This document shows positions 1-64,000 of a stretch of 64,000 bases of DNA, piece by piece; positions within the stretch are counted from its first letter, which is position 1; each line of letters starts with the position of its first letter. The translations under genes and the position numbers were made by a program. The stretch comes from an uncultured Bacteroidales bacterium. Lineage in GTDB: Bacteria > Bacteroidota > Bacteroidia > Bacteroidales > P3. Where the stretch lies: positions 72,724 to 136,723 of the forward strand of contig CAMIVE010000001.1 in assembly GCA_946401725.1 (NCBI GenBank), in the 5' to 3' direction. Below the pieces are notes generated by a model. It was given only the letters and a program-made list of their open reading frames with translations. It was not told the origin of the DNA and ran no database searches.

Positions 1-1448
1 ACCCCATGGTTAATCAGATAGTTCGCCACCGACTGGGCACGCCGCTCAGAGAGTTTCTGGTTGTATTCGGCTGAACCCACACCGTCGGTGTGACCATACA
101 CCTCAATCACCATCTCTGGATAGTCGCGCATAAGGCTCAACAAGTCGAGCAACAGGTCCTCGGCATCGACAGGAACCGCATGGGAATTGAATGCGAAGTT
201 GATGTTGAACATACAGATGCGTTTGTTGCTGATGCTCATGCCCCGGTCAATCATGCCGTGGATCTCGAGAATCGAGTAGCATTCCTTCTGGCTGTAAGAT
301 TCCTTGCCGTCAGCAATGCCCGGATTGACATCGCGGTCTTTGTATTCTGTAACTTTTACCGTGTCGGTACGCACAATATACACCGTGTCGGTTGTCCGTA
401 TCGTGCGCGGTTGCGTCTCATTATTGCGGTCGTCGACAATGTGTACATCGCCTGTCACACGGACTTCTCCACTCACACGAACCTCTCCACCCGTGTTCGT
501 ATTGTTACCGACGTTGGAATTATAAAATGTGTTTTGGTTGTTTACACCATTGGAATTATCGCCTGCATTCGGATTGCTTTCCGGAGTCAGCTCATATCGG
601 GGCTCCTCCGGATCGTTGCGGTGCTGGTAGTACTGCGCATATTTGCCGTCGACAGGGACGGTCACACGCACACTCATCTCCCACCCCCTGTTCATACGGG
701 TACCTTTCCACAAAGCACTTCCAAGAAAACTATTGATAATCGTTGCGGGATTGGCCGTAGAGGCGTCGTTACGCAATTCGCGGTCTGAAAAGGTGTTGAC
801 CAGTCCGAAATTGTAGCCGCCTTCAATCGACAGGAACAGCGGTTTGCGACGCCTATCGATACGCCATTCCAATCCACCGCCCACCAACACACCGGCGTCA
901 TATTCCTTTAGGTTGGCCTTGCTGACAGGGATGTAGAGACCAGCCGGATAGTCGTAGTCTTCATAGCTCAACTGTCCGCCGACGGCAATATCGAAATGGG
1001 GGACCGCCATCAGGTAGGGAGCGAAACACCCACGGAAAGGCAGCCGGAACGTCAGCGGCAGTCGCACATCGACATAACGCGTCCGCAGGGTGTAACGCAC
1101 ATCCTCATACGAAAGCGAATCGCCACGCACCACATACGCCACCTCCGGACGCAACGACCACCACGGACTTCCAAGCGGCACCTGGAAGAATAGCGCGGCC
1201 ACCTCGCGGAACGATGGGTTGTGCTTATAGTTAGCCATTGAAGCGTCGGAATAAAGCAGCGACGGGATTCCCGCACCTGCACGGAATCCCAGCATCAAAC
1301 GCGGCCAGGTCACTGTCTTGGTCGTAACCGAGCTGTCGGGCGGGGTCACCATAGAGCCAGCACTGCGACGCCCGTTGTCGGCTTGGGCTGTATTGCCCAT
1401 ACCAGCCAACAAAGCCAGCAGGACAATCAGCGATAGCCGAAGAGACAT
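1..1448 (-). CDS. OmpA-family outer-membrane protein (C-terminus cut by the window edge)
   Basis: I translated the minus strand by hand from the ATG at 1448-1446. It gives a signal peptide (MSLRLSLIVLLALLAGMGNTAQA), a beta-barrel-like N-terminal half and a C-terminal OmpA motif (...EVYGHTDGVGSAEYNQKLSERRAQSVANYLINHG). The frame stays open to position 1. It is missing from the ORF track because there is no stop codon inside the window. Confidence 0.8.
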   Translation of the reverse strand, partial: MSLRLSLIVLLALLAGMGNTAQADNGRRSAGSMVTPPDSSVTTKTVTWPRLMLGFRAGAGIPSLLYSDASMANYKHNPSFREVAALFFQVPLGSPWWSLRPEVAYVVRGDSLSYEDVRYTLRTRYVDVRLPLTFRLPFRGCFAPYLMAVPHFDIAVGGQLSYEDYDYPAGLYIPVSKANLKEYDAGVLVGGGLEWRIDRRRKPLFLSIEGGYNFGLVNTFSDRELRNDASTANPATIINSFLGSALWKGTRMNRGWEMSVRVTVPVDGKYAQYYQHRNDPEEPRYELTPESNPNAGDNSNGVNNQNTFYNSNVGNNTNTGGEVRVSGEVRVTGDVHIVDDRNNETQPRTIRTTDTVYIVRTDTVKVTEYKDRDVNPGIADGKESYSQKECYSILEIHGMIDRGMSISNKRICMFNINFAFNSHAVPVDAEDLLLDLLSLMRDYPEMVIEVYGHTDGVGSAEYNQKLSERRAQSVANYLINHG

Positions 1449-1492
1449 TTTCTTATATATAGTATTAATACTCATCTTTCAACTTCCTGTTT

Positions 1493-2149
1493 TTATTTTC
1501 CAACCCTCACTCCTAGTCCGTCACCATCGACAAAAATACGCACAGTTCCCTCTTCTGCCAACGACGGGTCTGTGGTCGGACTTGCCGATTCCCTCTCCAG
1601 CATCACAAAAGCGTACTGGCAGTCGCGGAGCCCCTGCGAGGTCACCTTGCCCGAAATCAGTGTCGCTATCTTGCAACGCCATGAACCCGACGGACCCGCA
1701 ACATACTGAATGCAATAGACCGTGAAATAATCACCCGTTCCAATCACACGCGCCTGAACCGATTTGCCGACCACCGTGTCATTCTGACATTCACGATATT
1801 TCAACATACCTCTGGACTGCTGGTCGCTAAACGAGACGATGAGATCACTGAAATCAGTGATATGATAATTGTCCGACGCATAAAGGAGTTCCAACGGCGA
1901 AAGCTTGAAGGAGCCTTCCATTTGAGGCGGCTTACTGCCCGTATAAATGTGAAATCCATGTCCCGTCAACGCATATTGTACCGAGTCGGGAATCACGTCG
2001 CTCGGAATCATCTGTTGCGAATCGGGCAGCACAAGTGTCTCATCACCATCCTCTATACAGGATACAGGCAATAAAAGCACTAAGAATAAAGCACTTACAA
2101 AAGCAAGCCCGCTTATCTTTTTACCTATCATCATGATAATATTTTTCAA
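1493..2149 (-). CDS. Hypothetical lipoprotein, immediately upstream of the OmpA-like gene
   Basis: 218-aa ORF with a hydrophobic signal and a lipobox-like LLLPVSC. I recognise no catalytic motif. Confidence 0.6.
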   Translation of the reverse strand: MKNIIMMIGKKISGLAFVSALFLVLLLPVSCIEDGDETLVLPDSQQMIPSDVIPDSVQYALTGHGFHIYTGSKPPQMEGSFKLSPLELLYASDNYHITDFSDLIVSFSDQQSRGMLKYRECQNDTVVGKSVQARVIGTGDYFTVYCIQYVAGPSGSWRCKIATLISGKVTSQGLRDCQYAFVMLERESASPTTDPSLAEEGTVRIFVDGDGLGVRVGK

Positions 2150-2276
2150 TACAGCACTTTAACGTAAAATAAAAAAAAAGGTTTCATTTTTTTTGCGCCT
2201 CATCATCTGGGAACCGAAATACTTTTTTTCACGATAATCCGTTATGAATGTTAAACGGACAATACATAATACGCCC

Positions 2277-3743
2277 ATGAAATACAAAGTACTATTCTTT
2301 CTCCTGCTCTTTTTTGGCAGTCTCCAGGCCCAACAGACCCAAACCGAACGGCTCCGCAACCACCTCTACCTGCTGGCCTCCGACAGTCTCGAAGGAAGGA
2401 TGGCTGGAAGCAACGGTGGCTTGAAAGCTCGCCAATACCTGTTGAAGCAATACCAGGCGATGGGTCTCGAGCCCTATCGCGACAAATACATCCACACTTT
2501 CAAGGCCTCAAACCAGGCGATGATATTGGGTGCCGGCATCAATAACGAGCTGGCAAATATCGTCATGGTAATCCCCGGCAACGACCCCGAGCTGAAGGAG
2601 GAATACATCGTCCTCGGCGCTCACTACGATCATGTGGGCGTTAAAAACGGGAAGATACACAACGGTGCCGACGACAACGCCTCCGGTTCCTCCGCCCTGG
2701 TCGAGATCGCCCGTCAGATCTACGCCCACCGTGACCAACTGAAACGCACCGTCATCATTGCCGCCTTTGACGCCGAGGAGGAAGGGCTTTTCGGATCCAA
2801 AGCACTGGTCAACTACATGGACGCCAACGGAGATATCAAGAAAGTCAAACTCATGATGAGCATCGACATGGTGGGCTGGCTCTCCACCGGCGGCGCCCTC
2901 TCGTTAGAAGGCAGCTCGACACTGAAGGATGTTGACAACTTCTTGCACCAACTGGGCGAAAAGAAAGGCATCACCATACGCACCAAATCCTTCGAGAACT
3001 CCATCATGACGGCAACCGACACCGAACCCTTCGCCAAAGCGGGATGCCCCACGCTAGCTGTGACAACGGGATTGAAATCCCCCTACCACAAGCCCGAAGA
3101 CGATGCCGACCTTATTGACTACGACGGTTTGAATCTGATTTGCAACTATATCGCCGAACTCACTTTAGGCTTGGCTGCCGACAACCCGCCACTGGTCTCC
3201 AGCCAGCGCCTGGCTGCCAAACATCAAAATCATTTGCGTCCATTTGAGATAGGACTCTCCCTTGGCTTCGGCAGAGCAGGATTCCGTTATCCTGGCTCCG
3301 CATTCTACGGCAAGACTGGACTCGAAGGACATATAGGAATAACCACCCGACTCAATTACAAACGATGGTCTCTCCAAGCCGAAGCGCTGTACAATATCGA
3401 AAGGATGCCAAAACCGAACCTAGACGGTACGGTCAGCGATGTATTTGGCAACTACAGCAAAGAGACCCATTCAAGCCTTTTTGTCCCCGTTTCGTTGCTA
3501 TGGAACGTGACAGCATCAGGGTTGTTCTATCTTGGTGCTGGAGCCAACTACCGTCTCTTACTGAACCACACAGACATCTACCACTCCAACCTGTGGGGTT
3601 TCCATTACACATTCGGTTTCAAGTTAGGGCAACTGAAAATCTCCGTAATGAAGATTTTCCAATTGACGCCCTATTATATTGACAACACCAAACCCAAGAC
3701 CAAATCACTTCAAGGCGGAATCACCCTCACCTACATGCTATGA
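2277..3743 (+). CDS. M28-family aminopeptidase with a C-terminal beta-barrel-like extension
   Basis: Motifs LGAHYDHVG, NGADDNASGSSALVEIAR and AAFDAEEEGLFGS are typical M28 Zn-ligand blocks. The signal peptide starts at MKYKVLFFLLLFF (2277), and the track ORF offers an alternative ATG at 2244. The last ~170 aa show alternating hydrophobic strands. Confidence 0.8.
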   Translation: MKYKVLFFLLLFFGSLQAQQTQTERLRNHLYLLASDSLEGRMAGSNGGLKARQYLLKQYQAMGLEPYRDKYIHTFKASNQAMILGAGINNELANIVMVIPGNDPELKEEYIVLGAHYDHVGVKNGKIHNGADDNASGSSALVEIARQIYAHRDQLKRTVIIAAFDAEEEGLFGSKALVNYMDANGDIKKVKLMMSIDMVGWLSTGGALSLEGSSTLKDVDNFLHQLGEKKGITIRTKSFENSIMTATDTEPFAKAGCPTLAVTTGLKSPYHKPEDDADLIDYDGLNLICNYIAELTLGLAADNPPLVSSQRLAAKHQNHLRPFEIGLSLGFGRAGFRYPGSAFYGKTGLEGHIGITTRLNYKRWSLQAEALYNIERMPKPNLDGTVSDVFGNYSKETHSSLFVPVSLLWNVTASGLFYLGAGANYRLLLNHTDIYHSNLWGFHYTFGFKLGQLKISVMKIFQLTPYYIDNTKPKTKSLQGGITLTYML

Positions 3744-3832
3744 GCAACGGAATCATCTGGGCAGTAGTCTGCGCCCTCATCTGGACCGCCGGTATGATCT
3801 ACTTCGACTGGCGGAAGGGAAAGAAGAAGTAA
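3740..3832 (+). CDS. Possible 30-aa single-TM micro-protein overlapping the M28 stop codon
   Basis: The ATG at 3740 overlaps the TGA at 3741-3743 (cTATGA). It reads MSNGIIWAVVCALIWTAGMIYFDWRKGKKK*, a hydrophobic helix with a basic tail. Confidence 0.35.
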   Translation: MSNGIIWAVVCALIWTAGMIYFDWRKGKKK

Positions 3833-3868
3833 ATTATATTTGATCTAGAAAAGAAAAAACACTGTTAT

Positions 3869-4378
3869 ATGAAAAACTTATCAATCATTTTATTGGGTCT
3901 GTCAGGATTCCTTGTTTGTCTCCCCATGAAGGGGTGGGCACAGATTCCCCCTGCGAGCGACCCACACTGCGCCTACTGCAATGTAAACCTGAAAACAGGC
4001 GAAGCCCATAAGAAAGGTTGCAAATATTATACCGAACCCAAAGAAGAGGATTCCTCTACCAACAACTTCTCTTCAAGCATCTCTTCGGGCGCCGCGTCGA
4101 CCAATCCTGACGGCATCAACCCCAAAATGCCGTTCAAGGACGGACGATGCCCCCAATGCGGCAAGTCCGTCCCCGGCGGCTCGTATATCAACAGCGAGAA
4201 CAGCCACAGCGGCTGCCTGTTGGGCGAGGCCATCTGGAAATACTGGCATTACCAGGAGCTATGGAGCAAAGCCAAAAAGAAAAAAGACGAGACTGAAGCC
4301 TGGAGCAAGATGAAAGACGCAGAAGCAGAAATCCTGAGAGTGGCGGAGGAGGCGCTGAAAAAAGGCAATCCGAGATAA
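3869..4378 (+). CDS. Hypothetical secreted protein with two CxxC pairs
   Basis: 169-aa ORF with a signal peptide, CAYC...C and CPQC...C spacing, and a K/E-rich helical tail. Confidence 0.55.
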   Translation: MKNLSIILLGLSGFLVCLPMKGWAQIPPASDPHCAYCNVNLKTGEAHKKGCKYYTEPKEEDSSTNNFSSSISSGAASTNPDGINPKMPFKDGRCPQCGKSVPGGSYINSENSHSGCLLGEAIWKYWHYQELWSKAKKKKDETEAWSKMKDAEAEILRVAEEALKKGNPR

Positions 4379-4419
4379 TCCTTGCCGCAAGTAAATAAAG
4401 CCAGCCTATCTAGGGAGAA

Positions 4420-6633
4420 TCAATTGTAGGCATGGATGCCGCCAAGAAGGAAATTCACACCGAAATAGGTAACAATAACACTGAAGAAGGCGAGGACACA
4501 AAAGAGATGGAACCCCCGCAGACGCGACCCGTCACGGAATAACAACAGCGCGTTAAGATAGATTATCAACGTAATGAGTGCCCACACCTCCTTAGGATCC
4601 CACGACCAGTAGTTACCCCATGAAATGTTGGCCCACAAGGCACCTATCACTATGCCTATCGCCAGCAGCATCACAGCAGGATACAGCATCAACAAACCGG
4701 TGCGCTTAGCTTCCTTTGCCCTGTGTGGCATCAGCAGACCCCCTATCCCGTTGAGCATAACAATAAAGAAGAGCGCATAGGAAATCATGATAACCGTGAC
4801 ATGAAGTGTCAGCAGCGGCGAACTGAGGACAGGCATGAGATGCGTCATGGGTGGGTTGGAACCGCTCATCATGGCGACCAACTGGCAGAAACCGATGGCT
4901 AGCAGCCCCGATGGAACTATGGCACCTGTTTTCGTATTTCGGAAATTGAATTTTGTAATGGCAGCCATTGCTACAACAGTCACTCCTATGGCTATCGACA
5001 TGAGATTCATACTGTCGAATCCGCCAGCCATAGGGATATGACCTCCCGCAATCCATCGCAATGCGAAAATGAGGATAAGGAAAAGTGTCACTACTAAGAC
5101 AACAACGAAAGCGGACCATTCAACCCACTGAGAGCCCTTGCCTCCCCTGCCCGAACGGAACACGGTCACTACAAACGACAGAAGTCCTAAAAAAAGCAGC
5201 ACCATGGGAAGCCAACGTCCCGTGGTGAGTTTGTTATAGAGTCGTTCTGCTTGGTATTGCGACACAGAAGGCAAAGCCTGTGCGCCCTTTTTCTGCTGGT
5301 ATTTAAGTGTCTTTTCAAAAACCGACTCCAAATTCTTGTAATCGCCGGAGACCACCAGTTCCTGACAATAGCTGAGTTGCTTGCGGATGAAGAAATAGTC
5401 ATCATCCGGTGTATTGAAAGGAAGATCGTCATTCTGTGCATACCAACCCAAGGCTCCCGTGCTGTCTGCGACGGGAAATAGTTTGGGCATCTTACCGCCC
5501 GAAAGCATCTGGACAAGACTGTATTTTTCGCCAGCGGCACGAAGGTTCTTGCTTTGCATAGTTGAATTGGCACCGGGCATCGCTCCCATATTGCCGCCCA
5601 TCGGCTGCCGCTGCTGAAAGACGTCGGGGTGCTGCAGAAAATCATCGTAGCAGGCATAGGCACCGTCGACACCGAGCAGTTTGCGCACATCGTCGCCTTT
5701 GACCTTAATCATCGGTTCCCTTTCCCATTCGCTGAAATAGAACACCCAGCCGCTGAACACCTGTTCCGGCGACAAGCCTTTGTAGCTCGCTTTACCGTAG
5801 AGTTTGGTGGTGAAATCCTTTGCCAATGTCTGCAACGGACAGACACGTCCTTTGTAAAGCACATACATCCGACCCATCTTGTCGGCAGTGGCCTTGGGTA
5901 ATGTTTTCGGAGTATTGCCTGCCGTTGCCGCAGCAATGCCGACAAGCAACAATAGTACAACGGCTGTCGGTTTCATCAACTGACGGAAACGGGATTGGGG
6001 CGACAATAACAGGAGGACAATGCCCAATCCCATGAGAAGGTATCCTGCATAGGTGAATCCAATGCCCCATGGGTCATGGGCGACACTAAGGGTTGAATTG
6101 CCCGCTTCGTCATAGTCTTCCTGATAGAAACGATAACCGTCACGACGAAGGATATTGTTCATCGACACAACAACCGGCGTACCGTCCACGGAAAGACGGC
6201 TTACAAAATCCATTGGGGTGTGGGTTCCAGGATAGGATTCCACCTCGAATCGCTCCAAGGTAAGGGAGAATGGCAGTTCCACCGTATTACCCTTGTCGGT
6301 GGTATAAGTGTTGATAGGAACACCTGGCTGCAGCGTAAGACTTCCGTGGCTGCCAGTCTCTGCCGTCAGTGCGCCTCCGGCGAGCATCAGTACCACAGAC
6401 CCATAAAGCATCAGGCGATAGGGCGTATGCCACAAGCGTTGCTTGACAATTGCGTAAATGGCGAAGATGCCGACAAGCGCCATCAACAAAAAAAACCACC
6501 ACGCCCCATAGATGTGCGTTGTGGCAAATTCGTTTCCATGGTATTTCTCAACGATAGTGCCGGCGGCAAGAACAGCCACCAGCACCACCGAGAGAAGTTC
6601 AACACCTATTTTCTCTCCCTTTTTCAATTCCAT
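4420..6633 (-). CDS. ccsBA: System II cytochrome c synthetase, fused CcsB/CcsA (ResB/ResC-like)
   Basis: 737-aa polytopic protein. The C-terminal part carries the WWD haem-handling motif (WGNYWSWDPKEVWALITLIIY) and conserved His residues in flanking TM segments. Confidence 0.8.
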   Translation of the reverse strand: MELKKGEKIGVELLSVVLVAVLAAGTIVEKYHGNEFATTHIYGAWWFFLLMALVGIFAIYAIVKQRLWHTPYRLMLYGSVVLMLAGGALTAETGSHGSLTLQPGVPINTYTTDKGNTVELPFSLTLERFEVESYPGTHTPMDFVSRLSVDGTPVVVSMNNILRRDGYRFYQEDYDEAGNSTLSVAHDPWGIGFTYAGYLLMGLGIVLLLLSPQSRFRQLMKPTAVVLLLLVGIAAATAGNTPKTLPKATADKMGRMYVLYKGRVCPLQTLAKDFTTKLYGKASYKGLSPEQVFSGWVFYFSEWEREPMIKVKGDDVRKLLGVDGAYACYDDFLQHPDVFQQRQPMGGNMGAMPGANSTMQSKNLRAAGEKYSLVQMLSGGKMPKLFPVADSTGALGWYAQNDDLPFNTPDDDYFFIRKQLSYCQELVVSGDYKNLESVFEKTLKYQQKKGAQALPSVSQYQAERLYNKLTTGRWLPMVLLFLGLLSFVVTVFRSGRGGKGSQWVEWSAFVVVLVVTLFLILIFALRWIAGGHIPMAGGFDSMNLMSIAIGVTVVAMAAITKFNFRNTKTGAIVPSGLLAIGFCQLVAMMSGSNPPMTHLMPVLSSPLLTLHVTVIMISYALFFIVMLNGIGGLLMPHRAKEAKRTGLLMLYPAVMLLAIGIVIGALWANISWGNYWSWDPKEVWALITLIIYLNALLLFRDGSRLRGFHLFCVLAFFSVIVTYFGVNFLLGGIHAYN

Positions 6634-6722
6634 TTTCCAATGAATTAAGTAACAATAATAATTACAAGGTATTGACTATACGTCAAGTGTTTTTTACGTG
6701 CACGTTAAATGTCAAACCTTAC

Positions 6723-8303
6723 TTAAATAGCATTTATAAACTTCACAACCGCGTCGCGATCCTCCTTGGAAAGCTTGCGGAATTTCTCGACCGTCCAACG
6801 GGCATCACTTCCCGGACAACCATGCCACATAATGGCTTCAATCACATTACGGGCACGGGCATCGTGGAGACGGTCACCGTGACCACTACAGATGGGCGAC
6901 AGCCCACGTCCCCACAGCGGGGTGGTACGGCACCAACCGGTGCGAATGTCGTTGACCATTTTCAGACGATGCTGGATAAAGTCACTGTAAGGCCAGATTT
7001 TCTGATAGGGATAACGCGGCAGACGTGCATCGGCGGTTGAGAAGAATCCCGTGGGGTCAGTGAATTCGTCAGGACCCGTTGTCCAGCTGGGACGGTGGCA
7101 GGTGGCACATCCCATGTCGCGGAATAGTTTGCGGCCACGCTGCACATCGGCATCTGCCAAATTACGGGCAGCAGGAACAGCCAATCCGCGGTGCCAAATC
7201 ATGAAGTTGACATAATCCTGGTCGCTCATCTCAGCAGGCAAGGTATCACACATCAGGTAGTTGTAGATGTCGGTTTCAGGATTTCCCGTCTTGTTCCATT
7301 CAGGGAAATAATGGTAGAAATCGGCTTGCACCTCAGGATCCTGCGATGCGGTGACAGCATAAATGATTTTGTTGAGACTAAGATAGTGGCTGCGCTTGTT
7401 GCTGCGGGTCACGTTGGGGATATTCCAGATGGCATTGCTGCCGGGGGCGTCCTGTAGCGGTCCGCGGCTAAGAGCATAGGTAAAACGTTTAGGATGGGTC
7501 GTGTTGCCATAATAGGCAGTTGGAGCCCAATCGTTGCCTGCCCAGAAGGCGGGGTTGAGATCGGCACCCGCCTCATATTCTTTCTGATACTGGGCTTTGA
7601 GGGAATCGTCCGGGATAGCGTCAATCAGACCGGTTCCGTAGATGCCGATGGTAGTTTCAAGCCGAAAACCCAGTTTACCGTAACTGACAGCCAAAGGAGC
7701 ATAGAATGCATCCTCGGGAATAGTAACTTCAGGGTAGATAAGGCTGTAGCTTTCGCCATCGTCGAATTTGTTGCCCCATTCGTCGGTGTAGTTGAGCCAG
7801 GCAATCTGGATTTTATTCTCATCGATGGACGGTTTGAAGGGAGCGACCGCTTTGGTTTGAGGCATGCCCGCCACAGAAGTCTCGTAGGGTTCGCTAGGAT
7901 TACTCTTGTCATAAACCACAAGCAGGTAACCGTTGCCCCAGTCATCGGCGCGATAGCGTTCCATGCGACGTCCGTGACCGTAACCTGGATGGCAGCTTTC
8001 GCACGAGGAACGCACATAGAGGGGACCCAAGCCGTTGAAGGGCGGGTTGTTCTGTGTGATGGTGTGCTCGAAAAAGAACTCGCCATACTTGAAAGCGGTA
8101 GCCATACCAGCCTGTTCGCAAGCCGGAGTGGGATCCTCATAGGCCGATGCCGACTGGTTGAAAGTGGTGCCCAATCGTCCACCGGCATAGGTTTCCTCAT
8201 CGATGGCATCGTTGTTGAACTCCTCAGGCTCTTCTTCCTTGCAGGAGGTGAGGACTGCCGTCATGAGGAAAAAGGAAAATAGACATGTAATTTTATTTTT
8301 CAT
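6723..8303 (-). CDS. Di-haem cytochrome c peroxidase-like lipoprotein (DUF1111-type)
   Basis: Lipobox LTSC and two CxxCH haem-binding motifs (CESCHPG and CATCHRP). The length and its position beside an imelysin gene match the DUF1111/imelysin gene pair. Confidence 0.75.
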   Translation of the reverse strand: MKNKITCLFSFFLMTAVLTSCKEEEPEEFNNDAIDEETYAGGRLGTTFNQSASAYEDPTPACEQAGMATAFKYGEFFFEHTITQNNPPFNGLGPLYVRSSCESCHPGYGHGRRMERYRADDWGNGYLLVVYDKSNPSEPYETSVAGMPQTKAVAPFKPSIDENKIQIAWLNYTDEWGNKFDDGESYSLIYPEVTIPEDAFYAPLAVSYGKLGFRLETTIGIYGTGLIDAIPDDSLKAQYQKEYEAGADLNPAFWAGNDWAPTAYYGNTTHPKRFTYALSRGPLQDAPGSNAIWNIPNVTRSNKRSHYLSLNKIIYAVTASQDPEVQADFYHYFPEWNKTGNPETDIYNYLMCDTLPAEMSDQDYVNFMIWHRGLAVPAARNLADADVQRGRKLFRDMGCATCHRPSWTTGPDEFTDPTGFFSTADARLPRYPYQKIWPYSDFIQHRLKMVNDIRTGWCRTTPLWGRGLSPICSGHGDRLHDARARNVIEAIMWHGCPGSDARWTVEKFRKLSKEDRDAVVKFINAI

Positions 8304-8326
8304 AAGGAAAGAAGGTTAGATGGGTT

Positions 8327-9484
8327 TTACAGTTTTCTCAGCATTTCGTTGACTTCGGAGAAGAGTGCGTCGACAGCGGCACAGGCCTCCATGGCGTCGC
8401 CACAGGCAGCACTGGTATAGTTGTTGACAAACGGGGTCGGCATGGCATTGATTTTTGCCAATGCGTTCTCAATGGCAGCGACGACACGTGCATCGAGGTC
8501 GGCATCGTTATCTTTCACAAACTTGTGCAGCGACTTGCTCTCGTCGCGCTGGCCTTCAATACCACCCATATAGGCATTCTGGATGCTGATGATGTTGTCA
8601 TAGAAATCGACAATGGATTTCTGGCTATAGGGTGACTCGATATAGTTGACATCCTCACCGGTATGCGGAGCACCGATTTTAGAGGTACCTACCTCGTCTG
8701 CGATGGTCTTGCAACCGTCGACTATAGCCATCAGCGCTACAATACGGCTGGAATAGGTACTACCACTGTTGCCTGCCTTTTTCATATTCTCGCCGTAACT
8801 AAGATCGCCACTGGCCACCGTATAAGGCAGTTCCAATTCGTCCAGCTTGGCAATATGGTTTGCAGGAGCCTTGTCGCCTGCCCAGCTGACCTCCAACTGG
8901 TAGCAACGGTTGCGCAAATCGCCAGCCACAGCCACAGCATAAATAAGGTCGTTCTCGCTCAACGAAGAAGCCGGTTTGGGTTGACCATCGGCAAAAAGGA
9001 TGTATTCGATACCGTGGAAACCCAGCAGAGCATTGCCCAGATTGTTGCCTGCCACTTCATCACCATCCTCACCGTCGAGGGCAGCAATCATAGCGGGACT
9101 GTTCATCAACGTATTGAAGGCATTGACATCCAAGGGCCAACTGTCGATATGCGGGTCGATGCCGAAATCGCCAGCGGCGCCGAAAAGAAACGCCTCGCTC
9201 TTCTCCCACCAGGAACGAGCTTCGAGGAAGGTTGCACAAACTGCCTGCACGTTGGCATTGGTTGGATTAGCCTTCAATGTTTTCAACTGTTCCACAAGCA
9301 GTTCTGTTTTTTCAGCAAGGTTAGTGTAGGTTGGGACAACCGTGTGGTCGACAAACTGAGCTGCCACGGTGGCAGCGTTTTCATCGTCGAACTCCCCTTC
9401 GTTGTTGTCTTTGCAGGAGGTGAAGTTGAGTGTGACAGCGACCAAAGCTGCCATCAAACCAATTTTAAAAAAGTTGTGTTTCAT
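8327..9484 (-). CDS. Imelysin-family (peptidase M75-like / IrpA-like) lipoprotein
   Basis: Lipobox NFTSC, a GxHxxE-type motif (GFHGIEYILF) and a two-lobed helical repeat composition. Confidence 0.7.
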   Translation of the reverse strand: MKHNFFKIGLMAALVAVTLNFTSCKDNNEGEFDDENAATVAAQFVDHTVVPTYTNLAEKTELLVEQLKTLKANPTNANVQAVCATFLEARSWWEKSEAFLFGAAGDFGIDPHIDSWPLDVNAFNTLMNSPAMIAALDGEDGDEVAGNNLGNALLGFHGIEYILFADGQPKPASSLSENDLIYAVAVAGDLRNRCYQLEVSWAGDKAPANHIAKLDELELPYTVASGDLSYGENMKKAGNSGSTYSSRIVALMAIVDGCKTIADEVGTSKIGAPHTGEDVNYIESPYSQKSIVDFYDNIISIQNAYMGGIEGQRDESKSLHKFVKDNDADLDARVVAAIENALAKINAMPTPFVNNYTSAACGDAMEACAAVDALFSEVNEMLRKL

Positions 9485-9574
9485 TATGAGAAGATTTTTA
9501 AATTATTAATTCAACAGTTTAAAAAATAAAGAGATACAGTTGGAAAGGTTTGAAAGGTATGGGTCGGATTGGTT

Positions 9575-10867
9575 TTATTTCTTAAACATACCGCTCCAGG
9601 TGATGCCGACGGCCACCCAAGGTTCGTTGTTGTATTGCTCTTTCAGCATTCGGATGCCCGCTTCCGCTTTGACGGCAATCTGGGCTAACGGGTAGTAATT
9701 CACTCCTGCAGAAAGCACGGTACGACTTGTCGATTCGTCATCAAGTACATTAGCGGCAGGGATGAAACTATCGTAGTATTCGCCATGGGCAAAAAGGAAG
9801 CATTTCTTGCCATCTGTACGATGCGGCAGCAGATTAACACCCACCTCCAGACCAGTGGACAACGCATTGCGTCCCACTTTCTCATGTGGGTAGGGCGACG
9901 AGGCGCTGTGGTTCTGCGAAAGGTTCTGGCGGGTAATCATATAGGAATCGGACAGATAGCCATAGTCAAAATTGCCACGAACTACAACAGCGGGAGTCTG
10001 GTAGGCAAAATCGAAAGCGCCCACCATCACAGTACCTTTTACACCGTTATAGCGCGAACTGTCACCATAGATATCGGTGCGGATGTCGTTGTTGAAACTG
10101 TTTCCGATATAACCGCTAACACTCAACCTAAGATTTCTGACCCCAAAATAGTCTACTTGGGCAGCTCCAGCCAAATGGTTGGCAACACGGAATTCATAGG
10201 CAGAAGCGGAGCCGTTGTGAATCCAACCCGAGCGGTTGAACATGCGGCTGTTCAATGCCGGAAGCAGCTGTGCCTCGTAGCGCCAGTTGGTCGTACGGCC
10301 CCACAGGCTAATGCCCGTCTCGTGCCATGTACAGGGCAGTATGGTATTTTCGCCTTCCGGACGGTAGACGGTGAAGAATTGGGTGGGAAGATGATTGCTG
10401 TTGGTCATGCCCACGGGGACCACAATATGCCCCATACGAATGTTAAGCGCGCCGTTAAAACGCTTCTGTAGCCAGAACTGCTCCAATGCCACTTCGCCGC
10501 CACGTTCAATCTCCTTCTCAAATTCGCCGAATTCCTCGGCTTCCATCTCTACCGCTGCTTCCGTTCCCCCGTGTTCAAACTCTATTTCGGTTCCAAAACT
10601 CCATCCATGACCAAAATCGTAACCCAGCATGATAACGGCATGGGGCAAATCCACCCGTCCATGCCCCTTGGCATCCTTGTAGTCAGACGCATGAGAATAG
10701 CGATTGGGGTTATCACTGAAAAAATTGTATTGGTAAACTGCCTCACCATAGCCACCGATAGTGAGTCGCGGCTGTTGCACAGCTGTGTCGTTTTGCGCCG
10801 AAACCGGATAAAAAAAGCATAGCGCAAAAGAAGCAAAAACCACTAAAAACAAAGCACTTCTATTCAT
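9575..10867 (-). CDS. Porin-like outer-membrane beta-barrel protein, first gene of the imelysin cluster
   Basis: 430 aa with a signal peptide, alternating amphipathic strands and a C-terminal aromatic-rich ending (GITWSGMFKK). Confidence 0.55.
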   Translation of the reverse strand: MNRSALFLVVFASFALCFFYPVSAQNDTAVQQPRLTIGGYGEAVYQYNFFSDNPNRYSHASDYKDAKGHGRVDLPHAVIMLGYDFGHGWSFGTEIEFEHGGTEAAVEMEAEEFGEFEKEIERGGEVALEQFWLQKRFNGALNIRMGHIVVPVGMTNSNHLPTQFFTVYRPEGENTILPCTWHETGISLWGRTTNWRYEAQLLPALNSRMFNRSGWIHNGSASAYEFRVANHLAGAAQVDYFGVRNLRLSVSGYIGNSFNNDIRTDIYGDSSRYNGVKGTVMVGAFDFAYQTPAVVVRGNFDYGYLSDSYMITRQNLSQNHSASSPYPHEKVGRNALSTGLEVGVNLLPHRTDGKKCFLFAHGEYYDSFIPAANVLDDESTSRTVLSAGVNYYPLAQIAVKAEAGIRMLKEQYNNEPWVAVGITWSGMFKK

Positions 10868-10984
10868 TTCTTTGCATTATCTTTCAAATGCAAAGTTCAC
10901 TATTCTTCACGCTTCTGATAATAACTAAAAGTAGTGATTATCGACACATCGGTAGTTATTTCAAGTGATATGTGCATAAACAAC

Positions 10985-11041
10985 AAAAATCCCGGCACAG
11001 AAAGTGTCGGGATTTTTGTTGACTGTCGTCGAAAGACAGTC
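10985..11041 (-). terminator. Two consecutive hairpins downstream of the mmd operon (bidirectional-looking terminator)
   Basis: GACTGTC-N7-GACAGTC (11021-11041), then CCCGGCAC-AGAAA-GTGTCGGG (10991-11011) flanked by an A-run and a T-run. They sit 24 nt below the stop of the beta-subunit gene. Confidence 0.6.
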
Positions 11042-11064
11042 CGTATATTGTTTCTGCTGCCTGA

Positions 11065-12234
11065 TTAGTGGAGGAAGGCAAGCAGGATACCTGCGGCGAC
11101 GGCAGAGCCGACCACACCGGCCACATTGGGACCCATGGCATGCTGCAGCAGGTAGTTGGTCTTGTCGTATTCTAGACCCACGTTGTTGGAGACGCGGGCG
11201 GCATCGGGCACGGCAGAGACGCCGGAGTTACCGATGAGCGGGTTAATTTTATTACCCTCCTTGAGGAAGAGGTTCATAAACTTCACGAAGCAAACACCGA
11301 AGAAGGTGGCGACGATGAAGGAACCGGCACCCAAAGCAAAAATCAACACCGAACGACCGGTAAGGAAGGTGGTGGCCTGTGTGGAGGCACCCACGGTGAT
11401 ACCGATAAGCAATGTGCAGATATTGACGATAGCGTTGGAAGCTACCTCGGAGAGACGCTTGGTAACACCGCACTCTTTCAGCAGGTTGCCGAAGAAGAGC
11501 ATACCGAGCAGCGGCAGACCCGACGGCACGATGAAGGCGCAGAAGATGAGACCCAAGATGGGGAAGGAAATTTTCTCGAGCTTGGTCACCTGACGCGGAG
11601 GACGCATACGGATTTTACGCTCTTTTTCGGTAGTAAGCAGACGCATGATAGGCGGTTGGATGACCGGCACCAACGCCATATAGGAATATGCCGACACAGC
11701 GATAGCACCCATAAGGTCAGGAGCCAACTGCGAGGAGAGGAAGATAGCTGTCGGGCCGTCGGCACCGCCGATGATACCGATAGCACCCGCTTCATTGGGG
11801 GCAAAGCCGAGGGCGAGGGCACCCATATAAGCAGCGAAGATACCCACCTGGGCGGCAGCACCGATAAGCATCAGTTTGGGGTTGCTCAACATGGCCGAGA
11901 AGTCGGTCATGGCACCGATGCCCAGGAAGATGAGTGGCGGGTACCAGCCGTTCTGCACGCCATGGTAGAGGATGTGCAGGACCGAGCCGTCCTCATAGAT
12001 ACCGATTTTCAAACCAGGGTAGAAGGGGATATTGCCCACAATCATACCGAATCCGATAGGAACAAGGAGCAACGGTTCGAACTCCTTTTTGATACCCAGA
12101 TAAATGAATATCAAACCTATTATAATCATGATAATGTGACCCCATTCCACATTGGCGAAGCCAGTGTAATGCAGGAACTGCACCAACTGCGTCGACATGA
12201 AGTCCATGAAGCCACCTGAAGACAAAATATTCAT
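11065..12234 (-). CDS. mmdB: Na+-translocating decarboxylase beta subunit (methylmalonyl-CoA/oxaloacetate decarboxylase)
   Basis: 389-aa polytopic membrane protein with typical OadB/MmdB length and composition, located in an operon with a carboxyltransferase and a BCCP. Confidence 0.85.
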   Translation of the reverse strand: MNILSSGGFMDFMSTQLVQFLHYTGFANVEWGHIIMIIIGLIFIYLGIKKEFEPLLLVPIGFGMIVGNIPFYPGLKIGIYEDGSVLHILYHGVQNGWYPPLIFLGIGAMTDFSAMLSNPKLMLIGAAAQVGIFAAYMGALALGFAPNEAGAIGIIGGADGPTAIFLSSQLAPDLMGAIAVSAYSYMALVPVIQPPIMRLLTTEKERKIRMRPPRQVTKLEKISFPILGLIFCAFIVPSGLPLLGMLFFGNLLKECGVTKRLSEVASNAIVNICTLLIGITVGASTQATTFLTGRSVLIFALGAGSFIVATFFGVCFVKFMNLFLKEGNKINPLIGNSGVSAVPDAARVSNNVGLEYDKTNYLLQHAMGPNVAGVVGSAVAAGILLAFLH

Positions 12235-12267
12235 TGTTTTTTATTCGTTTAAAAGGTTAAAAGGTTA

Positions 12268-12699
12268 TTATCCGATGACAACCATGACGTCGCCTTCGAG
12301 GACGGAGTCGCCCTTACGGACTTTCACCTCGGTAACGGTGCCTTCGACATCCGCTTCGATGTTGTTCTCCATCTTCATGGCTTCAAGAAGCACGACAGTC
12401 TGACCAGCCTTAACTTTGTCGCCGACATTGACGAAAACATCGAGGATGGTGCCAGGCAGCGGGGTAGTTACCTTGGAACCAGCGGTAGCAGGGGCCGATT
12501 TCTGGACATCGCCACTGGGGGCGGCGGCCACCTGAGGTGCCTTGCGGGTCTGCATGACGACCTGGGTTTTCTTCATTTCTTTGTCGACAGTCACCTTATA
12601 AGGAGTGCCGTTGACGTCGAGGGAAATCTCCTGGCCTTCCACTTCGTTGATGTCAACAGAGTATTCGGTACCGTTTATTTTGAATTTGAAATTTTTCAT
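12268..12699 (-). CDS. mmdC: Biotin carboxyl carrier protein subunit of the decarboxylase
   Basis: C-terminal biotinyl domain with EAMKMEN, plus an Ala/Pro-rich linker. Confidence 0.85.
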   Translation of the reverse strand: MKNFKFKINGTEYSVDINEVEGQEISLDVNGTPYKVTVDKEMKKTQVVMQTRKAPQVAAAPSGDVQKSAPATAGSKVTTPLPGTILDVFVNVGDKVKAGQTVVLLEAMKMENNIEADVEGTVTEVKVRKGDSVLEGDVMVVIG

Positions 12700-12712
12700 A
12701 TTTCTATTATTC

Positions 12713-13699
12713 CTATTTTCTGTTATTAAAATAATGATTCATATTATAGTACTTGGCGTTCCAAGGTGTCCAAGCCCGTTCCACTTTCTGGATGGTGATG
12801 ATGGTATCCTCTTCGTCGTGCAGTTCCTCGTCGTAGAGGTAGATAGCCGTAGCTATGGCTGCATAGATTTCTCCGGAGGTCTCCGAAGCCGACGGAGTGG
12901 CAGCGGCAGCAACCACCTGGGCGGTCTTGTTGGCCTTGCGGTCTTGGGTCTTCATGATAAGCTTACCATAACCCTTCAAGATAAGGGAGATGCAGAGCAG
13001 AGCGAGGAAGACGACCGAGACGGCAACGACGGTGAGTCCGATACCGATGGGATCCGATTCGCGGATACGGTCGGCTTGTTTGGCGACATGGTAATGGTAA
13101 CTGGCTGAAGAGATACCGTTGTCACGCTTGATCTTGGCGATACCTTCGGTCAGGTCGAAAACGTTGATGTCATAGCCCAGTGGATTGCGGCCCACAACAA
13201 TGAGTTCGTCTGGGAAAATCTGGAAAGCGTAGGAGCAGCATCCCATGTCGATACGATTCACGATATTGCCGTCCATATCAGCCACGGCGATGTAGGACGA
13301 GTCCTTCTTAGCCGATGCCAGGAAAACGACGTAACCGTCACAGAATCCGACGCTCTTGGGACGCATGATGTTGACCAGGTCGTGACGGCCTTTGACATTG
13401 TCAACCGGAATGCGGATGGTGGTGTCGAAGGAGGTCATCTCACGACGGAAGACGAGGTCAACAGCGTTGTCGATACTGTCAATGACAATAAAGAGGTCCT
13501 GATTGCCCACATAACAAGCCGGCACAGAGACGAGATTGGTGACATCGACACCGATACCGCTCTGCGGGTTGTTATTTTCGAAATGGGTCAAGGGGACAGT
13601 ATCCAGGAGATCCTCGCCCGGCTGCTGCGCCCACAGGGGGGCAGTGCAGATCATCAAGGCGAAGAAGCCTGCTGTCATAAATTTCTTAACTATATTCAT
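12713..13699 (-). CDS. OadG-like (gamma/delta-type) decarboxylase subunit with a large N-terminal extracytoplasmic domain
   Basis: Signal peptide, a ~200-aa domain, one TM helix (GIGLTVVAVSVVFLALLCISLILKGYGKLI, OadG-like) and an acidic C-terminal tail (EIYAAIATAIYLYDEELHDEED). Confidence 0.6.
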   Translation of the reverse strand: MNIVKKFMTAGFFALMICTAPLWAQQPGEDLLDTVPLTHFENNNPQSGIGVDVTNLVSVPACYVGNQDLFIVIDSIDNAVDLVFRREMTSFDTTIRIPVDNVKGRHDLVNIMRPKSVGFCDGYVVFLASAKKDSSYIAVADMDGNIVNRIDMGCCSYAFQIFPDELIVVGRNPLGYDINVFDLTEGIAKIKRDNGISSASYHYHVAKQADRIRESDPIGIGLTVVAVSVVFLALLCISLILKGYGKLIMKTQDRKANKTAQVVAAAATPSASETSGEIYAAIATAIYLYDEELHDEEDTIITIQKVERAWTPWNAKYYNMNHYFNNRK

Positions 13700-13816
13700 A
13701 TTACGATCAATTGCTTTACTTGTTGTTACAACATTTAAGCCTGGAGGAGTTCAGAGGCTCCGTGGCAAAAACAGGTGTAACGGTCGTATTAATAAATAAA
13801 CCCGGTTCGGTAGGAC

Positions 13817-13838
13817 GGGTGCTGCGGGAGCAGCACCC
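13817..13838 (-). other. GC-rich intra-operon hairpin (9-bp stem, 4-nt loop)
   Basis: GGGTGCTGC-GGGA-GCAGCACCC, 30 nt below the stop of the Cys-rich ORF. There is no U-tract, so it may be a processing or stability element, or an attenuating structure. Confidence 0.45.
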
Positions 13839-13867
13839 GAAACTCCGAAACGTCTCATGAGAGAAGA

Positions 13868-14203
13868 TTATTTCTTCTTCTCACACTCTTTTTTGCATTC
13901 GCCGTCGCCTTTGCAGCCTTCGCCTTTGGCTTTGCAGCATTCGCCTTTACCCTCTTCTTTGCAGCACTCTTTTTTCTGTTTGCAAGCGCTGGAGTCGGGG
14001 CAAGCGCAGTTTTCGCACTTATTGGCCAGGCAAGCGCTGTCGGGGCAGGTAGCCTCGCAGTGTTTCATGCACTGTTCTTCCTTAGGACATTTTTTGGAAG
14101 TGTCCTGGTTGTTGCTGTCGGTAGCGTTGGTGTTACCATTGCAGGAGACCATTGCGAAAGCAAATGCGATTCCGAGGAATCCGGTAATAAAAGCTTTTTT
14201 CAT
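13868..14203 (-). CDS. Cysteine-rich (17 Cys in 111 aa) K/E-rich lipoprotein
   Basis: Signal plus lipobox (GIAFAFAMVSC). The mature part is full of CxxxC, CxC and CC motifs (ECCKEEGKGECCKAKGEGCKGDGECKKEC). It is co-oriented between mmdA and the OadG-like gene. Confidence 0.6.
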   Translation of the reverse strand: MKKAFITGFLGIAFAFAMVSCNGNTNATDSNNQDTSKKCPKEEQCMKHCEATCPDSACLANKCENCACPDSSACKQKKECCKEEGKGECCKAKGEGCKGDGECKKECEKKK

Positions 14204-14303
14204 TGTGTTTTTTGATTTTTTGTCTTTTCAGACGATTAAACTGTTTAAAAATTAATACTTTATTTCTTTTCCCACCTTGCGGCGGGGATTCGACAACCGA
14301 CCA

Positions 14304-15863
14304 CTACAACGGGAGGTTACAGTGCTTCTTCATCGGCAGTGCATCTTTCTTTGTGGCAAGGGCCTGCAGGGCGCGGATGACGCGGAAGCGGGTGTTGCGC
14401 GGTTCGATGACATCGTCGATGTAGCCGTACTTGGCAGCGTTGTACGGGTTGGCGAATTGATCGTTATATTCTTTTTCTTTCTCGGCCATGAACTTGGCTT
14501 TCTCTTCGGGATCGGTGATCTCCTTGAGGGCACGGCCCTGCAGCACCTCGGTGGCACCGCTGGCACCCATGACGGCGATCTGAGCCGTAGGCCAAGCATA
14601 GTTGATGTCGCTACGCAGCTGTTTGCAAGACATGACGATGTGGGCACCGCCATAAGACTTGCGGAGGGTGACAGTCACCTTGGGCACCGTAGCCTCGCCA
14701 TAAGCGAAGAGGAACTTGGCGCCATGGGCGATGACACCGGCATACTCCTGACCCGTGCCGGGGAGGAATCCGGGAACGTCGACAAGCGTAACGAGCGGGA
14801 TATTGAAGGCGTCGCAGAAGCGGACGAAACGAGCGCCCTTGCGGCTGCTGTTACAGTCGAGCACGCCGGCCATGGCTTTGGGCTGGTTGGCGACAACGCC
14901 TACCGAGACACCGCCGAAGCGAGCGAAACCGACTACCAGGTTGGGAGCGAATTTCTCATGCACCTCGAGGAACTTGCCGTCGTCGACGATGGCATGGATG
15001 ACGTCCTTGACATCGTAAGCCTGGTTGGGGTTCTCGGGGATGATGGTGTTGAGGCTGTCCTCCAGACGGTCGATGGGGTCTTCGGTGGGAACATAGGGAG
15101 CCTCTTCAAAGTTGTTGGAGGGGATGTAGCTGATAATGTCGCGGATGATCTGGAGGGTAGCCTCCTCGGTCTCGCCCACGAAATGAGCCACACCCGACTT
15201 GGTGGCGTGTACCATGGCACCGCCCAGTTTGTCGGTGGTGACATCCTCGCCGGTAACGGTCTTGACGACCTTGGGACCGGTAAGGAACATGTAACTGTTC
15301 TCCTTCGACATGAGGATGAAGTCTGTGAGTGCAGGCGAATAGACCGCGCCACCGGCACAGGGGCCGAAGATGGCGGAAATCTGAGGCACCACACCTGAAG
15401 CAAGGATGTTGCGCTCGAAGATTTCAGCATAGCCGGCGAGGGAGTTGCAACCCTCCTGGATACGGGCTCCGCCAGAGTCGTTCAGACCGATAACCGGAGC
15501 GCCGACCTTCATGGCCTGGTCCATGACCTTACAGATTTTCAACGACATGGTCTCTGACAGAGAGCCTGCGAAGACGGTGAAGTCCTGAGCGAAGACATAG
15601 ACCTGACGGCCGTCGATGGTACCGTAGCCGGTCACCACGCCGTCGCCGAGGTAGGACTGCTTCTGCATGTCGAAATTGGTACAACGATGGGTGACGAACA
15701 TGTCGAATTCCTCAAACGAGCCCTCGTCGAGGAGCAGAGCGATACGCTCGCGGGCCGTAAGTTTGCCCTGTTCGTGCTGCTTGTCGATGCGTTTCTGACC
15801 GCCGCCCATTTTGGCTTCACTTCTTTTGTCAAGAAGTTCTTTTATTTTTTCTTCAAATGCCAT
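14304..15863 (-). CDS. mmdA: Methylmalonyl-CoA carboxyltransferase (acyl-CoA carboxylase beta-type, decarboxylase alpha subunit)
   Basis: 519 aa with typical carboxyltransferase blocks ([34 protein letters not shown]). Confidence 0.9.
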
Positions 15864-15940
15864 ATTTGAATTTTTTGTAGGTTTATATTGTGAGGATTCC
15901 CTCTACTCTTAACGGTGTCGGTAGGCCTCGAAAATTCATT

Positions 15941-16348
15941 TTATTTGCAGCAAAGCTCGGTAAGGACGCCGAGGGTGCTCTTGGGATGGAGGAAACCGAT
16001 ATGGAGTCCTTCGGCACCGCCACGCGACTGCTGGTCGATGAGGCGGACACCCTTTTCCTTGCATTCAGCGAGAGCAGCGTCGGTGTTCTCAACTGCAAAG
16101 GCGATATGGTGCATGCCACCCTTGCCACCATTCTTCTCAATGAAGGAGGCGATGGTGCTTTCGGGACAGGTGGGCTCAAGGAGCTCGATTTTCACGTCAC
16201 CAATTTTGAAAAAAGCGGTTTTGACTTTCTGGTCCGTAACTTCCTCAATGGCGTAGCATTTGAGGCCCATTACATCTTCCCAGTACTTAATGGCTTCGTC
16301 GAGATTGGGAACGGCGATGCCGATGTGCTCTATGTGCGAAGGTGTCAT
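15941..16348 (-). CDS. mce: Methylmalonyl-CoA epimerase (VOC/glyoxalase fold)
   Basis: 135 aa with IEHIGIAV...GGMHHIAF...GFLHPK blocks. It is the first gene of the mmd operon. Confidence 0.85.
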   Translation of the reverse strand: MTPSHIEHIGIAVPNLDEAIKYWEDVMGLKCYAIEEVTDQKVKTAFFKIGDVKIELLEPTCPESTIASFIEKNGGKGGMHHIAFAVENTDAALAECKEKGVRLIDQQSRGGAEGLHIGFLHPKSTLGVLTELCCK

Positions 16349-16387
16349 TTTTTTGATGTTTTTTATTATTATTTTATTAATTTATTT

Positions 16388-16475
16388 CAAAAATCAATGC
16401 ACAAAAAAGTTATATTTTACATCAAAGAATCTGAGATGCAAAACATTAACAAAAATCAATGCGAAACAAAGTTAC
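16388..16475 (-). promoter_or_regulatory. Imperfect ~25-bp direct repeat pair in the mmd operon upstream region, one copy carrying a TAnnTTTG box
   Basis: CAAAAATCAATGCACAAAAAAGTTA (16388-16412) and CAAAAATCAATGCGAAACAAAGTTA (16450-16474) match at 22 of 25 positions, 62 bp apart. The reverse complement of the second contains TAACTTTG (16474-16467). Confidence 0.45.
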
Positions 16476-16517
16476 AACAAAAAAATGGATTGACCAAAAA
16501 GAATATTGCAAAAAGTT

Positions 16518-17888
16518 TCAATAACTGATGCGTTGCGAGGGGATATCGACCGAGATGGTGGGGAGATTGCCGATGGTAAGGAAATAGCGTTTCTTTTTGG
16601 GAAGTTTCAGATAATAATTGTCTGACGGCTGGTCGGCGGGGATTCGCTCGTCGACAATCAGGCGGCCGTTCTCGTCATAAGCCTTGACGGCGATACCGGT
16701 GAGTCGCTTGGCATGGGTAATTCTCACAATCTTGCCATCGAGGAAAATCCACGCTGCAGGGTCGCTCTCCCTTATCCGGCCAGAGAGGTCCACCTCCACA
16801 TGGTCGTACATGGAGGGGCTCTTCCCTACCGTGTCGGCAGAGGCTTCCAAACGCTGGCGGAAGGCAGGTTCCGGCAGATAGACCGTATCATGGAGCCACA
16901 CCGTGTCATGGATATAGACCACCTCGGCCTGAAGCGGGTCGGTCGGGCAGCCTTTGGGATAGTCAAAATGCTCAAAATAACGTCCCATGGCAGAATTGAC
17001 ATAGTTCTGACGGCTGCCGCACGGGATGAGCACCTGTGTAGCCTTGTCCACTCCAAAGAAAGGTGTTTCGAGCAGGTAAGGGGCCTGGGGCGACAGAAGT
17101 TCCAGACGTTGCAGACGGCAGTAGGAGAAGGCGTTGGATTCAATCAAATTGACACTGACAGGCAGCACGATGCTGCGCAGCGAGGTGCAGTTGGCAAAAG
17201 CGCACTGTCCGATGGTGGACAGGCTGGGCGTTCCCTTGGCGAATTCCACTTCGGAAAGGCCCATGAAATTATAGCAGAGAAACGGCGGAACAGAACCCAC
17301 CCGTTCGTCAAACACGATTCGTGCGGAATCCGTGCAGCCGAAGAACAGATAGTTCATCGACACCGCTTTCACAGCTTGGAAAACCACCACACCTACTTTC
17401 TCCAGATTGTAGAAAGCAAAGGATGGCATAAAACGCACCGACGGACCGATGACGAGGCTGTCGATACTTACACAACCTTTGAAAGCGCCGTTCATCGTAG
17501 CCAGACTGTCACACAGAAAGACCATTGTATGCAAATTCCCACAGCCTTCAAAAGCGGCGTTTCCGACTGTGGTCACCCATCGAGGGACAGTGAGTGCCTG
17601 CAGACGGCCGCATCCTGCAAAAGCGCGGTCGCCAATAGCCGTCACCCGGTAGCGGACACCGTCGGAAGAGACCTCGTCGGGAATCGTCAGTCGTCCCTGA
17701 GGTGTAGGAAAGTCGCCGTATCTGCCGTTATCGAGCGGAGCCACCAGCGCCACGGTAGCGTTGTCGCCAGCCGACAGAATGGTGAAATAAAGCGTCTGAC
17801 CCGCCACCACCTTCTTAAAATCGAAGGCACTCACCGTGGCCGTGACGGTAAGAAGCAGCAAAAGACTGATGGCGGCAAGGCGTTTCAT
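16518..17888 (-). CDS. BspA-type leucine-rich-repeat surface protein
   Basis: Signal peptide and repeated ...AFxGCxxLxxhxhPxSVxxIGxxAF... units (AIGDRAFAGCGRLQALTVPRWVTTVGNAAFEGCGNLHTM). The ATG at 17888 overlaps the dxs TGA (ATGA). Confidence 0.75.
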   Translation of the reverse strand: MKRLAAISLLLLLTVTATVSAFDFKKVVAGQTLYFTILSAGDNATVALVAPLDNGRYGDFPTPQGRLTIPDEVSSDGVRYRVTAIGDRAFAGCGRLQALTVPRWVTTVGNAAFEGCGNLHTMVFLCDSLATMNGAFKGCVSIDSLVIGPSVRFMPSFAFYNLEKVGVVVFQAVKAVSMNYLFFGCTDSARIVFDERVGSVPPFLCYNFMGLSEVEFAKGTPSLSTIGQCAFANCTSLRSIVLPVSVNLIESNAFSYCRLQRLELLSPQAPYLLETPFFGVDKATQVLIPCGSRQNYVNSAMGRYFEHFDYPKGCPTDPLQAEVVYIHDTVWLHDTVYLPEPAFRQRLEASADTVGKSPSMYDHVEVDLSGRIRESDPAAWIFLDGKIVRITHAKRLTGIAVKAYDENGRLIVDERIPADQPSDNYYLKLPKKKRYFLTIGNLPTISVDIPSQRISY

Positions 17889-19798
17889 CACAATGAATGG
17901 TAAATCTTTTCAAGACAAGCGACAATCGAAGGCGTGTCGAAACCGCAGTCGTGCTGTAGCTGCGGCACCGGACCGTGCTGGATAAAAGCGTCGGGAATAC
18001 CGAGGCGTTCCATGGCCGGCACAGGATAGGACGGATCAGCGCTCTTACGCTGCTGCCAGTATTCCAGCACCGCACTGCCGAAGCCCCCTTCCAGACAGCC
18101 GTCCTCTACGATGACGACATGGCTGTAGCGGCGTGCCACCTCATCGAGCAGTGCTTCATCCAAAGGCTTTACAAACCGCATATCGTACAAACCGGGGTCG
18201 TAACCATTCCCTCGCAACTGCTCAGCAGCGGCGGCAGCGGCATTACCCACATGACCTATGGTAAGCAACGCCACCCGCTGACCTTCGTGCAGGCAGCGTC
18301 CTTTGCCAACAGGAATGCTTTGCATCGGGCTTTGCCAGTCGGGATGAACCGACGCCCCGCGGGGGTAACGGATGGCTATCGGGCCCCCAACGCCTTCCTG
18401 TGCGGTGAACATCATATTGCGCAACTCGTGCTCGTCCATCGGGGCACAGACAATCATATTCGGGATGGGCCGCAGGTAAGCCATATCGAACGTGCCATGG
18501 TGCGTGGCGCCGTCGTCGCCCACCAGTCCTGCGCGGTCAAGACACAGAATCACAGGCAGTTTCTGGAGCGCCACATCATGTATCACCTGATCATAGGCAC
18601 GCTGCATGAAACTGGAATAAATATTGCAGAAAGGCACCATGCCCTGTGCAGCCAGACCGGCCGCGAAAGTGACCGCATGTTGTTCAGCGATACCCACGTC
18701 AAAGACCCGGTCGGGCATCGTCTCCATCATCATATTGAGCGAACAGCCTGTCGGCATGGCCGGCGTGATACCCACAATGCGCGGGTTCTGCTCTGCGAGT
18801 TCGATAATGGTATGACCGAATACCTCCTGATATTTCAAAGGTTGAACACCTTCGTTTTTCTTGATCTGTTCGCCCGTCTCCGCGTCAAACTGGCCCGGCG
18901 CATGGTAGACCACCGGATTGCGTTCCGCCCGTTCCATCCCTTTGCCTTTCTTGGTGACAATATGCAACAGGCGCGGACCCTTCAAGTCCTTGAGTTGGGA
19001 GAGCACTTCGACCAAATGGTTCACATCGTGGCCGTCGACCGGTCCGAAGTAACGGAACCCAAGCGATTCGAAGAGGTTGGAACCTTCCAAGAGCATGGAT
19101 TTCATCGACGAGAGCGTCTTGGAGAAGAAATTCTTGCTTTTCGTCTCCTTCTCGTCGCCGCCCACTTTGCGCCACACCCGCTCCTTGAAGCGGTTGTATT
19201 TGGGCGATGCGGTAATTTTGACCAAGTAACGGCTCAGACCGCCCACCGCCTTATCGATTGAGATGCCGTTGTCGTTAAGGATAACCAAGATATTGGCCTT
19301 GGAGACCCCTGCGTTGTTGAGCGCCTCGAACGCCTCGCCGCCCGTCATGGAGCCGTCGCCGATCACAGCGATATGCTGACGCGTTGTATTGCCCTGCAAT
19401 TCCGAGGCCATCGCCATACCCAGCGCCGCCGAGACGGAGGTGGAGGAGTGGCCTGTACCGAAAGCGTCGTAAGGACTCTCGTCCATGCGCGGAAAACCAC
19501 TGATACCGCCATAGGTGCGGATGGTGGAAAACTGTTCGCGACGACCGGTGAGGATTTTGTGGGGATAAGCCTGGTGACCCACATCCCATATAATCTTGTC
19601 ATCTGGCGTATTGAAGACATAGTGGAGCGCAATGGCCAATTCCACCGTGCCTAGCGACGACGCCAGATGGCCTGGATGGGTAGCCAGCGTATCCACAATG
19701 AAGTGACGCAGCTCCAAAGCGAGCTCCGGCAAATCGCTTTCCGGAAGTTTTTTCAAGTCCTCCGGAGTAGTAATATTTTCTAATATAACGCCTTGCAA
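17888..19798 (-). CDS. dxs: 1-deoxy-D-xylulose-5-phosphate synthase
   Basis: 636 aa with a ThDP motif (GDGSMTGGEAFEALNNAG) and transketolase-like blocks. The only start upstream of the conserved N-terminus is the TTG at 19798, because an in-frame stop lies at 19807-19805. Confidence 0.9.
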   Translation of the reverse strand: MQGVILENITTPEDLKKLPESDLPELALELRHFIVDTLATHPGHLASSLGTVELAIALHYVFNTPDDKIIWDVGHQAYPHKILTGRREQFSTIRTYGGISGFPRMDESPYDAFGTGHSSTSVSAALGMAMASELQGNTTRQHIAVIGDGSMTGGEAFEALNNAGVSKANILVILNDNGISIDKAVGGLSRYLVKITASPKYNRFKERVWRKVGGDEKETKSKNFFSKTLSSMKSMLLEGSNLFESLGFRYFGPVDGHDVNHLVEVLSQLKDLKGPRLLHIVTKKGKGMERAERNPVVYHAPGQFDAETGEQIKKNEGVQPLKYQEVFGHTIIELAEQNPRIVGITPAMPTGCSLNMMMETMPDRVFDVGIAEQHAVTFAAGLAAQGMVPFCNIYSSFMQRAYDQVIHDVALQKLPVILCLDRAGLVGDDGATHHGTFDMAYLRPIPNMIVCAPMDEHELRNMMFTAQEGVGGPIAIRYPRGASVHPDWQSPMQSIPVGKGRCLHEGQRVALLTIGHVGNAAAAAAEQLRGNGYDPGLYDMRFVKPLDEALLDEVARRYSHVVIVEDGCLEGGFGSAVLEYWQQRKSADPSYPVPAMERLGIPDAFIQHGPVPQLQHDCGFDTPSIVACLEKIYHSL

Positions 19799-19824
19799 GA
19801 CAAATCAACTATAGTTTCAGTTTG

Positions 19825-19832
19825 CAAAGGTA
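19825..19832 (-). promoter_or_regulatory. Candidate Bacteroidetes -7 box (TACCTTTG) for dxs
   Basis: The reverse complement of CAAAGGTA matches TAnnTTTG, about 27 nt upstream of the dxs start. Confidence 0.35.
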
Positions 19833-19924
19833 CAAAATTTTATGATAATCGTAGACTTTTATTTACCTACAATGAAAAAGGAAATCTCAAAGCAATCTTC
19901 GAATCTCATAAGCCTGATGAGCCA

Positions 19925-20749
19925 TTACTTCTCCACAATCGTCACTGTGGGTGGGCATTCGTACATCACTTTGGCGTGGTTGGTGCGGATGAGCTGGCTC
20001 TCTAGCTGCTGTCCGGTGACACAGTCGATGATGTCACGGTAGACTTCTCCGTTGCGGTAGACCACGCCCTCTTCGCGCGAGAAATACTCGTTCTCGACAT
20101 GGATATGGAATGTGTGTTGCTGCTGTTCCCCGGCACGCAGTTCGCCGCGCAGGTATTCGTCGTCCACCCAGAGGTGAAGCTGATAGGTGTTCTGCGTCTC
20201 ATTCTTCACACGATAGTCGATATAATTATACGAGATGCTGGTACCTGTACCGAAGGGAATCTGACGACCGAAGTCGGGGAAAAGATCCAGTCCGTCATGA
20301 TGGTGATGCTCCGTAATGGTCAAATCGCTGTGTAACACCATCCAGTGGATGAGGTTCGACAACTGGCACATGCCGCCTCCAATCCCTTTCGAAGGGACCC
20401 CTTTGGCGATTGTCAAACCCTCTTTGTAGCCTTTCCGCTCGGTGGTGCGTCCCAGCATCTTCCAAACGGAGAAGGTCTCACCGGGCCGTATGAGCAAGCC
20501 GTCAATGCATTTTACCGCCAAAGCGAGGTTGGTGGCTTTGTTCTCCTGCAGTTGCATGTCCACATTGCCCAGTCGGCGGCGGATAAGCGAATTGTGGCGG
20601 TATATAACCACCGGCAGCTCAGTAGCGGAACGTTCTTTGGCAAAACGGGTTTTATGAAGCAGGTCCTTCAAATGACGCTTCATGATTTCCTTCTCCATCG
20701 ACAGCCGATAAGTGAAGGGAGAAATCTCGCAAAACAACTTCCTTTTCAT
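19925..20749 (-). CDS. VanW-family protein
   Basis: A VanW-like core (GIGGGMCQLSNLIHWMVLHSDLTITEHHHH). The ATG at 20749 lies 2 nt after the upstream gene's stop codon, and the track lists a GTG at 20752. Confidence 0.7.
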   Translation of the reverse strand: MKRKLFCEISPFTYRLSMEKEIMKRHLKDLLHKTRFAKERSATELPVVIYRHNSLIRRRLGNVDMQLQENKATNLALAVKCIDGLLIRPGETFSVWKMLGRTTERKGYKEGLTIAKGVPSKGIGGGMCQLSNLIHWMVLHSDLTITEHHHHDGLDLFPDFGRQIPFGTGTSISYNYIDYRVKNETQNTYQLHLWVDDEYLRGELRAGEQQQHTFHIHVENEYFSREEGVVYRNGEVYRDIIDCVTGQQLESQLIRTNHAKVMYECPPTVTIVEK

Positions 20750-20751
20750 CA

Positions 20752-21786
20752 CTACTTTTCCAACGGCATGTTGTAGGTGGGGTTGTTTTTGGGGAGAGGT
20801 TCGAAGTCTTTGTTGAGTTTCGGATCGTCGAGACGTCCTTGGGCGTTGTCGCGCAGTTCCCAGCGACCGTTAAGGAAGATGAAGGCCAGTTCGGTGCCCG
20901 TGGGAGCATAATACTGCGGCAGTCCTTCCATACCCGGCACCAAGGGAGCGATCTCGTCGAAGATAATCATCTTGACTTTTTCCTCATGGGGCACCTGGAC
21001 GGTATAGGTGCGTTTTTTCTTCTTGACTTTCTTGGTTTCGTAGGTGCGCATCACCTGTTCATCGTAACGGACATTGACAAATGCAGTGCGTGAGTATTCA
21101 AGCACCACCCGGCGGAGGTTCTTCTCACGACGGAACAGGGCCTGTCCGAACTGCGGCACCGAACTGTTGGAACGGAAACAGATAGGCTCGATGACTTTAC
21201 GCTGAGTCAGGTTGTTGATGCCCGTCCATCCCAGCAGGGTATAGTAGGTCTTGCCCTCGTGCTTGGTCTCAATGAGTTCCTGGTAGACACTGCCGAGCCA
21301 GCTTTCGGGTCCCAGCACCACTTCGTTGGCGGAGATAATCTCGTCGGACTTGTCGTTGAGGACGTAGACATCATACTCTTCCGACTTGGGGTTGTAGGAC
21401 TGGACGAAGCCGAAACACTCATACTCGCCGTTGTCGCGCACCACCGGCCACGAGATGATGCGGAACTGACGGTCGCTGGAGGTGAGTACCGACACCTGAG
21501 TGCCGAAATCCCATTTCCACTGGAAAGAGCCCTCGACATGCAACGCCTCATCGAACATCTGGACAAAGAGTTCGTTGGCGTTGTAGCGTTCGTTGTCGGT
21601 AGGGGCATTGACCACTTTCTCGAGGAGCGGTTGCATATTGTTCTGGTAGTTGTTCAGCACCTCACGGTTCTGCGCAGGACAGCTGAGGGCCATAACAAGC
21701 ATCAATGCGAGTGCCAGCAAATGGTGGAAGCGGGTATTTTTCATTTTTTTCAATTTGTTCTTCTGTTTGATAAAATAATTACTCAA
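20752..21786 (-). CDS. Hypothetical secreted protein
   Basis: 344-aa ORF. The likely true start is MKNTRFHHLLALALMLVMALS (21744), which gives a signal peptide. I recognise no motif. Confidence 0.6.
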   Translation of the reverse strand: MSNYFIKQKNKLKKMKNTRFHHLLALALMLVMALSCPAQNREVLNNYQNNMQPLLEKVVNAPTDNERYNANELFVQMFDEALHVEGSFQWKWDFGTQVSVLTSSDRQFRIISWPVVRDNGEYECFGFVQSYNPKSEEYDVYVLNDKSDEIISANEVVLGPESWLGSVYQELIETKHEGKTYYTLLGWTGINNLTQRKVIEPICFRSNSSVPQFGQALFRREKNLRRVVLEYSRTAFVNVRYDEQVMRTYETKKVKKKKRTYTVQVPHEEKVKMIIFDEIAPLVPGMEGLPQYYAPTGTELAFIFLNGRWELRDNAQGRLDDPKLNKDFEPLPKNNPTYNMPLEK

Positions 21787-21831
21787 AAAAAGCGTTTTTA
21801 TTGTAAGAAATTGAAAAAAAGTCTAAAAAAG

Positions 21832-22644
21832 ATGTCAACATACCAACTGATAGAGGAAGCATTCGAAAACCGGGAAATGCTGAACGACAAAAATGTAATC
21901 CAAGCCATCCGCGACATGGTGGAGGCGCTGGACCGTGGCACGGTGCGTGTCGCCGAACCGACGGTGGAAGGATGGAAGGTCAACGAGACGGCAAAAAAGG
22001 CCGTACTGCTCTACTTCCCTGTCTGCCAGATGGAGACCATCGAGTTGTCCCCATTTGAATACTACGACAAGATTCCTCTGAAACGTGGCTACGCCAAGCA
22101 GGGGGTGCGTGTGGTGCCTCCAGCCACCGCCCGTTACGGAGCCTATCTGGCTCCCGGAGTGGTGATGATGCCGTCGTATGTGAATATCGGTGCCTATGTC
22201 GACAGCGGCACCATGGTGGATACCTGGGCGACGGTGGGCAGCTGTGCCCAGATAGGCAAGAATGTACACCTGAGCGGCGGCGTGGGCATCGGCGGCGTGT
22301 TGGAGCCCGTACAGGCCGCACCAGTCATCGTGGAAGACCACTGCTTTATCGGTTCGCGCTGCATCGTGGTGGAGGGTGCCCATATCTGTACCGAAGCGGT
22401 ACTAGGTGCCAACACGGTAATTACAGGCAGCACCAAAATCATCGATGTCAGCGGTTCACAACCCGTCTACTACCAAGGCTATGTGCCGCCGCGCAGCGTG
22501 GTGATTCCAGGCTCCTATATCAAGCATTTCCCCGCCGGCGACTACTCGGTGAGTTGCGCCCTTATCATCGGACAGCGCAAAGAAAGTACGGACAAGAAGA
22601 CCTCTCTCAATGCAGCACTGAGGGATTTCGACGTGTCGGTATAA
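21832..22644 (+). CDS. dapD: 2,3,4,5-tetrahydropyridine-2,6-dicarboxylate N-succinyltransferase
   Basis: Hexapeptide-repeat left-handed beta-helix region (GAYVDSGTMVDTWATVGSCAQIGKNVHLSGGVGIGG) and an N-terminal MSTYQLIEEAFENR. The track ORF start at 21259 is an antisense-overlapping extension. Confidence 0.85.
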   Translation: MSTYQLIEEAFENREMLNDKNVIQAIRDMVEALDRGTVRVAEPTVEGWKVNETAKKAVLLYFPVCQMETIELSPFEYYDKIPLKRGYAKQGVRVVPPATARYGAYLAPGVVMMPSYVNIGAYVDSGTMVDTWATVGSCAQIGKNVHLSGGVGIGGVLEPVQAAPVIVEDHCFIGSRCIVVEGAHICTEAVLGANTVITGSTKIIDVSGSQPVYYQGYVPPRSVVIPGSYIKHFPAGDYSVSCALIIGQRKESTDKKTSLNAALRDFDVSV

Positions 22645-22708
22645 GAAATAAAAACGGAGAGTCCTTTCAACATATCAACGCAACCCCTATCAAGCTATCA
22701 ACATATCA

Positions 22709-23065
22709 ATGAAAAAACTGCTTTTGATTCCTGTCTTATTGCTGGCCTTTGGTGCCTGCATCGACCATGACGACTTCGACATTGTCGGAAAGGTGGTAGA
22801 CTACGAACCCTGCCAGAGCGCCTACGAGGTGGGCTATGCCGTCTCGCTGAGCAGCCCCGACACCATCGGCAAACGCTACCAAACACAAGGTGGTATATGG
22901 TACGACAACGTCGTGATGGTCTATGGTGCTGATCGGCTGCTGCATCCCGGCGACAGCATCAGCGGACGCATCTACTTGGACCCCAATTTCTCCAAGACGG
23001 AATGCATGTACCACTTTGACCGCGACGTTCCCGAGGCGGTGTTCACAAAAATCAAGAAATTGTAA
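22709..23065 (+). CDS. Small hypothetical lipoprotein
   Basis: 118 aa with a lipobox LLLAFGAC. Confidence 0.55.
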   Translation: MKKLLLIPVLLLAFGACIDHDDFDIVGKVVDYEPCQSAYEVGYAVSLSSPDTIGKRYQTQGGIWYDNVVMVYGADRLLHPGDSISGRIYLDPNFSKTECMYHFDRDVPEAVFTKIKKL

Positions 23066-23091
23066 TTACAAAAGAGGTGGCGATTGTATTT

Positions 23092-23946
23092 TTAGAGGGT
23101 GTTGTAGGCGGGAGTGAAGGTGTCGCCTTTGCTCATATCACCGGTTGAAAGGCCTTTCTTCAGCCAACGCATGCGCTGGGCAGAGGTGCCATGTGTGAAC
23201 GACTCCGGCGTGGCATAGCCGCGGGCGTTTTTCTGCAGGTAGTCGTCACCGATTTTCTGAGCGGCGTTGATAGCCTCTTCCAAGTCGCCGTCTTCGAGCG
23301 AACCGAACATCTTGTTCTCATGGTAGCCCCATACACCGGCATAGAAATCAGCCAGTAGCTCGATACGTACACTGATGCGGTTCTTCTCCTCTTCGGAGAC
23401 CCGCGCCATCTTGGCATGGGCATCGCCCAATACGCCGAGCAGGTGTTCCACATGATGACCCACTTCGTGGGCTATAACATAAGCGTATGCGAAATCGCCG
23501 CCTGCGCCGAGCGATTTGGGCATCTCGTTAAAGAAATCAAGGTCAAGATAGACACATTGGTCCGCCGAGCAGTAGAAAGGGCCCATAGCCGAACTGGCAT
23601 TGCCGCAACCGCTCTGCACACTACCGTGGAAAAGCACCAGCTTGGGCGGTGTGTAGGTCTTGCCCATACGCTTGAATTGATCGTTCCATACATCCTCTGT
23701 GCTGGCGAGGATTTTCTCAGCGAATTCGCGCAGCTGTTCTTCCTGCTCTGTCGGCGTGTATTCCGTCTGCTGCGTTTGCTGCTGACTGCTGATTTGTTGC
23801 ATAACTTCGGAGGGATTACCGCCTAAAAGGAGGGCGATAAGTCCGGCGATAATAGCGCCGCCGATACCGACACCGGCGATTTTACCGGCGCTTTTGCCGC
23901 GGCGGTCTTCCACATTGGTGCTTCTTCTTCTACCTGATAGATCCAT
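23092..23946 (-). CDS. YpfJ-type neutral zinc metallopeptidase
   Basis: N-terminal RRSTNVEDRRG, one TM helix and an HExxH motif (IAHEVGHHVEH). Confidence 0.8.
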   Translation of the reverse strand: MDLSGRRRSTNVEDRRGKSAGKIAGVGIGGAIIAGLIALLLGGNPSEVMQQISSQQQTQQTEYTPTEQEEQLREFAEKILASTEDVWNDQFKRMGKTYTPPKLVLFHGSVQSGCGNASSAMGPFYCSADQCVYLDLDFFNEMPKSLGAGGDFAYAYVIAHEVGHHVEHLLGVLGDAHAKMARVSEEEKNRISVRIELLADFYAGVWGYHENKMFGSLEDGDLEEAINAAQKIGDDYLQKNARGYATPESFTHGTSAQRMRWLKKGLSTGDMSKGDTFTPAYNTL

Positions 23947-24037
23947 AGTGTGAATATTTGTTGAAAGTTTGGGGATTCGTTTTCTTTTTTAACGGGACAA
24001 GAGGGATATTATTGTATCATGGCCGCCTCATAAAGAG

Positions 24038-24886
24038 TCAGGGCTGCCGTTCGAGACGGAGAGCAGTCCAGTCGTTGCGGGAACGCTGCTGCCGGAGTCG
24101 CAACCCTAGGGTTTCGGCGCGTTGTTGAAGCGCTTCGACATCATGCTCATAGAATCCGCTGAGAAGCAATGTGCCTCCCGGACTGAGCACCGCAGCATAA
24201 GCGGGCATATCGCGCAGCAGTATGTTGCGGTTGATATTGGCCAGGATGAGGTCGAAATGTTTGTCGTCCGTAAGCAGTGAGGCGTCGCCCAAAAGCGGTG
24301 TCACCTCCACCCTGTTGCGTTCGAAATTCTCCTGCGCATTACGGTAGGCCCATTCGTCGACATCGATAGCCTCGACATAGGCCGCCCCTTTCTTGGCGGC
24401 AAGGATAGCAAGGACACCGGTGCCGCTGCCCATATCCAGCACCCGACGACCTGCGACCTCCTCCGCTTCAAGCAACGACAGCATCAGGTACGTGGTAGCA
24501 TGGTGGGCCGTACCGAACGACATCTTGGGTTCAATGACAATATCGTATTTCACATCATTACGGGGCTCGTGGAAGGGGGCACGGACATAGCAGAATCCTT
24601 CCACAAGGACGGCTTGGTGCGTTTTTTCCCATTCTTCGTTGTAATCCTTGTCTGGCAATTCGTTGACCTCGAAAGTGCATTGCAGCGTGCTGTCAAGTGC
24701 TTTCAATTCGTCGATACACTGTTGCAGGAAGACAACATCAAACTGTTCGGTGGGGACATAGGCCTTCACCCCTTTCGGGGTCTCATCGAAACTGTCGTAG
24801 GGTCCTTCTTCACCAAGACTGTACACTAGCATGTCGCGATAGGGATCCAACTGTGAAAGGGTGATATTTACTTCAGTATAGCGCAT
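24038..24886 (-). CDS. prmA: Ribosomal protein L11 methyltransferase
   Basis: SAM motif VLDMGSGTGVLAILAAKKGA and PrmA-like length and layout. Confidence 0.8.
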   Translation of the reverse strand: MRYTEVNITLSQLDPYRDMLVYSLGEEGPYDSFDETPKGVKAYVPTEQFDVVFLQQCIDELKALDSTLQCTFEVNELPDKDYNEEWEKTHQAVLVEGFCYVRAPFHEPRNDVKYDIVIEPKMSFGTAHHATTYLMLSLLEAEEVAGRRVLDMGSGTGVLAILAAKKGAAYVEAIDVDEWAYRNAQENFERNRVEVTPLLGDASLLTDDKHFDLILANINRNILLRDMPAYAAVLSPGGTLLLSGFYEHDVEALQQRAETLGLRLRQQRSRNDWTALRLERQP

Positions 24887-24961
24887 TTTGTATTATTAAA
24901 GTTTGAAAGGTTAAAAAGGGTCACTTCGTTTTTCGCCGGCACACGCACATCCTCGTGGGCA

Positions 24962-25726
24962 TCAGTCTCCATTCCCCAACTCCGGATAGCCGACATGGGT
25001 AAGGAAAAGACCTTGGGCGGGCATGGAAACACCGGCGGCACAGCGGTTTTTCTTCTCGATGATGGCACGTAGACCCTCGATATCGAGTTTGCCGCGTCCC
25101 ACATCGAGGAGTGTTCCCGTTACAGAACGGACCATATTGCGCAGGAAACGGTTGGAAGTGATGGTGAAAACCAGCTCCTCGCCACCGCCGAAACGGGTGT
25201 CCCCCACCCTGTCCCAACGGGCTTCGGTCAGATGGCAGATATTGGTCTTATTATCGGTATGCAGTTTGGCGAAACTGGTGAAATCATCATATTCCATCAG
25301 CACACAGGCTGCAGCGTTCATAGCGTCAATATCGGGCGTGAAGTAGATGCGGTTATAGAGTCCCTGAGCGAAAGGCAACCGACAGGTGGATACATGGTAC
25401 TGATAGGTGCGCGACGTGGCGGAGAATCGAGCATGGAAATTGTCGGCCACCCGTCTGAGGTCGAAGATGACGATATCGGGCGGCAGGAAACTATTGAGCT
25501 TGAATACCAGATTGGGTTCTGGTTCCACAGGCGAATCAAAATGGGCGTAGAAGTCGGAGGCATGGACACCCGTGTCGGTACGACCGCAACCCACAATGGC
25601 TATGGGGGTACGCATCAACGTAGAGAGCGCTTGCTCCAGCGTCTGCTGGACGGTGGGCAGGTTGGGCTGTGTCTGCCATCCGCAATAGTTGGCGCCGTTA
25701 TAGGCAAGATGGAGTAGGTAGCGCAT
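24962..25726 (-). CDS. truA: tRNA pseudouridine(38-40) synthase
   Basis: Catalytic block GCGRTDTGVHA and N-terminal YLLHLAYNGANYCGWQ. Confidence 0.9.
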   Translation of the reverse strand: MRYLLHLAYNGANYCGWQTQPNLPTVQQTLEQALSTLMRTPIAIVGCGRTDTGVHASDFYAHFDSPVEPEPNLVFKLNSFLPPDIVIFDLRRVADNFHARFSATSRTYQYHVSTCRLPFAQGLYNRIYFTPDIDAMNAAACVLMEYDDFTSFAKLHTDNKTNICHLTEARWDRVGDTRFGGGEELVFTITSNRFLRNMVRSVTGTLLDVGRGKLDIEGLRAIIEKKNRCAAGVSMPAQGLFLTHVGYPELGNGD

Positions 25727-25729
25727 ATT

Positions 25730-26974
25730 TTAGTTTTCGACGGCTTGGATGGGAGATATTTGCTTGCGGAGTTCCTCTACCACCAGCATCTGATAGCTAG
25801 TTTGGGTGGAGTCGCTGAAGAGGGACTTGTTCTTTGTGTAGCTTTCTTGTTTGTATTCGGTGGCGCGGTCGAAGAGGGTATTGGAGACCGCTTTCTTGAT
25901 ATCCTCAAGCGACATCTTGCCTGTCTTGTAGCGTTCTTTGTCCTTGTCACTCATATAGCGTTCAATCTTTTTATAGGCAGACTCTTCAAGCAGTCCCTTT
26001 TCAGCGTCATAGTATTTGTCGAGTTCCGGCAGGTTGACCCATCCCGTAATAGTTGTTTCGAGGGTGGCAATCTTCTTGCGGCTCTTGTCGGTATAGTAGC
26101 CGAGGAAGGCATGGCAGGGCTCCACAAAGATGATGGGCTGCAGTCCCACGCGGCGCATGATGGAGGAAAAGAAGACACAGGCATCGATACAGTTGGCCTG
26201 ACGGTTGTTGTAGACATCGTCGAAGAAGCGGATGTACTGGGAGTTGGCGCGACTCGCCTTGTTAGAAGTGCAGGAGATGGTGGAATAGGTGATGCCGCGG
26301 TGAAGCGCATAATACCAGATAGCACGCATCTGGGTTTCGACCTTCTTCTCGGTACGGTCGCCGTCGAAGACCGAAACGATCCCCTGCTCCAGAATCTCAC
26401 TGAGGATATTGTCAATTTTCGGATGGTCCTCGTTGACAAAAGCGGTGAAGAGCCATCGGTAATCACGGTAACGGCCGTTTTTCCCAATGAGCGAGAGCAA
26501 GCATTCGTTGATGGAACGGTAGTTGAGGCGGATAGTCTTCACATCGACCTCCTCGTCGTTGACGAAGCAGGTGAAGGTGAGGTCGAGGAATCCCGGCGAA
26601 CGCAACCGATAGAGGTTGTCGAACTTCCATTTGATGACCGGTGTGAAAGTGTAGCGCTGCCCCTTCTTGGGAAGCGACTCCTGCATGATGCTCACATAGT
26701 TGAGCATCGTGGAGTCGACCACGATACGCACTACCGAGTTGTTTTTGGGCGAGGTAAGGCTGACAGTGAAAAGCTCCGGGATGTCATTTCCCTGATAGTT
26801 GGCCAGAGCCAGCATCATGGAGGGATAAAGCACATTGTCGAAGTCGGCATCATAGGAAGCCTCGAAGTTGACCGTGTTGGGGTCGATGGTCTTCGGTGTC
26901 TTTGTCCCACAGGCGCCCAAAAGCAGCGCAAAGGCAACCAAGCAGTAGTATTTTATTTGAAAAACAGGTTTCAT
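25730..26974 (-). CDS. Lipoprotein with a transglutaminase-like Cys/His core
   Basis: Lipobox LLLGACG. The stretch QANCIDACVFFSSIMRRVGLQPIIFVEPCHAFLGYY resembles the TGase-like GxCxxFA...RxxGIPxR...H core. Confidence 0.5.
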   Translation of the reverse strand: MKPVFQIKYYCLVAFALLLGACGTKTPKTIDPNTVNFEASYDADFDNVLYPSMMLALANYQGNDIPELFTVSLTSPKNNSVVRIVVDSTMLNYVSIMQESLPKKGQRYTFTPVIKWKFDNLYRLRSPGFLDLTFTCFVNDEEVDVKTIRLNYRSINECLLSLIGKNGRYRDYRWLFTAFVNEDHPKIDNILSEILEQGIVSVFDGDRTEKKVETQMRAIWYYALHRGITYSTISCTSNKASRANSQYIRFFDDVYNNRQANCIDACVFFSSIMRRVGLQPIIFVEPCHAFLGYYTDKSRKKIATLETTITGWVNLPELDKYYDAEKGLLEESAYKKIERYMSDKDKERYKTGKMSLEDIKKAVSNTLFDRATEYKQESYTKNKSLFSDSTQTSYQMLVVEELRKQISPIQAVEN

Positions 26975-26989
26975 GATACACAGTGATTT

Positions 26990-28333
26990 TTACCCTACAA
27001 TTCCGGCGACAAGGACCGTCAACAGGGCCAACGGCGCCACAAAACGCGCCAGAAAATAATAAAACACCTTGAAGTAACCCACTTTCAGCGTGCCATGGTT
27101 GGAGAGTTCGTCGAGGATATCCTCCTTTTTCATGAACCAGCCGAAGAAAAGGATGGTGAGGAAGGCGCAGATGGGCGGCAGATAAGCGCCTGTCAACTTG
27201 TCAAGGAAGTCGAACAGGTGCAGGTCGCACAGCTTCCCGTCGCCAAACGAGAGCGACGCCAGTGCAGCCAGCACGACCACACTCAACGATATCAGAAGAG
27301 CCGACACGACACGTTTCATGCCGCGCTCGTTGAGCCATGCCGTCAATGCTTCAAGCAGCGAAATGGCGGAAGTCAATGCCGCCAGTGTCAGCAGCAGGAA
27401 GAAGACAATGGAGACAATATGTCCGATTCCGCCAAGCGAATTGAACACAACAGGCAGCACCTGGTATACCAGTCCGGGACCTTCGGTGGGAGTCTGTCCA
27501 CAGGCGAAAACCGCCGGGAAGATGGCCACACCAGACAGCACAGCGATAAAAAAATCGCAAACGGTAATCCACATAGAGGATTTCAGGATATTGTCGTCGA
27601 CAGGGAGATACGAACCGTAGACAATCATCACACCCATGCCCACCGAAAGCGAGAACAGCGCCTGTCCTAAAGCGGCCAGGATGCCTTCGCCCGTCAATTT
27701 GGTGAAATCGGGCTGGAACAGGTAGGCGATGCCCGCTGAAGCCCCCTCAAGGGTCACCGAGCGAATGCAAAGCAGCACCAGCAACACAACAAGGAAAGGC
27801 ATCAACAGTTTGGAGACGCGCTCGATGCCCTTATCCACACCGGCGATCACCACCAGTGCCGTACAGGCGAGAAACAACGCAATAAATACAATGGGTCGTA
27901 CAGGCGAAGAGGCAAAATGGTTGAAGTGTGCCTCGAAGCCTGTATTGGAAACACTGGCCAATGTGCCGGTGACCGACTCCCAGAAATAGTTGAGCGTCCA
28001 ACCCGAGATAACCAGATAGATGGCAAGAATCAGAAAACTTGTCAGCAACCCCAAGATGCCAACCCATCGCCATTGCGGCCGCTGGGGACGCAAGGCACTG
28101 TAAGCTGTAGCCGGTGTCATACGGGTGCGACGACCAATAACAAACTCACTCATCATCAGCACCATGCCAATGAAGAAAACGAAAAAGACATAGACCAATA
28201 AGAAAGCTCCTCCGCCATATTTTCCGCAAATGTAGGGGAAACGCCAGATATTGCCTAATCCTACGGCAGAACCCGCCGCCGCCATAATGGCACCGAAAGA
28301 ACTGTTGAAACCGCTTTTAGAGTTTGTTGTCAT
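26990..28333 (-). CDS. Sodium-dependent transporter, SNF (neurotransmitter:sodium symporter) family
   Basis: Signature GLGNIWRFPY and about 11-12 TM helices. Confidence 0.85.
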   Translation of the reverse strand: MTTNSKSGFNSSFGAIMAAAGSAVGLGNIWRFPYICGKYGGGAFLLVYVFFVFFIGMVLMMSEFVIGRRTRMTPATAYSALRPQRPQWRWVGILGLLTSFLILAIYLVISGWTLNYFWESVTGTLASVSNTGFEAHFNHFASSPVRPIVFIALFLACTALVVIAGVDKGIERVSKLLMPFLVVLLVLLCIRSVTLEGASAGIAYLFQPDFTKLTGEGILAALGQALFSLSVGMGVMIVYGSYLPVDDNILKSSMWITVCDFFIAVLSGVAIFPAVFACGQTPTEGPGLVYQVLPVVFNSLGGIGHIVSIVFFLLLTLAALTSAISLLEALTAWLNERGMKRVVSALLISLSVVVLAALASLSFGDGKLCDLHLFDFLDKLTGAYLPPICAFLTILFFGWFMKKEDILDELSNHGTLKVGYFKVFYYFLARFVAPLALLTVLVAGIVG

Positions 28334-28386
28334 GATTCAAAAATATAGATTTTGTTCATAAGGTTTGTTTACTTCAATGGAAAAAA

Positions 28387-28995
28387 TCACGATTGGCATT
28401 GTTCAGGATTCTGCAGCACAAAGTCGGCCCAGGCTTTGCGTGAAGACTGCCGTCGTTTCTTTTTTGCAGGTGACAGTTGTTGCCGCACATCGGCCAACGG
28501 ATGGGAACGTTCCATAAAGCAGGTGTAAGCCACTGCCAGCGAGTCAGTAGCATCGAGGTAATGCGGTTCGTTGGGAAATTCCATCTGGGATCGCAACATC
28601 ATCGCCACCTGTTCCTTGCTGGCGTTCCCGTTGCCCGTGACGGTCTGCTTGATGGTGGCAGGCTCGTATTCCGAGAAACTGAGGTCTCGACTCATGGCCG
28701 CAGCGATGGCCACCCCTTGGGCACGACCCAGCTTGAGCATCGACTGCACATTTTTACCGAAAAAAGGCGCCTCGATAGCCAGGTGGTCAGGATGGAACGT
28801 GTCAATAATGCGCAGCGTGGTGTCGAAAATCTTACGGATTCTCAAGTTGAAGTCTGCAATCTTTTTGAGGTAGAGCACATCCATCACCAAGACACGGGGA
28901 CTCCGGTCTACAATCTCCAACAGACTGTATCCCAATATCTGCGTACCTGGGTCTATACCCAGAATAATCTTTTCTATGTGTTGGTTGTCGTCCAA
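28387..28995 (-). CDS. ruvC: Crossover junction endodeoxyribonuclease RuvC
   Basis: ILGIDPGTQILGYSLLE at the N-terminus, conserved acidic residues, and a basic C-terminal tail extension. Confidence 0.85.
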   Translation of the reverse strand: MDDNQHIEKIILGIDPGTQILGYSLLEIVDRSPRVLVMDVLYLKKIADFNLRIRKIFDTTLRIIDTFHPDHLAIEAPFFGKNVQSMLKLGRAQGVAIAAAMSRDLSFSEYEPATIKQTVTGNGNASKEQVAMMLRSQMEFPNEPHYLDATDSLAVAYTCFMERSHPLADVRQQLSPAKKKRRQSSRKAWADFVLQNPEQCQS

Positions 28996-29078
28996 TGCTA
29001 CCTGTCAAAAAACGCTGCAAATATACGATTTATTTTTGATTCACACCCACCACCATCTTTCAAATCAGAAAAAAAACA

Positions 29079-29086
29079 TATATTTG
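29079..29086 (+). promoter_or_regulatory. Candidate -7 box TATATTTG upstream of the BKACE gene
   Basis: Matches TAnnTTTG 78 nt upstream of the ATG at 29164. A mirrored TATATTTG lies on the minus strand at 29025-29018, ahead of ruvC. Confidence 0.4.
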
Positions 29087-29163
29087 CAGTTTGAATCCAT
29101 TGCACGGATAATTAAATAAATATTTGAATTTAAAATAATTAATAATATAATAAAGCAATAACT

Positions 29164-29991
29164 ATGGACAAACTGATTATCACCGCCGCTATCTGTGGCG
29201 CAGAAGTAACCAAGGAGCAGAACCCCAATGTTCCCTATACCGTGGAAGAAATCGTTCGTGAAGCCAAATCGGCTGTCGATGCCGGCGCCGCCATCGTCCA
29301 CCTGCATGTACGTGAAGACGACGGTACCCCCACCCAGAGCCATGTCCGCTTCCAGGAGTGCACCGAGGCCATCCTCAAGGCATGCCCCAACGTCATCCTC
29401 ATTCCCTCCACCGGCGGTGCCGTGGGCATGACGCCCGACGAGCGTCTGGATTCAACCAACACCACCCCCATTCCCGAAATGGCCACCCTCGACTGCGGTA
29501 CCTGCAATTTCGGCGATGAAATCTTCGACAACACGATGCCTACCATGCGTGCTTTCGGCAAACGCATGATTGAGAAAGGCATCAAACCCGAATACGAATG
29601 CTTTGAGATGGGTCACCTCGACACCATCCTCACTATGGCTCGCAAAGGCGAGGTACCCGGCAACCCGATGCAATTTAACTTCGTCCTCGGCGTGCCTGGC
29701 TGTACCCCCGCCACCGTCGACAACCTCTGCTGGTTGGTGAAGAACATCCCCGCCGGCAGCACCTGGACTGCCACCGGCATCGGCCGCCACGCCTTCACGC
29801 TGGCTGCCCCCGCCATCGTCATGGGCGGCAACGTGCGTGTCGGTTTCGAGGACAACCTCTACCTGGAACGTGGCGTGCTGGCCAAGAGCAACGGCGAACT
29901 GGTCGACAAAGTAGTCCGCATGGCCAAACTGCTGGGCCGCCAAGTAGCCACCAGCGACGAGGCTCGTGAAATCCTGAGCCTGAAGAAGTAA
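29164..29991 (+). CDS. 3-keto-5-aminohexanoate cleavage enzyme family (BKACE/DUF849) protein
   Basis: 275 aa. N-terminal LIITAAICGAEVTKEQNPNVPYTVEEI...AGAAIVHLHVR is typical of BKACE TIM-barrel enzymes. Confidence 0.75.
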   Translation: MDKLIITAAICGAEVTKEQNPNVPYTVEEIVREAKSAVDAGAAIVHLHVREDDGTPTQSHVRFQECTEAILKACPNVILIPSTGGAVGMTPDERLDSTNTTPIPEMATLDCGTCNFGDEIFDNTMPTMRAFGKRMIEKGIKPEYECFEMGHLDTILTMARKGEVPGNPMQFNFVLGVPGCTPATVDNLCWLVKNIPAGSTWTATGIGRHAFTLAAPAIVMGGNVRVGFEDNLYLERGVLAKSNGELVDKVVRMAKLLGRQVATSDEAREILSLKK

Positions 29992-30023
29992 TTTTGAATT
30001 TAAAATTTTGAATTAAGAAAATA

Positions 30024-32087
30024 ATGAAGAAGATTTTTGTTCTTGCCATCGGTCTCCTTTTCTTGGGAACGGCTATGGCGCAGATTGAACCTGTCAACAA
30101 AGAGATGCGTCTGAGATCGATACTTCAGACCTTCCATCAGCGCGACATATCGCAGAAACAACTCAACCCCAACTACCCCGTTGCCACCGCCCCGAAGGAC
30201 GGTCCCAGTTCTAAAGGGCTGAATCTGCCGGCCAACAACTGGTTCCCCGGCGAATGGGAAGAGGTGAAAGCCATCACAGTGACCTGCTACTATGAATATC
30301 TGGTTCCCGGTCACGAAAACGACGGCTACTGGTATGCCGACCCCATTGTGAACGGCTATGCCGAATACTACCATTACAATAACGGCTGGCAGCAAAGCGG
30401 CGGCGGTCCCTATGTGGCCAAACCCGCCACCAACGCAGCGGAATACGGCGATTTTGTCAACGTGTTCTTCTATCTGATGGATGCCATCCAGATGGGTGAC
30501 GCCGAAGCATGGGTACGTATCGAAAACGCTGAAGACAGCATCACCATCAAGAACAAGCTGACCAGCATGAACCTGCGCACCAACAAACTGAAATGGATTA
30601 TCGGACCGGGCAACTCGTTCTGGTTCCGCGACTGCGGTCCCATCGCCTTCTATTATGGCGATCAGGACAGTGTCGGCATGGTTGACTTCGGCTACTACGC
30701 CGGACGCGCCCTCGACGACTCGCTGCCCACGCTGATCGAACAGCAGATGGGCCTCCCCAACTACATCACCATGGTGAAATGGGAAGGCGGCAACTGCGTT
30801 GTCGACGGTGCCGGCATGGTACTGAGCAGCGACGCTATCTATAGCGGAAATACCAGCACCTACGGACAGTACACCTGGGACGGCTCCAACCCCAGCAGTA
30901 TCCGTCTGACCTCCAAGCCTTCGCTCTCGCACCAGCAGGTAAAGGATTCGCTGGAATACATTATGGGTCCGCGCGGATGCCATATCATTCCTGCATTCCA
31001 ATACGACGGTGGCACGGGCCATGTGGATCTCTACTGCGAATTGGTTGACGAAAACGAGTTCGTCTTCTCCAAATTCCCCAATCACTACAGCAGCTGGGTC
31101 GACTACAAGACAGCAGCCAAGAATATCGACTCGCTCTGCAGCTACACCAGCGTCTTTGGCAACAATTTCAAACGCCACTTCATTCCCTTCCCCTGCACCA
31201 ACGCTGGCGGATACTTCAGCAGCCAGACTTCCTACAACAACAACTTCACCCGCACCTACAGCAACCACACCTTCATCAACAATGTGATTGCCCAGCCTTG
31301 CTTCTCGGCCGTTGTCGACGGAGAGCCGAGTGCTGAATGGGACCGTCTGCGCATCGATTCCATCAGAGCAGCCTATCCCGGCTACACCATCTACCCCATC
31401 GACGTGCGCAGCTTTGACGGCAGCGGCGGCGCCATCCACTGCATCACCAAGCAGATTCCCGCCGACAACCCCGTCCGCATTCTGCATCCCTCCATCACCG
31501 GCAACACCGAGAACACCTACAGCAACAACGATGCGCCCATCACAGCCACCATCACCAACAAGAGTGGCATCGAGAGCGCCAAGGTGGTGTACCGTGTCAA
31601 CGGCGGCCAGTGGAACGAGGTATCTCTGACCGCAGGCAGCAACAACGCTTTCAACGCCAGCATCCCCACCTCCACCATGACTGCCACCGGCGAGGGTTAC
31701 ACGACGGTTGAATACTACATCAGCGCCACCAGCAACAACGGCAAGACCATCACCAAGCCGATGACGGCCGCACAGGGCGGTTACTACACCTTCTACCTGG
31801 GTCACAACCCCGCTGCCGGCATCGACGCTGCCGACGACCAGACCTTCGGACAGTTCTATCCCAACCCTGCCACCGACCACGCCAGCATCGCGCTCAGCCT
31901 GAACGGCGACGAACAGTATGAGGTCCTTGTCATCGACGCAATGGGTCGTATCGCCCACCGCTCGACACTCAACGCCAGCGGCGACATCGTGTACAACATC
32001 AACACCGCCAAATTCAACAGCGGCATGTACCTCGTTGTTTTCCAAAGCAAAGACAACCGCATCGTGCGTCGCATTGTCGTGAAGTAA
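30024..32087 (+). CDS. Agmatine deiminase / Porphyromonas-type peptidylarginine deiminase family protein with Ig-like domains and a T9SS C-terminal sorting domain
   Basis: PGEWEE near the N-terminus of the catalytic domain and a catalytic-Cys block GGAIHCITKQIP. A C-terminal FYPNPATDHASIAL...GMYLVVFQSKDNRIVRRIVVK forms a T9SS CTD. Confidence 0.75.
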   Translation: MKKIFVLAIGLLFLGTAMAQIEPVNKEMRLRSILQTFHQRDISQKQLNPNYPVATAPKDGPSSKGLNLPANNWFPGEWEEVKAITVTCYYEYLVPGHENDGYWYADPIVNGYAEYYHYNNGWQQSGGGPYVAKPATNAAEYGDFVNVFFYLMDAIQMGDAEAWVRIENAEDSITIKNKLTSMNLRTNKLKWIIGPGNSFWFRDCGPIAFYYGDQDSVGMVDFGYYAGRALDDSLPTLIEQQMGLPNYITMVKWEGGNCVVDGAGMVLSSDAIYSGNTSTYGQYTWDGSNPSSIRLTSKPSLSHQQVKDSLEYIMGPRGCHIIPAFQYDGGTGHVDLYCELVDENEFVFSKFPNHYSSWVDYKTAAKNIDSLCSYTSVFGNNFKRHFIPFPCTNAGGYFSSQTSYNNNFTRTYSNHTFINNVIAQPCFSAVVDGEPSAEWDRLRIDSIRAAYPGYTIYPIDVRSFDGSGGAIHCITKQIPADNPVRILHPSITGNTENTYSNNDAPITATITNKSGIESAKVVYRVNGGQWNEVSLTAGSNNAFNASIPTSTMTATGEGYTTVEYYISATSNNGKTITKPMTAAQGGYYTFYLGHNPAAGIDAADDQTFGQFYPNPATDHASIALSLNGDEQYEVLVIDAMGRIAHRSTLNASGDIVYNINTAKFNSGMYLVVFQSKDNRIVRRIVVK

Positions 32088-32701
32088 TGGACTTTATCGA
32101 TTTTCACACACACAGACCGACTGCGGAGGGTGTCATCACCCCCCGCAGTTTTGGTATTCATCCATGGGATGTCGACAATGAAGCGGCTGACAGCTATGAG
32201 TTTTTTGAGAAACAGTACAACACACTGTTTGAATCGGCCGACCTTGTCGGAGAATGCGGACTGGACAAGGTGTGCAGCAGCGACTGGAATCGGCAGATGC
32301 AGCTTTTCGAATGGCAATTGAGGATTGCCCGGCAAATGGAGAAGCCTGTAGTGATACACTGTGTTCGCGCATTCAACGAACTGGTACAGCTTCGGAAAAG
32401 ATATGGCGACGGTCTGTGGGTGGTGCATGGTTTTATCGGGACAGTGGAGCAGGCCCGGCAGTTATTCCGTGTCGGCATCTGGACCTCTTATGGGGCGGCA
32501 CTGCTTGACCCCAGGCGGACAAAAGTACGCGACTGCCTGAGAGATAACCCCCACCCTTTCCTGTTGGAGACCGACGACAGCGAAGCGGACATCCGAGCCA
32601 TCTACGCCGAAGCGGCATCCATCAAAAAAAAGGCGCTTGCAGAATTGAAAGAGACAATAAAAAACGACTACACCACGTTACTGCAACATAACCGACGTTA
32701 A
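32087..32701 (+). CDS. TatD-family metal-dependent hydrolase
   Basis: MDFIDFHTH start, GECGLD and HCVRAF blocks. The ATG overlaps the upstream TAA (TAATG). Confidence 0.7.
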   Translation: MDFIDFHTHRPTAEGVITPRSFGIHPWDVDNEAADSYEFFEKQYNTLFESADLVGECGLDKVCSSDWNRQMQLFEWQLRIARQMEKPVVIHCVRAFNELVQLRKRYGDGLWVVHGFIGTVEQARQLFRVGIWTSYGAALLDPRRTKVRDCLRDNPHPFLLETDDSEADIRAIYAEAASIKKKALAELKETIKNDYTTLLQHNRR

Positions 32702-32712
32702 GCCATCCGCAC

Positions 32713-33501
32713 ATGAACCAGATATCAGGCATCATCACCACCCTCAACGAGGAGTCCAACATCAGCGACGCCATCGCATCGCTGAAGCAGGTGTGCGACG
32801 AGGTCATCGTGGTCGACTCGCTCAGCAGCGACCGTACCGTCGAACTGGCCGAGGCTGCGGGAGCCCGTGTGATAATCCAGGCCTATCTGGGCGACGGCAT
32901 CCAGAAGAATGTGGCTCTGGACTACGTGAAGAACCGCTGGGTGCTGAGTCTCGATGCCGACGAGCGGCTGACCGACGAAGCGGTGGCATTCATCCGCGAC
33001 ACCGATTTGGATGCCGCCGGATTTGACGGCTATGCTTTCCGCCGGCGCAACTACATCGGCAGCCGTTGGGTGCGTTGCTGCGGCTGGTATCCCGACTGGC
33101 TGGTGCGGCTGTTTCGCCACGACCGGCTGCGTTTCCGCGAGACCAAGCAGCATTCCGGCATACCCGAGACCAACACCCGCCGCGTGAAAGTCGACCTGCT
33201 GCACTACAGCTACCGCTGTACGGGCGACCTCTTTGCCAAACCGGGACGCAATTTCAGCACCCGCAGCGCCAAGGTGCTTTACCTCAGCGGCAAGAAGGTA
33301 CGTCCATGGACCCCGTTCCTGCACGGCACAGGGGCGTTCTTGAGCAACTATTTCCTGAAAGGAGGCCTGTTGGGCGGTGTCGACGGATTCAGCCTCACCC
33401 TCTCCAAAGCCCTCAACAGCTATCTGAAATACGCCAAAGTGCTGGAATGGCAACGCGACGAGAAAGTGCGTAAGGAAGAGGATTTTGAGAAGATTTGGTA
33501 G
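32713..33501 (+). CDS. Family 2 glycosyltransferase
   Basis: ISGIITTLNEE...VVDSLSSDRT...LDADE (DxD) layout. Confidence 0.75.
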   Translation: MNQISGIITTLNEESNISDAIASLKQVCDEVIVVDSLSSDRTVELAEAAGARVIIQAYLGDGIQKNVALDYVKNRWVLSLDADERLTDEAVAFIRDTDLDAAGFDGYAFRRRNYIGSRWVRCCGWYPDWLVRLFRHDRLRFRETKQHSGIPETNTRRVKVDLLHYSYRCTGDLFAKPGRNFSTRSAKVLYLSGKKVRPWTPFLHGTGAFLSNYFLKGGLLGGVDGFSLTLSKALNSYLKYAKVLEWQRDEKVRKEEDFEKIW

Positions 33502-33556
33502 TACAATTGAAAAAAGATAATGAAAATGCCCACGGAGACGTGGGCGTACCGGCGAT

Positions 33557-34684
33557 ATGACCATTGGATTTGATGCAAAACGGGCTTTTCAGAACCGCAC
33601 CGGCTTAGGCAACTACAGCCGCATGGTTATCACCGCGCTTGCCACACAGCATCCCGAGGTCGACATCGTGCTTTTCACTCCCCGTCGCGAAGGGGATTTC
33701 GCCAATCATTTTGACTCTTTCCCGCAGGTTCGTATTGTCGAGCCCAACGGTTTATGGCGACTGATGCCATCCCTGTGGCGCACCCTGGCACTGGGTAGTG
33801 CCTGCCGATGCAACAACGTGGAGCTCTTCCATGGACTCAGTCATGAGCTCCCGCTCTTTATGCCCAAGAAGATTCGGCAGGTGGTCACGATGCACGACCT
33901 TATCGCCTGGCGCTACCCTCGTCAGTTCCATGCCGTGGACCGCATCATCTATCATCTCAAATTCCGCCATGCCTGCCGCCATGCCGACCGTGTTGTCGCC
34001 GTCAGCCAGCAGACCCGTCACGACCTCATCGAACGGCTTCATGTCCCTGAAGCAAAGATACAGGTAGTCTACCAATCGTGCGATCCCATCTTCTACCAGA
34101 CCGTCACCGATGCGCAATGCAACCAAGTGCGTCAACGCTACCAGCTACCCGAGCGCTACCTGATATGTATCGGCACCATCGAGCCACGCAAGAACCAAGT
34201 CGCCGCGGTACGTGCCCTGGCACTGCTCCCTGCCGACATCCATCTGGTCATTGTGGGACGTCGCACCGCATATTATGAAACCGTATTCCGTGCGGTCGAG
34301 GAATGCAACCTCCAGCAGCGCGTCCATTTCCTACGTGATGCCGCCTTTGCCGATTTTCCTGCACTTTACACCGCCGCCGAAGCCGCGCTTTATGTCTCAC
34401 TTTTCGAAGGGTTTGGCATCCCCGTGCTTGAAGCCCTCTGCTGCCAGACTCCTGTGGTGGCCGCCAACACCTCCTCGCTGCCCGAAGTAGGCGGCGATGC
34501 GGCCTGCTATGCCGACCCCAACAGTCCCAAGGATATTGCCGAACAGGTGAACAACCTATTGGAAAACGACACCCTGCGCAGCCAAATGCGTGAAGCCGCA
34601 GTGCGTCAGCGGGACAAATTCCTTCCTGAGCGTATCATTGCCGATTTGTACGCCATCTATAGTGGGCTTGCATATTCCACCTAG
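33557..34684 (+). CDS. Family 4 (GT-B, group 1) glycosyltransferase
   Basis: C-terminal EGFGIPVLEALCCQTPVVAANTSSLPEV, an E-x7-E type motif. Confidence 0.75.
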   Translation: MTIGFDAKRAFQNRTGLGNYSRMVITALATQHPEVDIVLFTPRREGDFANHFDSFPQVRIVEPNGLWRLMPSLWRTLALGSACRCNNVELFHGLSHELPLFMPKKIRQVVTMHDLIAWRYPRQFHAVDRIIYHLKFRHACRHADRVVAVSQQTRHDLIERLHVPEAKIQVVYQSCDPIFYQTVTDAQCNQVRQRYQLPERYLICIGTIEPRKNQVAAVRALALLPADIHLVIVGRRTAYYETVFRAVEECNLQQRVHFLRDAAFADFPALYTAAEAALYVSLFEGFGIPVLEALCCQTPVVAANTSSLPEVGGDAACYADPNSPKDIAEQVNNLLENDTLRSQMREAAVRQRDKFLPERIIADLYAIYSGLAYST

Positions 34685-34800
34685 ACATTACCCTGTTGCT
34701 CAATTTCTACAATACATCTACCTGTTTTCCAATAGACAAAAAGCAATTCTGTGATTACTGCAAGTGCAACATTCTCTCTTGCTTTCTCCCACACATCTGC

Positions 34801-34826
34801 AATAAGTGAGACAAGTTTCACTTATT
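34801..34826. other. Perfect 9-bp inverted repeat (AATAAGTGA-N8-TCACTTATT) in the left non-coding arm of the islet
   Basis: Read directly from the sequence. No clear U-tract follows on either strand. Confidence 0.4.
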
Positions 34827-35048
34827 CCGAATCGTCAGCTTATTGAACGCTTGATATTGTAGAAGGTAAAACGTTATTCATTGTCTTCCCTTCAATGCTC
34901 ATATTTTCTATAATTATTGTTTCTTATTTGTTAAAAAACAGCACATTCTCACATTGTATCATTTGATATTTCAATGTTAATTATTAGTGCATGTTTCAAT
35001 GTTTATTTCGGGTGCAAAGATACATTTATTCCATCAGTCACAAACCCT

Positions 35049-36644
35049 CTATGGTTCCAAAAAAACAGGTGCCCCATTCACATGATTGGGATGCTCTTCA
35101 TTAATTTTTTCAATCAGGCGAAGACTATTCTGATGGGATAAATCCAAGGTTGATACAGAAAGTTTAAATATCATATATGTCTTGCCTGGTTTTTGTGTTG
35201 GGTAACCTAATTTCTTTAGTTGTTGCCCCGACATTTCACAACATGATTTTATATTGTAAACCTGTTGCTTATTTGGGTGGTTAACATCGTATAATACAAG
35301 ATGCTCTGTTTTTTCAAACATAGCTAACTCGTCAAACATCGTACCTTTTCTTTTTCCTAATCTGATGTTGTAGATGCCCTGTTCCTGAATCCATTTCAGA
35401 TGCTTTTTGTTCTTGTAGCATCCCACCAAAATAGTCTTATCATCACCAATGAAATCAATTATTTGTTGGTTTGCCCCATTCCATTGATAATATTCGTAGT
35501 CTTCTGCAGCCTTAAGTATTTCTGACTTATCATTGATCGCGTATTTTATCACCGAGTTTTTTGTGCCGATTGATTCCTTGTACTGTGTATCCAAGACCTT
35601 ATTGTATGCTTTTCGCTCTATGTTAATTTCTTGCTTCAAACGAGCGATACACTGTTTCTTGATGGCACTGATGTAAGTTTCCATGAAGGAGTAGTCGACG
35701 GTTTTGCCATCATTTTTAACAGGAAGATACACTATATCCTTCTGAATCTTTGCTTTAGAAATAGAATCACCCCAAGAGTACTTTGGACTTAATGTCTTAT
35801 ATAGTGCGGCTACCATATAAAGTTGTGCCGATTCGTTACGTCCACTCCTATCATTCACAGTCAACACGAGATTGTGGCTGTCATTTGAAAAGAAGTCTCG
35901 TGGTTGATAAGTGATGACAAGTGTTTTACCACCTATTATGATGGAATTGCCATGCTCCATCAAGTCTGGTTTATAGGATATGTACGAAACGATAGAATTG
36001 TTACCTTCGCTAGCTGTTACGTATGGAGTGGTACCGCTGCCAAAGACAACATCTGACTTAAGTATATTATGGGAGTTAGCAACATTAAATTCCTTCACAA
36101 TATTAAACTTACGCATCTGTTTCTTCCCACATTCAATGGCATTCAATGCAAATTTCTCCCCCTTTGTCAAAGTGCAATCCTCGAATCCTGCCTCTTGAAG
36201 ATAGGCTTCGAGTTCGCGCACGCGCTCCTCTTCGAGTTCGCGCACGCGCTCCTCTTCGAGTTCGCGCACGCGCTCCTCGATAAAAATGAAATCAATTTTC
36301 CCTTTATTATTGACCGGGAGGACAATACTATCTTGTTCCATTTTTTCTTTAGTCCACTTAAAGGAATAACCATAGCCTTTCCCTTTTTTGATAAGCGGAG
36401 CTAAGAAAAATAGTGCAGATTGTTTTGTCATCACGAATTTGGGATAAAGGACATTTACGTCATCTGAAGCCCAAAAAGGTTCTGTTTGATAAAAGGCTTC
36501 ACCCACAGAGCCGTTATAAGTAACAGTAATTGTCCCCGCAGGATGTAAGCATTCTGAATTTCCGATTCTTGCCGTTAGTCCATTATTTGTAGAAGTTGCT
36601 CCAATAAAATTAATATCCCCAGGTATCATCTGAGCCTTGGTCAA
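35049..36644 (-). CDS. HsdS-like specificity subunit (two target-recognition domains) with an extra ~170-aa C-terminal domain
   Basis: There is an internal duplication. TRD1 reads ...IPGDINFIGATSTNNG...SIVLPVNNKGKIDFIFIEERV and TRD2 reads ...FGSGTTPYVTASEGNNS...DIVYLPVKNDGKTVDYSFMETYI, each followed by a helical spacer. The start is uncertain, because the track start is a TTG and the frame stays open upstream to 36800. Confidence 0.7.
   Translation of the reverse strand: MTKAQMIPGDINFIGATSTNNGLTARIGNSECLHPAGTITVTYNGSVGEAFYQTEPFWASDDVNVLYPKFVMTKQSALFFLAPLIKKGKGYGYSFKWTKEKMEQDSIVLPVNNKGKIDFIFIEERVRELEEERVRELEEERVRELEAYLQEAGFEDCTLTKGEKFALNAIECGKKQMRKFNIVKEFNVANSHNILKSDVVFGSGTTPYVTASEGNNSIVSYISYKPDLMEHGNSIIIGGKTLVITYQPRDFFSNDSHNLVLTVNDRSGRNESAQLYMVAALYKTLSPKYSWGDSISKAKIQKDIVYLPVKNDGKTVDYSFMETYISAIKKQCIARLKQEINIERKAYNKVLDTQYKESIGTKNSVIKYAINDKSEILKAAEDYEYYQWNGANQQIIDFIGDDKTILVGCYKNKKHLKWIQEQGIYNIRLGKRKGTMFDELAMFEKTEHLVLYDVNHPNKQQVYNIKSCCEMSGQQLKKLGYPTQKPGKTYMIFKLSVSTLDLSHQNSLRLIEKINEEHPNHVNGAPVFLEP
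36207..36278 (-). repeat. Perfect 3 x 24-bp tandem repeat encoding (EERVRELE)x3 in the central spacer helix of the S subunit
   Basis: TTCGAGTTCGCGCACGCGCTCCTC occurs three times without a mismatch (36207-36230, 36231-36254, 36255-36278). The unit is 16/24 G+C inside an AT-rich gene. Confidence 0.95.
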
Positions 36645-36733
36645 ACGCTTGCCTTTCTTTATTTCAAACAGACTGCCTATCTTGAAACTCCTGTATCCGC
36701 CCTCGGGTTCTTTCCATTTCCGCCGAGGGCTTG

Positions 36734-38833
36734 CTATTTTCCCAGGCCGCTTCCTCCTTCTTGCTTTATAACCTCGGATACTCGCCAGGCCAGATAATCT
36801 TTAACAACTTTGCGAAAGTCTTCTTCGGTTGGGATGGTCTCAATCTTTCTATGTTGTCCGTAGGTCCAGTCATTGCCGTCGAGTGTGATGTAGTCTTCAA
36901 TATATGAGCCATTAAGATAGTTTAGATTCTCGCCGTTCAATCCTTTCCCATATCGTACCAACTTCACCACCTCAGCGTATCGTTCACGGGCATTGTTGGT
37001 GTCGCGCAGGTTGACACTCTGGCTGGAGTGACGGCGGTTCATACGAGAATACCCATCCTCGGAGAAATCTATAAACTTGACTATAGATTCCTGAGCATGG
37101 GGCTTGTTCACTTCAAAGACATAAATAGCTGTCTGCACCGACGATTTACCGATGAACAAATCTATCGGCATCTTGATAGAGGCGACAAGAGTGTTGTTTT
37201 CCAGAATATCTTTCGTGTAAGGAAGACCGTTGCCACTGCCGGCGTTTTCTTGTATTAGAATGGCCGCCATTCCTCCATGGGTCATCATCGATAGGGCTTT
37301 CTTCACAAAGACAAAGCCTTTTCCATCTGCAGAATATGGCGGATTGAGTAGAAATACGGTTGCAGGGAAGTCCTTTCCTTTCATGTCTCCCTGCTCGTAT
37401 TCTCCATTAAACTGAGTGAGCGAATCGGCATGAATGATATTGGCAGAGCCGTCTTTCATCAGGATCATATTGAGTACAGCCAACAGATAGATGTCTGCCA
37501 ACTTCTCAATGCCCAACAATTGCTCTGTTTTGATATGTAGTATTTTCTCTGTTTTTGCTTTTGGGTTAGTAATCTTCTCTTGCGCATCGGCAATCATTAA
37601 ATGCATGGCGGAGATAAGGAAACCTGCGGAACCAGTGGCAAAATCCCATACATATGAATCTTTGTTAACCTGGCATAACCTTGCCATCAGTTCTGTGACA
37701 AAGCGTGGAGTAAGCACTACATCGTTTTCTGCACCATCAGGCACATCAACCCATGCATTAAGAACATTGAATAGTCGTCCTGTGAAGTCGAGGTTGTGCA
37801 ATTCGCCTGTCAAGAAAGGAATAATGTCGGCCTTGATGTCGCGGTAGAGTGTGCGTAGGTTGCTCTCCCCGTTCTTTGCTTCTTCAAGATGTGAATGCTG
37901 AAACACCACAGAAAGTATTTTTATTATCATGTCAATCTTCTCTGTGGGCAGTTTTTTGTATTTGAGATAGGACTTGATTTTTCGCATGATGACAGCGCCA
38001 TCGTTGTTCTCCTCGTCGGTGTCACCGTGAAGGTCATCCTCTTGAAGGGGCAATACCTTGTATTTGTCATCCTCTTTAACACCAAGGCCTGCCATGATAA
38101 GACCTGTGACTAGTTGTACTCGCTGATTGACCACAATCTGCAACTCGTCTTCCATCTTTTGATTCAAGTCTTTCAGCTTGCGCTCGATATCATCCTCCAG
38201 TTTTGACTTCTGTTGTTCTATCTCCTCATCAGACAGGCCTATATTGGCAATATTATTCAATAGATCCTTTTGGTGTTTTGGAATCAAAAATGAGAGGTCG
38301 CTATATTTAGCCATCTCTTTGGGTATAAATAAGTTCTGTCGGGAAATATACCATACACTGACCTCATATATCGTTCCAGATACAGATTCCTCGTAACCAT
38401 TAACCCCAATAGCTATTACCTCTTTGTAAGTAGTGTTGCGCAATATTGCATTTGCATAATGTACAGCTCCATTGACAGCATACTTAGCAATATTTGTATA
38501 ATTGGGTTCACCTTTCTTGGTTAGATTGTCCGGAAGTTTGCTGTCGTTATCACGCTTGATAAGAGCTCCCTTTGTTCCTTTGACTTCAATCATCACAGGA
38601 ATCTCACCATTGGGTGTCGAAAGTAGGCATTTAATATCGGGATAGTTGCCTCCGTCTTTTCCTGACTTTGATGGACTGGCCTTAAGAGCTTTCTCAATTT
38701 GTGGATTAATAAAGTCTGTCTTAGGGTAGAGCTTCACTCCTTTCAATTGCTCTTTTGCCCATTGTTCAACAGATTCTTCTATACTGCTGGTCTTTTTTGC
38801 CATATCTGTCTTTTGATTAAAATAGAACAACAT
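36734..38833 (-). CDS. Fused restriction endonuclease / N6-adenine DNA methyltransferase, BcgI-A-like (Type IIB/IIG architecture)
   Basis: N-terminal PD-x15-ExK-like motif (NYPDIKCLLSTPNGEIPVMIEVKGTK), SAM motif I (VWDFATGSAGFL) and motif IV NPPY (FLLNPPYSA). It sits directly upstream of an S-like gene. An alternative ATG lies at 38803 (MAKKTSS). Confidence 0.7.
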   Translation of the reverse strand: MLFYFNQKTDMAKKTSSIEESVEQWAKEQLKGVKLYPKTDFINPQIEKALKASPSKSGKDGGNYPDIKCLLSTPNGEIPVMIEVKGTKGALIKRDNDSKLPDNLTKKGEPNYTNIAKYAVNGAVHYANAILRNTTYKEVIAIGVNGYEESVSGTIYEVSVWYISRQNLFIPKEMAKYSDLSFLIPKHQKDLLNNIANIGLSDEEIEQQKSKLEDDIERKLKDLNQKMEDELQIVVNQRVQLVTGLIMAGLGVKEDDKYKVLPLQEDDLHGDTDEENNDGAVIMRKIKSYLKYKKLPTEKIDMIIKILSVVFQHSHLEEAKNGESNLRTLYRDIKADIIPFLTGELHNLDFTGRLFNVLNAWVDVPDGAENDVVLTPRFVTELMARLCQVNKDSYVWDFATGSAGFLISAMHLMIADAQEKITNPKAKTEKILHIKTEQLLGIEKLADIYLLAVLNMILMKDGSANIIHADSLTQFNGEYEQGDMKGKDFPATVFLLNPPYSADGKGFVFVKKALSMMTHGGMAAILIQENAGSGNGLPYTKDILENNTLVASIKMPIDLFIGKSSVQTAIYVFEVNKPHAQESIVKFIDFSEDGYSRMNRRHSSQSVNLRDTNNARERYAEVVKLVRYGKGLNGENLNYLNGSYIEDYITLDGNDWTYGQHRKIETIPTEEDFRKVVKDYLAWRVSEVIKQEGGSGLGK

Positions 38834-38848
38834 GCATTTTAGATATCC

Positions 38849-39592
38849 TCAGACAACCATCTTTCCTGGCATCTGTTGGATTACTTTACCCATCAGGAGT
38901 TTGCCGTTAGCGTGTTTGTTGCGTTTGATGCCATCGCTTCCCCAAGTACCCCATTGTTTGAAGAAGAAGGCGGCTCCTTGCTGTTCAACTTGCTGCTTGA
39001 TGTTGACCACCCACTCCAAAAGCATCGGACGAGCTTGGGGACCGCTCTCGCCTCCGACAATGACCCAATCTATACCATCAAGGTTCATTTCGCCCAAGTC
39101 TTCTATTAGCGGTTCGCATGAAAGGAACTTGATGCTTGCATCCAACTTGCGAAGGCAATCGATGCGCGTCTTAGTAGCTTCGCACTCAACTGTTACTCCC
39201 AACCAGACATTGAGGGGAATCAGCCTTGTGGAAAAATACTCAGCCATTCGTTCGGCACGTTTGGTAAGTATCTGGTAGCGGTGCTGTGGCGTCAGCATGA
39301 TAGTTCGCATAATTTTGTCGACAAACTCGAAAGGCACCTCCTCGTGGAAAATGTCACTCATGGAACAAACAAAGATGTTATGAGGCTTGCGCCATTGTAA
39401 CGGCTCTTTCAAGTCATCCTCATGCAGAGTTAATCCGAAGCCGTTGCGGTATTTTTCCAATCCCATGGCCTTTAATCGTCGTGCCATCACCTCTGCATAG
39501 CAGTGGGCGCAGCCCGCAGACTTCTTGTCACAACCAGTTATGGGATTCCATGTCTTATCGGTCCATTCTATTTTAGTCGTTTTGGTCGCCAT
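38849..39592 (-). CDS. DUF5131 / phage Gp37-Gp68 family three-Cys protein
   Basis: KIEWTDKTWNPITGC-x6-C-x2-CYA at the N-terminus, with later FLSCEPL, IDWVIVGGESGPQARP and FFFKQWG blocks, matching the PF07505 family as I remember it. Confidence 0.75.
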   Translation of the reverse strand: MATKTTKIEWTDKTWNPITGCDKKSAGCAHCYAEVMARRLKAMGLEKYRNGFGLTLHEDDLKEPLQWRKPHNIFVCSMSDIFHEEVPFEFVDKIMRTIMLTPQHRYQILTKRAERMAEYFSTRLIPLNVWLGVTVECEATKTRIDCLRKLDASIKFLSCEPLIEDLGEMNLDGIDWVIVGGESGPQARPMLLEWVVNIKQQVEQQGAAFFFKQWGTWGSDGIKRNKHANGKLLMGKVIQQMPGKMVV

Positions 39593-39594
39593 AA

Positions 39595-40539
39595 TTACTT
39601 GTTTATTATTTCGTGGGCTATCTTGACAGCACTGGAATTGTTGGATGCACAGGCAAAATGGAAGATGGGGGTGTTTCGAGTGTTGTACAGAACAAGCGGC
39701 TTTTCTGTAACATGCTTAAAAATGGTCCCCATCTGTTGAATGTACAATTCTGCAATCTTTTGGATAGGTTCCTTTACTTTCTCAACCACCTCAACAGCCC
39801 CGAATAGAGTCTTATCCACCCGGGTGTTGTAAAAGTATTCTTTCAAGAATGATTCGTCTTTTCCAAAGAAAGAGGTAAGTTTCTCTATATGTGTTAATTT
39901 GCATCTTCTATCAAGCAACCTATTCACAATCACTCCTGTGGGGATAAGAATCCACAAGTCAGTACCAGTATCCTTGAGTTTCTTGATAGACGTCCAATCA
40001 AGTTGCATTCCAAAGGGATCAAGCAGGACAAGAGATCTCAACTTGTTATTGTGATGCATGGCATTTGCAAGATTTACAACCTCGTCGTTGGCATTATTAT
40101 GACGGAATTCAATCTTTTTCCCATTACACAGGGGTTTTAATTTTGCCTCAAGTGCCTCATTGGATTTTTTATCAATGTCAACGAAATAATAGTAGTCGAA
40201 ACCCCTTTGTTTAATGTTCAACACACGTTCGGCTGCTCCTTGATAAGGAGCAAGTTCCTCGACGGAAATTCGATGTTCTTCCATCAAATTCATCATCACT
40301 TGGTTGTCTTCGGTGAGGGCTTCCACATTGCGAGAGCCACTGCCGGCGAACCCGTCAAAATATATCAGTTTCCACTGATACTGGTCACGATACTTATTCA
40401 TGATGGTGAGGTATGCTTTGACATACTTCTCGAAAGCATCCAGTTTTTCCTCCGTCCAAACACCACCCCATGAACTTTGTGGTTCGGAGATAGTTAAACA
40501 TTCCCGACACTCAGAATCCTCTTTATATGGCTTATTCAT
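39595..40539 (-). CDS. tcmP: TcmP-like 'three-Cys-motif partner' protein, with a putative Rossmann/SAM-methyltransferase-like fold
   Basis: 314 aa, ending 2 nt before the DUF5131 ATG. It has LIYFDGFAGSGS (motif-I-like FxGxG) and, ~100 aa later, LVLLDPFG (DPPY/DPPF-like). The pairing with DUF5131 matches the TIGR04474 description as I recall it. Confidence 0.6.
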   Translation of the reverse strand: MNKPYKEDSECRECLTISEPQSSWGGVWTEEKLDAFEKYVKAYLTIMNKYRDQYQWKLIYFDGFAGSGSRNVEALTEDNQVMMNLMEEHRISVEELAPYQGAAERVLNIKQRGFDYYYFVDIDKKSNEALEAKLKPLCNGKKIEFRHNNANDEVVNLANAMHHNNKLRSLVLLDPFGMQLDWTSIKKLKDTGTDLWILIPTGVIVNRLLDRRCKLTHIEKLTSFFGKDESFLKEYFYNTRVDKTLFGAVEVVEKVKEPIQKIAELYIQQMGTIFKHVTEKPLVLYNTRNTPIFHFACASNNSSAVKIAHEIINK

Positions 40540-40582
40540 ATTATAGTTTATTCTGTATGGAATAACTTACAATTTCAAACTG

Positions 40583-40590
40583 CAAAGATA
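40583..40590 (-). promoter_or_regulatory. Candidate -7 box TATCTTTG for the four-gene cluster
   Basis: The reverse complement of CAAAGATA matches TAnnTTTG, 44 nt upstream of the tcmP-like ATG at 40539. Confidence 0.45.
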
Positions 40591-40795
40591 TATATTTTTT
40601 CTGGAACAGCAAAATGTTTTTGACATAGGCAATTGGGAAGGCTTAAGGACTGCCGAGAGACCAAAGAAAGACCGCCGAAGAGTCGCGATATGATTATATC
40701 ACCGAAGGGGTGCTAAGAGAATATTGGAAGGACGTAAAAAATCTCATCAAATCAACATGGACTAACAGTCTATAACATTCTGCAACACGGACGAA

Positions 40796-40836
40796 TAAAA
40801 AACCGAAGGAATTTATTACTGTTTCCTTCGGTTTTC
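40796..40836 (-). terminator. Bidirectional rho-independent terminator
   Basis: CCGAAGGAA-N11-TTCCTTCGG (40803-40831) flanked by A7 and T4. It lies 26 nt below the stop of the 40857-41330 gene. Confidence 0.7.
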
Positions 40837-40856
40837 GGATTACTTTAAGGGATAGC

Positions 40857-41330
40857 TTAGAGATCTATCTCGTCGATGAATTTGTAATCGGCTTCGAAGT
40901 TCATGTAGCGCATGTTACGCCATTTCTTGGTGAAGAAACCTTTGCGTTTGCCAATCAGAACCTGATAGGTGGTTTTGTTTTTGATGTACAAAGCATAAAG
41001 CTCTTTGATGGTGTAGCCAGGATGCATGTCTTTAACGAGTTCGACAATGGCACGAGGATAGTATTTTTCTTCAACGTACCAACGAATTTCGGTACCTTTG
41101 GGAGAAAAACGATAGACTGTCAACGTACCGTTCTCACTCGTAAAACGAGCGTCATAAACCAAAGAGTCGACCATTTCCCATTTCACAGATTTTACATCAG
41201 ACAGCTGATTTTTGAAATCTTTCACATAACGTTCAGGGACATCTTTTTCAGAAACCGATTTGCCACTCTGTGCAAAGAGAACATTTTGACTCAGCAATAC
41301 AGCAATTGCCAATATAAATATCTTTCTCAT
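40857..41330 (-). CDS. Hypothetical periplasmic protein (possibly PepSY-like repeats)
   Basis: 157 aa with a signal peptide. It has a two-fold beta-rich repeat pattern and no catalytic motif. Confidence 0.5.
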   Translation of the reverse strand: MRKIFILAIAVLLSQNVLFAQSGKSVSEKDVPERYVKDFKNQLSDVKSVKWEMVDSLVYDARFTSENGTLTVYRFSPKGTEIRWYVEEKYYPRAIVELVKDMHPGYTIKELYALYIKNKTTYQVLIGKRKGFFTKKWRNMRYMNFEADYKFIDEIDL

Positions 41331-41592
41331 TTTTATTATTTTATGATGTTTCTATACTTTTTTTATTGATTCACAAAAATACAATTATTTTTAAAAAAAT
41401 TAAAGACTTTAACTAATTATTCTTGTTTTTAGTGATTGTAAAAAAAAGGTGATACGATGATTACTCGAGGTCGCGTCTCCCCGAGACGCATATAAGTCGT
41501 TGTTTTTTGTACCCCAGACTGCACTTCGTTTGTCTGGGGTTATTGAAATTATGTACCTTCGGCACATTATCGTTACGTGTTATTTTTTATCC

Positions 41593-42309
41593 TTACTTAA
41601 AAAGATTGGCGGCGACTTGCTGCAATACTTTCTCGCCGTCGCGAATCACCTGCAGGCTCCAGTACAGTTTCAAGGTAAGCTGTTCCTCCTCGCTCAGCTG
41701 CCAGGCAATGGTACTGTCTGAGCGCATCCGTTCCGTGGTGCTGAAGAGGCTGAGGGCAGCACAGACCGATATGTTGAAACTCTCTGTAAATCCATACATG
41801 GGAATCTTGACATAGGCATCGGCACCATCGATAGCTTCCTGCGTGAGGCCGGTCAATTCGGTGCCGAAAACCAACGCTATGGGCTGGCTGAGATCGAGAT
41901 CGCCAATCATGGTGTCGTTCTCATGAGGAAGTGTCGCTACAATGCGGTAGCCCTTTTTATGCAAATGGCAGTAGGCATCGCTGATGGTAGGATGCTTGTA
42001 GTAGTCGACCCACTTGCTGCTACCTACGGCGACATCGCCGGCCGGATTGAACTCGTTGCGCGATTCCACCACATGAACATCCTGCACGCCGAAGCAGTCA
42101 CAGCTGCGCAATACCGCACTGGCATTGTGCGACTGGTAGATATCCTCAAGTACGACGGCAATGTGGCGCGTGCGATGAAGCACCAGCCGGTCGAAAAGCT
42201 GACGCTTGTTGTCGGAATAGAGGGCACTGAGCGCTTCGTAAAGCTGCTCTTTCTCTACATAAGTATAGCGGTCGAAAAGACCCGGCTGGTCAAGGTGGCG
42301 ATGGGGCAT
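41593..42309 (-). CDS. trmH: SpoU/TrmH-family RNA 2'-O-methyltransferase
   Basis: HIAVVLEDIYQSHNASAVLRSCDCFGVQDVHVV and C-terminal IPMYGFTESFNISVCAA (SPOUT knot motifs). Confidence 0.75.
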   Translation of the reverse strand: MPHRHLDQPGLFDRYTYVEKEQLYEALSALYSDNKRQLFDRLVLHRTRHIAVVLEDIYQSHNASAVLRSCDCFGVQDVHVVESRNEFNPAGDVAVGSSKWVDYYKHPTISDAYCHLHKKGYRIVATLPHENDTMIGDLDLSQPIALVFGTELTGLTQEAIDGADAYVKIPMYGFTESFNISVCAALSLFSTTERMRSDSTIAWQLSEEEQLTLKLYWSLQVIRDGEKVLQQVAANLFK

Positions 42310-42510
42310 TGAAAGATGGTGTATTTATAAGTTAGCTAGGGTATAATATCCGTTTCTATGATTTCATTTACCGGACATAAACGCGAGAAAAAGGTTTTTT
42401 ATTATCCGATTCCTCTTGTTTTTTCATCAAAGTCAAGCACATTGTTTTTTTTGCTATTTTTGCAACAGACAATTTTGGAACACAATCATCAAAAACACAT
42501 TCAAATCAAA

Positions 42511-42900
42511 ATGAAAACCAGACAGATATACCTCATTCCCGTCCTCGTAACATTTGTGGCATTGTTTGCAGGCTGTCGCAATGGAGACGGTCAAAAGAAC
42601 GACACGCCCTCACTTCCCGACACCAACATGATGAAAGAGGATGCGCGGGTGCTGGCCGAGAAGACGGCACAATGCATCAATCTAGTGAATTTCGACACTA
42701 TTGAAAACACTACGTCACCTACTATCGACAGCAATCTCGTCAACTGCACAGCACAATTGGAAAAACTAACGAAACAATACGAAGAAAAATACAAGGACAG
42801 TCTTGCCGCTGTAACCTTCGGACACTATTTCCTGGAGGCACTGCAACAGACCGACATCTCTTCTGAGATGAAGGAACTGTATAAAGAATTGGGAAGGTAA
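42511..42900 (+). CDS. Small hypothetical lipoprotein
   Basis: MKTRQIYLIPVLVTFVALFAGC lipobox. The track ORF start at 42358 has an implausible N-terminal extension. Confidence 0.5.
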   Translation: MKTRQIYLIPVLVTFVALFAGCRNGDGQKNDTPSLPDTNMMKEDARVLAEKTAQCINLVNFDTIENTTSPTIDSNLVNCTAQLEKLTKQYEEKYKDSLAAVTFGHYFLEALQQTDISSEMKELYKELGR

Positions 42901-43935
42901 CTACGCTTTGTAGTCGCCGCGGTCGACCACGGTCTCAAAACCGATTTTCTTGATTCGCTGCTCGGTGCAGGCTCGGCATTCGGCAGCCTCTTCTCCCGTA
43001 CATATTTTGTTGTCGTAGATGGCGTAATCCTTGCGATGTGCAATAGGTGAAAGATTGGGCATCACCACATTGGCACCGAACTGAATGCCCAATTCGCGGC
43101 CACGGGGATGGAGTGTACCCAGTGCCGTGGTGGCGGGGAGCAACACATGTGGATGTAGCAGTCGGATGATGGCCAGCAGTCGCAACGTGTCGCTTACCTT
43201 GCCGTTGGGATAACCTTCAAACGGAGTGTTGGCGGTAGCCACAAAAGGACCAATACCCACCATTTGGGGTTGAAGTTCGCGGATGAACTGCAGATCGGCA
43301 TAGAGCGTGTCAATGGTCTGAAAGGGGGATCCCACCATAAATCCACAACCTACCTGATAGCCTATCTCTTTCAGCGTCCAGAGACAATCGATACGGTTTT
43401 GCCACGACATCTCCGAGGGATGCAGCCGAGCATAGTGTTCAGGCGACGCCGTCTCGTGGCGCAGCAGGTAACGGTTGGCGCCTGCATCAAAAAGTGCCTG
43501 GTAACTCTCGCGGCTGCGCTCGCCGAGCGAAAGGGTGATGGCGCAGTCGGGATACTGCTGGCGGATGGTCGAGACGATACGGCACATGCGTTTGTCGTCA
43601 AACCAGCCGTCTTCACCGCCCTGCATCACAAAGGTACGGAAACCGAGGCGGTAGCCTGTGGCGCAGCACTGGAAAATCTCATCGTCGGTCAAACGGTAGC
43701 GCGAGGCATTGGTGTTGCTACGGCGCAAACCACAATAGAGACAATCGTTCTTGCAATGGCTGCTGAGTTCAATCAGGCCACGCATGAATATCTTGTTGCC
43801 ATATACCGATGTAGCCACTTCACGAGCCTGGCTGCGGAGTTCTTCGATACTGTCCTTGTCGTCGGTGGCAAGGATGGCTTCCAGTTCCTCGCGACTGATG
43901 TCGCGTTCCGTACGGATATGATCCACTATGGACAT
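42901..43935 (-). CDS. hydE: [FeFe]-hydrogenase H-cluster radical SAM maturase HydE
   Basis: CKNDCLYCGLRRSN radical-SAM cluster motif, with GGED, LSLGE, GANRYLLRHETA and C-terminal CxxxC...C blocks. These are collinear with Thermotoga HydE as I remember it. Confidence 0.8.
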   Translation of the reverse strand: MSIVDHIRTERDISREELEAILATDDKDSIEELRSQAREVATSVYGNKIFMRGLIELSSHCKNDCLYCGLRRSNTNASRYRLTDDEIFQCCATGYRLGFRTFVMQGGEDGWFDDKRMCRIVSTIRQQYPDCAITLSLGERSRESYQALFDAGANRYLLRHETASPEHYARLHPSEMSWQNRIDCLWTLKEIGYQVGCGFMVGSPFQTIDTLYADLQFIRELQPQMVGIGPFVATANTPFEGYPNGKVSDTLRLLAIIRLLHPHVLLPATTALGTLHPRGRELGIQFGANVVMPNLSPIAHRKDYAIYDNKICTGEEAAECRACTEQRIKKIGFETVVDRGDYKA

Positions 43936-43949
43936 CGTCCCTCCCCTAC

Positions 43950-44321
43950 TTACATTTTATCACAGCTCTTCTCTCCCCGTGCAGCGGGTTGGCAACAGGC
44001 AGGCAGTTTCTCAATGGCACGAGGGTTGGGCTTCTCGTTGGCAGTACGGACACCGTTGGCCGCCAAGGCTTTCTCTATCTTCGACGGGTTGGTCTTGTCT
44101 TCGCGATAGACTACCGTAACCGATTTCTTTTCGAGATTGAGCGTCCACTCCACTACGCCCCGCTCGTAGGCCAAGGTGTTTTCAATGGTGGCGTTGAGAC
44201 CTTTGCAGCAGTAGCCGGGGATGGAGATCTCTGTGGTTTTTGTATTTTTTGCTTTCTTCTGAGCAAAAGCCGGTGTAGCAAAAAGAATTGACAATAACGT
44301 TATGACAAGGAGTTTTTTCAT
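43950..44321 (-). CDS. Secreted HMA-like (ferredoxin-fold metal-binding) protein with CC motifs
   Basis: Signal peptide and GYCCKGLNATIENTL in the position of the HMA GMxCxxC loop. The C-terminus has ACCQPAARGEKSC. Confidence 0.55.
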   Translation of the reverse strand: MKKLLVITLLSILFATPAFAQKKAKNTKTTEISIPGYCCKGLNATIENTLAYERGVVEWTLNLEKKSVTVVYREDKTNPSKIEKALAANGVRTANEKPNPRAIEKLPACCQPAARGEKSCDKM

Positions 44322-44415
44322 GATAATATGTATCTTAATTTATTCATTTGCCATACAAATAGCGAATCATTTATTATAACGGACAAACGGGACGATTATT
44401 GCTATCAAGGGGAAT

Positions 44416-46665
44416 TTATCTGATATTGAAGCGGAGTCCGGCATAGAAGAGACGTCCCATGAGGGGGGCGTATACCACCGAGGCGTCGAACGCCTGGGAG
44501 AAGGGTGCGTCATAGCCAATGACCGGGGTCTCTTGGACATAGCCGGTGATGTTCTCTACTCCGGCATAGACTTCAAAGCGTTTGAATTTGCGTGTCACCT
44601 GTCCCAACATGTAGAGATAGGCCGGCGCTTCTCCCTGCAGGGTACCTTTGTTGAGCGGCAGACGTTGGGGACCGTTGAGTTGGGTGGTAAAATCGAAACG
44701 CCACTTCTCAAAGCGGGTATGGTAGCTCAGCACCAACAGCCCCTTCCAATAGGAGGTGTAGGGTTTGCGAAGCATCGTGCCATTGTAGTCGCAACGCACA
44801 TCGTTGATTTTGCCAGCCAATGAAACAGAAAAGCCTACGAACGGCTCTACGTTCAAGTCGGCCTGGATGACATTGGAGTAGCTGCGTCCGTCAAGGTTAT
44901 AGATATAGGCTGTATAGGCATCCTGATCCCAATCAATCACCGTCTGGTTGAGGAAATCGGTATGGAAATAGTCGATGGAGAACGTCAGCTCACGGTCATC
45001 GCCCAGCTGGATTTTGCGCGTCAGGTTGACACCGGCGTTCCAAGCCTCTTCCATCTGCAGCGGAGTGTTGATTACCAAGTCGCGTCCCGACGCCAGAAGG
45101 CCGAAGTTCTCCGCTATGACATGCGGTGCACGATAACCCATGCCTCCCGAGCCCCGCAGCACCCAACGGCCGGCGATACGCCATCGGAAATGGAGACGTG
45201 GGGTCAGCAGGTGCCGCCGGTAATGGCTGTTGTAGTCATATCGCAGCCCCGCTGTAGCATTGAAGTCGTCGCCATAGCGGAAGGTGTATTGTCCGAAAGC
45301 GCCCGGCACCACCTCGCGCATCGACAGCTGGTCGTCGAACGTCACCGCTGCCGCCGACAGATAGGGCTGAGAACGCAACGACTCGTCGATCTCCTCATAA
45401 CGCAGCGAGAGACCGTAGTCGACCATATGGCCGCCGCTCACTTCGGCATTTACCAACAGGTTGACATACAAGTCCTTCTCCTCGCCACGGTAGTCCGAGA
45501 GACCGTAGTAGGCCGACTGGCGGAACCAGGTGCCGCTGACCTGCGAACCGAACGAAGCTGTATTGCTGAGCATGAAGCCGTTTTTGGTAAAGAAATGGAG
45601 CCGGTCGGTGGTGCCGCCGAATCCATAAATGCTGTCGCTGCCCCGAAGGGAGCGCTCGAAACGCATGTCACCGCCCAGGCGTTCCTCATGGATGTAGTTG
45701 ACCAATGTCTGAGAATGAAATCCCGACGGTGCTTCATAGTCCCAACGGTTCACGACGTTGAACTGCTGCTGCAGCGGATAGTCGGCAAAGCCGTCATGAC
45801 CGATATGGTCGGCACGACGCGCGTTGTAGGTTCCAAAAAACAGCAGACCCGTGGAGAGCCGATTATTGAACCGATGGTTCAATTTGGCCGTAACCTCCGA
45901 TTTTAAATCGCTGTTTTCATAGAGATTGAGCGAGAAACGGTCCCCTTTGGCCGGTTTCTCGTATTCGAGATTGATGGTACCGGTGATGGCGTCATAGCCG
46001 TTTTTCACCGTGGCAACACCTTTGCTGACCGAGATGGACTCCATCCACTGACCCGGCACATAGCCCAGTCCGAATGGGGCAGAAAGTCCGCGCAGGAACG
46101 GCGTGTTTTCAAGCAACATCTGTGAATAGACACCCGTCAAACCCAGCAGCTGAATCTGCTTGCTCCCTGACACCGCGTCGGAATAACCCACATCGACGGT
46201 GGCGGAATTCTCGAAACTTTCGCCCAAATTACAACAGGCCAACCCTTTCAGCCCTTCGACAGTAATCACCTCCGTCTGGGCAATGGAAGACATGCGGGTT
46301 ACGGTGTTCTTGCGCCGCTGGCGGACCGCAACACTACGTAGTTTTTTGGAGGAGGTCTTCAGTCGAACCTCAAGCGGCACACCCTCTTGAGGCATCACCG
46401 TATCGGTGACATAGCTCGTCATGCCCACCAAAAGCGGCCGCAGTCCATCGGTCACCAAAAGAGAAAAACGACCTTCGTTATCGGAAGTCGTTCCCTTGAG
46501 GGTTCCCTGCCACTGGATATGTGCACCCGGCAACGGGGTTCCCGAAGCATCATCAAGTACCACTCCCCTCACCTCTTGGGCTGCAAGACCAACGGTGGAA
46601 AACAGCAGCACACAGAAGAGCAGCAATCTGAACAATTGCAGCAGGGAGCGTCGTTGGAGCAACAT
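44416..46665 (-). CDS. TonB-dependent receptor with an N-terminal carboxypeptidase-regulatory-like domain
   Basis: 749 aa. It has an N-terminal VRGVVLDDASGTPLPGAHI, a plug domain, a 22-strand-like barrel and a terminal ...YAGLRFNIR. Confidence 0.85.
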   Translation of the reverse strand: MLLQRRSLLQLFRLLLFCVLLFSTVGLAAQEVRGVVLDDASGTPLPGAHIQWQGTLKGTTSDNEGRFSLLVTDGLRPLLVGMTSYVTDTVMPQEGVPLEVRLKTSSKKLRSVAVRQRRKNTVTRMSSIAQTEVITVEGLKGLACCNLGESFENSATVDVGYSDAVSGSKQIQLLGLTGVYSQMLLENTPFLRGLSAPFGLGYVPGQWMESISVSKGVATVKNGYDAITGTINLEYEKPAKGDRFSLNLYENSDLKSEVTAKLNHRFNNRLSTGLLFFGTYNARRADHIGHDGFADYPLQQQFNVVNRWDYEAPSGFHSQTLVNYIHEERLGGDMRFERSLRGSDSIYGFGGTTDRLHFFTKNGFMLSNTASFGSQVSGTWFRQSAYYGLSDYRGEEKDLYVNLLVNAEVSGGHMVDYGLSLRYEEIDESLRSQPYLSAAAVTFDDQLSMREVVPGAFGQYTFRYGDDFNATAGLRYDYNSHYRRHLLTPRLHFRWRIAGRWVLRGSGGMGYRAPHVIAENFGLLASGRDLVINTPLQMEEAWNAGVNLTRKIQLGDDRELTFSIDYFHTDFLNQTVIDWDQDAYTAYIYNLDGRSYSNVIQADLNVEPFVGFSVSLAGKINDVRCDYNGTMLRKPYTSYWKGLLVLSYHTRFEKWRFDFTTQLNGPQRLPLNKGTLQGEAPAYLYMLGQVTRKFKRFEVYAGVENITGYVQETPVIGYDAPFSQAFDASVVYAPLMGRLFYAGLRFNIR

Positions 46666-46685
46666 TGAAAATGAAACTCCGAAAA

Positions 46686-47270
46686 TCAGAACAGCAGACC
46701 TACACCCAAGCGATAGAACATGTCACCGTCGTGGCTGCGCGTCACACGTCCGTCAACGTAGATGAAGCCCAGCAGGTCGACACCCACACCGCCAATCAGC
46801 GAATAGTTGCCGAAATCAAACGCCTTGTCGGTAGCACCCTTGATGGTGGTGTAGAATTCCGGTCCGGCGAAGACACGAAGACCAAGCATCTTATTGAAAT
46901 CCAACAGATGGACACCCACCAGCACCGGTATCGAGAGGTTCACTGTCTGCACATTGGAGTAGGCTGCAATAATCTTGTCAATAAAATTGTCTTGTGCGTC
47001 GACTGAATCCCACACGGAACCGATGGAGAAATTAGCCTCGGGCTGGATGGTAATCCATCGACCGATATTGGCACGCACCAGCAGACCCCCTTCGCAACCG
47101 CGAAGAAAGTCGGTGGAAAAATCGTTGGCCTCAGTGGTGACATCGTTAATCATGTCATCAATGGAATGGGTTGAATACTGCAACTTCAAGCCAAGCTGAA
47201 GCAACTGGGCCTGAGCGGTCCCAACACCAAAAACAGCCACAAGAGCTAAGATTAACAACTGTTTTTTCAT
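46686..47270 (-). CDS. Small outer-membrane beta-barrel (porin-family) protein
   Basis: 194 aa with a signal peptide, alternating strands and a terminal ...RLGVGLLF. Confidence 0.6.
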   Translation of the reverse strand: MKKQLLILALVAVFGVGTAQAQLLQLGLKLQYSTHSIDDMINDVTTEANDFSTDFLRGCEGGLLVRANIGRWITIQPEANFSIGSVWDSVDAQDNFIDKIIAAYSNVQTVNLSIPVLVGVHLLDFNKMLGLRVFAGPEFYTTIKGATDKAFDFGNYSLIGGVGVDLLGFIYVDGRVTRSHDGDMFYRLGVGLLF

Positions 47271-47396
47271 GATTATCGGGGGTTTAAAGGGTTTTTGTCT
47301 TAAGTTAATAAGGTTAAATGATTAAAGGATTCTTACTGTCTTTTATGATGTATTTGATGATAATACGTTAAAATCAAGGCAAAAGTTTCACTTCTA

Positions 47397-50300
47397 TCAA
47401 GATTCGGCATCACGGCCGTGGCAGTTCTTGTATTTCTTGCCACTTCCGCAGGGACAGGGATCGTTGCGGCCCACTTTTTTCTCGACATGTACCGGCTGCG
47501 GTTTCTCTCGCTGCTGGGTATCATATCCATACTGTGAAGCACCGTCATTTCTGCGAGCCCCATTACCAGTGGTATCGGTACGGCTGGTACGCAAACCTTT
47601 CTGGTTGCTCGTAGGCTGGTGAGCTTCCTTCATCTCGCTTTCCTGTTTGATGGGCAGGCTGGCGCGACTCAGGAACGAAGCTATCTGACGGTTGATATCG
47701 AGGAGCATCTTCTCGAAGAGGTTGAACGACTCAAATTTGTAAATCAAGAGGGGATCCTTCTGTTCGTAGGAGGCATTCTGCACCGAAGTCTTCAAGTCGT
47801 CGAGTTCACGCAGGTGTTCCTTCCACATGTCGTCGATAATGGCCAGCGTGATGTTCTTCTCGATGGAGAGCTGCACTTCGCGACCGCCGTTCTCATAGGA
47901 TTTCTTGACAGGACAGATGACATTCATCGTCTTCACACCGTCGGTGATGGGGAATACCACATTCTCGTAGCGGGTGTTGTCGTGGATGTTCTTGATGAAC
48001 GGGTAAGCCAGTTCGGCGAGACGCTGCATACGCTCTTTGTAGGCGTTGTAGGTCATCTCGTAAAGTTTCTCGACCATCTCCGAACCGCGGGCGTTGTAGA
48101 ATTCCTTCTCGGTAAACGGTACATCCATGGCAAAGACACGGATCATTTCCATCTTGAAACCCTCGTAGTCGTGCGCCTGGTCGGCATCGTTGTAAAGCAA
48201 CTCGCAGGTGTCGTAGAACATATTGGAGATATCGATGGAGAGTCGGTCACCATAGAGCGCGTTACGGCGTTTATTGTAAATAACCGTACGCTGGTTGTTC
48301 ATCACGTCGTCATATTCCAGCAGGCGCTTACGCATACCGAAGTTGTTCTCTTCCACCTTTTTCTGCGCACGCTCAATCTGCTTGGTAATCATGGAATGCT
48401 GAATCATCTCACCCTCCTGAAGACCCATGCGGTCCATAATGGAGGCGATACGCTCCGAACCGAAGATACGCATCAGGTCGTCTTCCAGCGAAACGAAGAA
48501 GAGTGACGAGCCCGGGTCGCCCTGACGACCGGCACGACCACGCAACTGACGGTCGACACGACGGCTCTCATGACGTTCGGTACCGATGATAGCCAAACCG
48601 CCATGTTCGCGCACATCACCTTTCAACTTGATATCGGTACCACGACCGGCCATATTGGTGGCGATGGTGACACGACCCGGCTCACCGGCTTCAGCGACGA
48701 TGTCGGCCTCTTTCTTGTGTAGCTTGGCGTTAAGGACATTATGCTTGATGCCTTTCATGGTGAGCATCTTGCTGAGCAACTCAGAAGTCTCGACCGAAGT
48801 GGTACCTACCAGCACTGGACGCCCTTCTCCTCGCAAACGCTCGATTTCAGCAATGACCGCTTTGAATTTCTCACGTTTGGTCTTGTAGATGACATCGTCC
48901 ATATCGATACGTGCGATGGGACGGTTGGTAGGGATGACCACCACATCAAGCTTGTAGATATTCCAGAACTCGCCCGCTTCCGTTTCAGCAGTACCGGTCA
49001 TACCGGCCAGCTTCTTGTACATGCGGAAGTAGTTCTGCAGCGTGATGGTGGCGTAAGTCTGTGTGGCCGCCTCCACTTTGGCACTCTCCTTGGCCTCGAC
49101 AGCCTGATGCAGACCGTCGCTCCAACGGCGGCCTTCCATGATACGGCCCGTCTGCTCGTCGACAATCTTCACCTGACGGTCTTCCGTAAGGACGTAGTCG
49201 ACATCTTTCTCAAAAAGCGTATAGGCCTTGAGCAGCTGGTCGACGGTGTGGACGCGGTCGCTCTGGATGGCAAAGTTGTTGTAGATTTCCTCTTTCTTGG
49301 CGGCTTTTTCTTCCGCAGAGAGCGTTTCCTTCTCCAAATCGGCAATCTGAGCACCCACATCGGGCAACTGATAAGAGCTTGAATCCTCACCCATCTGGGT
49401 CAGGAAGTCCATACCCTTATCGGTCAATTCAACAGTGCGCTGCTTTTCATCGACCACAAAATAGAGTTCGTCATCGATGATATGCATGTATTTGTTCTGT
49501 TCCTGCATGTAGAAATTCTCCGTTTTCTGGAGCAAGGTTTTGACACCCGTTTCGCTGAGGAACTTGATAAGCGCCTTGTTTTTGGGCAGACCGCGGTAGG
49601 CGCGAAGCAAAGCCATGGCACCCGCCTGGTCAGGTTTCTGGTCCATATTGCTGCCCAGTTCGCGCTTGGCATCGGCAAGGATAGTGGTAACCAGTGCTCG
49701 TTGTGTATTGTAGAGTTTCTCGATAACCGGTTTGAAGCGGTCGAACTCCTGATCGTCGCCTTTGGCGGTGGGACCCGAAATAATAAGCGGCGTACGAGCG
49801 TCGTCAATCAACACCGAGTCGACCTCGTCGACAATGGCATAGTTGTGACCGCGCTGCACCAGTTCGTCGGGGTTGCGGCTCATGTTGTCGCGCAGATAGT
49901 CGAAGCCGAACTCGTTGTTGGTTCCATAAGTGATGTCGGCGTTGTATGCAGCCTTGCGGGCATCGCTGTGGGGTTCGTGCTTGTCGATACAGTCGACCGA
50001 AAGTCCATGAAATTCGAAAAGCATGCCCATCCATTCCGAGTCACGCTTGGCCAGATAGTCGTTGACGGTGACCACATGAACGCCTTTGCCCGGCAAAGCA
50101 TTAAGGTAGACGGGAAGCGTGGCGACGAGCGTCTTACCTTCACCGGTAGCCATCTCCGCGATTTTGCCGCTGTGTAACACCACGCCACCGATGAGCTGTA
50201 CATCATAGTGGACCATATCCCATGTAATCATGTTGCCACCAGCCATCCAGCTGTTCTTGAAGTGTGCCATGCCATTGTCGTCAATGTTCACATTGTTGCG

Positions 50301-50726
50301 AGTAGCCGAGAGGTCGCGGTCGTGTTCTGTAGCAGTGACCACCACTTCTTCGTTTTCAGCAAAGCGGCGAGCCGTCTCTTTCACCACAGCAAATGCTTCG
50401 GGAAGGATATCGTTGAGCACATCCTGCGTCTTGTCGTAAGCCGTTTTCTCCAGTTCGTCAATACGTTTGTAGAGGTGTTCCTTCTCATCGACAGGCATAT
50501 CGTATTCTTCCTCGATACGTTTATGCAATGCCGCCAACTCTTCTTCCTCCTCGCGGACTTCGTTACGGATACGTTCTTTGAATTCTATGGTTTTGGCACG
50601 CAGTTGGTCGTTGGTAAGTTCTTTTATTGAAGGGTAGACTTTCAGTGCAGCTTCTACGTAGGGATTGACCTCTTTCAAGTCGCGCTGCGACTTATTTCCA
50701 AACAGTTTGCTTAAAAAATTAGCCAT
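47397..50726 (-). CDS. secA: Preprotein translocase ATPase SecA
   Basis: 1109 aa with Walker A (MATGEGKTL), a DEAD-like [19 protein letters not shown], and a C-terminal zinc finger [14 protein letters not shown]. Confidence 0.95.
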
Positions 50727-50802
50727 ACAGTATTCTATAAATTCTTATTATTTTACTAATCAACAATATCTTGCGCCTATTGTGGCACATTACTATAACT
50801 TA

Positions 50803-50810
50803 CAAAAATA
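50803..50810 (-). promoter_or_regulatory. Candidate -7 box TATTTTTG for secA
   Basis: Reverse complement of CAAAAATA, 77 nt upstream of the secA ATG. Confidence 0.35.
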
Positions 50811-50897
50811 GTAATTTGCATACAACCGACAAAATTTATTTTGTCACTATTCTATCGATACCAATCACATCGGCCCTTTTGTTTCCCAAAAAAAGTG

Positions 50898-50905
50898 TAT
50901 TTTTG
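50898..50905 (+). promoter_or_regulatory. Candidate -7 box TATTTTTG for the 50944 gene
   Basis: Matches TAnnTTTG 39 nt upstream of the ATG. Confidence 0.35.
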
Positions 50906-50943
50906 CATTTTGTAATCCCTTTCAACAAAAAAGACATTGCCTT

Positions 50944-51315
50944 ATGAACAAGACATTTATAATCATCGGTATGTTTCTCGCTGTCACCGCCCTGTGTCTC
51001 TCCTGCGGCAAGAAAGATCCGCGCGCCATGGGCACAGAATCAGGAAAAGCACAATGCGCATGCTACCAGATGGAAAGTGAAGAGGCTGTGAATGCCTGTT
51101 TGAACGATCTTGAAAGAAAATATCAGGAATACCTGAACGACACCGCCTATATCGAGGCTGCCGAGACACAGATGCTTCAATGCATCAGCGACGGTATAGT
51201 GGACGCGGAAAAGCCCATTAAAGATATTCGTGACACCACTAAAGCGAAGCAACCGACAGATACCGCTGCCGAAGCAACCGGAAGCATCGATACAGTGAAA
51301 AAGACCGACAAATAG
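50944..51315 (+). CDS. Small hypothetical lipoprotein
   Basis: 123 aa with a lipobox LCLSCG. Confidence 0.5.
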   Translation: MNKTFIIIGMFLAVTALCLSCGKKDPRAMGTESGKAQCACYQMESEEAVNACLNDLERKYQEYLNDTAYIEAAETQMLQCISDGIVDAEKPIKDIRDTTKAKQPTDTAAEATGSIDTVKKTDK

Positions 51316-51332
51316 TCTAATACCCAAATTTT

Positions 51333-52364
51333 ATGAACGTAACACTTGGAAGATCAGGACTTGTGGTACCGAAAAACGGTTTCGGCGCCCTCCCTATTCA
51401 GCGCATCTCGACAGAAGAGACCATTCGATTGATACACAAAGCATTCGACAACGGCATGTACTATTTCGACACTGCCCGTTTTTACACCGACAGTGAAGAG
51501 AAACTGGGAAAGGCGCTTCACGACCGACGCGACAAGGTGATCATCAGCACCAAAACAGGAGCCACTACCGCCGAAGGATTCTGGAAAGACCTGGAGACCT
51601 CGCTGCGACTGCTGCAGACAGACTATATTGACCTTTATCAGTTCCACAACCCCGCATTCTGCCCGTTGCCGGGCGACGGAAGCGGACTGTACGAAGCCAT
51701 GCTGGAAGCTCAGAAGCAGGGCAAGGTACGTCATATCGGCATCACCAACCACCGCCTTGCCGTGGCACAGCAGGCCATCGACAGCGACATGTATGAGACG
51801 CTACAGTTCCCGTTCTCTTACCTGGCTTCAGAGAAAGAGCTGCATCTGGTCAACCAGTGCGCCGAGAAAAACATCGGCTTCATCGCCATGAAAGCCCTCA
51901 GCGGCGGACTCATCCACCATGCTGCCACCGCCTACGCCTATCTGGCTCAGTTCCCCGGCGTGGAACCCATCTGGGGCATCCAGCGGGAAAGCGAACTGGA
52001 CGAGTTTATCTCCTTCCAAAGCAATCCCCCCACCCTTACCGACGAGATGCGCCAGCGCATCGAACAGGACCGCAAAGAGCTGACCGGAGACTTCTGCCGG
52101 GGTTGCGGCTACTGCCAGCCCTGCACCGTAGGCATCGAGATTGAGAGCTGCAACCGCATGTACCTCTTCCTGCGCCGTGCCCCCTACTCGGTATACCTTA
52201 CCGAAGAGTTTAACCAGAAAATGCACCAAATCGAAGATTGCGTGGACTGCGGACTTTGCAAAGAACGCTGCCCCTATGGTCTGGATATCCCCAACCTGCT
52301 AAGACGCAACCTGGAGGACTGGAACGAGCACTGGAAAGAGAAGGAGAAATATCTCCAAAATTGA
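51333..52364 (+). CDS. Aldo/keto reductase with a C-terminal Fe-S (Cys-cluster) domain
   Basis: AKR blocks (FDTARFYTDSE, IDLYQFHNP, GITNH) plus CRGCGYCQPC and CVDCGLCKERCP motifs. Confidence 0.75.
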   Translation: MNVTLGRSGLVVPKNGFGALPIQRISTEETIRLIHKAFDNGMYYFDTARFYTDSEEKLGKALHDRRDKVIISTKTGATTAEGFWKDLETSLRLLQTDYIDLYQFHNPAFCPLPGDGSGLYEAMLEAQKQGKVRHIGITNHRLAVAQQAIDSDMYETLQFPFSYLASEKELHLVNQCAEKNIGFIAMKALSGGLIHHAATAYAYLAQFPGVEPIWGIQRESELDEFISFQSNPPTLTDEMRQRIEQDRKELTGDFCRGCGYCQPCTVGIEIESCNRMYLFLRRAPYSVYLTEEFNQKMHQIEDCVDCGLCKERCPYGLDIPNLLRRNLEDWNEHWKEKEKYLQN

Positions 52365-52458
52365 AAAGGACCGCTGCGTTCAAAAGGATAAAAAGGTCGC
52401 TACGCTGAAAAGGTAAGAGTACCTTTAAAACCCTTCAAACCTTTATTTCATTACAAAT

Positions 52459-53139
52459 ATGTCACCTGACGTTTTTACTTTCTTCGAAGAATTGGCGATG
52501 AACAATAACCGGGAGTGGTTTTTGGACAACAGAAGCCGTTATGACGCCATCCGCGAGGAGTTCATAGAATTCACCGCTCAAATCATCAATGAGCTCTCAC
52601 CGCTCGACCCTTCCATCGGCCACCCCGATCCTAAACGTTGTCTCTATCGCATCAACCGCGACCTGCGCTTCACCCCCGATAAACGACCATACAAAACTCA
52701 TATCGCCTTTTTCCTGAGCAGCAACGGAGTGAAACGGGGCGGCGAAGCAGGCTATTACCTACAAATAGGGCAGGAGGACTACGGATTGCACGGAAATTGC
52801 AGCCTGGGTGGCGGCATTTTTATGCCCGACAAAGAAAAACTGGCGGCCATACGACAGGAGATATTCTACAACACCGACGAATTCCTCGCCATCATCCACA
52901 ACAAAGAGTACAAGAAATACTTTGGCGACACTTTTTTTACGACCAAAGTGCTGAGCCGTGCGCCCAAAGGCTATCCCAACGACTGGGAGCATGTCGACCT
53001 ACTAAAATACAATGACTACTGCACTATGCACGAGGTGCCGAACAAGGTGGTGACCGGCGACGGATTCAAAGACTATGTCATGAAGGTGTTCCGTGCCAGC
53101 GTGCCGTTCAACAAATTCATCCTACAGGCAACGAGTTGA
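52459..53139 (+). CDS. DUF2461 (TIGR02453) family protein
   Basis: FFEELAMNNNREWFLDNRSRYD...YRINRDLRFTPDKRPYKTH is a typical family signature. Confidence 0.7.
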   Translation: MSPDVFTFFEELAMNNNREWFLDNRSRYDAIREEFIEFTAQIINELSPLDPSIGHPDPKRCLYRINRDLRFTPDKRPYKTHIAFFLSSNGVKRGGEAGYYLQIGQEDYGLHGNCSLGGGIFMPDKEKLAAIRQEIFYNTDEFLAIIHNKEYKKYFGDTFFTTKVLSRAPKGYPNDWEHVDLLKYNDYCTMHEVPNKVVTGDGFKDYVMKVFRASVPFNKFILQATS

Positions 53140-53204
53140 AAGGAAAAAAGAAAACAGCGTCAACCCTAAAGGTGACGCTGTTTTCTTTATCAGGAAATAA
53201 TATT

Positions 53205-54881
53205 TCAGCCCTTGATATTCGGTTCTTCCAAGCCGTAGCCTTTCTTCTTGTCAACGGCCTTGAGGTAGACCGAGATAAGAAGCGCTGCGATACCGAGAGA
53301 AGCCAGCATAACGAGAGCCCATTTGTAGTCGTAGGGGACGAGGACACCTTCCTCACCGGCTTTGATGGCCTCTTTGGCCGCAACCACCGCCGCATTGTTG
53401 GCGTTGGAGCTTTCGAGCACGTTACCGATGAGTGTCGGGAACAGGCCGAGACCGATATTCTGGATCCAGAAGATAGCGGCATAAGCAGAACCGATAATCT
53501 TCTCGTCCACCAGCTTGGGCACCGAAGGCCACAGAGCGGCGGGCACCAGTGAGAAACTGGCTCCAAGCACCAAGATGGTGACATAGGCCACCACCACACC
53601 ACCGGCAGCAGAAGAAGCCGAGACACCGGGCAGTACAAAGGCGAAGGTCAGGTGGCAGACCACCAGAAGAATGGAGCCCAGCATCAGCATAGAGGCTGCC
53701 TTACCCTTGTGGTCGACATAGTTGCCAAGAATGGGAGTGATTGCCACTGCCAGCAGGGGGAACACGGCGAAGATAGTTTCGGCGGTGCCACGCATATAGC
53801 CCATATAGCAGTAGACTACCAGTGCCACTACGGCCAGACCCATCAGACCATATTTCAAGGCTTTGTTTTTCTTCATAAAATTGCTTGAGAAAGCGCAGAC
53901 TGCCACAACAAGCATGATCAGATACTGCACGATGGTCACCTTACTACCACCCCAGAAAGTGTTGGGATCGGCTTCTGTGAGGTCAAGGTTGCACTGCAGC
54001 ATATTGACAGCATATTTCTGGAAGGGGAAGATGGCGCTGTAGTAAAGCACGCAGAGCAGTGCCACCAGCCAGAAACCAAGGCTGGAGAAAATTTTGCCAA
54101 GGTCGCTGAATTTGAAAGGATCGTCCTTCTCTTCAGCTTCGCCAGTCTGGCTGTCGAGTTTTTTGTCCATGAAGAAATAGACGATGAACATGATCAGAGC
54201 GATGCAGAGCAGCACCACACCGAATTTAACTGCGTTGTCGACATGGATTCCGCCGCCGAGTTTGGCGAAGAAGGGCGAGAAAATCATACAGGTAGCCACA
54301 CCGAGACGGGCCAAAGCCATCTCTGAACCCATGGCCAGAGCCGTCTCACGACCCTTGAACCACTTGACAATACCGCGGCTCACAGTGATACCAGCCATTT
54401 CGCATCCACATCCGAAAATCATAAATCCACAGGCAGCCAGCTTGGCCGATGCAGGCATCCCGTCAACAAAAGGCAGAATGGCACCGATTATCGGCAAATC
54501 ACCATTCCAATTGAGGTGATTGGTAAACCAAGTTTCAAGTGCTGTGCCCATGAAAGCATCACTGACGGCATAGAACTTGATGGCACCGCCTACCAGCATC
54601 ACAGCACCCGAAAGAACAGCGGTGAAGCGAACGCCCATCTTGTCGAGGATGATACCTGCAAAGATGAGGAAGAATACATAGACGTTGAGGAACACCTCAG
54701 CGCCCTGCATACGACCAAAAGAGCCACTATCCCAGCCGCGGGTAGACTCCATATATTCTTTGATGGGCGACAATATATCCATAAAAATGTAGGCGCAAAA
54801 CATAGCGAGCGCCAAAAGCAAGAGAGCCGTCCAGCGCATTCCTGCACTGTCTCTCAGCGTCTTAATACCTGTTTGTGTCAT
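53205..54881 (-). CDS. MFS transporter
   Basis: About 12-14 TM helices. The likely start is MTQTGIKTLRD (54881), and the track lists an earlier ATG at 54917. Confidence 0.7.
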   Translation of the reverse strand: MTQTGIKTLRDSAGMRWTALLLLALAMFCAYIFMDILSPIKEYMESTRGWDSGSFGRMQGAEVFLNVYVFFLIFAGIILDKMGVRFTAVLSGAVMLVGGAIKFYAVSDAFMGTALETWFTNHLNWNGDLPIIGAILPFVDGMPASAKLAACGFMIFGCGCEMAGITVSRGIVKWFKGRETALAMGSEMALARLGVATCMIFSPFFAKLGGGIHVDNAVKFGVVLLCIALIMFIVYFFMDKKLDSQTGEAEEKDDPFKFSDLGKIFSSLGFWLVALLCVLYYSAIFPFQKYAVNMLQCNLDLTEADPNTFWGGSKVTIVQYLIMLVVAVCAFSSNFMKKNKALKYGLMGLAVVALVVYCYMGYMRGTAETIFAVFPLLAVAITPILGNYVDHKGKAASMLMLGSILLVVCHLTFAFVLPGVSASSAAGGVVVAYVTILVLGASFSLVPAALWPSVPKLVDEKIIGSAYAAIFWIQNIGLGLFPTLIGNVLESSNANNAAVVAAKEAIKAGEEGVLVPYDYKWALVMLASLGIAALLISVYLKAVDKKKGYGLEEPNIKG

Positions 54882-55034
54882 ATAATTTGTTTTTAATAAT
54901 TTTTTGCAAAAATACAAAAAATGATGAAAGTGGCAAAATAAAACTTGTTTTCAGACAAAAGGGAACAAAAAAAGTGGGGCTTCCATGATGGAAACCCCAC
55001 TTTTTGAATATGTGTCTGTCGACTAACGCGACGG

Positions 55035-58000
55035 TTAGCGAATCACAACGACACGTTTGGTCATTACGTTGCCAATCTTGACAATGTAGACACCCGTGAC
55101 AGGCATACGGAAGCTTTCCGTTTCACCAGCCTTGAGCGTCTTGGCCATCATACGGCCATTGATATCGAAGACATAGACATCGTAACCTTCGGCACCACGA
55201 ACCACAATGTTGTTCTCGGTGCTGTAGACGTTGACATTGAGACCGTCGACATCCTCGATACCGATACAGAGCGGAACGAATCTGGCCATAAGGGTCATGT
55301 CGCCTGTGACGGTAACGGTGATGGTATTGGTAGTATCACCAGTGCTCCAAGCCTCGAGTTTGTAGCCATCGTAAGGATCGGCCGTAACGGTGATGGTCTC
55401 ACCAGCCTGATAGGTGTACACGCCCGGAGCGGGAGTGGTGGTACCCATCATCGGGTCGTTGACAGCGATAGTGACGGTGTAGGTCTCACCATCGATAGGA
55501 GCAAAGATGAACTTCAGGTCCATAACCATACCTATATAGTCTTCGTCGACATACATTGTGTCAACAAATGCCTCACCGGGTACGATTTCCAGATCAGCAG
55601 CAGTGATGGTGTCACTAAACTCACCATAACCAGGAATACTAACGTATTCGTAGATGGCTGCAAGATAGTAGCCCTGGTTCGGTACAGCGTTCAGGTAGAT
55701 ATTGTCACCTTCAACATAATAGTGAGTACCGGGAGCAGGAGTCACAGTACCCCAGTTAGCGTTATTGACAGCGGTGATGAACGTCAAGCTGTCATGCTGC
55801 TCGGGAGGATTGCCAAGGGCGAAGTTGGCGGTAACATTCCAGATGTAGTCACCGTCGCCAGCCTCAACTTCCCAACCGCCGAAGAGATCGAACACATCTT
55901 CCACAGCGTAGTTGAAGGTAGTATCCATAAGGGTAGCACCTGAGGTATGGCTAACAAGGATGGTCCAGCCTTCCAGGTGGTAGCCTGTATTAGGCACAGC
56001 GACAACGCTGGCATCTTCACCCTCGTAGAAGTAATGGAGACCCGGAGCGGGGATGGTGGTACCCATGGTAGCGTCGTTCACAGCCACGGTAACCTGCATG
56101 CTGTCGCGGTCGCTCAGCGAACCAGCGGCAAACACAGCCTGGAGGGTAACGTCGGTAGCAGCCACGAAGGTGTAGGGGTTGGCAGTGCTGACAGTAGCAC
56201 CGAGGGTATCGACCCATTTCGAGAAATAGTAGCCCGTCGACGGGGTGGCGCTGACAGAGACGTTGTCGCCGATGGTGTAGATACCACCGCCAGCCACGCT
56301 ACCGTACATCGGGTTGTTCTGCGTCAGGGTAACCGTAATCTGGTTGGCACCGGCAGCTTCGCGGAGCTGGAAGTTGTCAATAGCGATACGGAACATGTTG
56401 GAGCAGTTCCAGTGACGGAAAGCCAGGTAGATGGTCTGACCAGCATAGGAGCTCAGGTCGATCACAGGTACATGACCGGCGGGAGTCAGCGTCCAATCCT
56501 GAATCAGGGTGAAGGCCGAGGTATCGGTAGTGGTGGTGGAAACAAAGATTCCATAATGTTCAGCAGGCCAGTTGGTATCCTGAGGATTGGCGTTCCAAGT
56601 TACCTCATAGTTGGTACCAGTAGCCAACTGGAACTGAGGAGTGATCAGCCAGTTGTCGGGATAAAGCACACCTACATTGTTGTCATAGGAAGCTGAATGC
56701 ATGGCACCGAGAAGGTTTTCCCAAGTGTAGCCGTCGCCATCGGCATCGATGGTGTTCCAGCAAGCGGGCATGACTGCGAAGTCCTGAGTGTAGGGGAAGG
56801 TCGAGATAACGGCGCAACCCGTGGAGGCGGTAATAGTAGCCATAGCCGAAGTATCGGTAGCGGAGCAGACAGCTTCAACACCGAAGGTGTAAGTAGAAGA
56901 GGCGGTAAGGCCAGTGAAGGTATAGGTGTTGGTGGTAACGTTCGCAACAAAGGTGGTTCCATTGTAGACATTGTAGCTGGCAGCGTTGCCGGTCCAGCTA
57001 ATAGTGACGCTATTCATAGTGGCATCGGTAAGGCTGACAACAGGCATGACACAGCTCGGGCAAGCATCGTTCAGAGTGAAGAAGACCACACCGCTCGTCA
57101 AAGTGCTGGCATCGCTAACAGTGTTAACTGTAGCACCACCGCCGTCGACGATGGAGAAGCTCACCTCATCGTCATAGGTGCTGCCGCTGGTCCAGCTGAA
57201 GGATACGGGAATACCGCTGCAAACACTCACCTGGAAGGTGTCATAGATAGTAGTGTTGTACAAACCCTGGTCAGCCATGTTGTAGGAAGCCACAACAGCG
57301 CCGTTCTGGGTGATGTTGAGGGTTGAGTTTTCCCAACCGTCGCCATATCCGTCTTGAGCGCAAATAGTTATCGTGCAGCTGCCACCAAGGCAATCGGTGA
57401 TAGCGGTAATAATGACAGCGGAGCTCTGGCTGCTGCCGCAGTCAGCAACAACGCCGAAAGTGTAAGCTGTGCTGGCGGTGAGACCGGTCACCTCGTAGCT
57501 GGTGGTAGTCACACCGGTAGCCACGACGCTACCCATAGCATTATAGATATTATAGCTGTTGGCAGTGCCGTTCCAGCTCAAGAAAACACTGGTAGCGGTC
57601 ACGCTGTCAACGGTAAGGTCAGTAACAGGCATACATGAAGGAGGTTCGTTGAAAACAACGCTGTCGATAGCGACACCGTAGCCATAACCGTCGGTCATTT
57701 CGAAGGCAACCTGATAAACCTCACCAGGGATGAGGACGTTGTCGACAGTCCAGGTAGAAATCTCAGTGGTGTATTCAGCCACCTGCTGCCAAGCGCTGTC
57801 GGCACCAGCACGGTAGTAAACACGGAGTTCATCCTGGTCGCCACTCCAAGCGCGCTGGATGTGGGCATAAGTCAACTGGATACCATCGGTAACATTGTCA
57901 AGAACCGGGGAGATGAGTTTGGTGACATTACCCGTAGAGCTATGGGTGATCTTGGCATTGGCAGCGCCTTCAAAAGCGCCGGTAGTAGCACTGTAGTCAC

Positions 58001-60566
58001 CAGTACCGACGGTCCAGTTGCCGGCACCTTCGGTGCTCCAGCAGCCAAGGGTGTTGCTGGTAGCCTCGAATCCTTCGGTGAAGGGAATCATAACGGCGGT
58101 GCAAGGAGTGCTGAAGGAGACGGAAACCATCTGGCTTTCATCGCTGCTGCAAACGGCAGTCACACCATAGGTGTAGTTGGTCATAGCAGTGAGACCCGTG
58201 AGAACGATGGAGGTGTCGCTGACATTCTGGTAAAGGGTGGTGTCGGTAGCGGTAATGGTGTAGACATTATAGCTGGTGGCAGTGCCTTCCCAAGTCAGGG
58301 TAGCGCCAGTCTCGGTAATATTACTAACAGTCAAGTTAGTGGGAGCATAGCAGATATCGCCGGTGCTTTCGCTAATGGTGATATTGTCGATGGCGATACG
58401 GTTGTCATAGGGGCTGGTGCCACTAGTGCTACCGCCATAGATAGCGAAACGGACATTATAACCAGTATAACCAGTGACAGGAACATATACTGTGGTGTAA
58501 GTACCCGTGAGGGCGTTAAGATCATTCTGTGCAAGCACGTGAAGTGTACTGAAGGTAGTACCGCCGTCGGTGCTGATAGCGATGGCCAACGTGTCGTTGT
58601 CGTCATAGTTGGGTGCAGCAGCGCTCCAAGCAGAGGCAGCCACGTCGAGAGTCAACAGTGCGTCGCCAGTGATTTCGATAAGCGGAGTGACAGCCCAATA
58701 CTTATTTGAACTATAGAGGTTCATCGTCAGAGCCTTGCCGCTGATGGTGATATAGCTGCCATAGGTGGTGTTGAGCGTCCAAGCAGATGTACTGGTAGTT
58801 GGGGTACCTGCACCGCCATTGTATTGACCGCTCAAGAACGACCAGCAAGGTGACTTGGCAGTCCAGTTGTCAAAGTTTTCGCTCCAAGGCATGGTCTCGG
58901 AAGCACAGGCTGTAGTAGCACTGATAGTCATAACAGAAGCATCACCTGAAGCACAGTTGGCCTGAACGCCAAAGGTATAGCTGGTGTTGGGAGTAAGGTT
59001 GGTAACAGTGTAGTTTGTACCGGTAATATTGTTGTCAATAAGAACCTGAGTACCGTTTGCAATACTGTACACAGAGTAGGTGGTGGTAGAGGCATTGCTG
59101 TTGTCACTCCACGAAAGATCGACGCTGGTGGAAGTAATGTTGCTGGTTGCAAGACCGGAAATCTCAAAGCAGGAAGGCATCTCTTCGAGAGTGACATCGT
59201 CGATGCAGAGATAACCGGAAGAACTTTTCACCAACATAATGGCAACATAAGGTGCCGTGCTCGTAGCCGTTGTCAAGGGAACGGAGTAGAGAGTATGTGT
59301 GGTGCCGCTGATAGCCACAGTCGAGACAGGAACAAAAGTACTCATATCTGTAGGATCGGTCATTGTACCTATCTGGACATTCTTGGTGTTGGTACCAGTG
59401 GACACACGGCCCCAGAAGGTGAGGCGGTTGCCGTTCATCGGGTATGTGTTTACATCAATTTCCGGCAGTATGGCAACCATAGTGTCAGGGTAGGTCGTGC
59501 CGGTGCCGTCATAAAAATAGAGCAGACGGCTGCCGCCGTGAGCATAGGAAGTACTGCTATAACTGTAGGGATAGTAGGTGTAGCTACCTGTACCCGATGC
59601 GTAGCGATGCCAGCAGAAAGGCAATGCATCGGCATTGGGCGTAGTAGCATAAAGATCACTAGCCTCGAAGCCCATAGTGTAAGGCAAGCTCATAGCTGCG
59701 CAAGCTGTGCGGAAGGTTACAGAACGCATAACACTCTCGCCATCGGCTCCACAATCGGCAACAACACCGAAGGTGTATTCTGTGTTGGGTTGGAGCGTGT
59801 TGAAAACAGCAAAGGTATCTGTATACATATAATCAGCTGAATCGACACATGCATACTCATAAACAGTGTATCCGGAAGCATTACCACTCCAGCTCAGCGT
59901 AGCAGTAGTGCTGGTAATGTCTGTAACAACAAGGTTTTCAACCGGGGGGCAGGTGTTGGCCGTACCGCCGGTGAAAGTGAAGGTAGTCTTGGGGATGAAA
60001 GCACGGGTAGCACCAGTAATGGCAGACACACTGGTTCCGTTGTTACCCTGCCAACTTGCGCCAGTAGCGGAAACACCATAGAACGAGGCACTATTATAGG
60101 TACCTTCAAGTGTGTTGTAGATTTCAATCAGTAGGTTACCTCCCTGATAGGTGTAAGGCGTAGTGAAGGTGATGTTCATTGTGGACTGCGTTGCATCCAA
60201 CGAGCCGGTGTAAACCGTCGTTGCATCGGTCATATCCACAAAGGCCGACAACGTAGTAGCCGACACCTCTTTAATATTGACCACAAAAGAGGCTGTACCC
60301 CACGAATCAGCAGCGGGCGAGCTCAAATAGTAGGTCAATCCCGTGATAGTTCCACCAGTCATATAGTAATTGGTGGCAGCGCCTAAAATTTCGCTGGCGG
60401 GATAGATGGTCTGGCAGCGCACGAAGTCGTCAACATAAAAGCCATAGACCGGTACATACGAGTTGGTCGTTGTGCCGTCGGCCACTGTCAACGTGTTCTG
60501 CGCTTGCGATGCGAACGGTAGCAGCATAGCCACCGAGAGCATCAATGTTCGTAGAAACTTTTTCAT
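55035..60566 (-). CDS. Giant (1843 aa) modular cell-surface protein with FN3-like repeats, InlB-B-repeat-like modules and a T9SS C-terminal sorting domain
   Basis: Signal peptide. At least five FN3-like units each end ...YTFGV.A.C (for example TNLTVSNITETGATLTWEGTATSYNVY...NYTYGVTAVC). Four ...GT..PAPG.H.Y..G......A.P..GY.L..W modules follow. The terminal GVYIVKIGNVMTKRVVVIR forms the CTD. Confidence 0.8.
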   Translation of the reverse strand: MKKFLRTLMLSVAMLLPFASQAQNTLTVADGTTTNSYVPVYGFYVDDFVRCQTIYPASEILGAATNYYMTGGTITGLTYYLSSPAADSWGTASFVVNIKEVSATTLSAFVDMTDATTVYTGSLDATQSTMNITFTTPYTYQGGNLLIEIYNTLEGTYNSASFYGVSATGASWQGNNGTSVSAITGATRAFIPKTTFTFTGGTANTCPPVENLVVTDITSTTATLSWSGNASGYTVYEYACVDSADYMYTDTFAVFNTLQPNTEYTFGVVADCGADGESVMRSVTFRTACAAMSLPYTMGFEASDLYATTPNADALPFCWHRYASGTGSYTYYPYSYSSTSYAHGGSRLLYFYDGTGTTYPDTMVAILPEIDVNTYPMNGNRLTFWGRVSTGTNTKNVQIGTMTDPTDMSTFVPVSTVAISGTTHTLYSVPLTTATSTAPYVAIMLVKSSSGYLCIDDVTLEEMPSCFEISGLATSNITSTSVDLSWSDNSNASTTTYSVYSIANGTQVLIDNNITGTNYTVTNLTPNTSYTFGVQANCASGDASVMTISATTACASETMPWSENFDNWTAKSPCWSFLSGQYNGGAGTPTTSTSAWTLNTTYGSYITISGKALTMNLYSSNKYWAVTPLIEITGDALLTLDVAASAWSAAAPNYDDNDTLAIAISTDGGTTFSTLHVLAQNDLNALTGTYTTVYVPVTGYTGYNVRFAIYGGSTSGTSPYDNRIAIDNITISESTGDICYAPTNLTVSNITETGATLTWEGTATSYNVYTITATDTTLYQNVSDTSIVLTGLTAMTNYTYGVTAVCSSDESQMVSVSFSTPCTAVMIPFTEGFEATSNTLGCWSTEGAGNWTVGTGDYSATTGAFEGAANAKITHSSTGNVTKLISPVLDNVTDGIQLTYAHIQRAWSGDQDELRVYYRAGADSAWQQVAEYTTEISTWTVDNVLIPGEVYQVAFEMTDGYGYGVAIDSVVFNEPPSCMPVTDLTVDSVTATSVFLSWNGTANSYNIYNAMGSVVATGVTTTSYEVTGLTASTAYTFGVVADCGSSQSSAVIITAITDCLGGSCTITICAQDGYGDGWENSTLNITQNGAVVASYNMADQGLYNTTIYDTFQVSVCSGIPVSFSWTSGSTYDDEVSFSIVDGGGATVNTVSDASTLTSGVVFFTLNDACPSCVMPVVSLTDATMNSVTISWTGNAASYNVYNGTTFVANVTTNTYTFTGLTASSTYTFGVEAVCSATDTSAMATITASTGCAVISTFPYTQDFAVMPACWNTIDADGDGYTWENLLGAMHSASYDNNVGVLYPDNWLITPQFQLATGTNYEVTWNANPQDTNWPAEHYGIFVSTTTTDTSAFTLIQDWTLTPAGHVPVIDLSSYAGQTIYLAFRHWNCSNMFRIAIDNFQLREAAGANQITVTLTQNNPMYGSVAGGGIYTIGDNVSVSATPSTGYYFSKWVDTLGATVSTANPYTFVAATDVTLQAVFAAGSLSDRDSMQVTVAVNDATMGTTIPAPGLHYFYEGEDASVVAVPNTGYHLEGWTILVSHTSGATLMDTTFNYAVEDVFDLFGGWEVEAGDGDYIWNVTANFALGNPPEQHDSLTFITAVNNANWGTVTPAPGTHYYVEGDNIYLNAVPNQGYYLAAIYEYVSIPGYGEFSDTITAADLEIVPGEAFVDTMYVDEDYIGMVMDLKFIFAPIDGETYTVTIAVNDPMMGTTTPAPGVYTYQAGETITVTADPYDGYKLEAWSTGDTTNTITVTVTGDMTLMARFVPLCIGIEDVDGLNVNVYSTENNIVVRGAEGYDVYVFDINGRMMAKTLKAGETESFRMPVTGVYIVKIGNVMTKRVVVIR

Positions 60567-60691
60567 AATTTTATAAATTAATTGTTAAAAAAGGTTTTCT
60601 TAAAAATAGTTAAACTAACTGTCTGTATTTATGCATTTTGAAATGTTTGGAAATGCAAAAATACAACTTTTTTTTAATCTGCAAAAAAAAA

Positions 60692-61966
60692 TTACTCTAC
60701 ATTGACAATGAAGTAGTTCTTCTTGCCTTTCTGGATGAGAATGCAGCCGCTGTTGAGAATATGGGAAGAATTCAGCACACACCCTTCAGCGACCTTTTCC
60801 TTGTTGACAGAAATGCTGTTTTGCTTCAGTTCGCGACGGATTTCCCCTTTCGAGGCGAACATGCCGACCTCGGCAGCCAAATCAATCAAAGGCGCACCCG
60901 CTTCAATGACAGAGCGGCTGACGTTGAACTGCGGCACACCTTCGAAGACGCTGAGCAGCGTGTCGCGGTCCAAGGCATTGAGTTGTTCGGTGGTACCTTT
61001 GCCAAAAAGCAGTTCGGAAGCCGCCACAGCGCCATCGTATGCCGCTTGTCCATGGACACGGATAGTGATATCCTTTGCCAGTGCCTTCTGCAGAACACGA
61101 CGTTCCGGCGCTTCAGCATGCTGGCGTTCCAATTCCTCCACCTCCTCTTTTGAGAAGAGCGTGAAGATACGGATATATTTAGCCGTGTCGACATCCGAGC
61201 AGTTGAGCCAGAACTGATAGAATTTATAAGGAGATGTTTTCTCTGCATCGAGCCACACATTGCCGCCTTCCGTCTTGCCAAATTTGGTGCCGTCGGCTTT
61301 GGTGATAAGCGGACAGGTCAGAGCGAAAGCCTCGCCGCCTTCCATGCGGCGGATAAGCTCGGTACCGGTGGTAATGTTGCCCCACTGGTCGCTGCCTCCC
61401 ATCTGAAGTTTGCACCCCTTGGTACGGTAAAGGGTGAGAAAATCATAGCCTTGAAGAAGCTGGTAACTGAATTCCGTGAAAGAAATGCCCGTCTCCATAC
61501 GTTTCTTGACACTGTCTTTGGTCATCATGTAGTTGACCGTGATATGCTTGCCCACATCGCGGATAAAATCGAGGAAAAGATAGTCTTTCATCCAGTCGTA
61601 ATTGTTGAGGATTTCGGCGCCGTTGACTTCATTGTTGAAATCCAGGAAACGTTCCAACTGTTTGCGGATGCAGCTGACATTGTGTTGGATTTCCTCAACG
61701 GTGAGCAGTTTACGTTCGGCAGCCTTGAACGAAGGGTCGCCAATCATTCCCGTGGCACCACCCACTACCGCCAACGGCTTGTGACCTGCCATCTGCAGGT
61801 GTTTCAAAAGCATGATGCTTACAAGGTGACCTATATGAAGGCTGTCGGCGGTGGGATCAATCCCCACGTAAGCCGTCGTCATCTCTTTGTTCAACTGTTC
61901 TTCTGTACCCGGCATCATGTCGTGGATCATGCCGCGCCATTTCAATTCTTCTACTAAATTGGCCAT
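60692..61966 (-). CDS. tyrS: Tyrosine--tRNA ligase
   Basis: HIGH motif (DSLHIGH), KMSKS-type KFGKT, and a C-terminal S4-like domain. Confidence 0.9.
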
Positions 61967-62082
61967 TACTAAGTAAATGATTTTTAATATTTAAGGTTAA
62001 AAAGGTTCTTTATTTAACGATTTACGCTAAAAAATGTTTCATGCCTATTATAATATGTATATAATACATTATTATATTTCGC

Positions 62083-62119
62083 AAAAAAAAAGAGGTACCG
62101 CTTTGCAGTCAGTACCTCT
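62083..62119 (-). terminator. Rho-independent terminator of the downstream T9SS cargo gene
   Basis: AGAGGTAC-N13-GTACCTCT (62091-62119) followed on the minus strand by a U9 tract (A-run 62083-62091). It lies 19 nt below the stop at 62138. Confidence 0.7.
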
Positions 62120-62137
62120 TTCTCTATTTAATTATTA

Positions 62138-64000
62138 TTATCTGACGATCAGTTTGGAAGTAGCCGACTCCTTGCCAAGGTTGATGTTCACCAGGTACAT
62201 GCCATGGTTGAACTTAGTGCAATCAAGGCTATACAGGTGAACGCCCTCGTTGAGGTGACCAAGCTTTTCGCTGTGGACCAATTTACCATTGATGTCATAG
62301 ATCATCACAACAGCATTGCCACCATTGGCAACAGTGAGTTCAACAGTTGCACGATCAACAACAGGGTTCGGATAGATCTTCACTTGGTTTTGACCCTTGT
62401 CGACAGTCTGGATACCCACCCAGTCTTCGGGGTTGCTGATTTCGTTCTCGTGATCGGTTACATAAGTGGTATCCATGAAAACGCCACGGCCATAAGTACC
62501 GAAATAGATAGCGTAGGGATATTTGGTCTTGGCGAAGAGATAGGTAGCCATGTTTACACCGTCACGGACTTGGTAGCGCTGACGCTGCAGGGAATTGGTC
62601 TGCTGGATAATGGAAGTCACAGGAACACCGTTAAAGGAACCGAAGGTCTGCCAAGAGGGATTCGTATGGGAGGTAGAGATGAAAACACCTTTTTCCGTAC
62701 CAGCATAGATATTGCCATGCGTGCATTCAATCATAGCAGAGTATACCGGGTCAGCAGTACCCATGCCCGAGTTGGCATCGGTGACGGAGAGATCGGTAAC
62801 GGTACGAGTAGCAGGATTGCCTGCATTCTTGACATAAACCACATTGGGTTCGAGCGTCTGATAGCCACCGAAAGTGAGAATCAAGTTATCCTGACCGTCA
62901 CGCGGGTCAACAGCAATGGAAGTCAACGGACGTTTGAAGAAACCACCGTCGGAAGCGAAGATGGTATCGAAATGAGTGATACGGCTCATACCGTCGAAGT
63001 CTCTGGTGAAAGCCAGCTGTGCTTTGAAAGTAGTGCTATTGTTCACATTCGTCTTCTCAAAATCGTAGACACGGAAGATGAAACTTTTGTCAGTGGCATC
63101 TTCAACCACATTGATATAGATGCTCTTTCCGTCGCGGCTGAAAGCAAAGTCACGAACGCTGTAACCATAATCGGCACGATAGATAGGAGCCCAGTGCATC
63201 AGTTTCTCAAGGTCATCACCCGAAGCATTCAGCGATTCATTATAATCCCACACATTACGGAAGTAGTTGGGGGTGGCATTGATAAAGAGGCACGACAGAT
63301 CGCCATTATCGCGTCCGTTGACAAGCATACGGCTGACGACAGGATTGTGAATCTTGTGAGTCAGATGTTCTCTAACCACAAAGGAAGAGTTGAAGCGATA
63401 GAAGAAAGGATAGTCGAAGTTGGGTCTGGAGGAAACCAGAATACTGTCGCCAGGAACAATGACGGTACCACCTTCAAGCTGCGTCTCGACACCATTGTGA
63501 TAATACGTAAGGTTGGTATCGATAGTGAAAGTGATGCTGTCGTTCCAGATGGTGTTATGGGTAGTCTCCCAGAGTTTCATCTGCGGAATGGGATCACTGC
63601 TTGCAACAGCGTTGGAGAGGAAAGCCTCACCGATTGTCCAAGTCTGGGTGTTGGTGTAGTCGGCATAGTCCGTGCAGGCACGACCCATACTAGCCACAGA
63701 ACTGACAGAAGATCCCTGATAGACGAAATGACCCGGTTCTGCCGACACAAAGATGTTGCGACGCGTGTTGGGAAGAATCTGCTGGAACATGGAGGAAGCC
63801 ACGCCACCGCCATTACCCACGAAAGTGATATTGCCCATGTGGTTCATAATCGAGGTGCTCGACTGATCATACCAAGTGGAATCACCATAGAAATAAACAC
63901 TGTCCTGATAAGCGTTATGGGCATTACGGGACTGGATGAACGGGCAACCGTTATCGACTGCGCCACCGATGATGGAGCCATCAGGAGAAACAGCGATATG
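62138..64000 (-). CDS. T9SS-sorted secreted protein (N-terminus lies beyond the window)
   Basis: I checked by hand that the frame stays open upstream of the track's ATG (63847) to position 64000. The C-terminal KIYPNPVVDRATVEL...GMYLVNINLGKESATSKLIVR forms a T9SS CTD. Confidence 0.7.
   Translation of the reverse strand, partial: HIAVSPDGSIIGGAVDNGCPFIQSRNAHNAYQDSVYFYGDSTWYDQSSTSIMNHMGNITFVGNGGGVASSMFQQILPNTRRNIFVSAEPGHFVYQGSSVSSVASMGRACTDYADYTNTQTWTIGEAFLSNAVASSDPIPQMKLWETTHNTIWNDSITFTIDTNLTYYHNGVETQLEGGTVIVPGDSILVSSRPNFDYPFFYRFNSSFVVREHLTHKIHNPVVSRMLVNGRDNGDLSCLFINATPNYFRNVWDYNESLNASGDDLEKLMHWAPIYRADYGYSVRDFAFSRDGKSIYINVVEDATDKSFIFRVYDFEKTNVNNSTTFKAQLAFTRDFDGMSRITHFDTIFASDGGFFKRPLTSIAVDPRDGQDNLILTFGGYQTLEPNVVYVKNAGNPATRTVTDLSVTDANSGMGTADPVYSAMIECTHGNIYAGTEKGVFISTSHTNPSWQTFGSFNGVPVTSIIQQTNSLQRQRYQVRDGVNMATYLFAKTKYPYAIYFGTYGRGVFMDTTYVTDHENEISNPEDWVGIQTVDKGQNQVKIYPNPVVDRATVELTVANGGNAVVMIYDINGKLVHSEKLGHLNEGVHLYSLDCTKFNHGMYLVNINLGKESATSKLIVR

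Follow-up and report, generated by a model that had tools for sequence, protein, structure and literature searches.

A TcmP/DUF5131 gene pair upstream of a restriction-modification operon in an uncultured Bacteroidales bacterium: a further instance of the candidate defense system PDC-M41 with predicted methyltransferase-like and radical-SAM-like subunits

The stretch of DNA analyzed here, referred to as the window, comprises 64,000 nucleotides of contig CAMIVE010000001.1 (positions 72,724 to 136,723; assembly GCA_946401725.1) from an uncultured Bacteroidales bacterium, and contains two adjacent ORFs located just upstream of a restriction-modification (RM) operon. An earlier note, based on the letters of this DNA, had put the two ORFs forward as an undescribed DNA-modification or defense module linked to the RM genes. 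This raises the questions of what kind of proteins the pair encodes, whether the module is indeed undescribed, and whether it is a working part of the RM system next to it.

Layout of the locus and its promoter-like site

The following features were assigned at the locus:

39595..40539, minus strand: ORF1, a TcmP protein of 314 amino acids, equivalent to PDC-M41A
38849..39592, minus strand: ORF2, a DUF5131 ('phage Gp37/Gp68') protein of 247 amino acids, equivalent to PDC-M41B/M30B
36734..38803, minus strand: REase-MTase fusion protein (RM gene), 689 amino acids from its MAKK start; PADLOC REase_MTase_IIG, Pfam N6_Mtase
35049..36644, minus strand: specificity (S) subunit of 531 amino acids with two target-recognition domains; Methylase_S, Specificity_II
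40583..40613, minus strand: promoter-like site of Bacteroidetes type, assigned by a composite pattern; promoter function is putative
34700..41500, no strand: low-GC island, delimited by composition profile and flank annotation

Every coordinate and motif previously quoted for the two ORFs was verified on the sequence. ORF1 ends with a TAA codon (39597-39595) that is separated by 2 nt ('TT') from the ATG of ORF2 (39592-39590). The distance of 15 nt given before for the gap between ORF2 and the RM gene holds if translation starts at the in-frame ATG at 38833, and becomes 45 nt from the MAKK start at 38803, which is the start of the 689 amino acid form present in the public protein collection. 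The RM protein matched the PADLOC model REase_MTase_IIG (E = 3.5e-178) as well as Pfam N6_Mtase, and the S protein matched Pfam Methylase_S (E = 5e-23) and PADLOC Specificity_II (E = 2e-30). The neighboring RM system is thus type IIG according to PADLOC, and its architecture is that of a BcgI-like type IIB system in which the S subunit is a protein of its own; this subunit belongs to the RM module and lies outside the TcmP/DUF5131 pair.

The pair and the RM-S genes are located within an island with a GC content of ~35-49%, compared to 52-60% for most of the flanking sequence. This island also includes a 157 amino acid ORF and the remnant of a nuclease gene, and is bordered by a GT4 glycosyltransferase gene on one side and a SpoU methylase gene on the other. 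A search of the 34-42 kb region against Rfam returned no RNA family. Look-ups by exact sequence gave no match for ORF1, nor for the flanking SpoU and GT4 genes.

Directly 5' of ORF1 there is a promoter-like site composed of a -33 TTTG element, a 19-nt spacer and the -7 box TATCTTTG (40590-40583); 43 nt separate the end of this box from the ATG of ORF1. The earlier note had placed the whole gene array behind this box. By itself, the TAnnTTTG pattern occurs at chance level in the window (36 found vs 30.7 expected), whereas the composite TTTG-N18-22-TAnnTTTG pattern exceeds it (6 vs 0.95 expected; 6 copies were reached in 0 of 100 shuffles). Between this site and the S stop codon, minus-strand TAnnTTTG is absent from both gene junctions, and its only two copies (37157 and 35315) fall within the RM and S coding sequences. 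Similarly, no minus-strand terminator-like site was detected between ORF1 and the RM gene, and the sole match in the region (36634-36618) lies within the S gene. Since the gene junctions contain neither a promoter box nor a terminator, a single transcript spanning the pair and RM-S is plausible from the sequence.

Predicted folds and motifs of the two proteins

Both family assignments made in the earlier note were confirmed by profile searches above the curated cut-offs. ORF1 scored 128.3 bits against TIGR04474 (TcmP; cut-off = 53) and has the PF07505 gene next to it, and ORF2 scored 349.7 bits against PF07505 (E = 1e-104; cut-off = 28.9), with residues 5-242 covering model positions 1-243.

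ORF1 harbors the motifs FDGFAGSGS (residues 61-69) and LLDPFG (residues 172-177). The first is part of an intact motif I (YFDGFAGSG), and a GDAN-like motif is also present; strand 2 ends in an acidic residue, and strand 4 is followed by an Asp-Pro motif. The structures of ORF1 and ORF2 were modeled as single chains from shallow alignments. Foldseek analysis of the ORF1 AF2 model (pLDDT = 74) gave 37 PDB matches at E<=1e-3. Of these, 36 belong to class I SAM-dependent enzymes, chiefly methyltransferases, with Trm1 and RlmJ among them; the remaining one, at rank 32, is a plant RGA-GID1A complex. A fold search of BFVD retrieved generic methyltransferases only. In profile searches, ORF1 matched the RsmD-like methylase 2fhp (E = 0.005) and scored below the curated thresholds set for RsmD models, and a sequence search of the PDB gave a single marginal and unrelated match (E = 0.16). 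As modeled, ORF1 is a Rossmann-like, class I SAM-methyltransferase fold protein, and its methyltransferase character, suspected previously from the motifs, is supported by the fold, the intact motif I and the DPFG sequence at the position of motif IV.

G66, D174 and P175 are invariant in the TcmP family, where conservation of D62, F64, A65, G66 and G68 reaches 90% or more; across the partner superfamily (68 sequences), conservation extends to D62, F64, G66, G68 and D174. The previously noted resemblance of LLDPFG to the (D/N)PP(Y/F) motif is partial: the segment is related and occupies the motif-IV position, but the canonical amino-methyltransferase motif (D/N/S)PP(Y/F/W) is not found in ORF1. 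This is a family-wide feature, with DP[F/Y]G where DPPY is expected (DPFG in the TcmP consensus and DPYG in PDC-M30A). Taking into account that DPFG departs from (D/N/S)PP(Y/F), ORF1 may have lost methyl transfer or perform it in an altered form. DPFG is probably found in Trm1 enzymes as well; a PDB segment search for DPFG in Trm1 gave one match, which was irrelevant. In comparison with the exocyclic-amine methyltransferases RsmD, RlmJ and Trm1, ORF1 has in common the class I fold, the D-x-F-A-G-x-G motif I, the acidic residue of strand 2 and the Asp-Pro motif, and differs by having DP[F/Y]G in place of (D/N)PP(Y/F) as motif IV, by a ~30-residue insertion past motif I and by a conserved N-terminal helix (W28, T29, K32 and Y39). 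The second type of partner, PDC-M30A, has its N-terminal 170 residues in common with TcmP, a stretch that contains DP[F/Y]G (hhalign probability = 95%), and a weak winged-HTH match under the Pfam cut-off, which points weakly to DNA binding.

ORF2 harbors a WNPITGC-x6-C-x2-CYA motif (C21, C28 and C31), together with SCEPL (158-162) and VGGESGP (179-185), and the three cysteines are 100% conserved in 79 sequences. The Pfam Radical_SAM model (PF04055) did not match ORF2, for which PF07505 alone was reported, and the score against TIGR04471 (rSAM_mob_pairA) was sub-threshold (94.6 bits vs a cut-off of 355). Neither a PDB sequence search with ORF2 nor one with a profile of eight DUF5131 sequences gave a match above noise, and hhalign against the HydE-like radical-SAM protein encoded in the window itself found nothing (probability = 0.6%). 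Nevertheless, three lines of evidence support the radical-SAM likeness proposed earlier. First, the top six PDB matches of the ORF2 model in Foldseek are all spore photoproduct lyase (E = 1e-3 to 1e-2), its best structural match, although with weak TM scores of 0.41-0.45; the model comprises six beta-alpha units and has a pLDDT of 65, falling below 50 in the Cys loop. Second, local-mode hhalign of the ORF2 family against a PF04055-positive family (E = 1.4e-4, at a probability of only 52%) aligned NPITGCDKKSAGCAHCYA with NPYAGCE---HGCIYCYA, so that in this alignment the CX6CX2C of ORF2 corresponds to the canonical CX3CX2C radical-SAM motif with a three-residue insertion; the aligned N-P-x-x-G-C...G-C-x-x-C-Y-A cluster motif is a feature in common with spore photoproduct lyase and the COG1533/MJ0683-like 'DNA repair photolyase' branch. 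Third, RadicalSAM.org lists DUF5131 as Megacluster-5-2, in the same megacluster as the MJ0683-like proteins (5-1) and spore photoproduct lyase (5-3). ORF2 is therefore predicted, on the basis of its model, to form a partial barrel of the radical-SAM kind and to be a relative of spore photoproduct lyase.

The possibility that ORF2 is itself a member of the spore photoproduct lyase family was considered and rejected. Spore photoproduct lyase has CX3CX2C whereas ORF2 has CX6CX2C, ORF2 is ~100 residues shorter, identity in structural alignments is 10-13%, and with no sequence match in the PDB the resemblance is one of fold only. In addition, ORF2 would need a partner with a methyltransferase fold, and spore photoproduct lyase is not known to require one. 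The suggestion that VGGESGP represents the GGE motif of radical-SAM enzymes does not hold well either. That motif normally sits just after the cluster loop, and GGESG (180-184) is found toward the end of the predicted ORF2 barrel, on one of its final strands and away from the usual place, which makes the analogy weak.

Recurrence of the pair and its prior description

We surveyed 78 DUF5131 loci from different GTDB species of many phyla, anchored on DUF5131. A TcmP-type or PDC-M30A-type partner gene is adjacent in 68 of them, mostly upstream of DUF5131 and with a 4-nt overlap; this pairing is far beyond chance and bears out the recurrent association stated in the earlier note. At least 8000 close relatives of ORF2 were found in protein searches, DUF5131 matches come from no fewer than 585 GTDB species, and a DUF5131 homolog is present in 180 phage records. 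DUF5131 genes and their partners are very common, and the pair is widespread and mobile.

The pair was also searched against the PADLOC models. ORF1 matched PDC-M41A (E = 4.7e-106) and ORF2 matched PDC-M41B (E = 9.2e-114) as well as PDC-M30B (E about 1e-113), and since both PDC-M41 components are matched by adjacent genes on one strand, the pair is already catalogued and cannot be called an undescribed module. PDC-M41 is a PADLOC candidate defense system that was defined by "guilt-by-embedding" in BREX, DISARM and type I RM loci, and the source paper presents such systems as candidates without an assay of anti-phage activity (Payne et al., bioRxiv 10.1101/2024.01.29.577857). We found no later report of anti-phage activity for PDC-M41 in the literature, in which TcmP and DUF5131 members appear as annotation mentions only, with no experimental report. 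With respect to PDC-M41/PDC-M30, the pair in the window shows no substantive difference, being the same genes, adjacent, co-oriented and beside RM genes, except that it precedes a type IIG/IIB-like RM-S operon instead of lying in a BREX, DISARM or type I RM locus. It is in this sense an ordinary copy, one more instance of a catalogued candidate, and what is added here is the ORF1 fold, the alignment of the ORF2 Cys motif, the pairing count, the neighborhood survey and the comparisons with RM homologs.

Genomic company and possible roles

On balance, we lean toward a reading in which the pair forms a SAM/radical-SAM enzyme of two subunits that is autonomous and has DNA as its substrate, encoded by a horizontally mobile, defense-island cassette and serving in accessory defense or DNA modification. 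ORF1 would be the SAM-binding subunit, kin to nucleic-acid amino-methyltransferases of the RsmD, RlmJ and Trm1 type, and would recognize the nucleic-acid target and present a base. ORF2 would be the radical-SAM subunit, from the spore-photoproduct-lyase/'DNA repair photolyase' branch, holding a [4Fe-4S] cluster on C21, C28 and C31 and cleaving SAM to generate a 5'-deoxyadenosyl radical that abstracts hydrogen on DNA. The two proteins are probably translationally coupled and would act together, possibly as a complex. The cassette would use the same promoter as the type IIG/IIB-like RM-S module and yet be separable from it, and its role would be accessory defense against phages and other mobile genetic elements, or a DNA modification that helps mobile elements. 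If this is true, such an enzyme would represent new chemistry for DNA modification or anti-phage immunity, and the pair would account for a recurrent passenger of RM, BREX and DISARM loci. A bolder version, which we regard as doubtful, is that a base-flipping ORF1 hands the DNA base to ORF2, resulting in an undescribed base modification or lesion used for defense or restriction evasion, and that the pair genes additionally act as recombination anchors for swaps of Bacteroidales cargo (RM-S, GmrSD, RhuM-Fic-YhcG).

A different reading, which we consider unlikely, is that the pair serves in DNA repair or DNA metabolism, perhaps by reversing lesions or alien modifications in the manner of spore photoproduct lyase, and is carried for the benefit of phages or mobile elements, its presence in defense islands being hitch-hiking. 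The nearest solved fold to ORF2 is indeed a direct-reversal DNA repair enzyme, and homologs in mycobacteriophage and Rhizobium phage genomes lie among replication, recombination and DNA-methylase genes. The DUF5131 genes of Che9c, TChen and RR1-A adjoin replication or DNA-metabolism genes, a setting that fits DNA metabolism or repair equally well as defense. Moreover, a second radical-SAM gene, of SplB-like type, accompanies the pair in some loci along with an AP_endonuc_2 gene, and some Burkholderiales loci have a LexA/CI-like Peptidase_S24 gene within the pair operon. Against this, the pair has a sporadic, island-borne spread and is found time and again in operons with genes for restriction and abortive infection, ORF2 is missing conserved spore photoproduct lyase features such as CX3CX2C, and the Gordonia phage pairs sit within the lysogeny module, with the integrase gene on one side and the gene for the immunity repressor on the other. 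The lysogeny module is the typical place of prophage-encoded defense genes.

It should be mentioned that no partner was detectable for the distant phage DUF5131 genes (Che9c gp68, TChen gp66, RR1-A and phiE125 gp37). Unlike ORF2, phiE125 gp37 (330 amino acids) and Che9c gp68 (386 amino acids) are thus without a detectable TcmP-type partner; they are also longer and only 32-34% identical to it. The phiE125 gp38 gene, which overlaps gp37, was considered as a TcmP candidate and rejected (hhalign probability = 0.1%; no PADLOC or Pfam match), so the pairing cannot be extended to these namesake phages.

A further alternative, which we find quite improbable, is that the pair works as an accessory to the RM genes beside it, providing a second self-protection mark or tuning restriction within a four-gene system. 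The four genes are close-set on one strand behind one promoter-like site, and neither a promoter nor a terminator consensus occurs between them; the pair-RM-S order is kept in 19 contigs that carry an RM homolog at 96% identity; and in other phyla the pair is flanked by hsdS and hsdR (L052 and L081) or lies beside a type IIG enzyme (L025). However, the RM protein has its own N6-MTase domain and its own S subunit, and an RM-S operon at 80% identity is devoid of the pair. Even for the 96% homolog, nucleotide identity is 86-95% in the RM gene and 61-79% in the pair, with a mosaic break at ~38.85-38.99 kb that corresponds to the ORF2/RM junction; the pair and the RM gene therefore have different divergence histories. 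Neighbor clustering of the 78 loci revealed no RM type conserved beside the pair and no third conserved gene, the largest neighbor cluster having three members. Instead, the neighbors are diverse, and several are defense genes within the pair operon, among them hsdS upstream of the pair (L037), an ABC ATPase (L031) and the nucleases NmeDI and PDDEXK (L105). Close relatives of the pair are joined to GmrSD (L001), AbiGi (L009), SLFN and UvrD helicases (L104), or RhuM, Fic and YhcG with a MutH/C5-MTase system (L106). The GmrSD family is annotated as type IV and modification-dependent, and an enzyme of that type does not depend on a companion modification.

The pair therefore seems to be a separable module rather than, as had been proposed, a component specific to the neighboring RM genes, and its place beside them reflects a defense island and not a new four-gene system. 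With an RM link that is not obligatory and no conserved third gene, nothing specific supports the proposal that the pair adds a second epigenetic mark for these RM genes. The broader expectation of a defense association fared better, as the pair recurs beside RM and other defense genes and in the lysogeny modules of temperate phages. Across phyla, most immediate neighbors are not recognizable as defense genes; near neighbors matched 257 PADLOC models vs 57 for far ones, a crude comparison of pooled per-family counts that is inflated by ~90 redundant S-subunit models per S protein.

Finally, a very improbable role for the pair would be the modification of RNA (tRNA or rRNA), by analogy with wyosine- or archaeosine-type pathways and with any defense acting via translation: in sequence and in structure, ORF1 comes nearest to RNA methyltransferases (RsmD-like 2fhp, RlmJ and Trm1) and some phage records label the DUF5131 gene 'RNA methyltransferase', but such annotations carry no evidential weight, the nearest relatives of ORF2 act on DNA, the PDC-M30A partner has its weak winged-HTH match, and the genomic company consists of DNA-targeting systems.

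Among the surveyed loci, pseudogenes were considered at L111, L112 and L114, where TcmP and DUF5131 had been called at 233 and 170 amino acids, and were rejected because translation gives intact ORFs; the short gene calls are therefore start-codon calling artifacts.

Family membership and arrangement of the pair

HMM searches placed both genes in the families named in the earlier note: ORF2 matched PF07505/DUF5131 over its full length (E 1e-104), and ORF1 matched the TcmP model TIGR04474 (128 bits against a cut-off of 53). In PADLOC, ORF1 matched PDC-M41A (E 5e-106) and ORF2 matched PDC-M41B (E 9e-114), with PDC-M30B matched equally well, while the RM gene matched REase_MTase_IIG (E 3.5e-178) and the S gene matched Specificity_II. 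The 145 PDC candidates come from cassettes that lay inside BREX, DISARM, and type I RM loci (Payne et al., bioRxiv 10.1101/2024.01.29.577857). Given the PDC-M41 match and this derivation, the pair and its R-M association are already catalogued, and what had been taken for an undescribed module is a further member of PDC-M41 and of TIGR04474 plus PF07505. Full-text literature on DUF5131, TcmP, Gp37Gp68, PDC-M41, and PDC-M30 yielded no biochemistry, only annotation-level mentions. The window locus is little more than one further example of the pair; the function of so common a pair is a general question, and an experimentally tractable one. A published table of genes upregulated in a nolR+ strain of S. 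meliloti lists both the TcmP gene SMa2243 and SMa2245, which encodes the Hna defence helicase (PMC12445080).

The positions first assigned to ORF1 and ORF2 agreed with the sequence, and all peptide motifs quoted from them were found. The genes of the block are:

39595..40539, minus: ORF1, TcmP, 314 aa
38849..39592, minus: ORF2, DUF5131, 247 aa
first in-frame ATG 38833, public call (MAKK) start 38803, minus: RM gene, REase-MTase fusion, 689 aa from MAKK
35049..36644, minus: S-subunit gene, 531 aa, after the RM gene on the same strand

The ORF1/ORF2 junction reads TAA-TT-ATG. The 15-nt distance reported between the ORF2 stop and the RM gene holds from the first in-frame ATG, but the public MAKK start leaves a 45-nt gap. 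Upstream of ORF1, TATCTTTG lies at 40590-40583. The -7 box TAnnTTTG by itself is not above chance (36 copies vs. 30.7 expected); the composite Bacteroidetes pattern TTTG-N18-22-TAnnTTTG is (6 copies vs. 0.95 expected), and one composite copy lies directly upstream of ORF1. No TAnnTTTG box was found in either gene junction of the pair-RM-S block, and the sole minus-strand terminator-like site of the region falls within the S gene, which makes co-transcription of the pair with RM-S plausible.

The composition profile places the block within a low-GC island of ~6.8 kb (GC ~35-49%, against 52-60% across most flanking sequence), flanked by a GT4 glycosyltransferase gene on one side and a SpoU methylase gene on the other. 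Upstream of the pair promoter, the island carries a 157-aa ORF (40857-41330, minus) with a signal-peptide-like N-terminus and no Pfam match. Just beyond the S stop codon lies a second Bacteroidetes-type promoter-like site (35015-35044, minus; TTTG-N18-TATCTTTG), followed by a 46-aa ORF (34681-34821, minus) whose match to DUF1016_N is confined to model positions 1-38 and falls below the cut-off (E 6e-5). This ORF seems to be what is left of a truncated YhcG/PDDEXK nuclease gene, at the edge of the island; YhcG genes are intact in two related islands, L106 and L110.

Fold, motifs and putative activity

The AF2 model of ORF1 (pLDDT 74, pTM 0.74) gave 37 PDB matches at E<=1e-3, of which 36 are class I SAM-dependent enzymes, mostly methyltransferases, the sole exception being the plant RGA-GID1A complex at rank 32. 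They include Trm1 (3axs), EgtD, KsgA, TYW4, spermidine synthase, and RlmJ (6qe5), the last with the best TM (0.42/0.47). A profile of 102 diverse TcmP sequences matched 2fhp, an RsmD-like methylase, at E 0.005, with a weak further match to 2oo3, an RlmJ homologue; RsmD matches in the HMM scans of ORF1 were below threshold. Over the TcmP family (30-70% identity), G66, D174, and P175 are invariant, and conservation reaches at least 90% at D62, F64, A65, G68, N151, F172, and G177. With motif I (D-x-F-A-G-x-G), the GDAN motif, and FLDPFG all preserved, ORF1 looks to have an intact SAM pocket. The fold and motif I thus bear out the methyltransferase assignment, but the likeness of LLDPFG to (D/N)PP(Y/F) does not extend to a canonical motif IV: the family has DP[F/Y]G, whereas amino-methyltransferases have (D/N/S)PP(Y/F).

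For ORF2, the AF2 model (pLDDT 65, with a poorly predicted Cys loop) contains six beta-alpha units, and spore photoproduct lyase takes all of the first six places among its PDB matches (E 1e-3 to 1e-2, probability >=0.99, TM 0.41-0.45). RadicalSAM.org lists DUF5131 as Megacluster-5-2, beside spore photoproduct lyase (5-3) and MJ0683-like proteins (5-1). When a 79-sequence DUF5131 profile was aligned locally in hhalign with the PF04055-positive radical-SAM family that adjoins the pair in three loci (E 1.4e-4, 198 columns), NPITGCDKKSAGCAHCYA was paired with NPYAGCE---HGCIYCYA, an alignment by which the CX6CX2C of DUF5131 reads as a canonical CX3CX2C cluster motif enlarged by an insertion of three residues. 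Conservation across the DUF5131 alignment is 100% for C21, C28, and C31 and likewise for SMxD (77-80), LTKR (109-112), ExPL (160-162), GGESG (180-184), and FFKQWG. Fold matches and hhalign favor the radical-SAM likeness proposed for ORF2; the comparison of VGGESGP with the GGE SAM-binding motif is a weak analogy, because GGESG lies late in the predicted barrel and the usual GGE comes after the cluster loop.

The best-supported reading is that the pair is an autonomous two-subunit enzyme. ORF1 would be the SAM-binding, methyltransferase-fold subunit, related to base-flipping amino-methyltransferases, and ORF2 a radical-SAM subunit of the spore-photoproduct-lyase branch that would bind a cluster and cleave SAM, the two forming a complex. 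The substrate would be DNA, on which the characterised members of that branch act, and the role would be in defence. Alternatively, with Trm1 and RlmJ among the matches of ORF1, the pair may be an RNA modification enzyme.

Pairing and neighbours across genomes and phages

When one genome of each GTDB species was scanned, at least 585 species had a DUF5131 relative, and the best 80 loci came from Bacteroidota, Pseudomonadota, Chloroflexota, Planctomycetota, Actinomycetota, Nitrospirota, and one Methanoregula. HMMs built in this analysis, run against our own ORF calls in 78 loci, found a TcmP-superfamily gene directly adjoining DUF5131 in 68 (19 of TcmP type, 49 of the longer PDC-M30A type), usually placed upstream and overlapping it by 4 nt; of the ten partnerless loci, four are at contig ends. 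The M30A partner resembles TcmP over its N-terminal ~170 residues only, including D-x-F-C-G-x-G and DPYG (hhalign probability 95%), and has a weak winged-HTH match.

Among phage records, DUF5131 occurs in 180 and TcmP in only 2. In Gordonia phages, the region between the integrase and immunity-repressor genes contains DUF5131 and, convergent to it, an M30A-like "methyltransferase" gene; no recognisable partner was found beside the distant namesakes phiE125 gp37, Che9c gp68, TChen gp66, and RR1-A. The DUF5131 genes of Che9c, TChen, and RR1-A sit amid replication or DNA-metabolism genes, and the pair may instead serve mobile elements in DNA repair or DNA metabolism.

The neighbours of the pair are heterogeneous, with no conserved third gene (no family of neighbours exceeds 3 members across the 78 loci), and several are operonic defence genes. 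In Bacteroidales, each distinct context examined was a defence context.

Gene orders around the pair in other genomes
L037: hsdS - pair
L052: hsdS - pair - hsdR
L081: pair - hsdR (8-nt overlap)
L025: 1327-aa type IIG enzyme - pair
L031: ABC/SMC ATPase - pair
Bacteroidales: pair - GmrSD
Bacteroidales: AbiGi - pair
Bacteroidales: pair - SLFN-like helicase - UvrD/DEAD helicase
Bacteroidales: pair - NmeDI-like + PDDEXK nucleases
Bacteroidales (L106): MutH-type REase / C5-MTase - pair - RhuM - Fic - YhcG

The neighbourhood statistics suggested in the earlier note agree in that defence-gene neighbours recur and defence models are enriched next to the pair, the pooled PADLOC counts (257 models matched in 142 immediate neighbours vs. 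57 in 142 genes at least five positions off) being taken as qualitative only because redundant S-subunit models inflate the ratio.

Other neighbours were also seen. In three Burkholderiales genomes (L042:7360-8001, L047:7336-8001, L054:7287-7979), a LexA/CI-like Peptidase_S24 gene of 213-230 aa directly precedes DUF5131 (4-nt overlap in L042 and L047, 18 nt upstream in L054), with an M30A-like partner downstream, an arrangement that may connect the pair with SOS or prophage-induction signals. In Ferruginibacter-type loci (L061:5995-7104, L067:5854-7086, L070:5967-7079), the gene directly upstream of TcmP-DUF5131 encodes a canonical SplB-like radical-SAM protein (PF04055, CX3CX2C), and in two loci (L067:8763-9680, L087:1787-2707) an AP_endonuc_2 (endonuclease IV/xylose-isomerase-like) gene lies downstream.

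The pair and the RM-S module

The RM module is separable from the pair: an 80%-identical RM homologue (46 collection blocks) occurs with S and Fic genes and without the pair. In 19 contigs with a 96%-identical homologue, the order pair-RM-S is preserved; nucleotide identity there is 86-95% in the RM gene against 61-79% in the pair. This mosaic breaks at the ORF2/RM junction (window ~38836-38985 vs. L110:5800-6000), which shows that pair and RM module recombine independently. Of the three alternatives to an autonomous enzyme, the data have weakened a dedicated accessory role in the adjacent RM system the most.

In L110, RhuM-YhcG is directly preceded by an 89-aa DUF5131 fragment (1256-1525), and a complete pair-RM-S block comes after; in L106 an intact pair precedes RhuM-Fic-YhcG. 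Compared across L106-L109 and L110, the islands seem to be built of successive '[pair]-[cargo]' units, and the conserved pair genes may therefore be recombination anchors for cargo swapping.

The target-recognition domains of the S gene are unrelated to those at the L110 locus (43-47%). Between the two target-recognition domains of the S gene, the central spacer contains three perfect 24-nt tandem repeats (36206-36278, minus) that code for EERVRELE x3, and their slippage could alter spacer length and hence the recognition sequence, much as TAEL repeats reportedly do in EcoR124I/EcoR124II. The C-terminal 153 aa of the S subunit (35049-35510, minus) have no Pfam match and extend ~150 residues past the second target-recognition domain; related S genes called in L110-L114 encode 441 to 521 aa.
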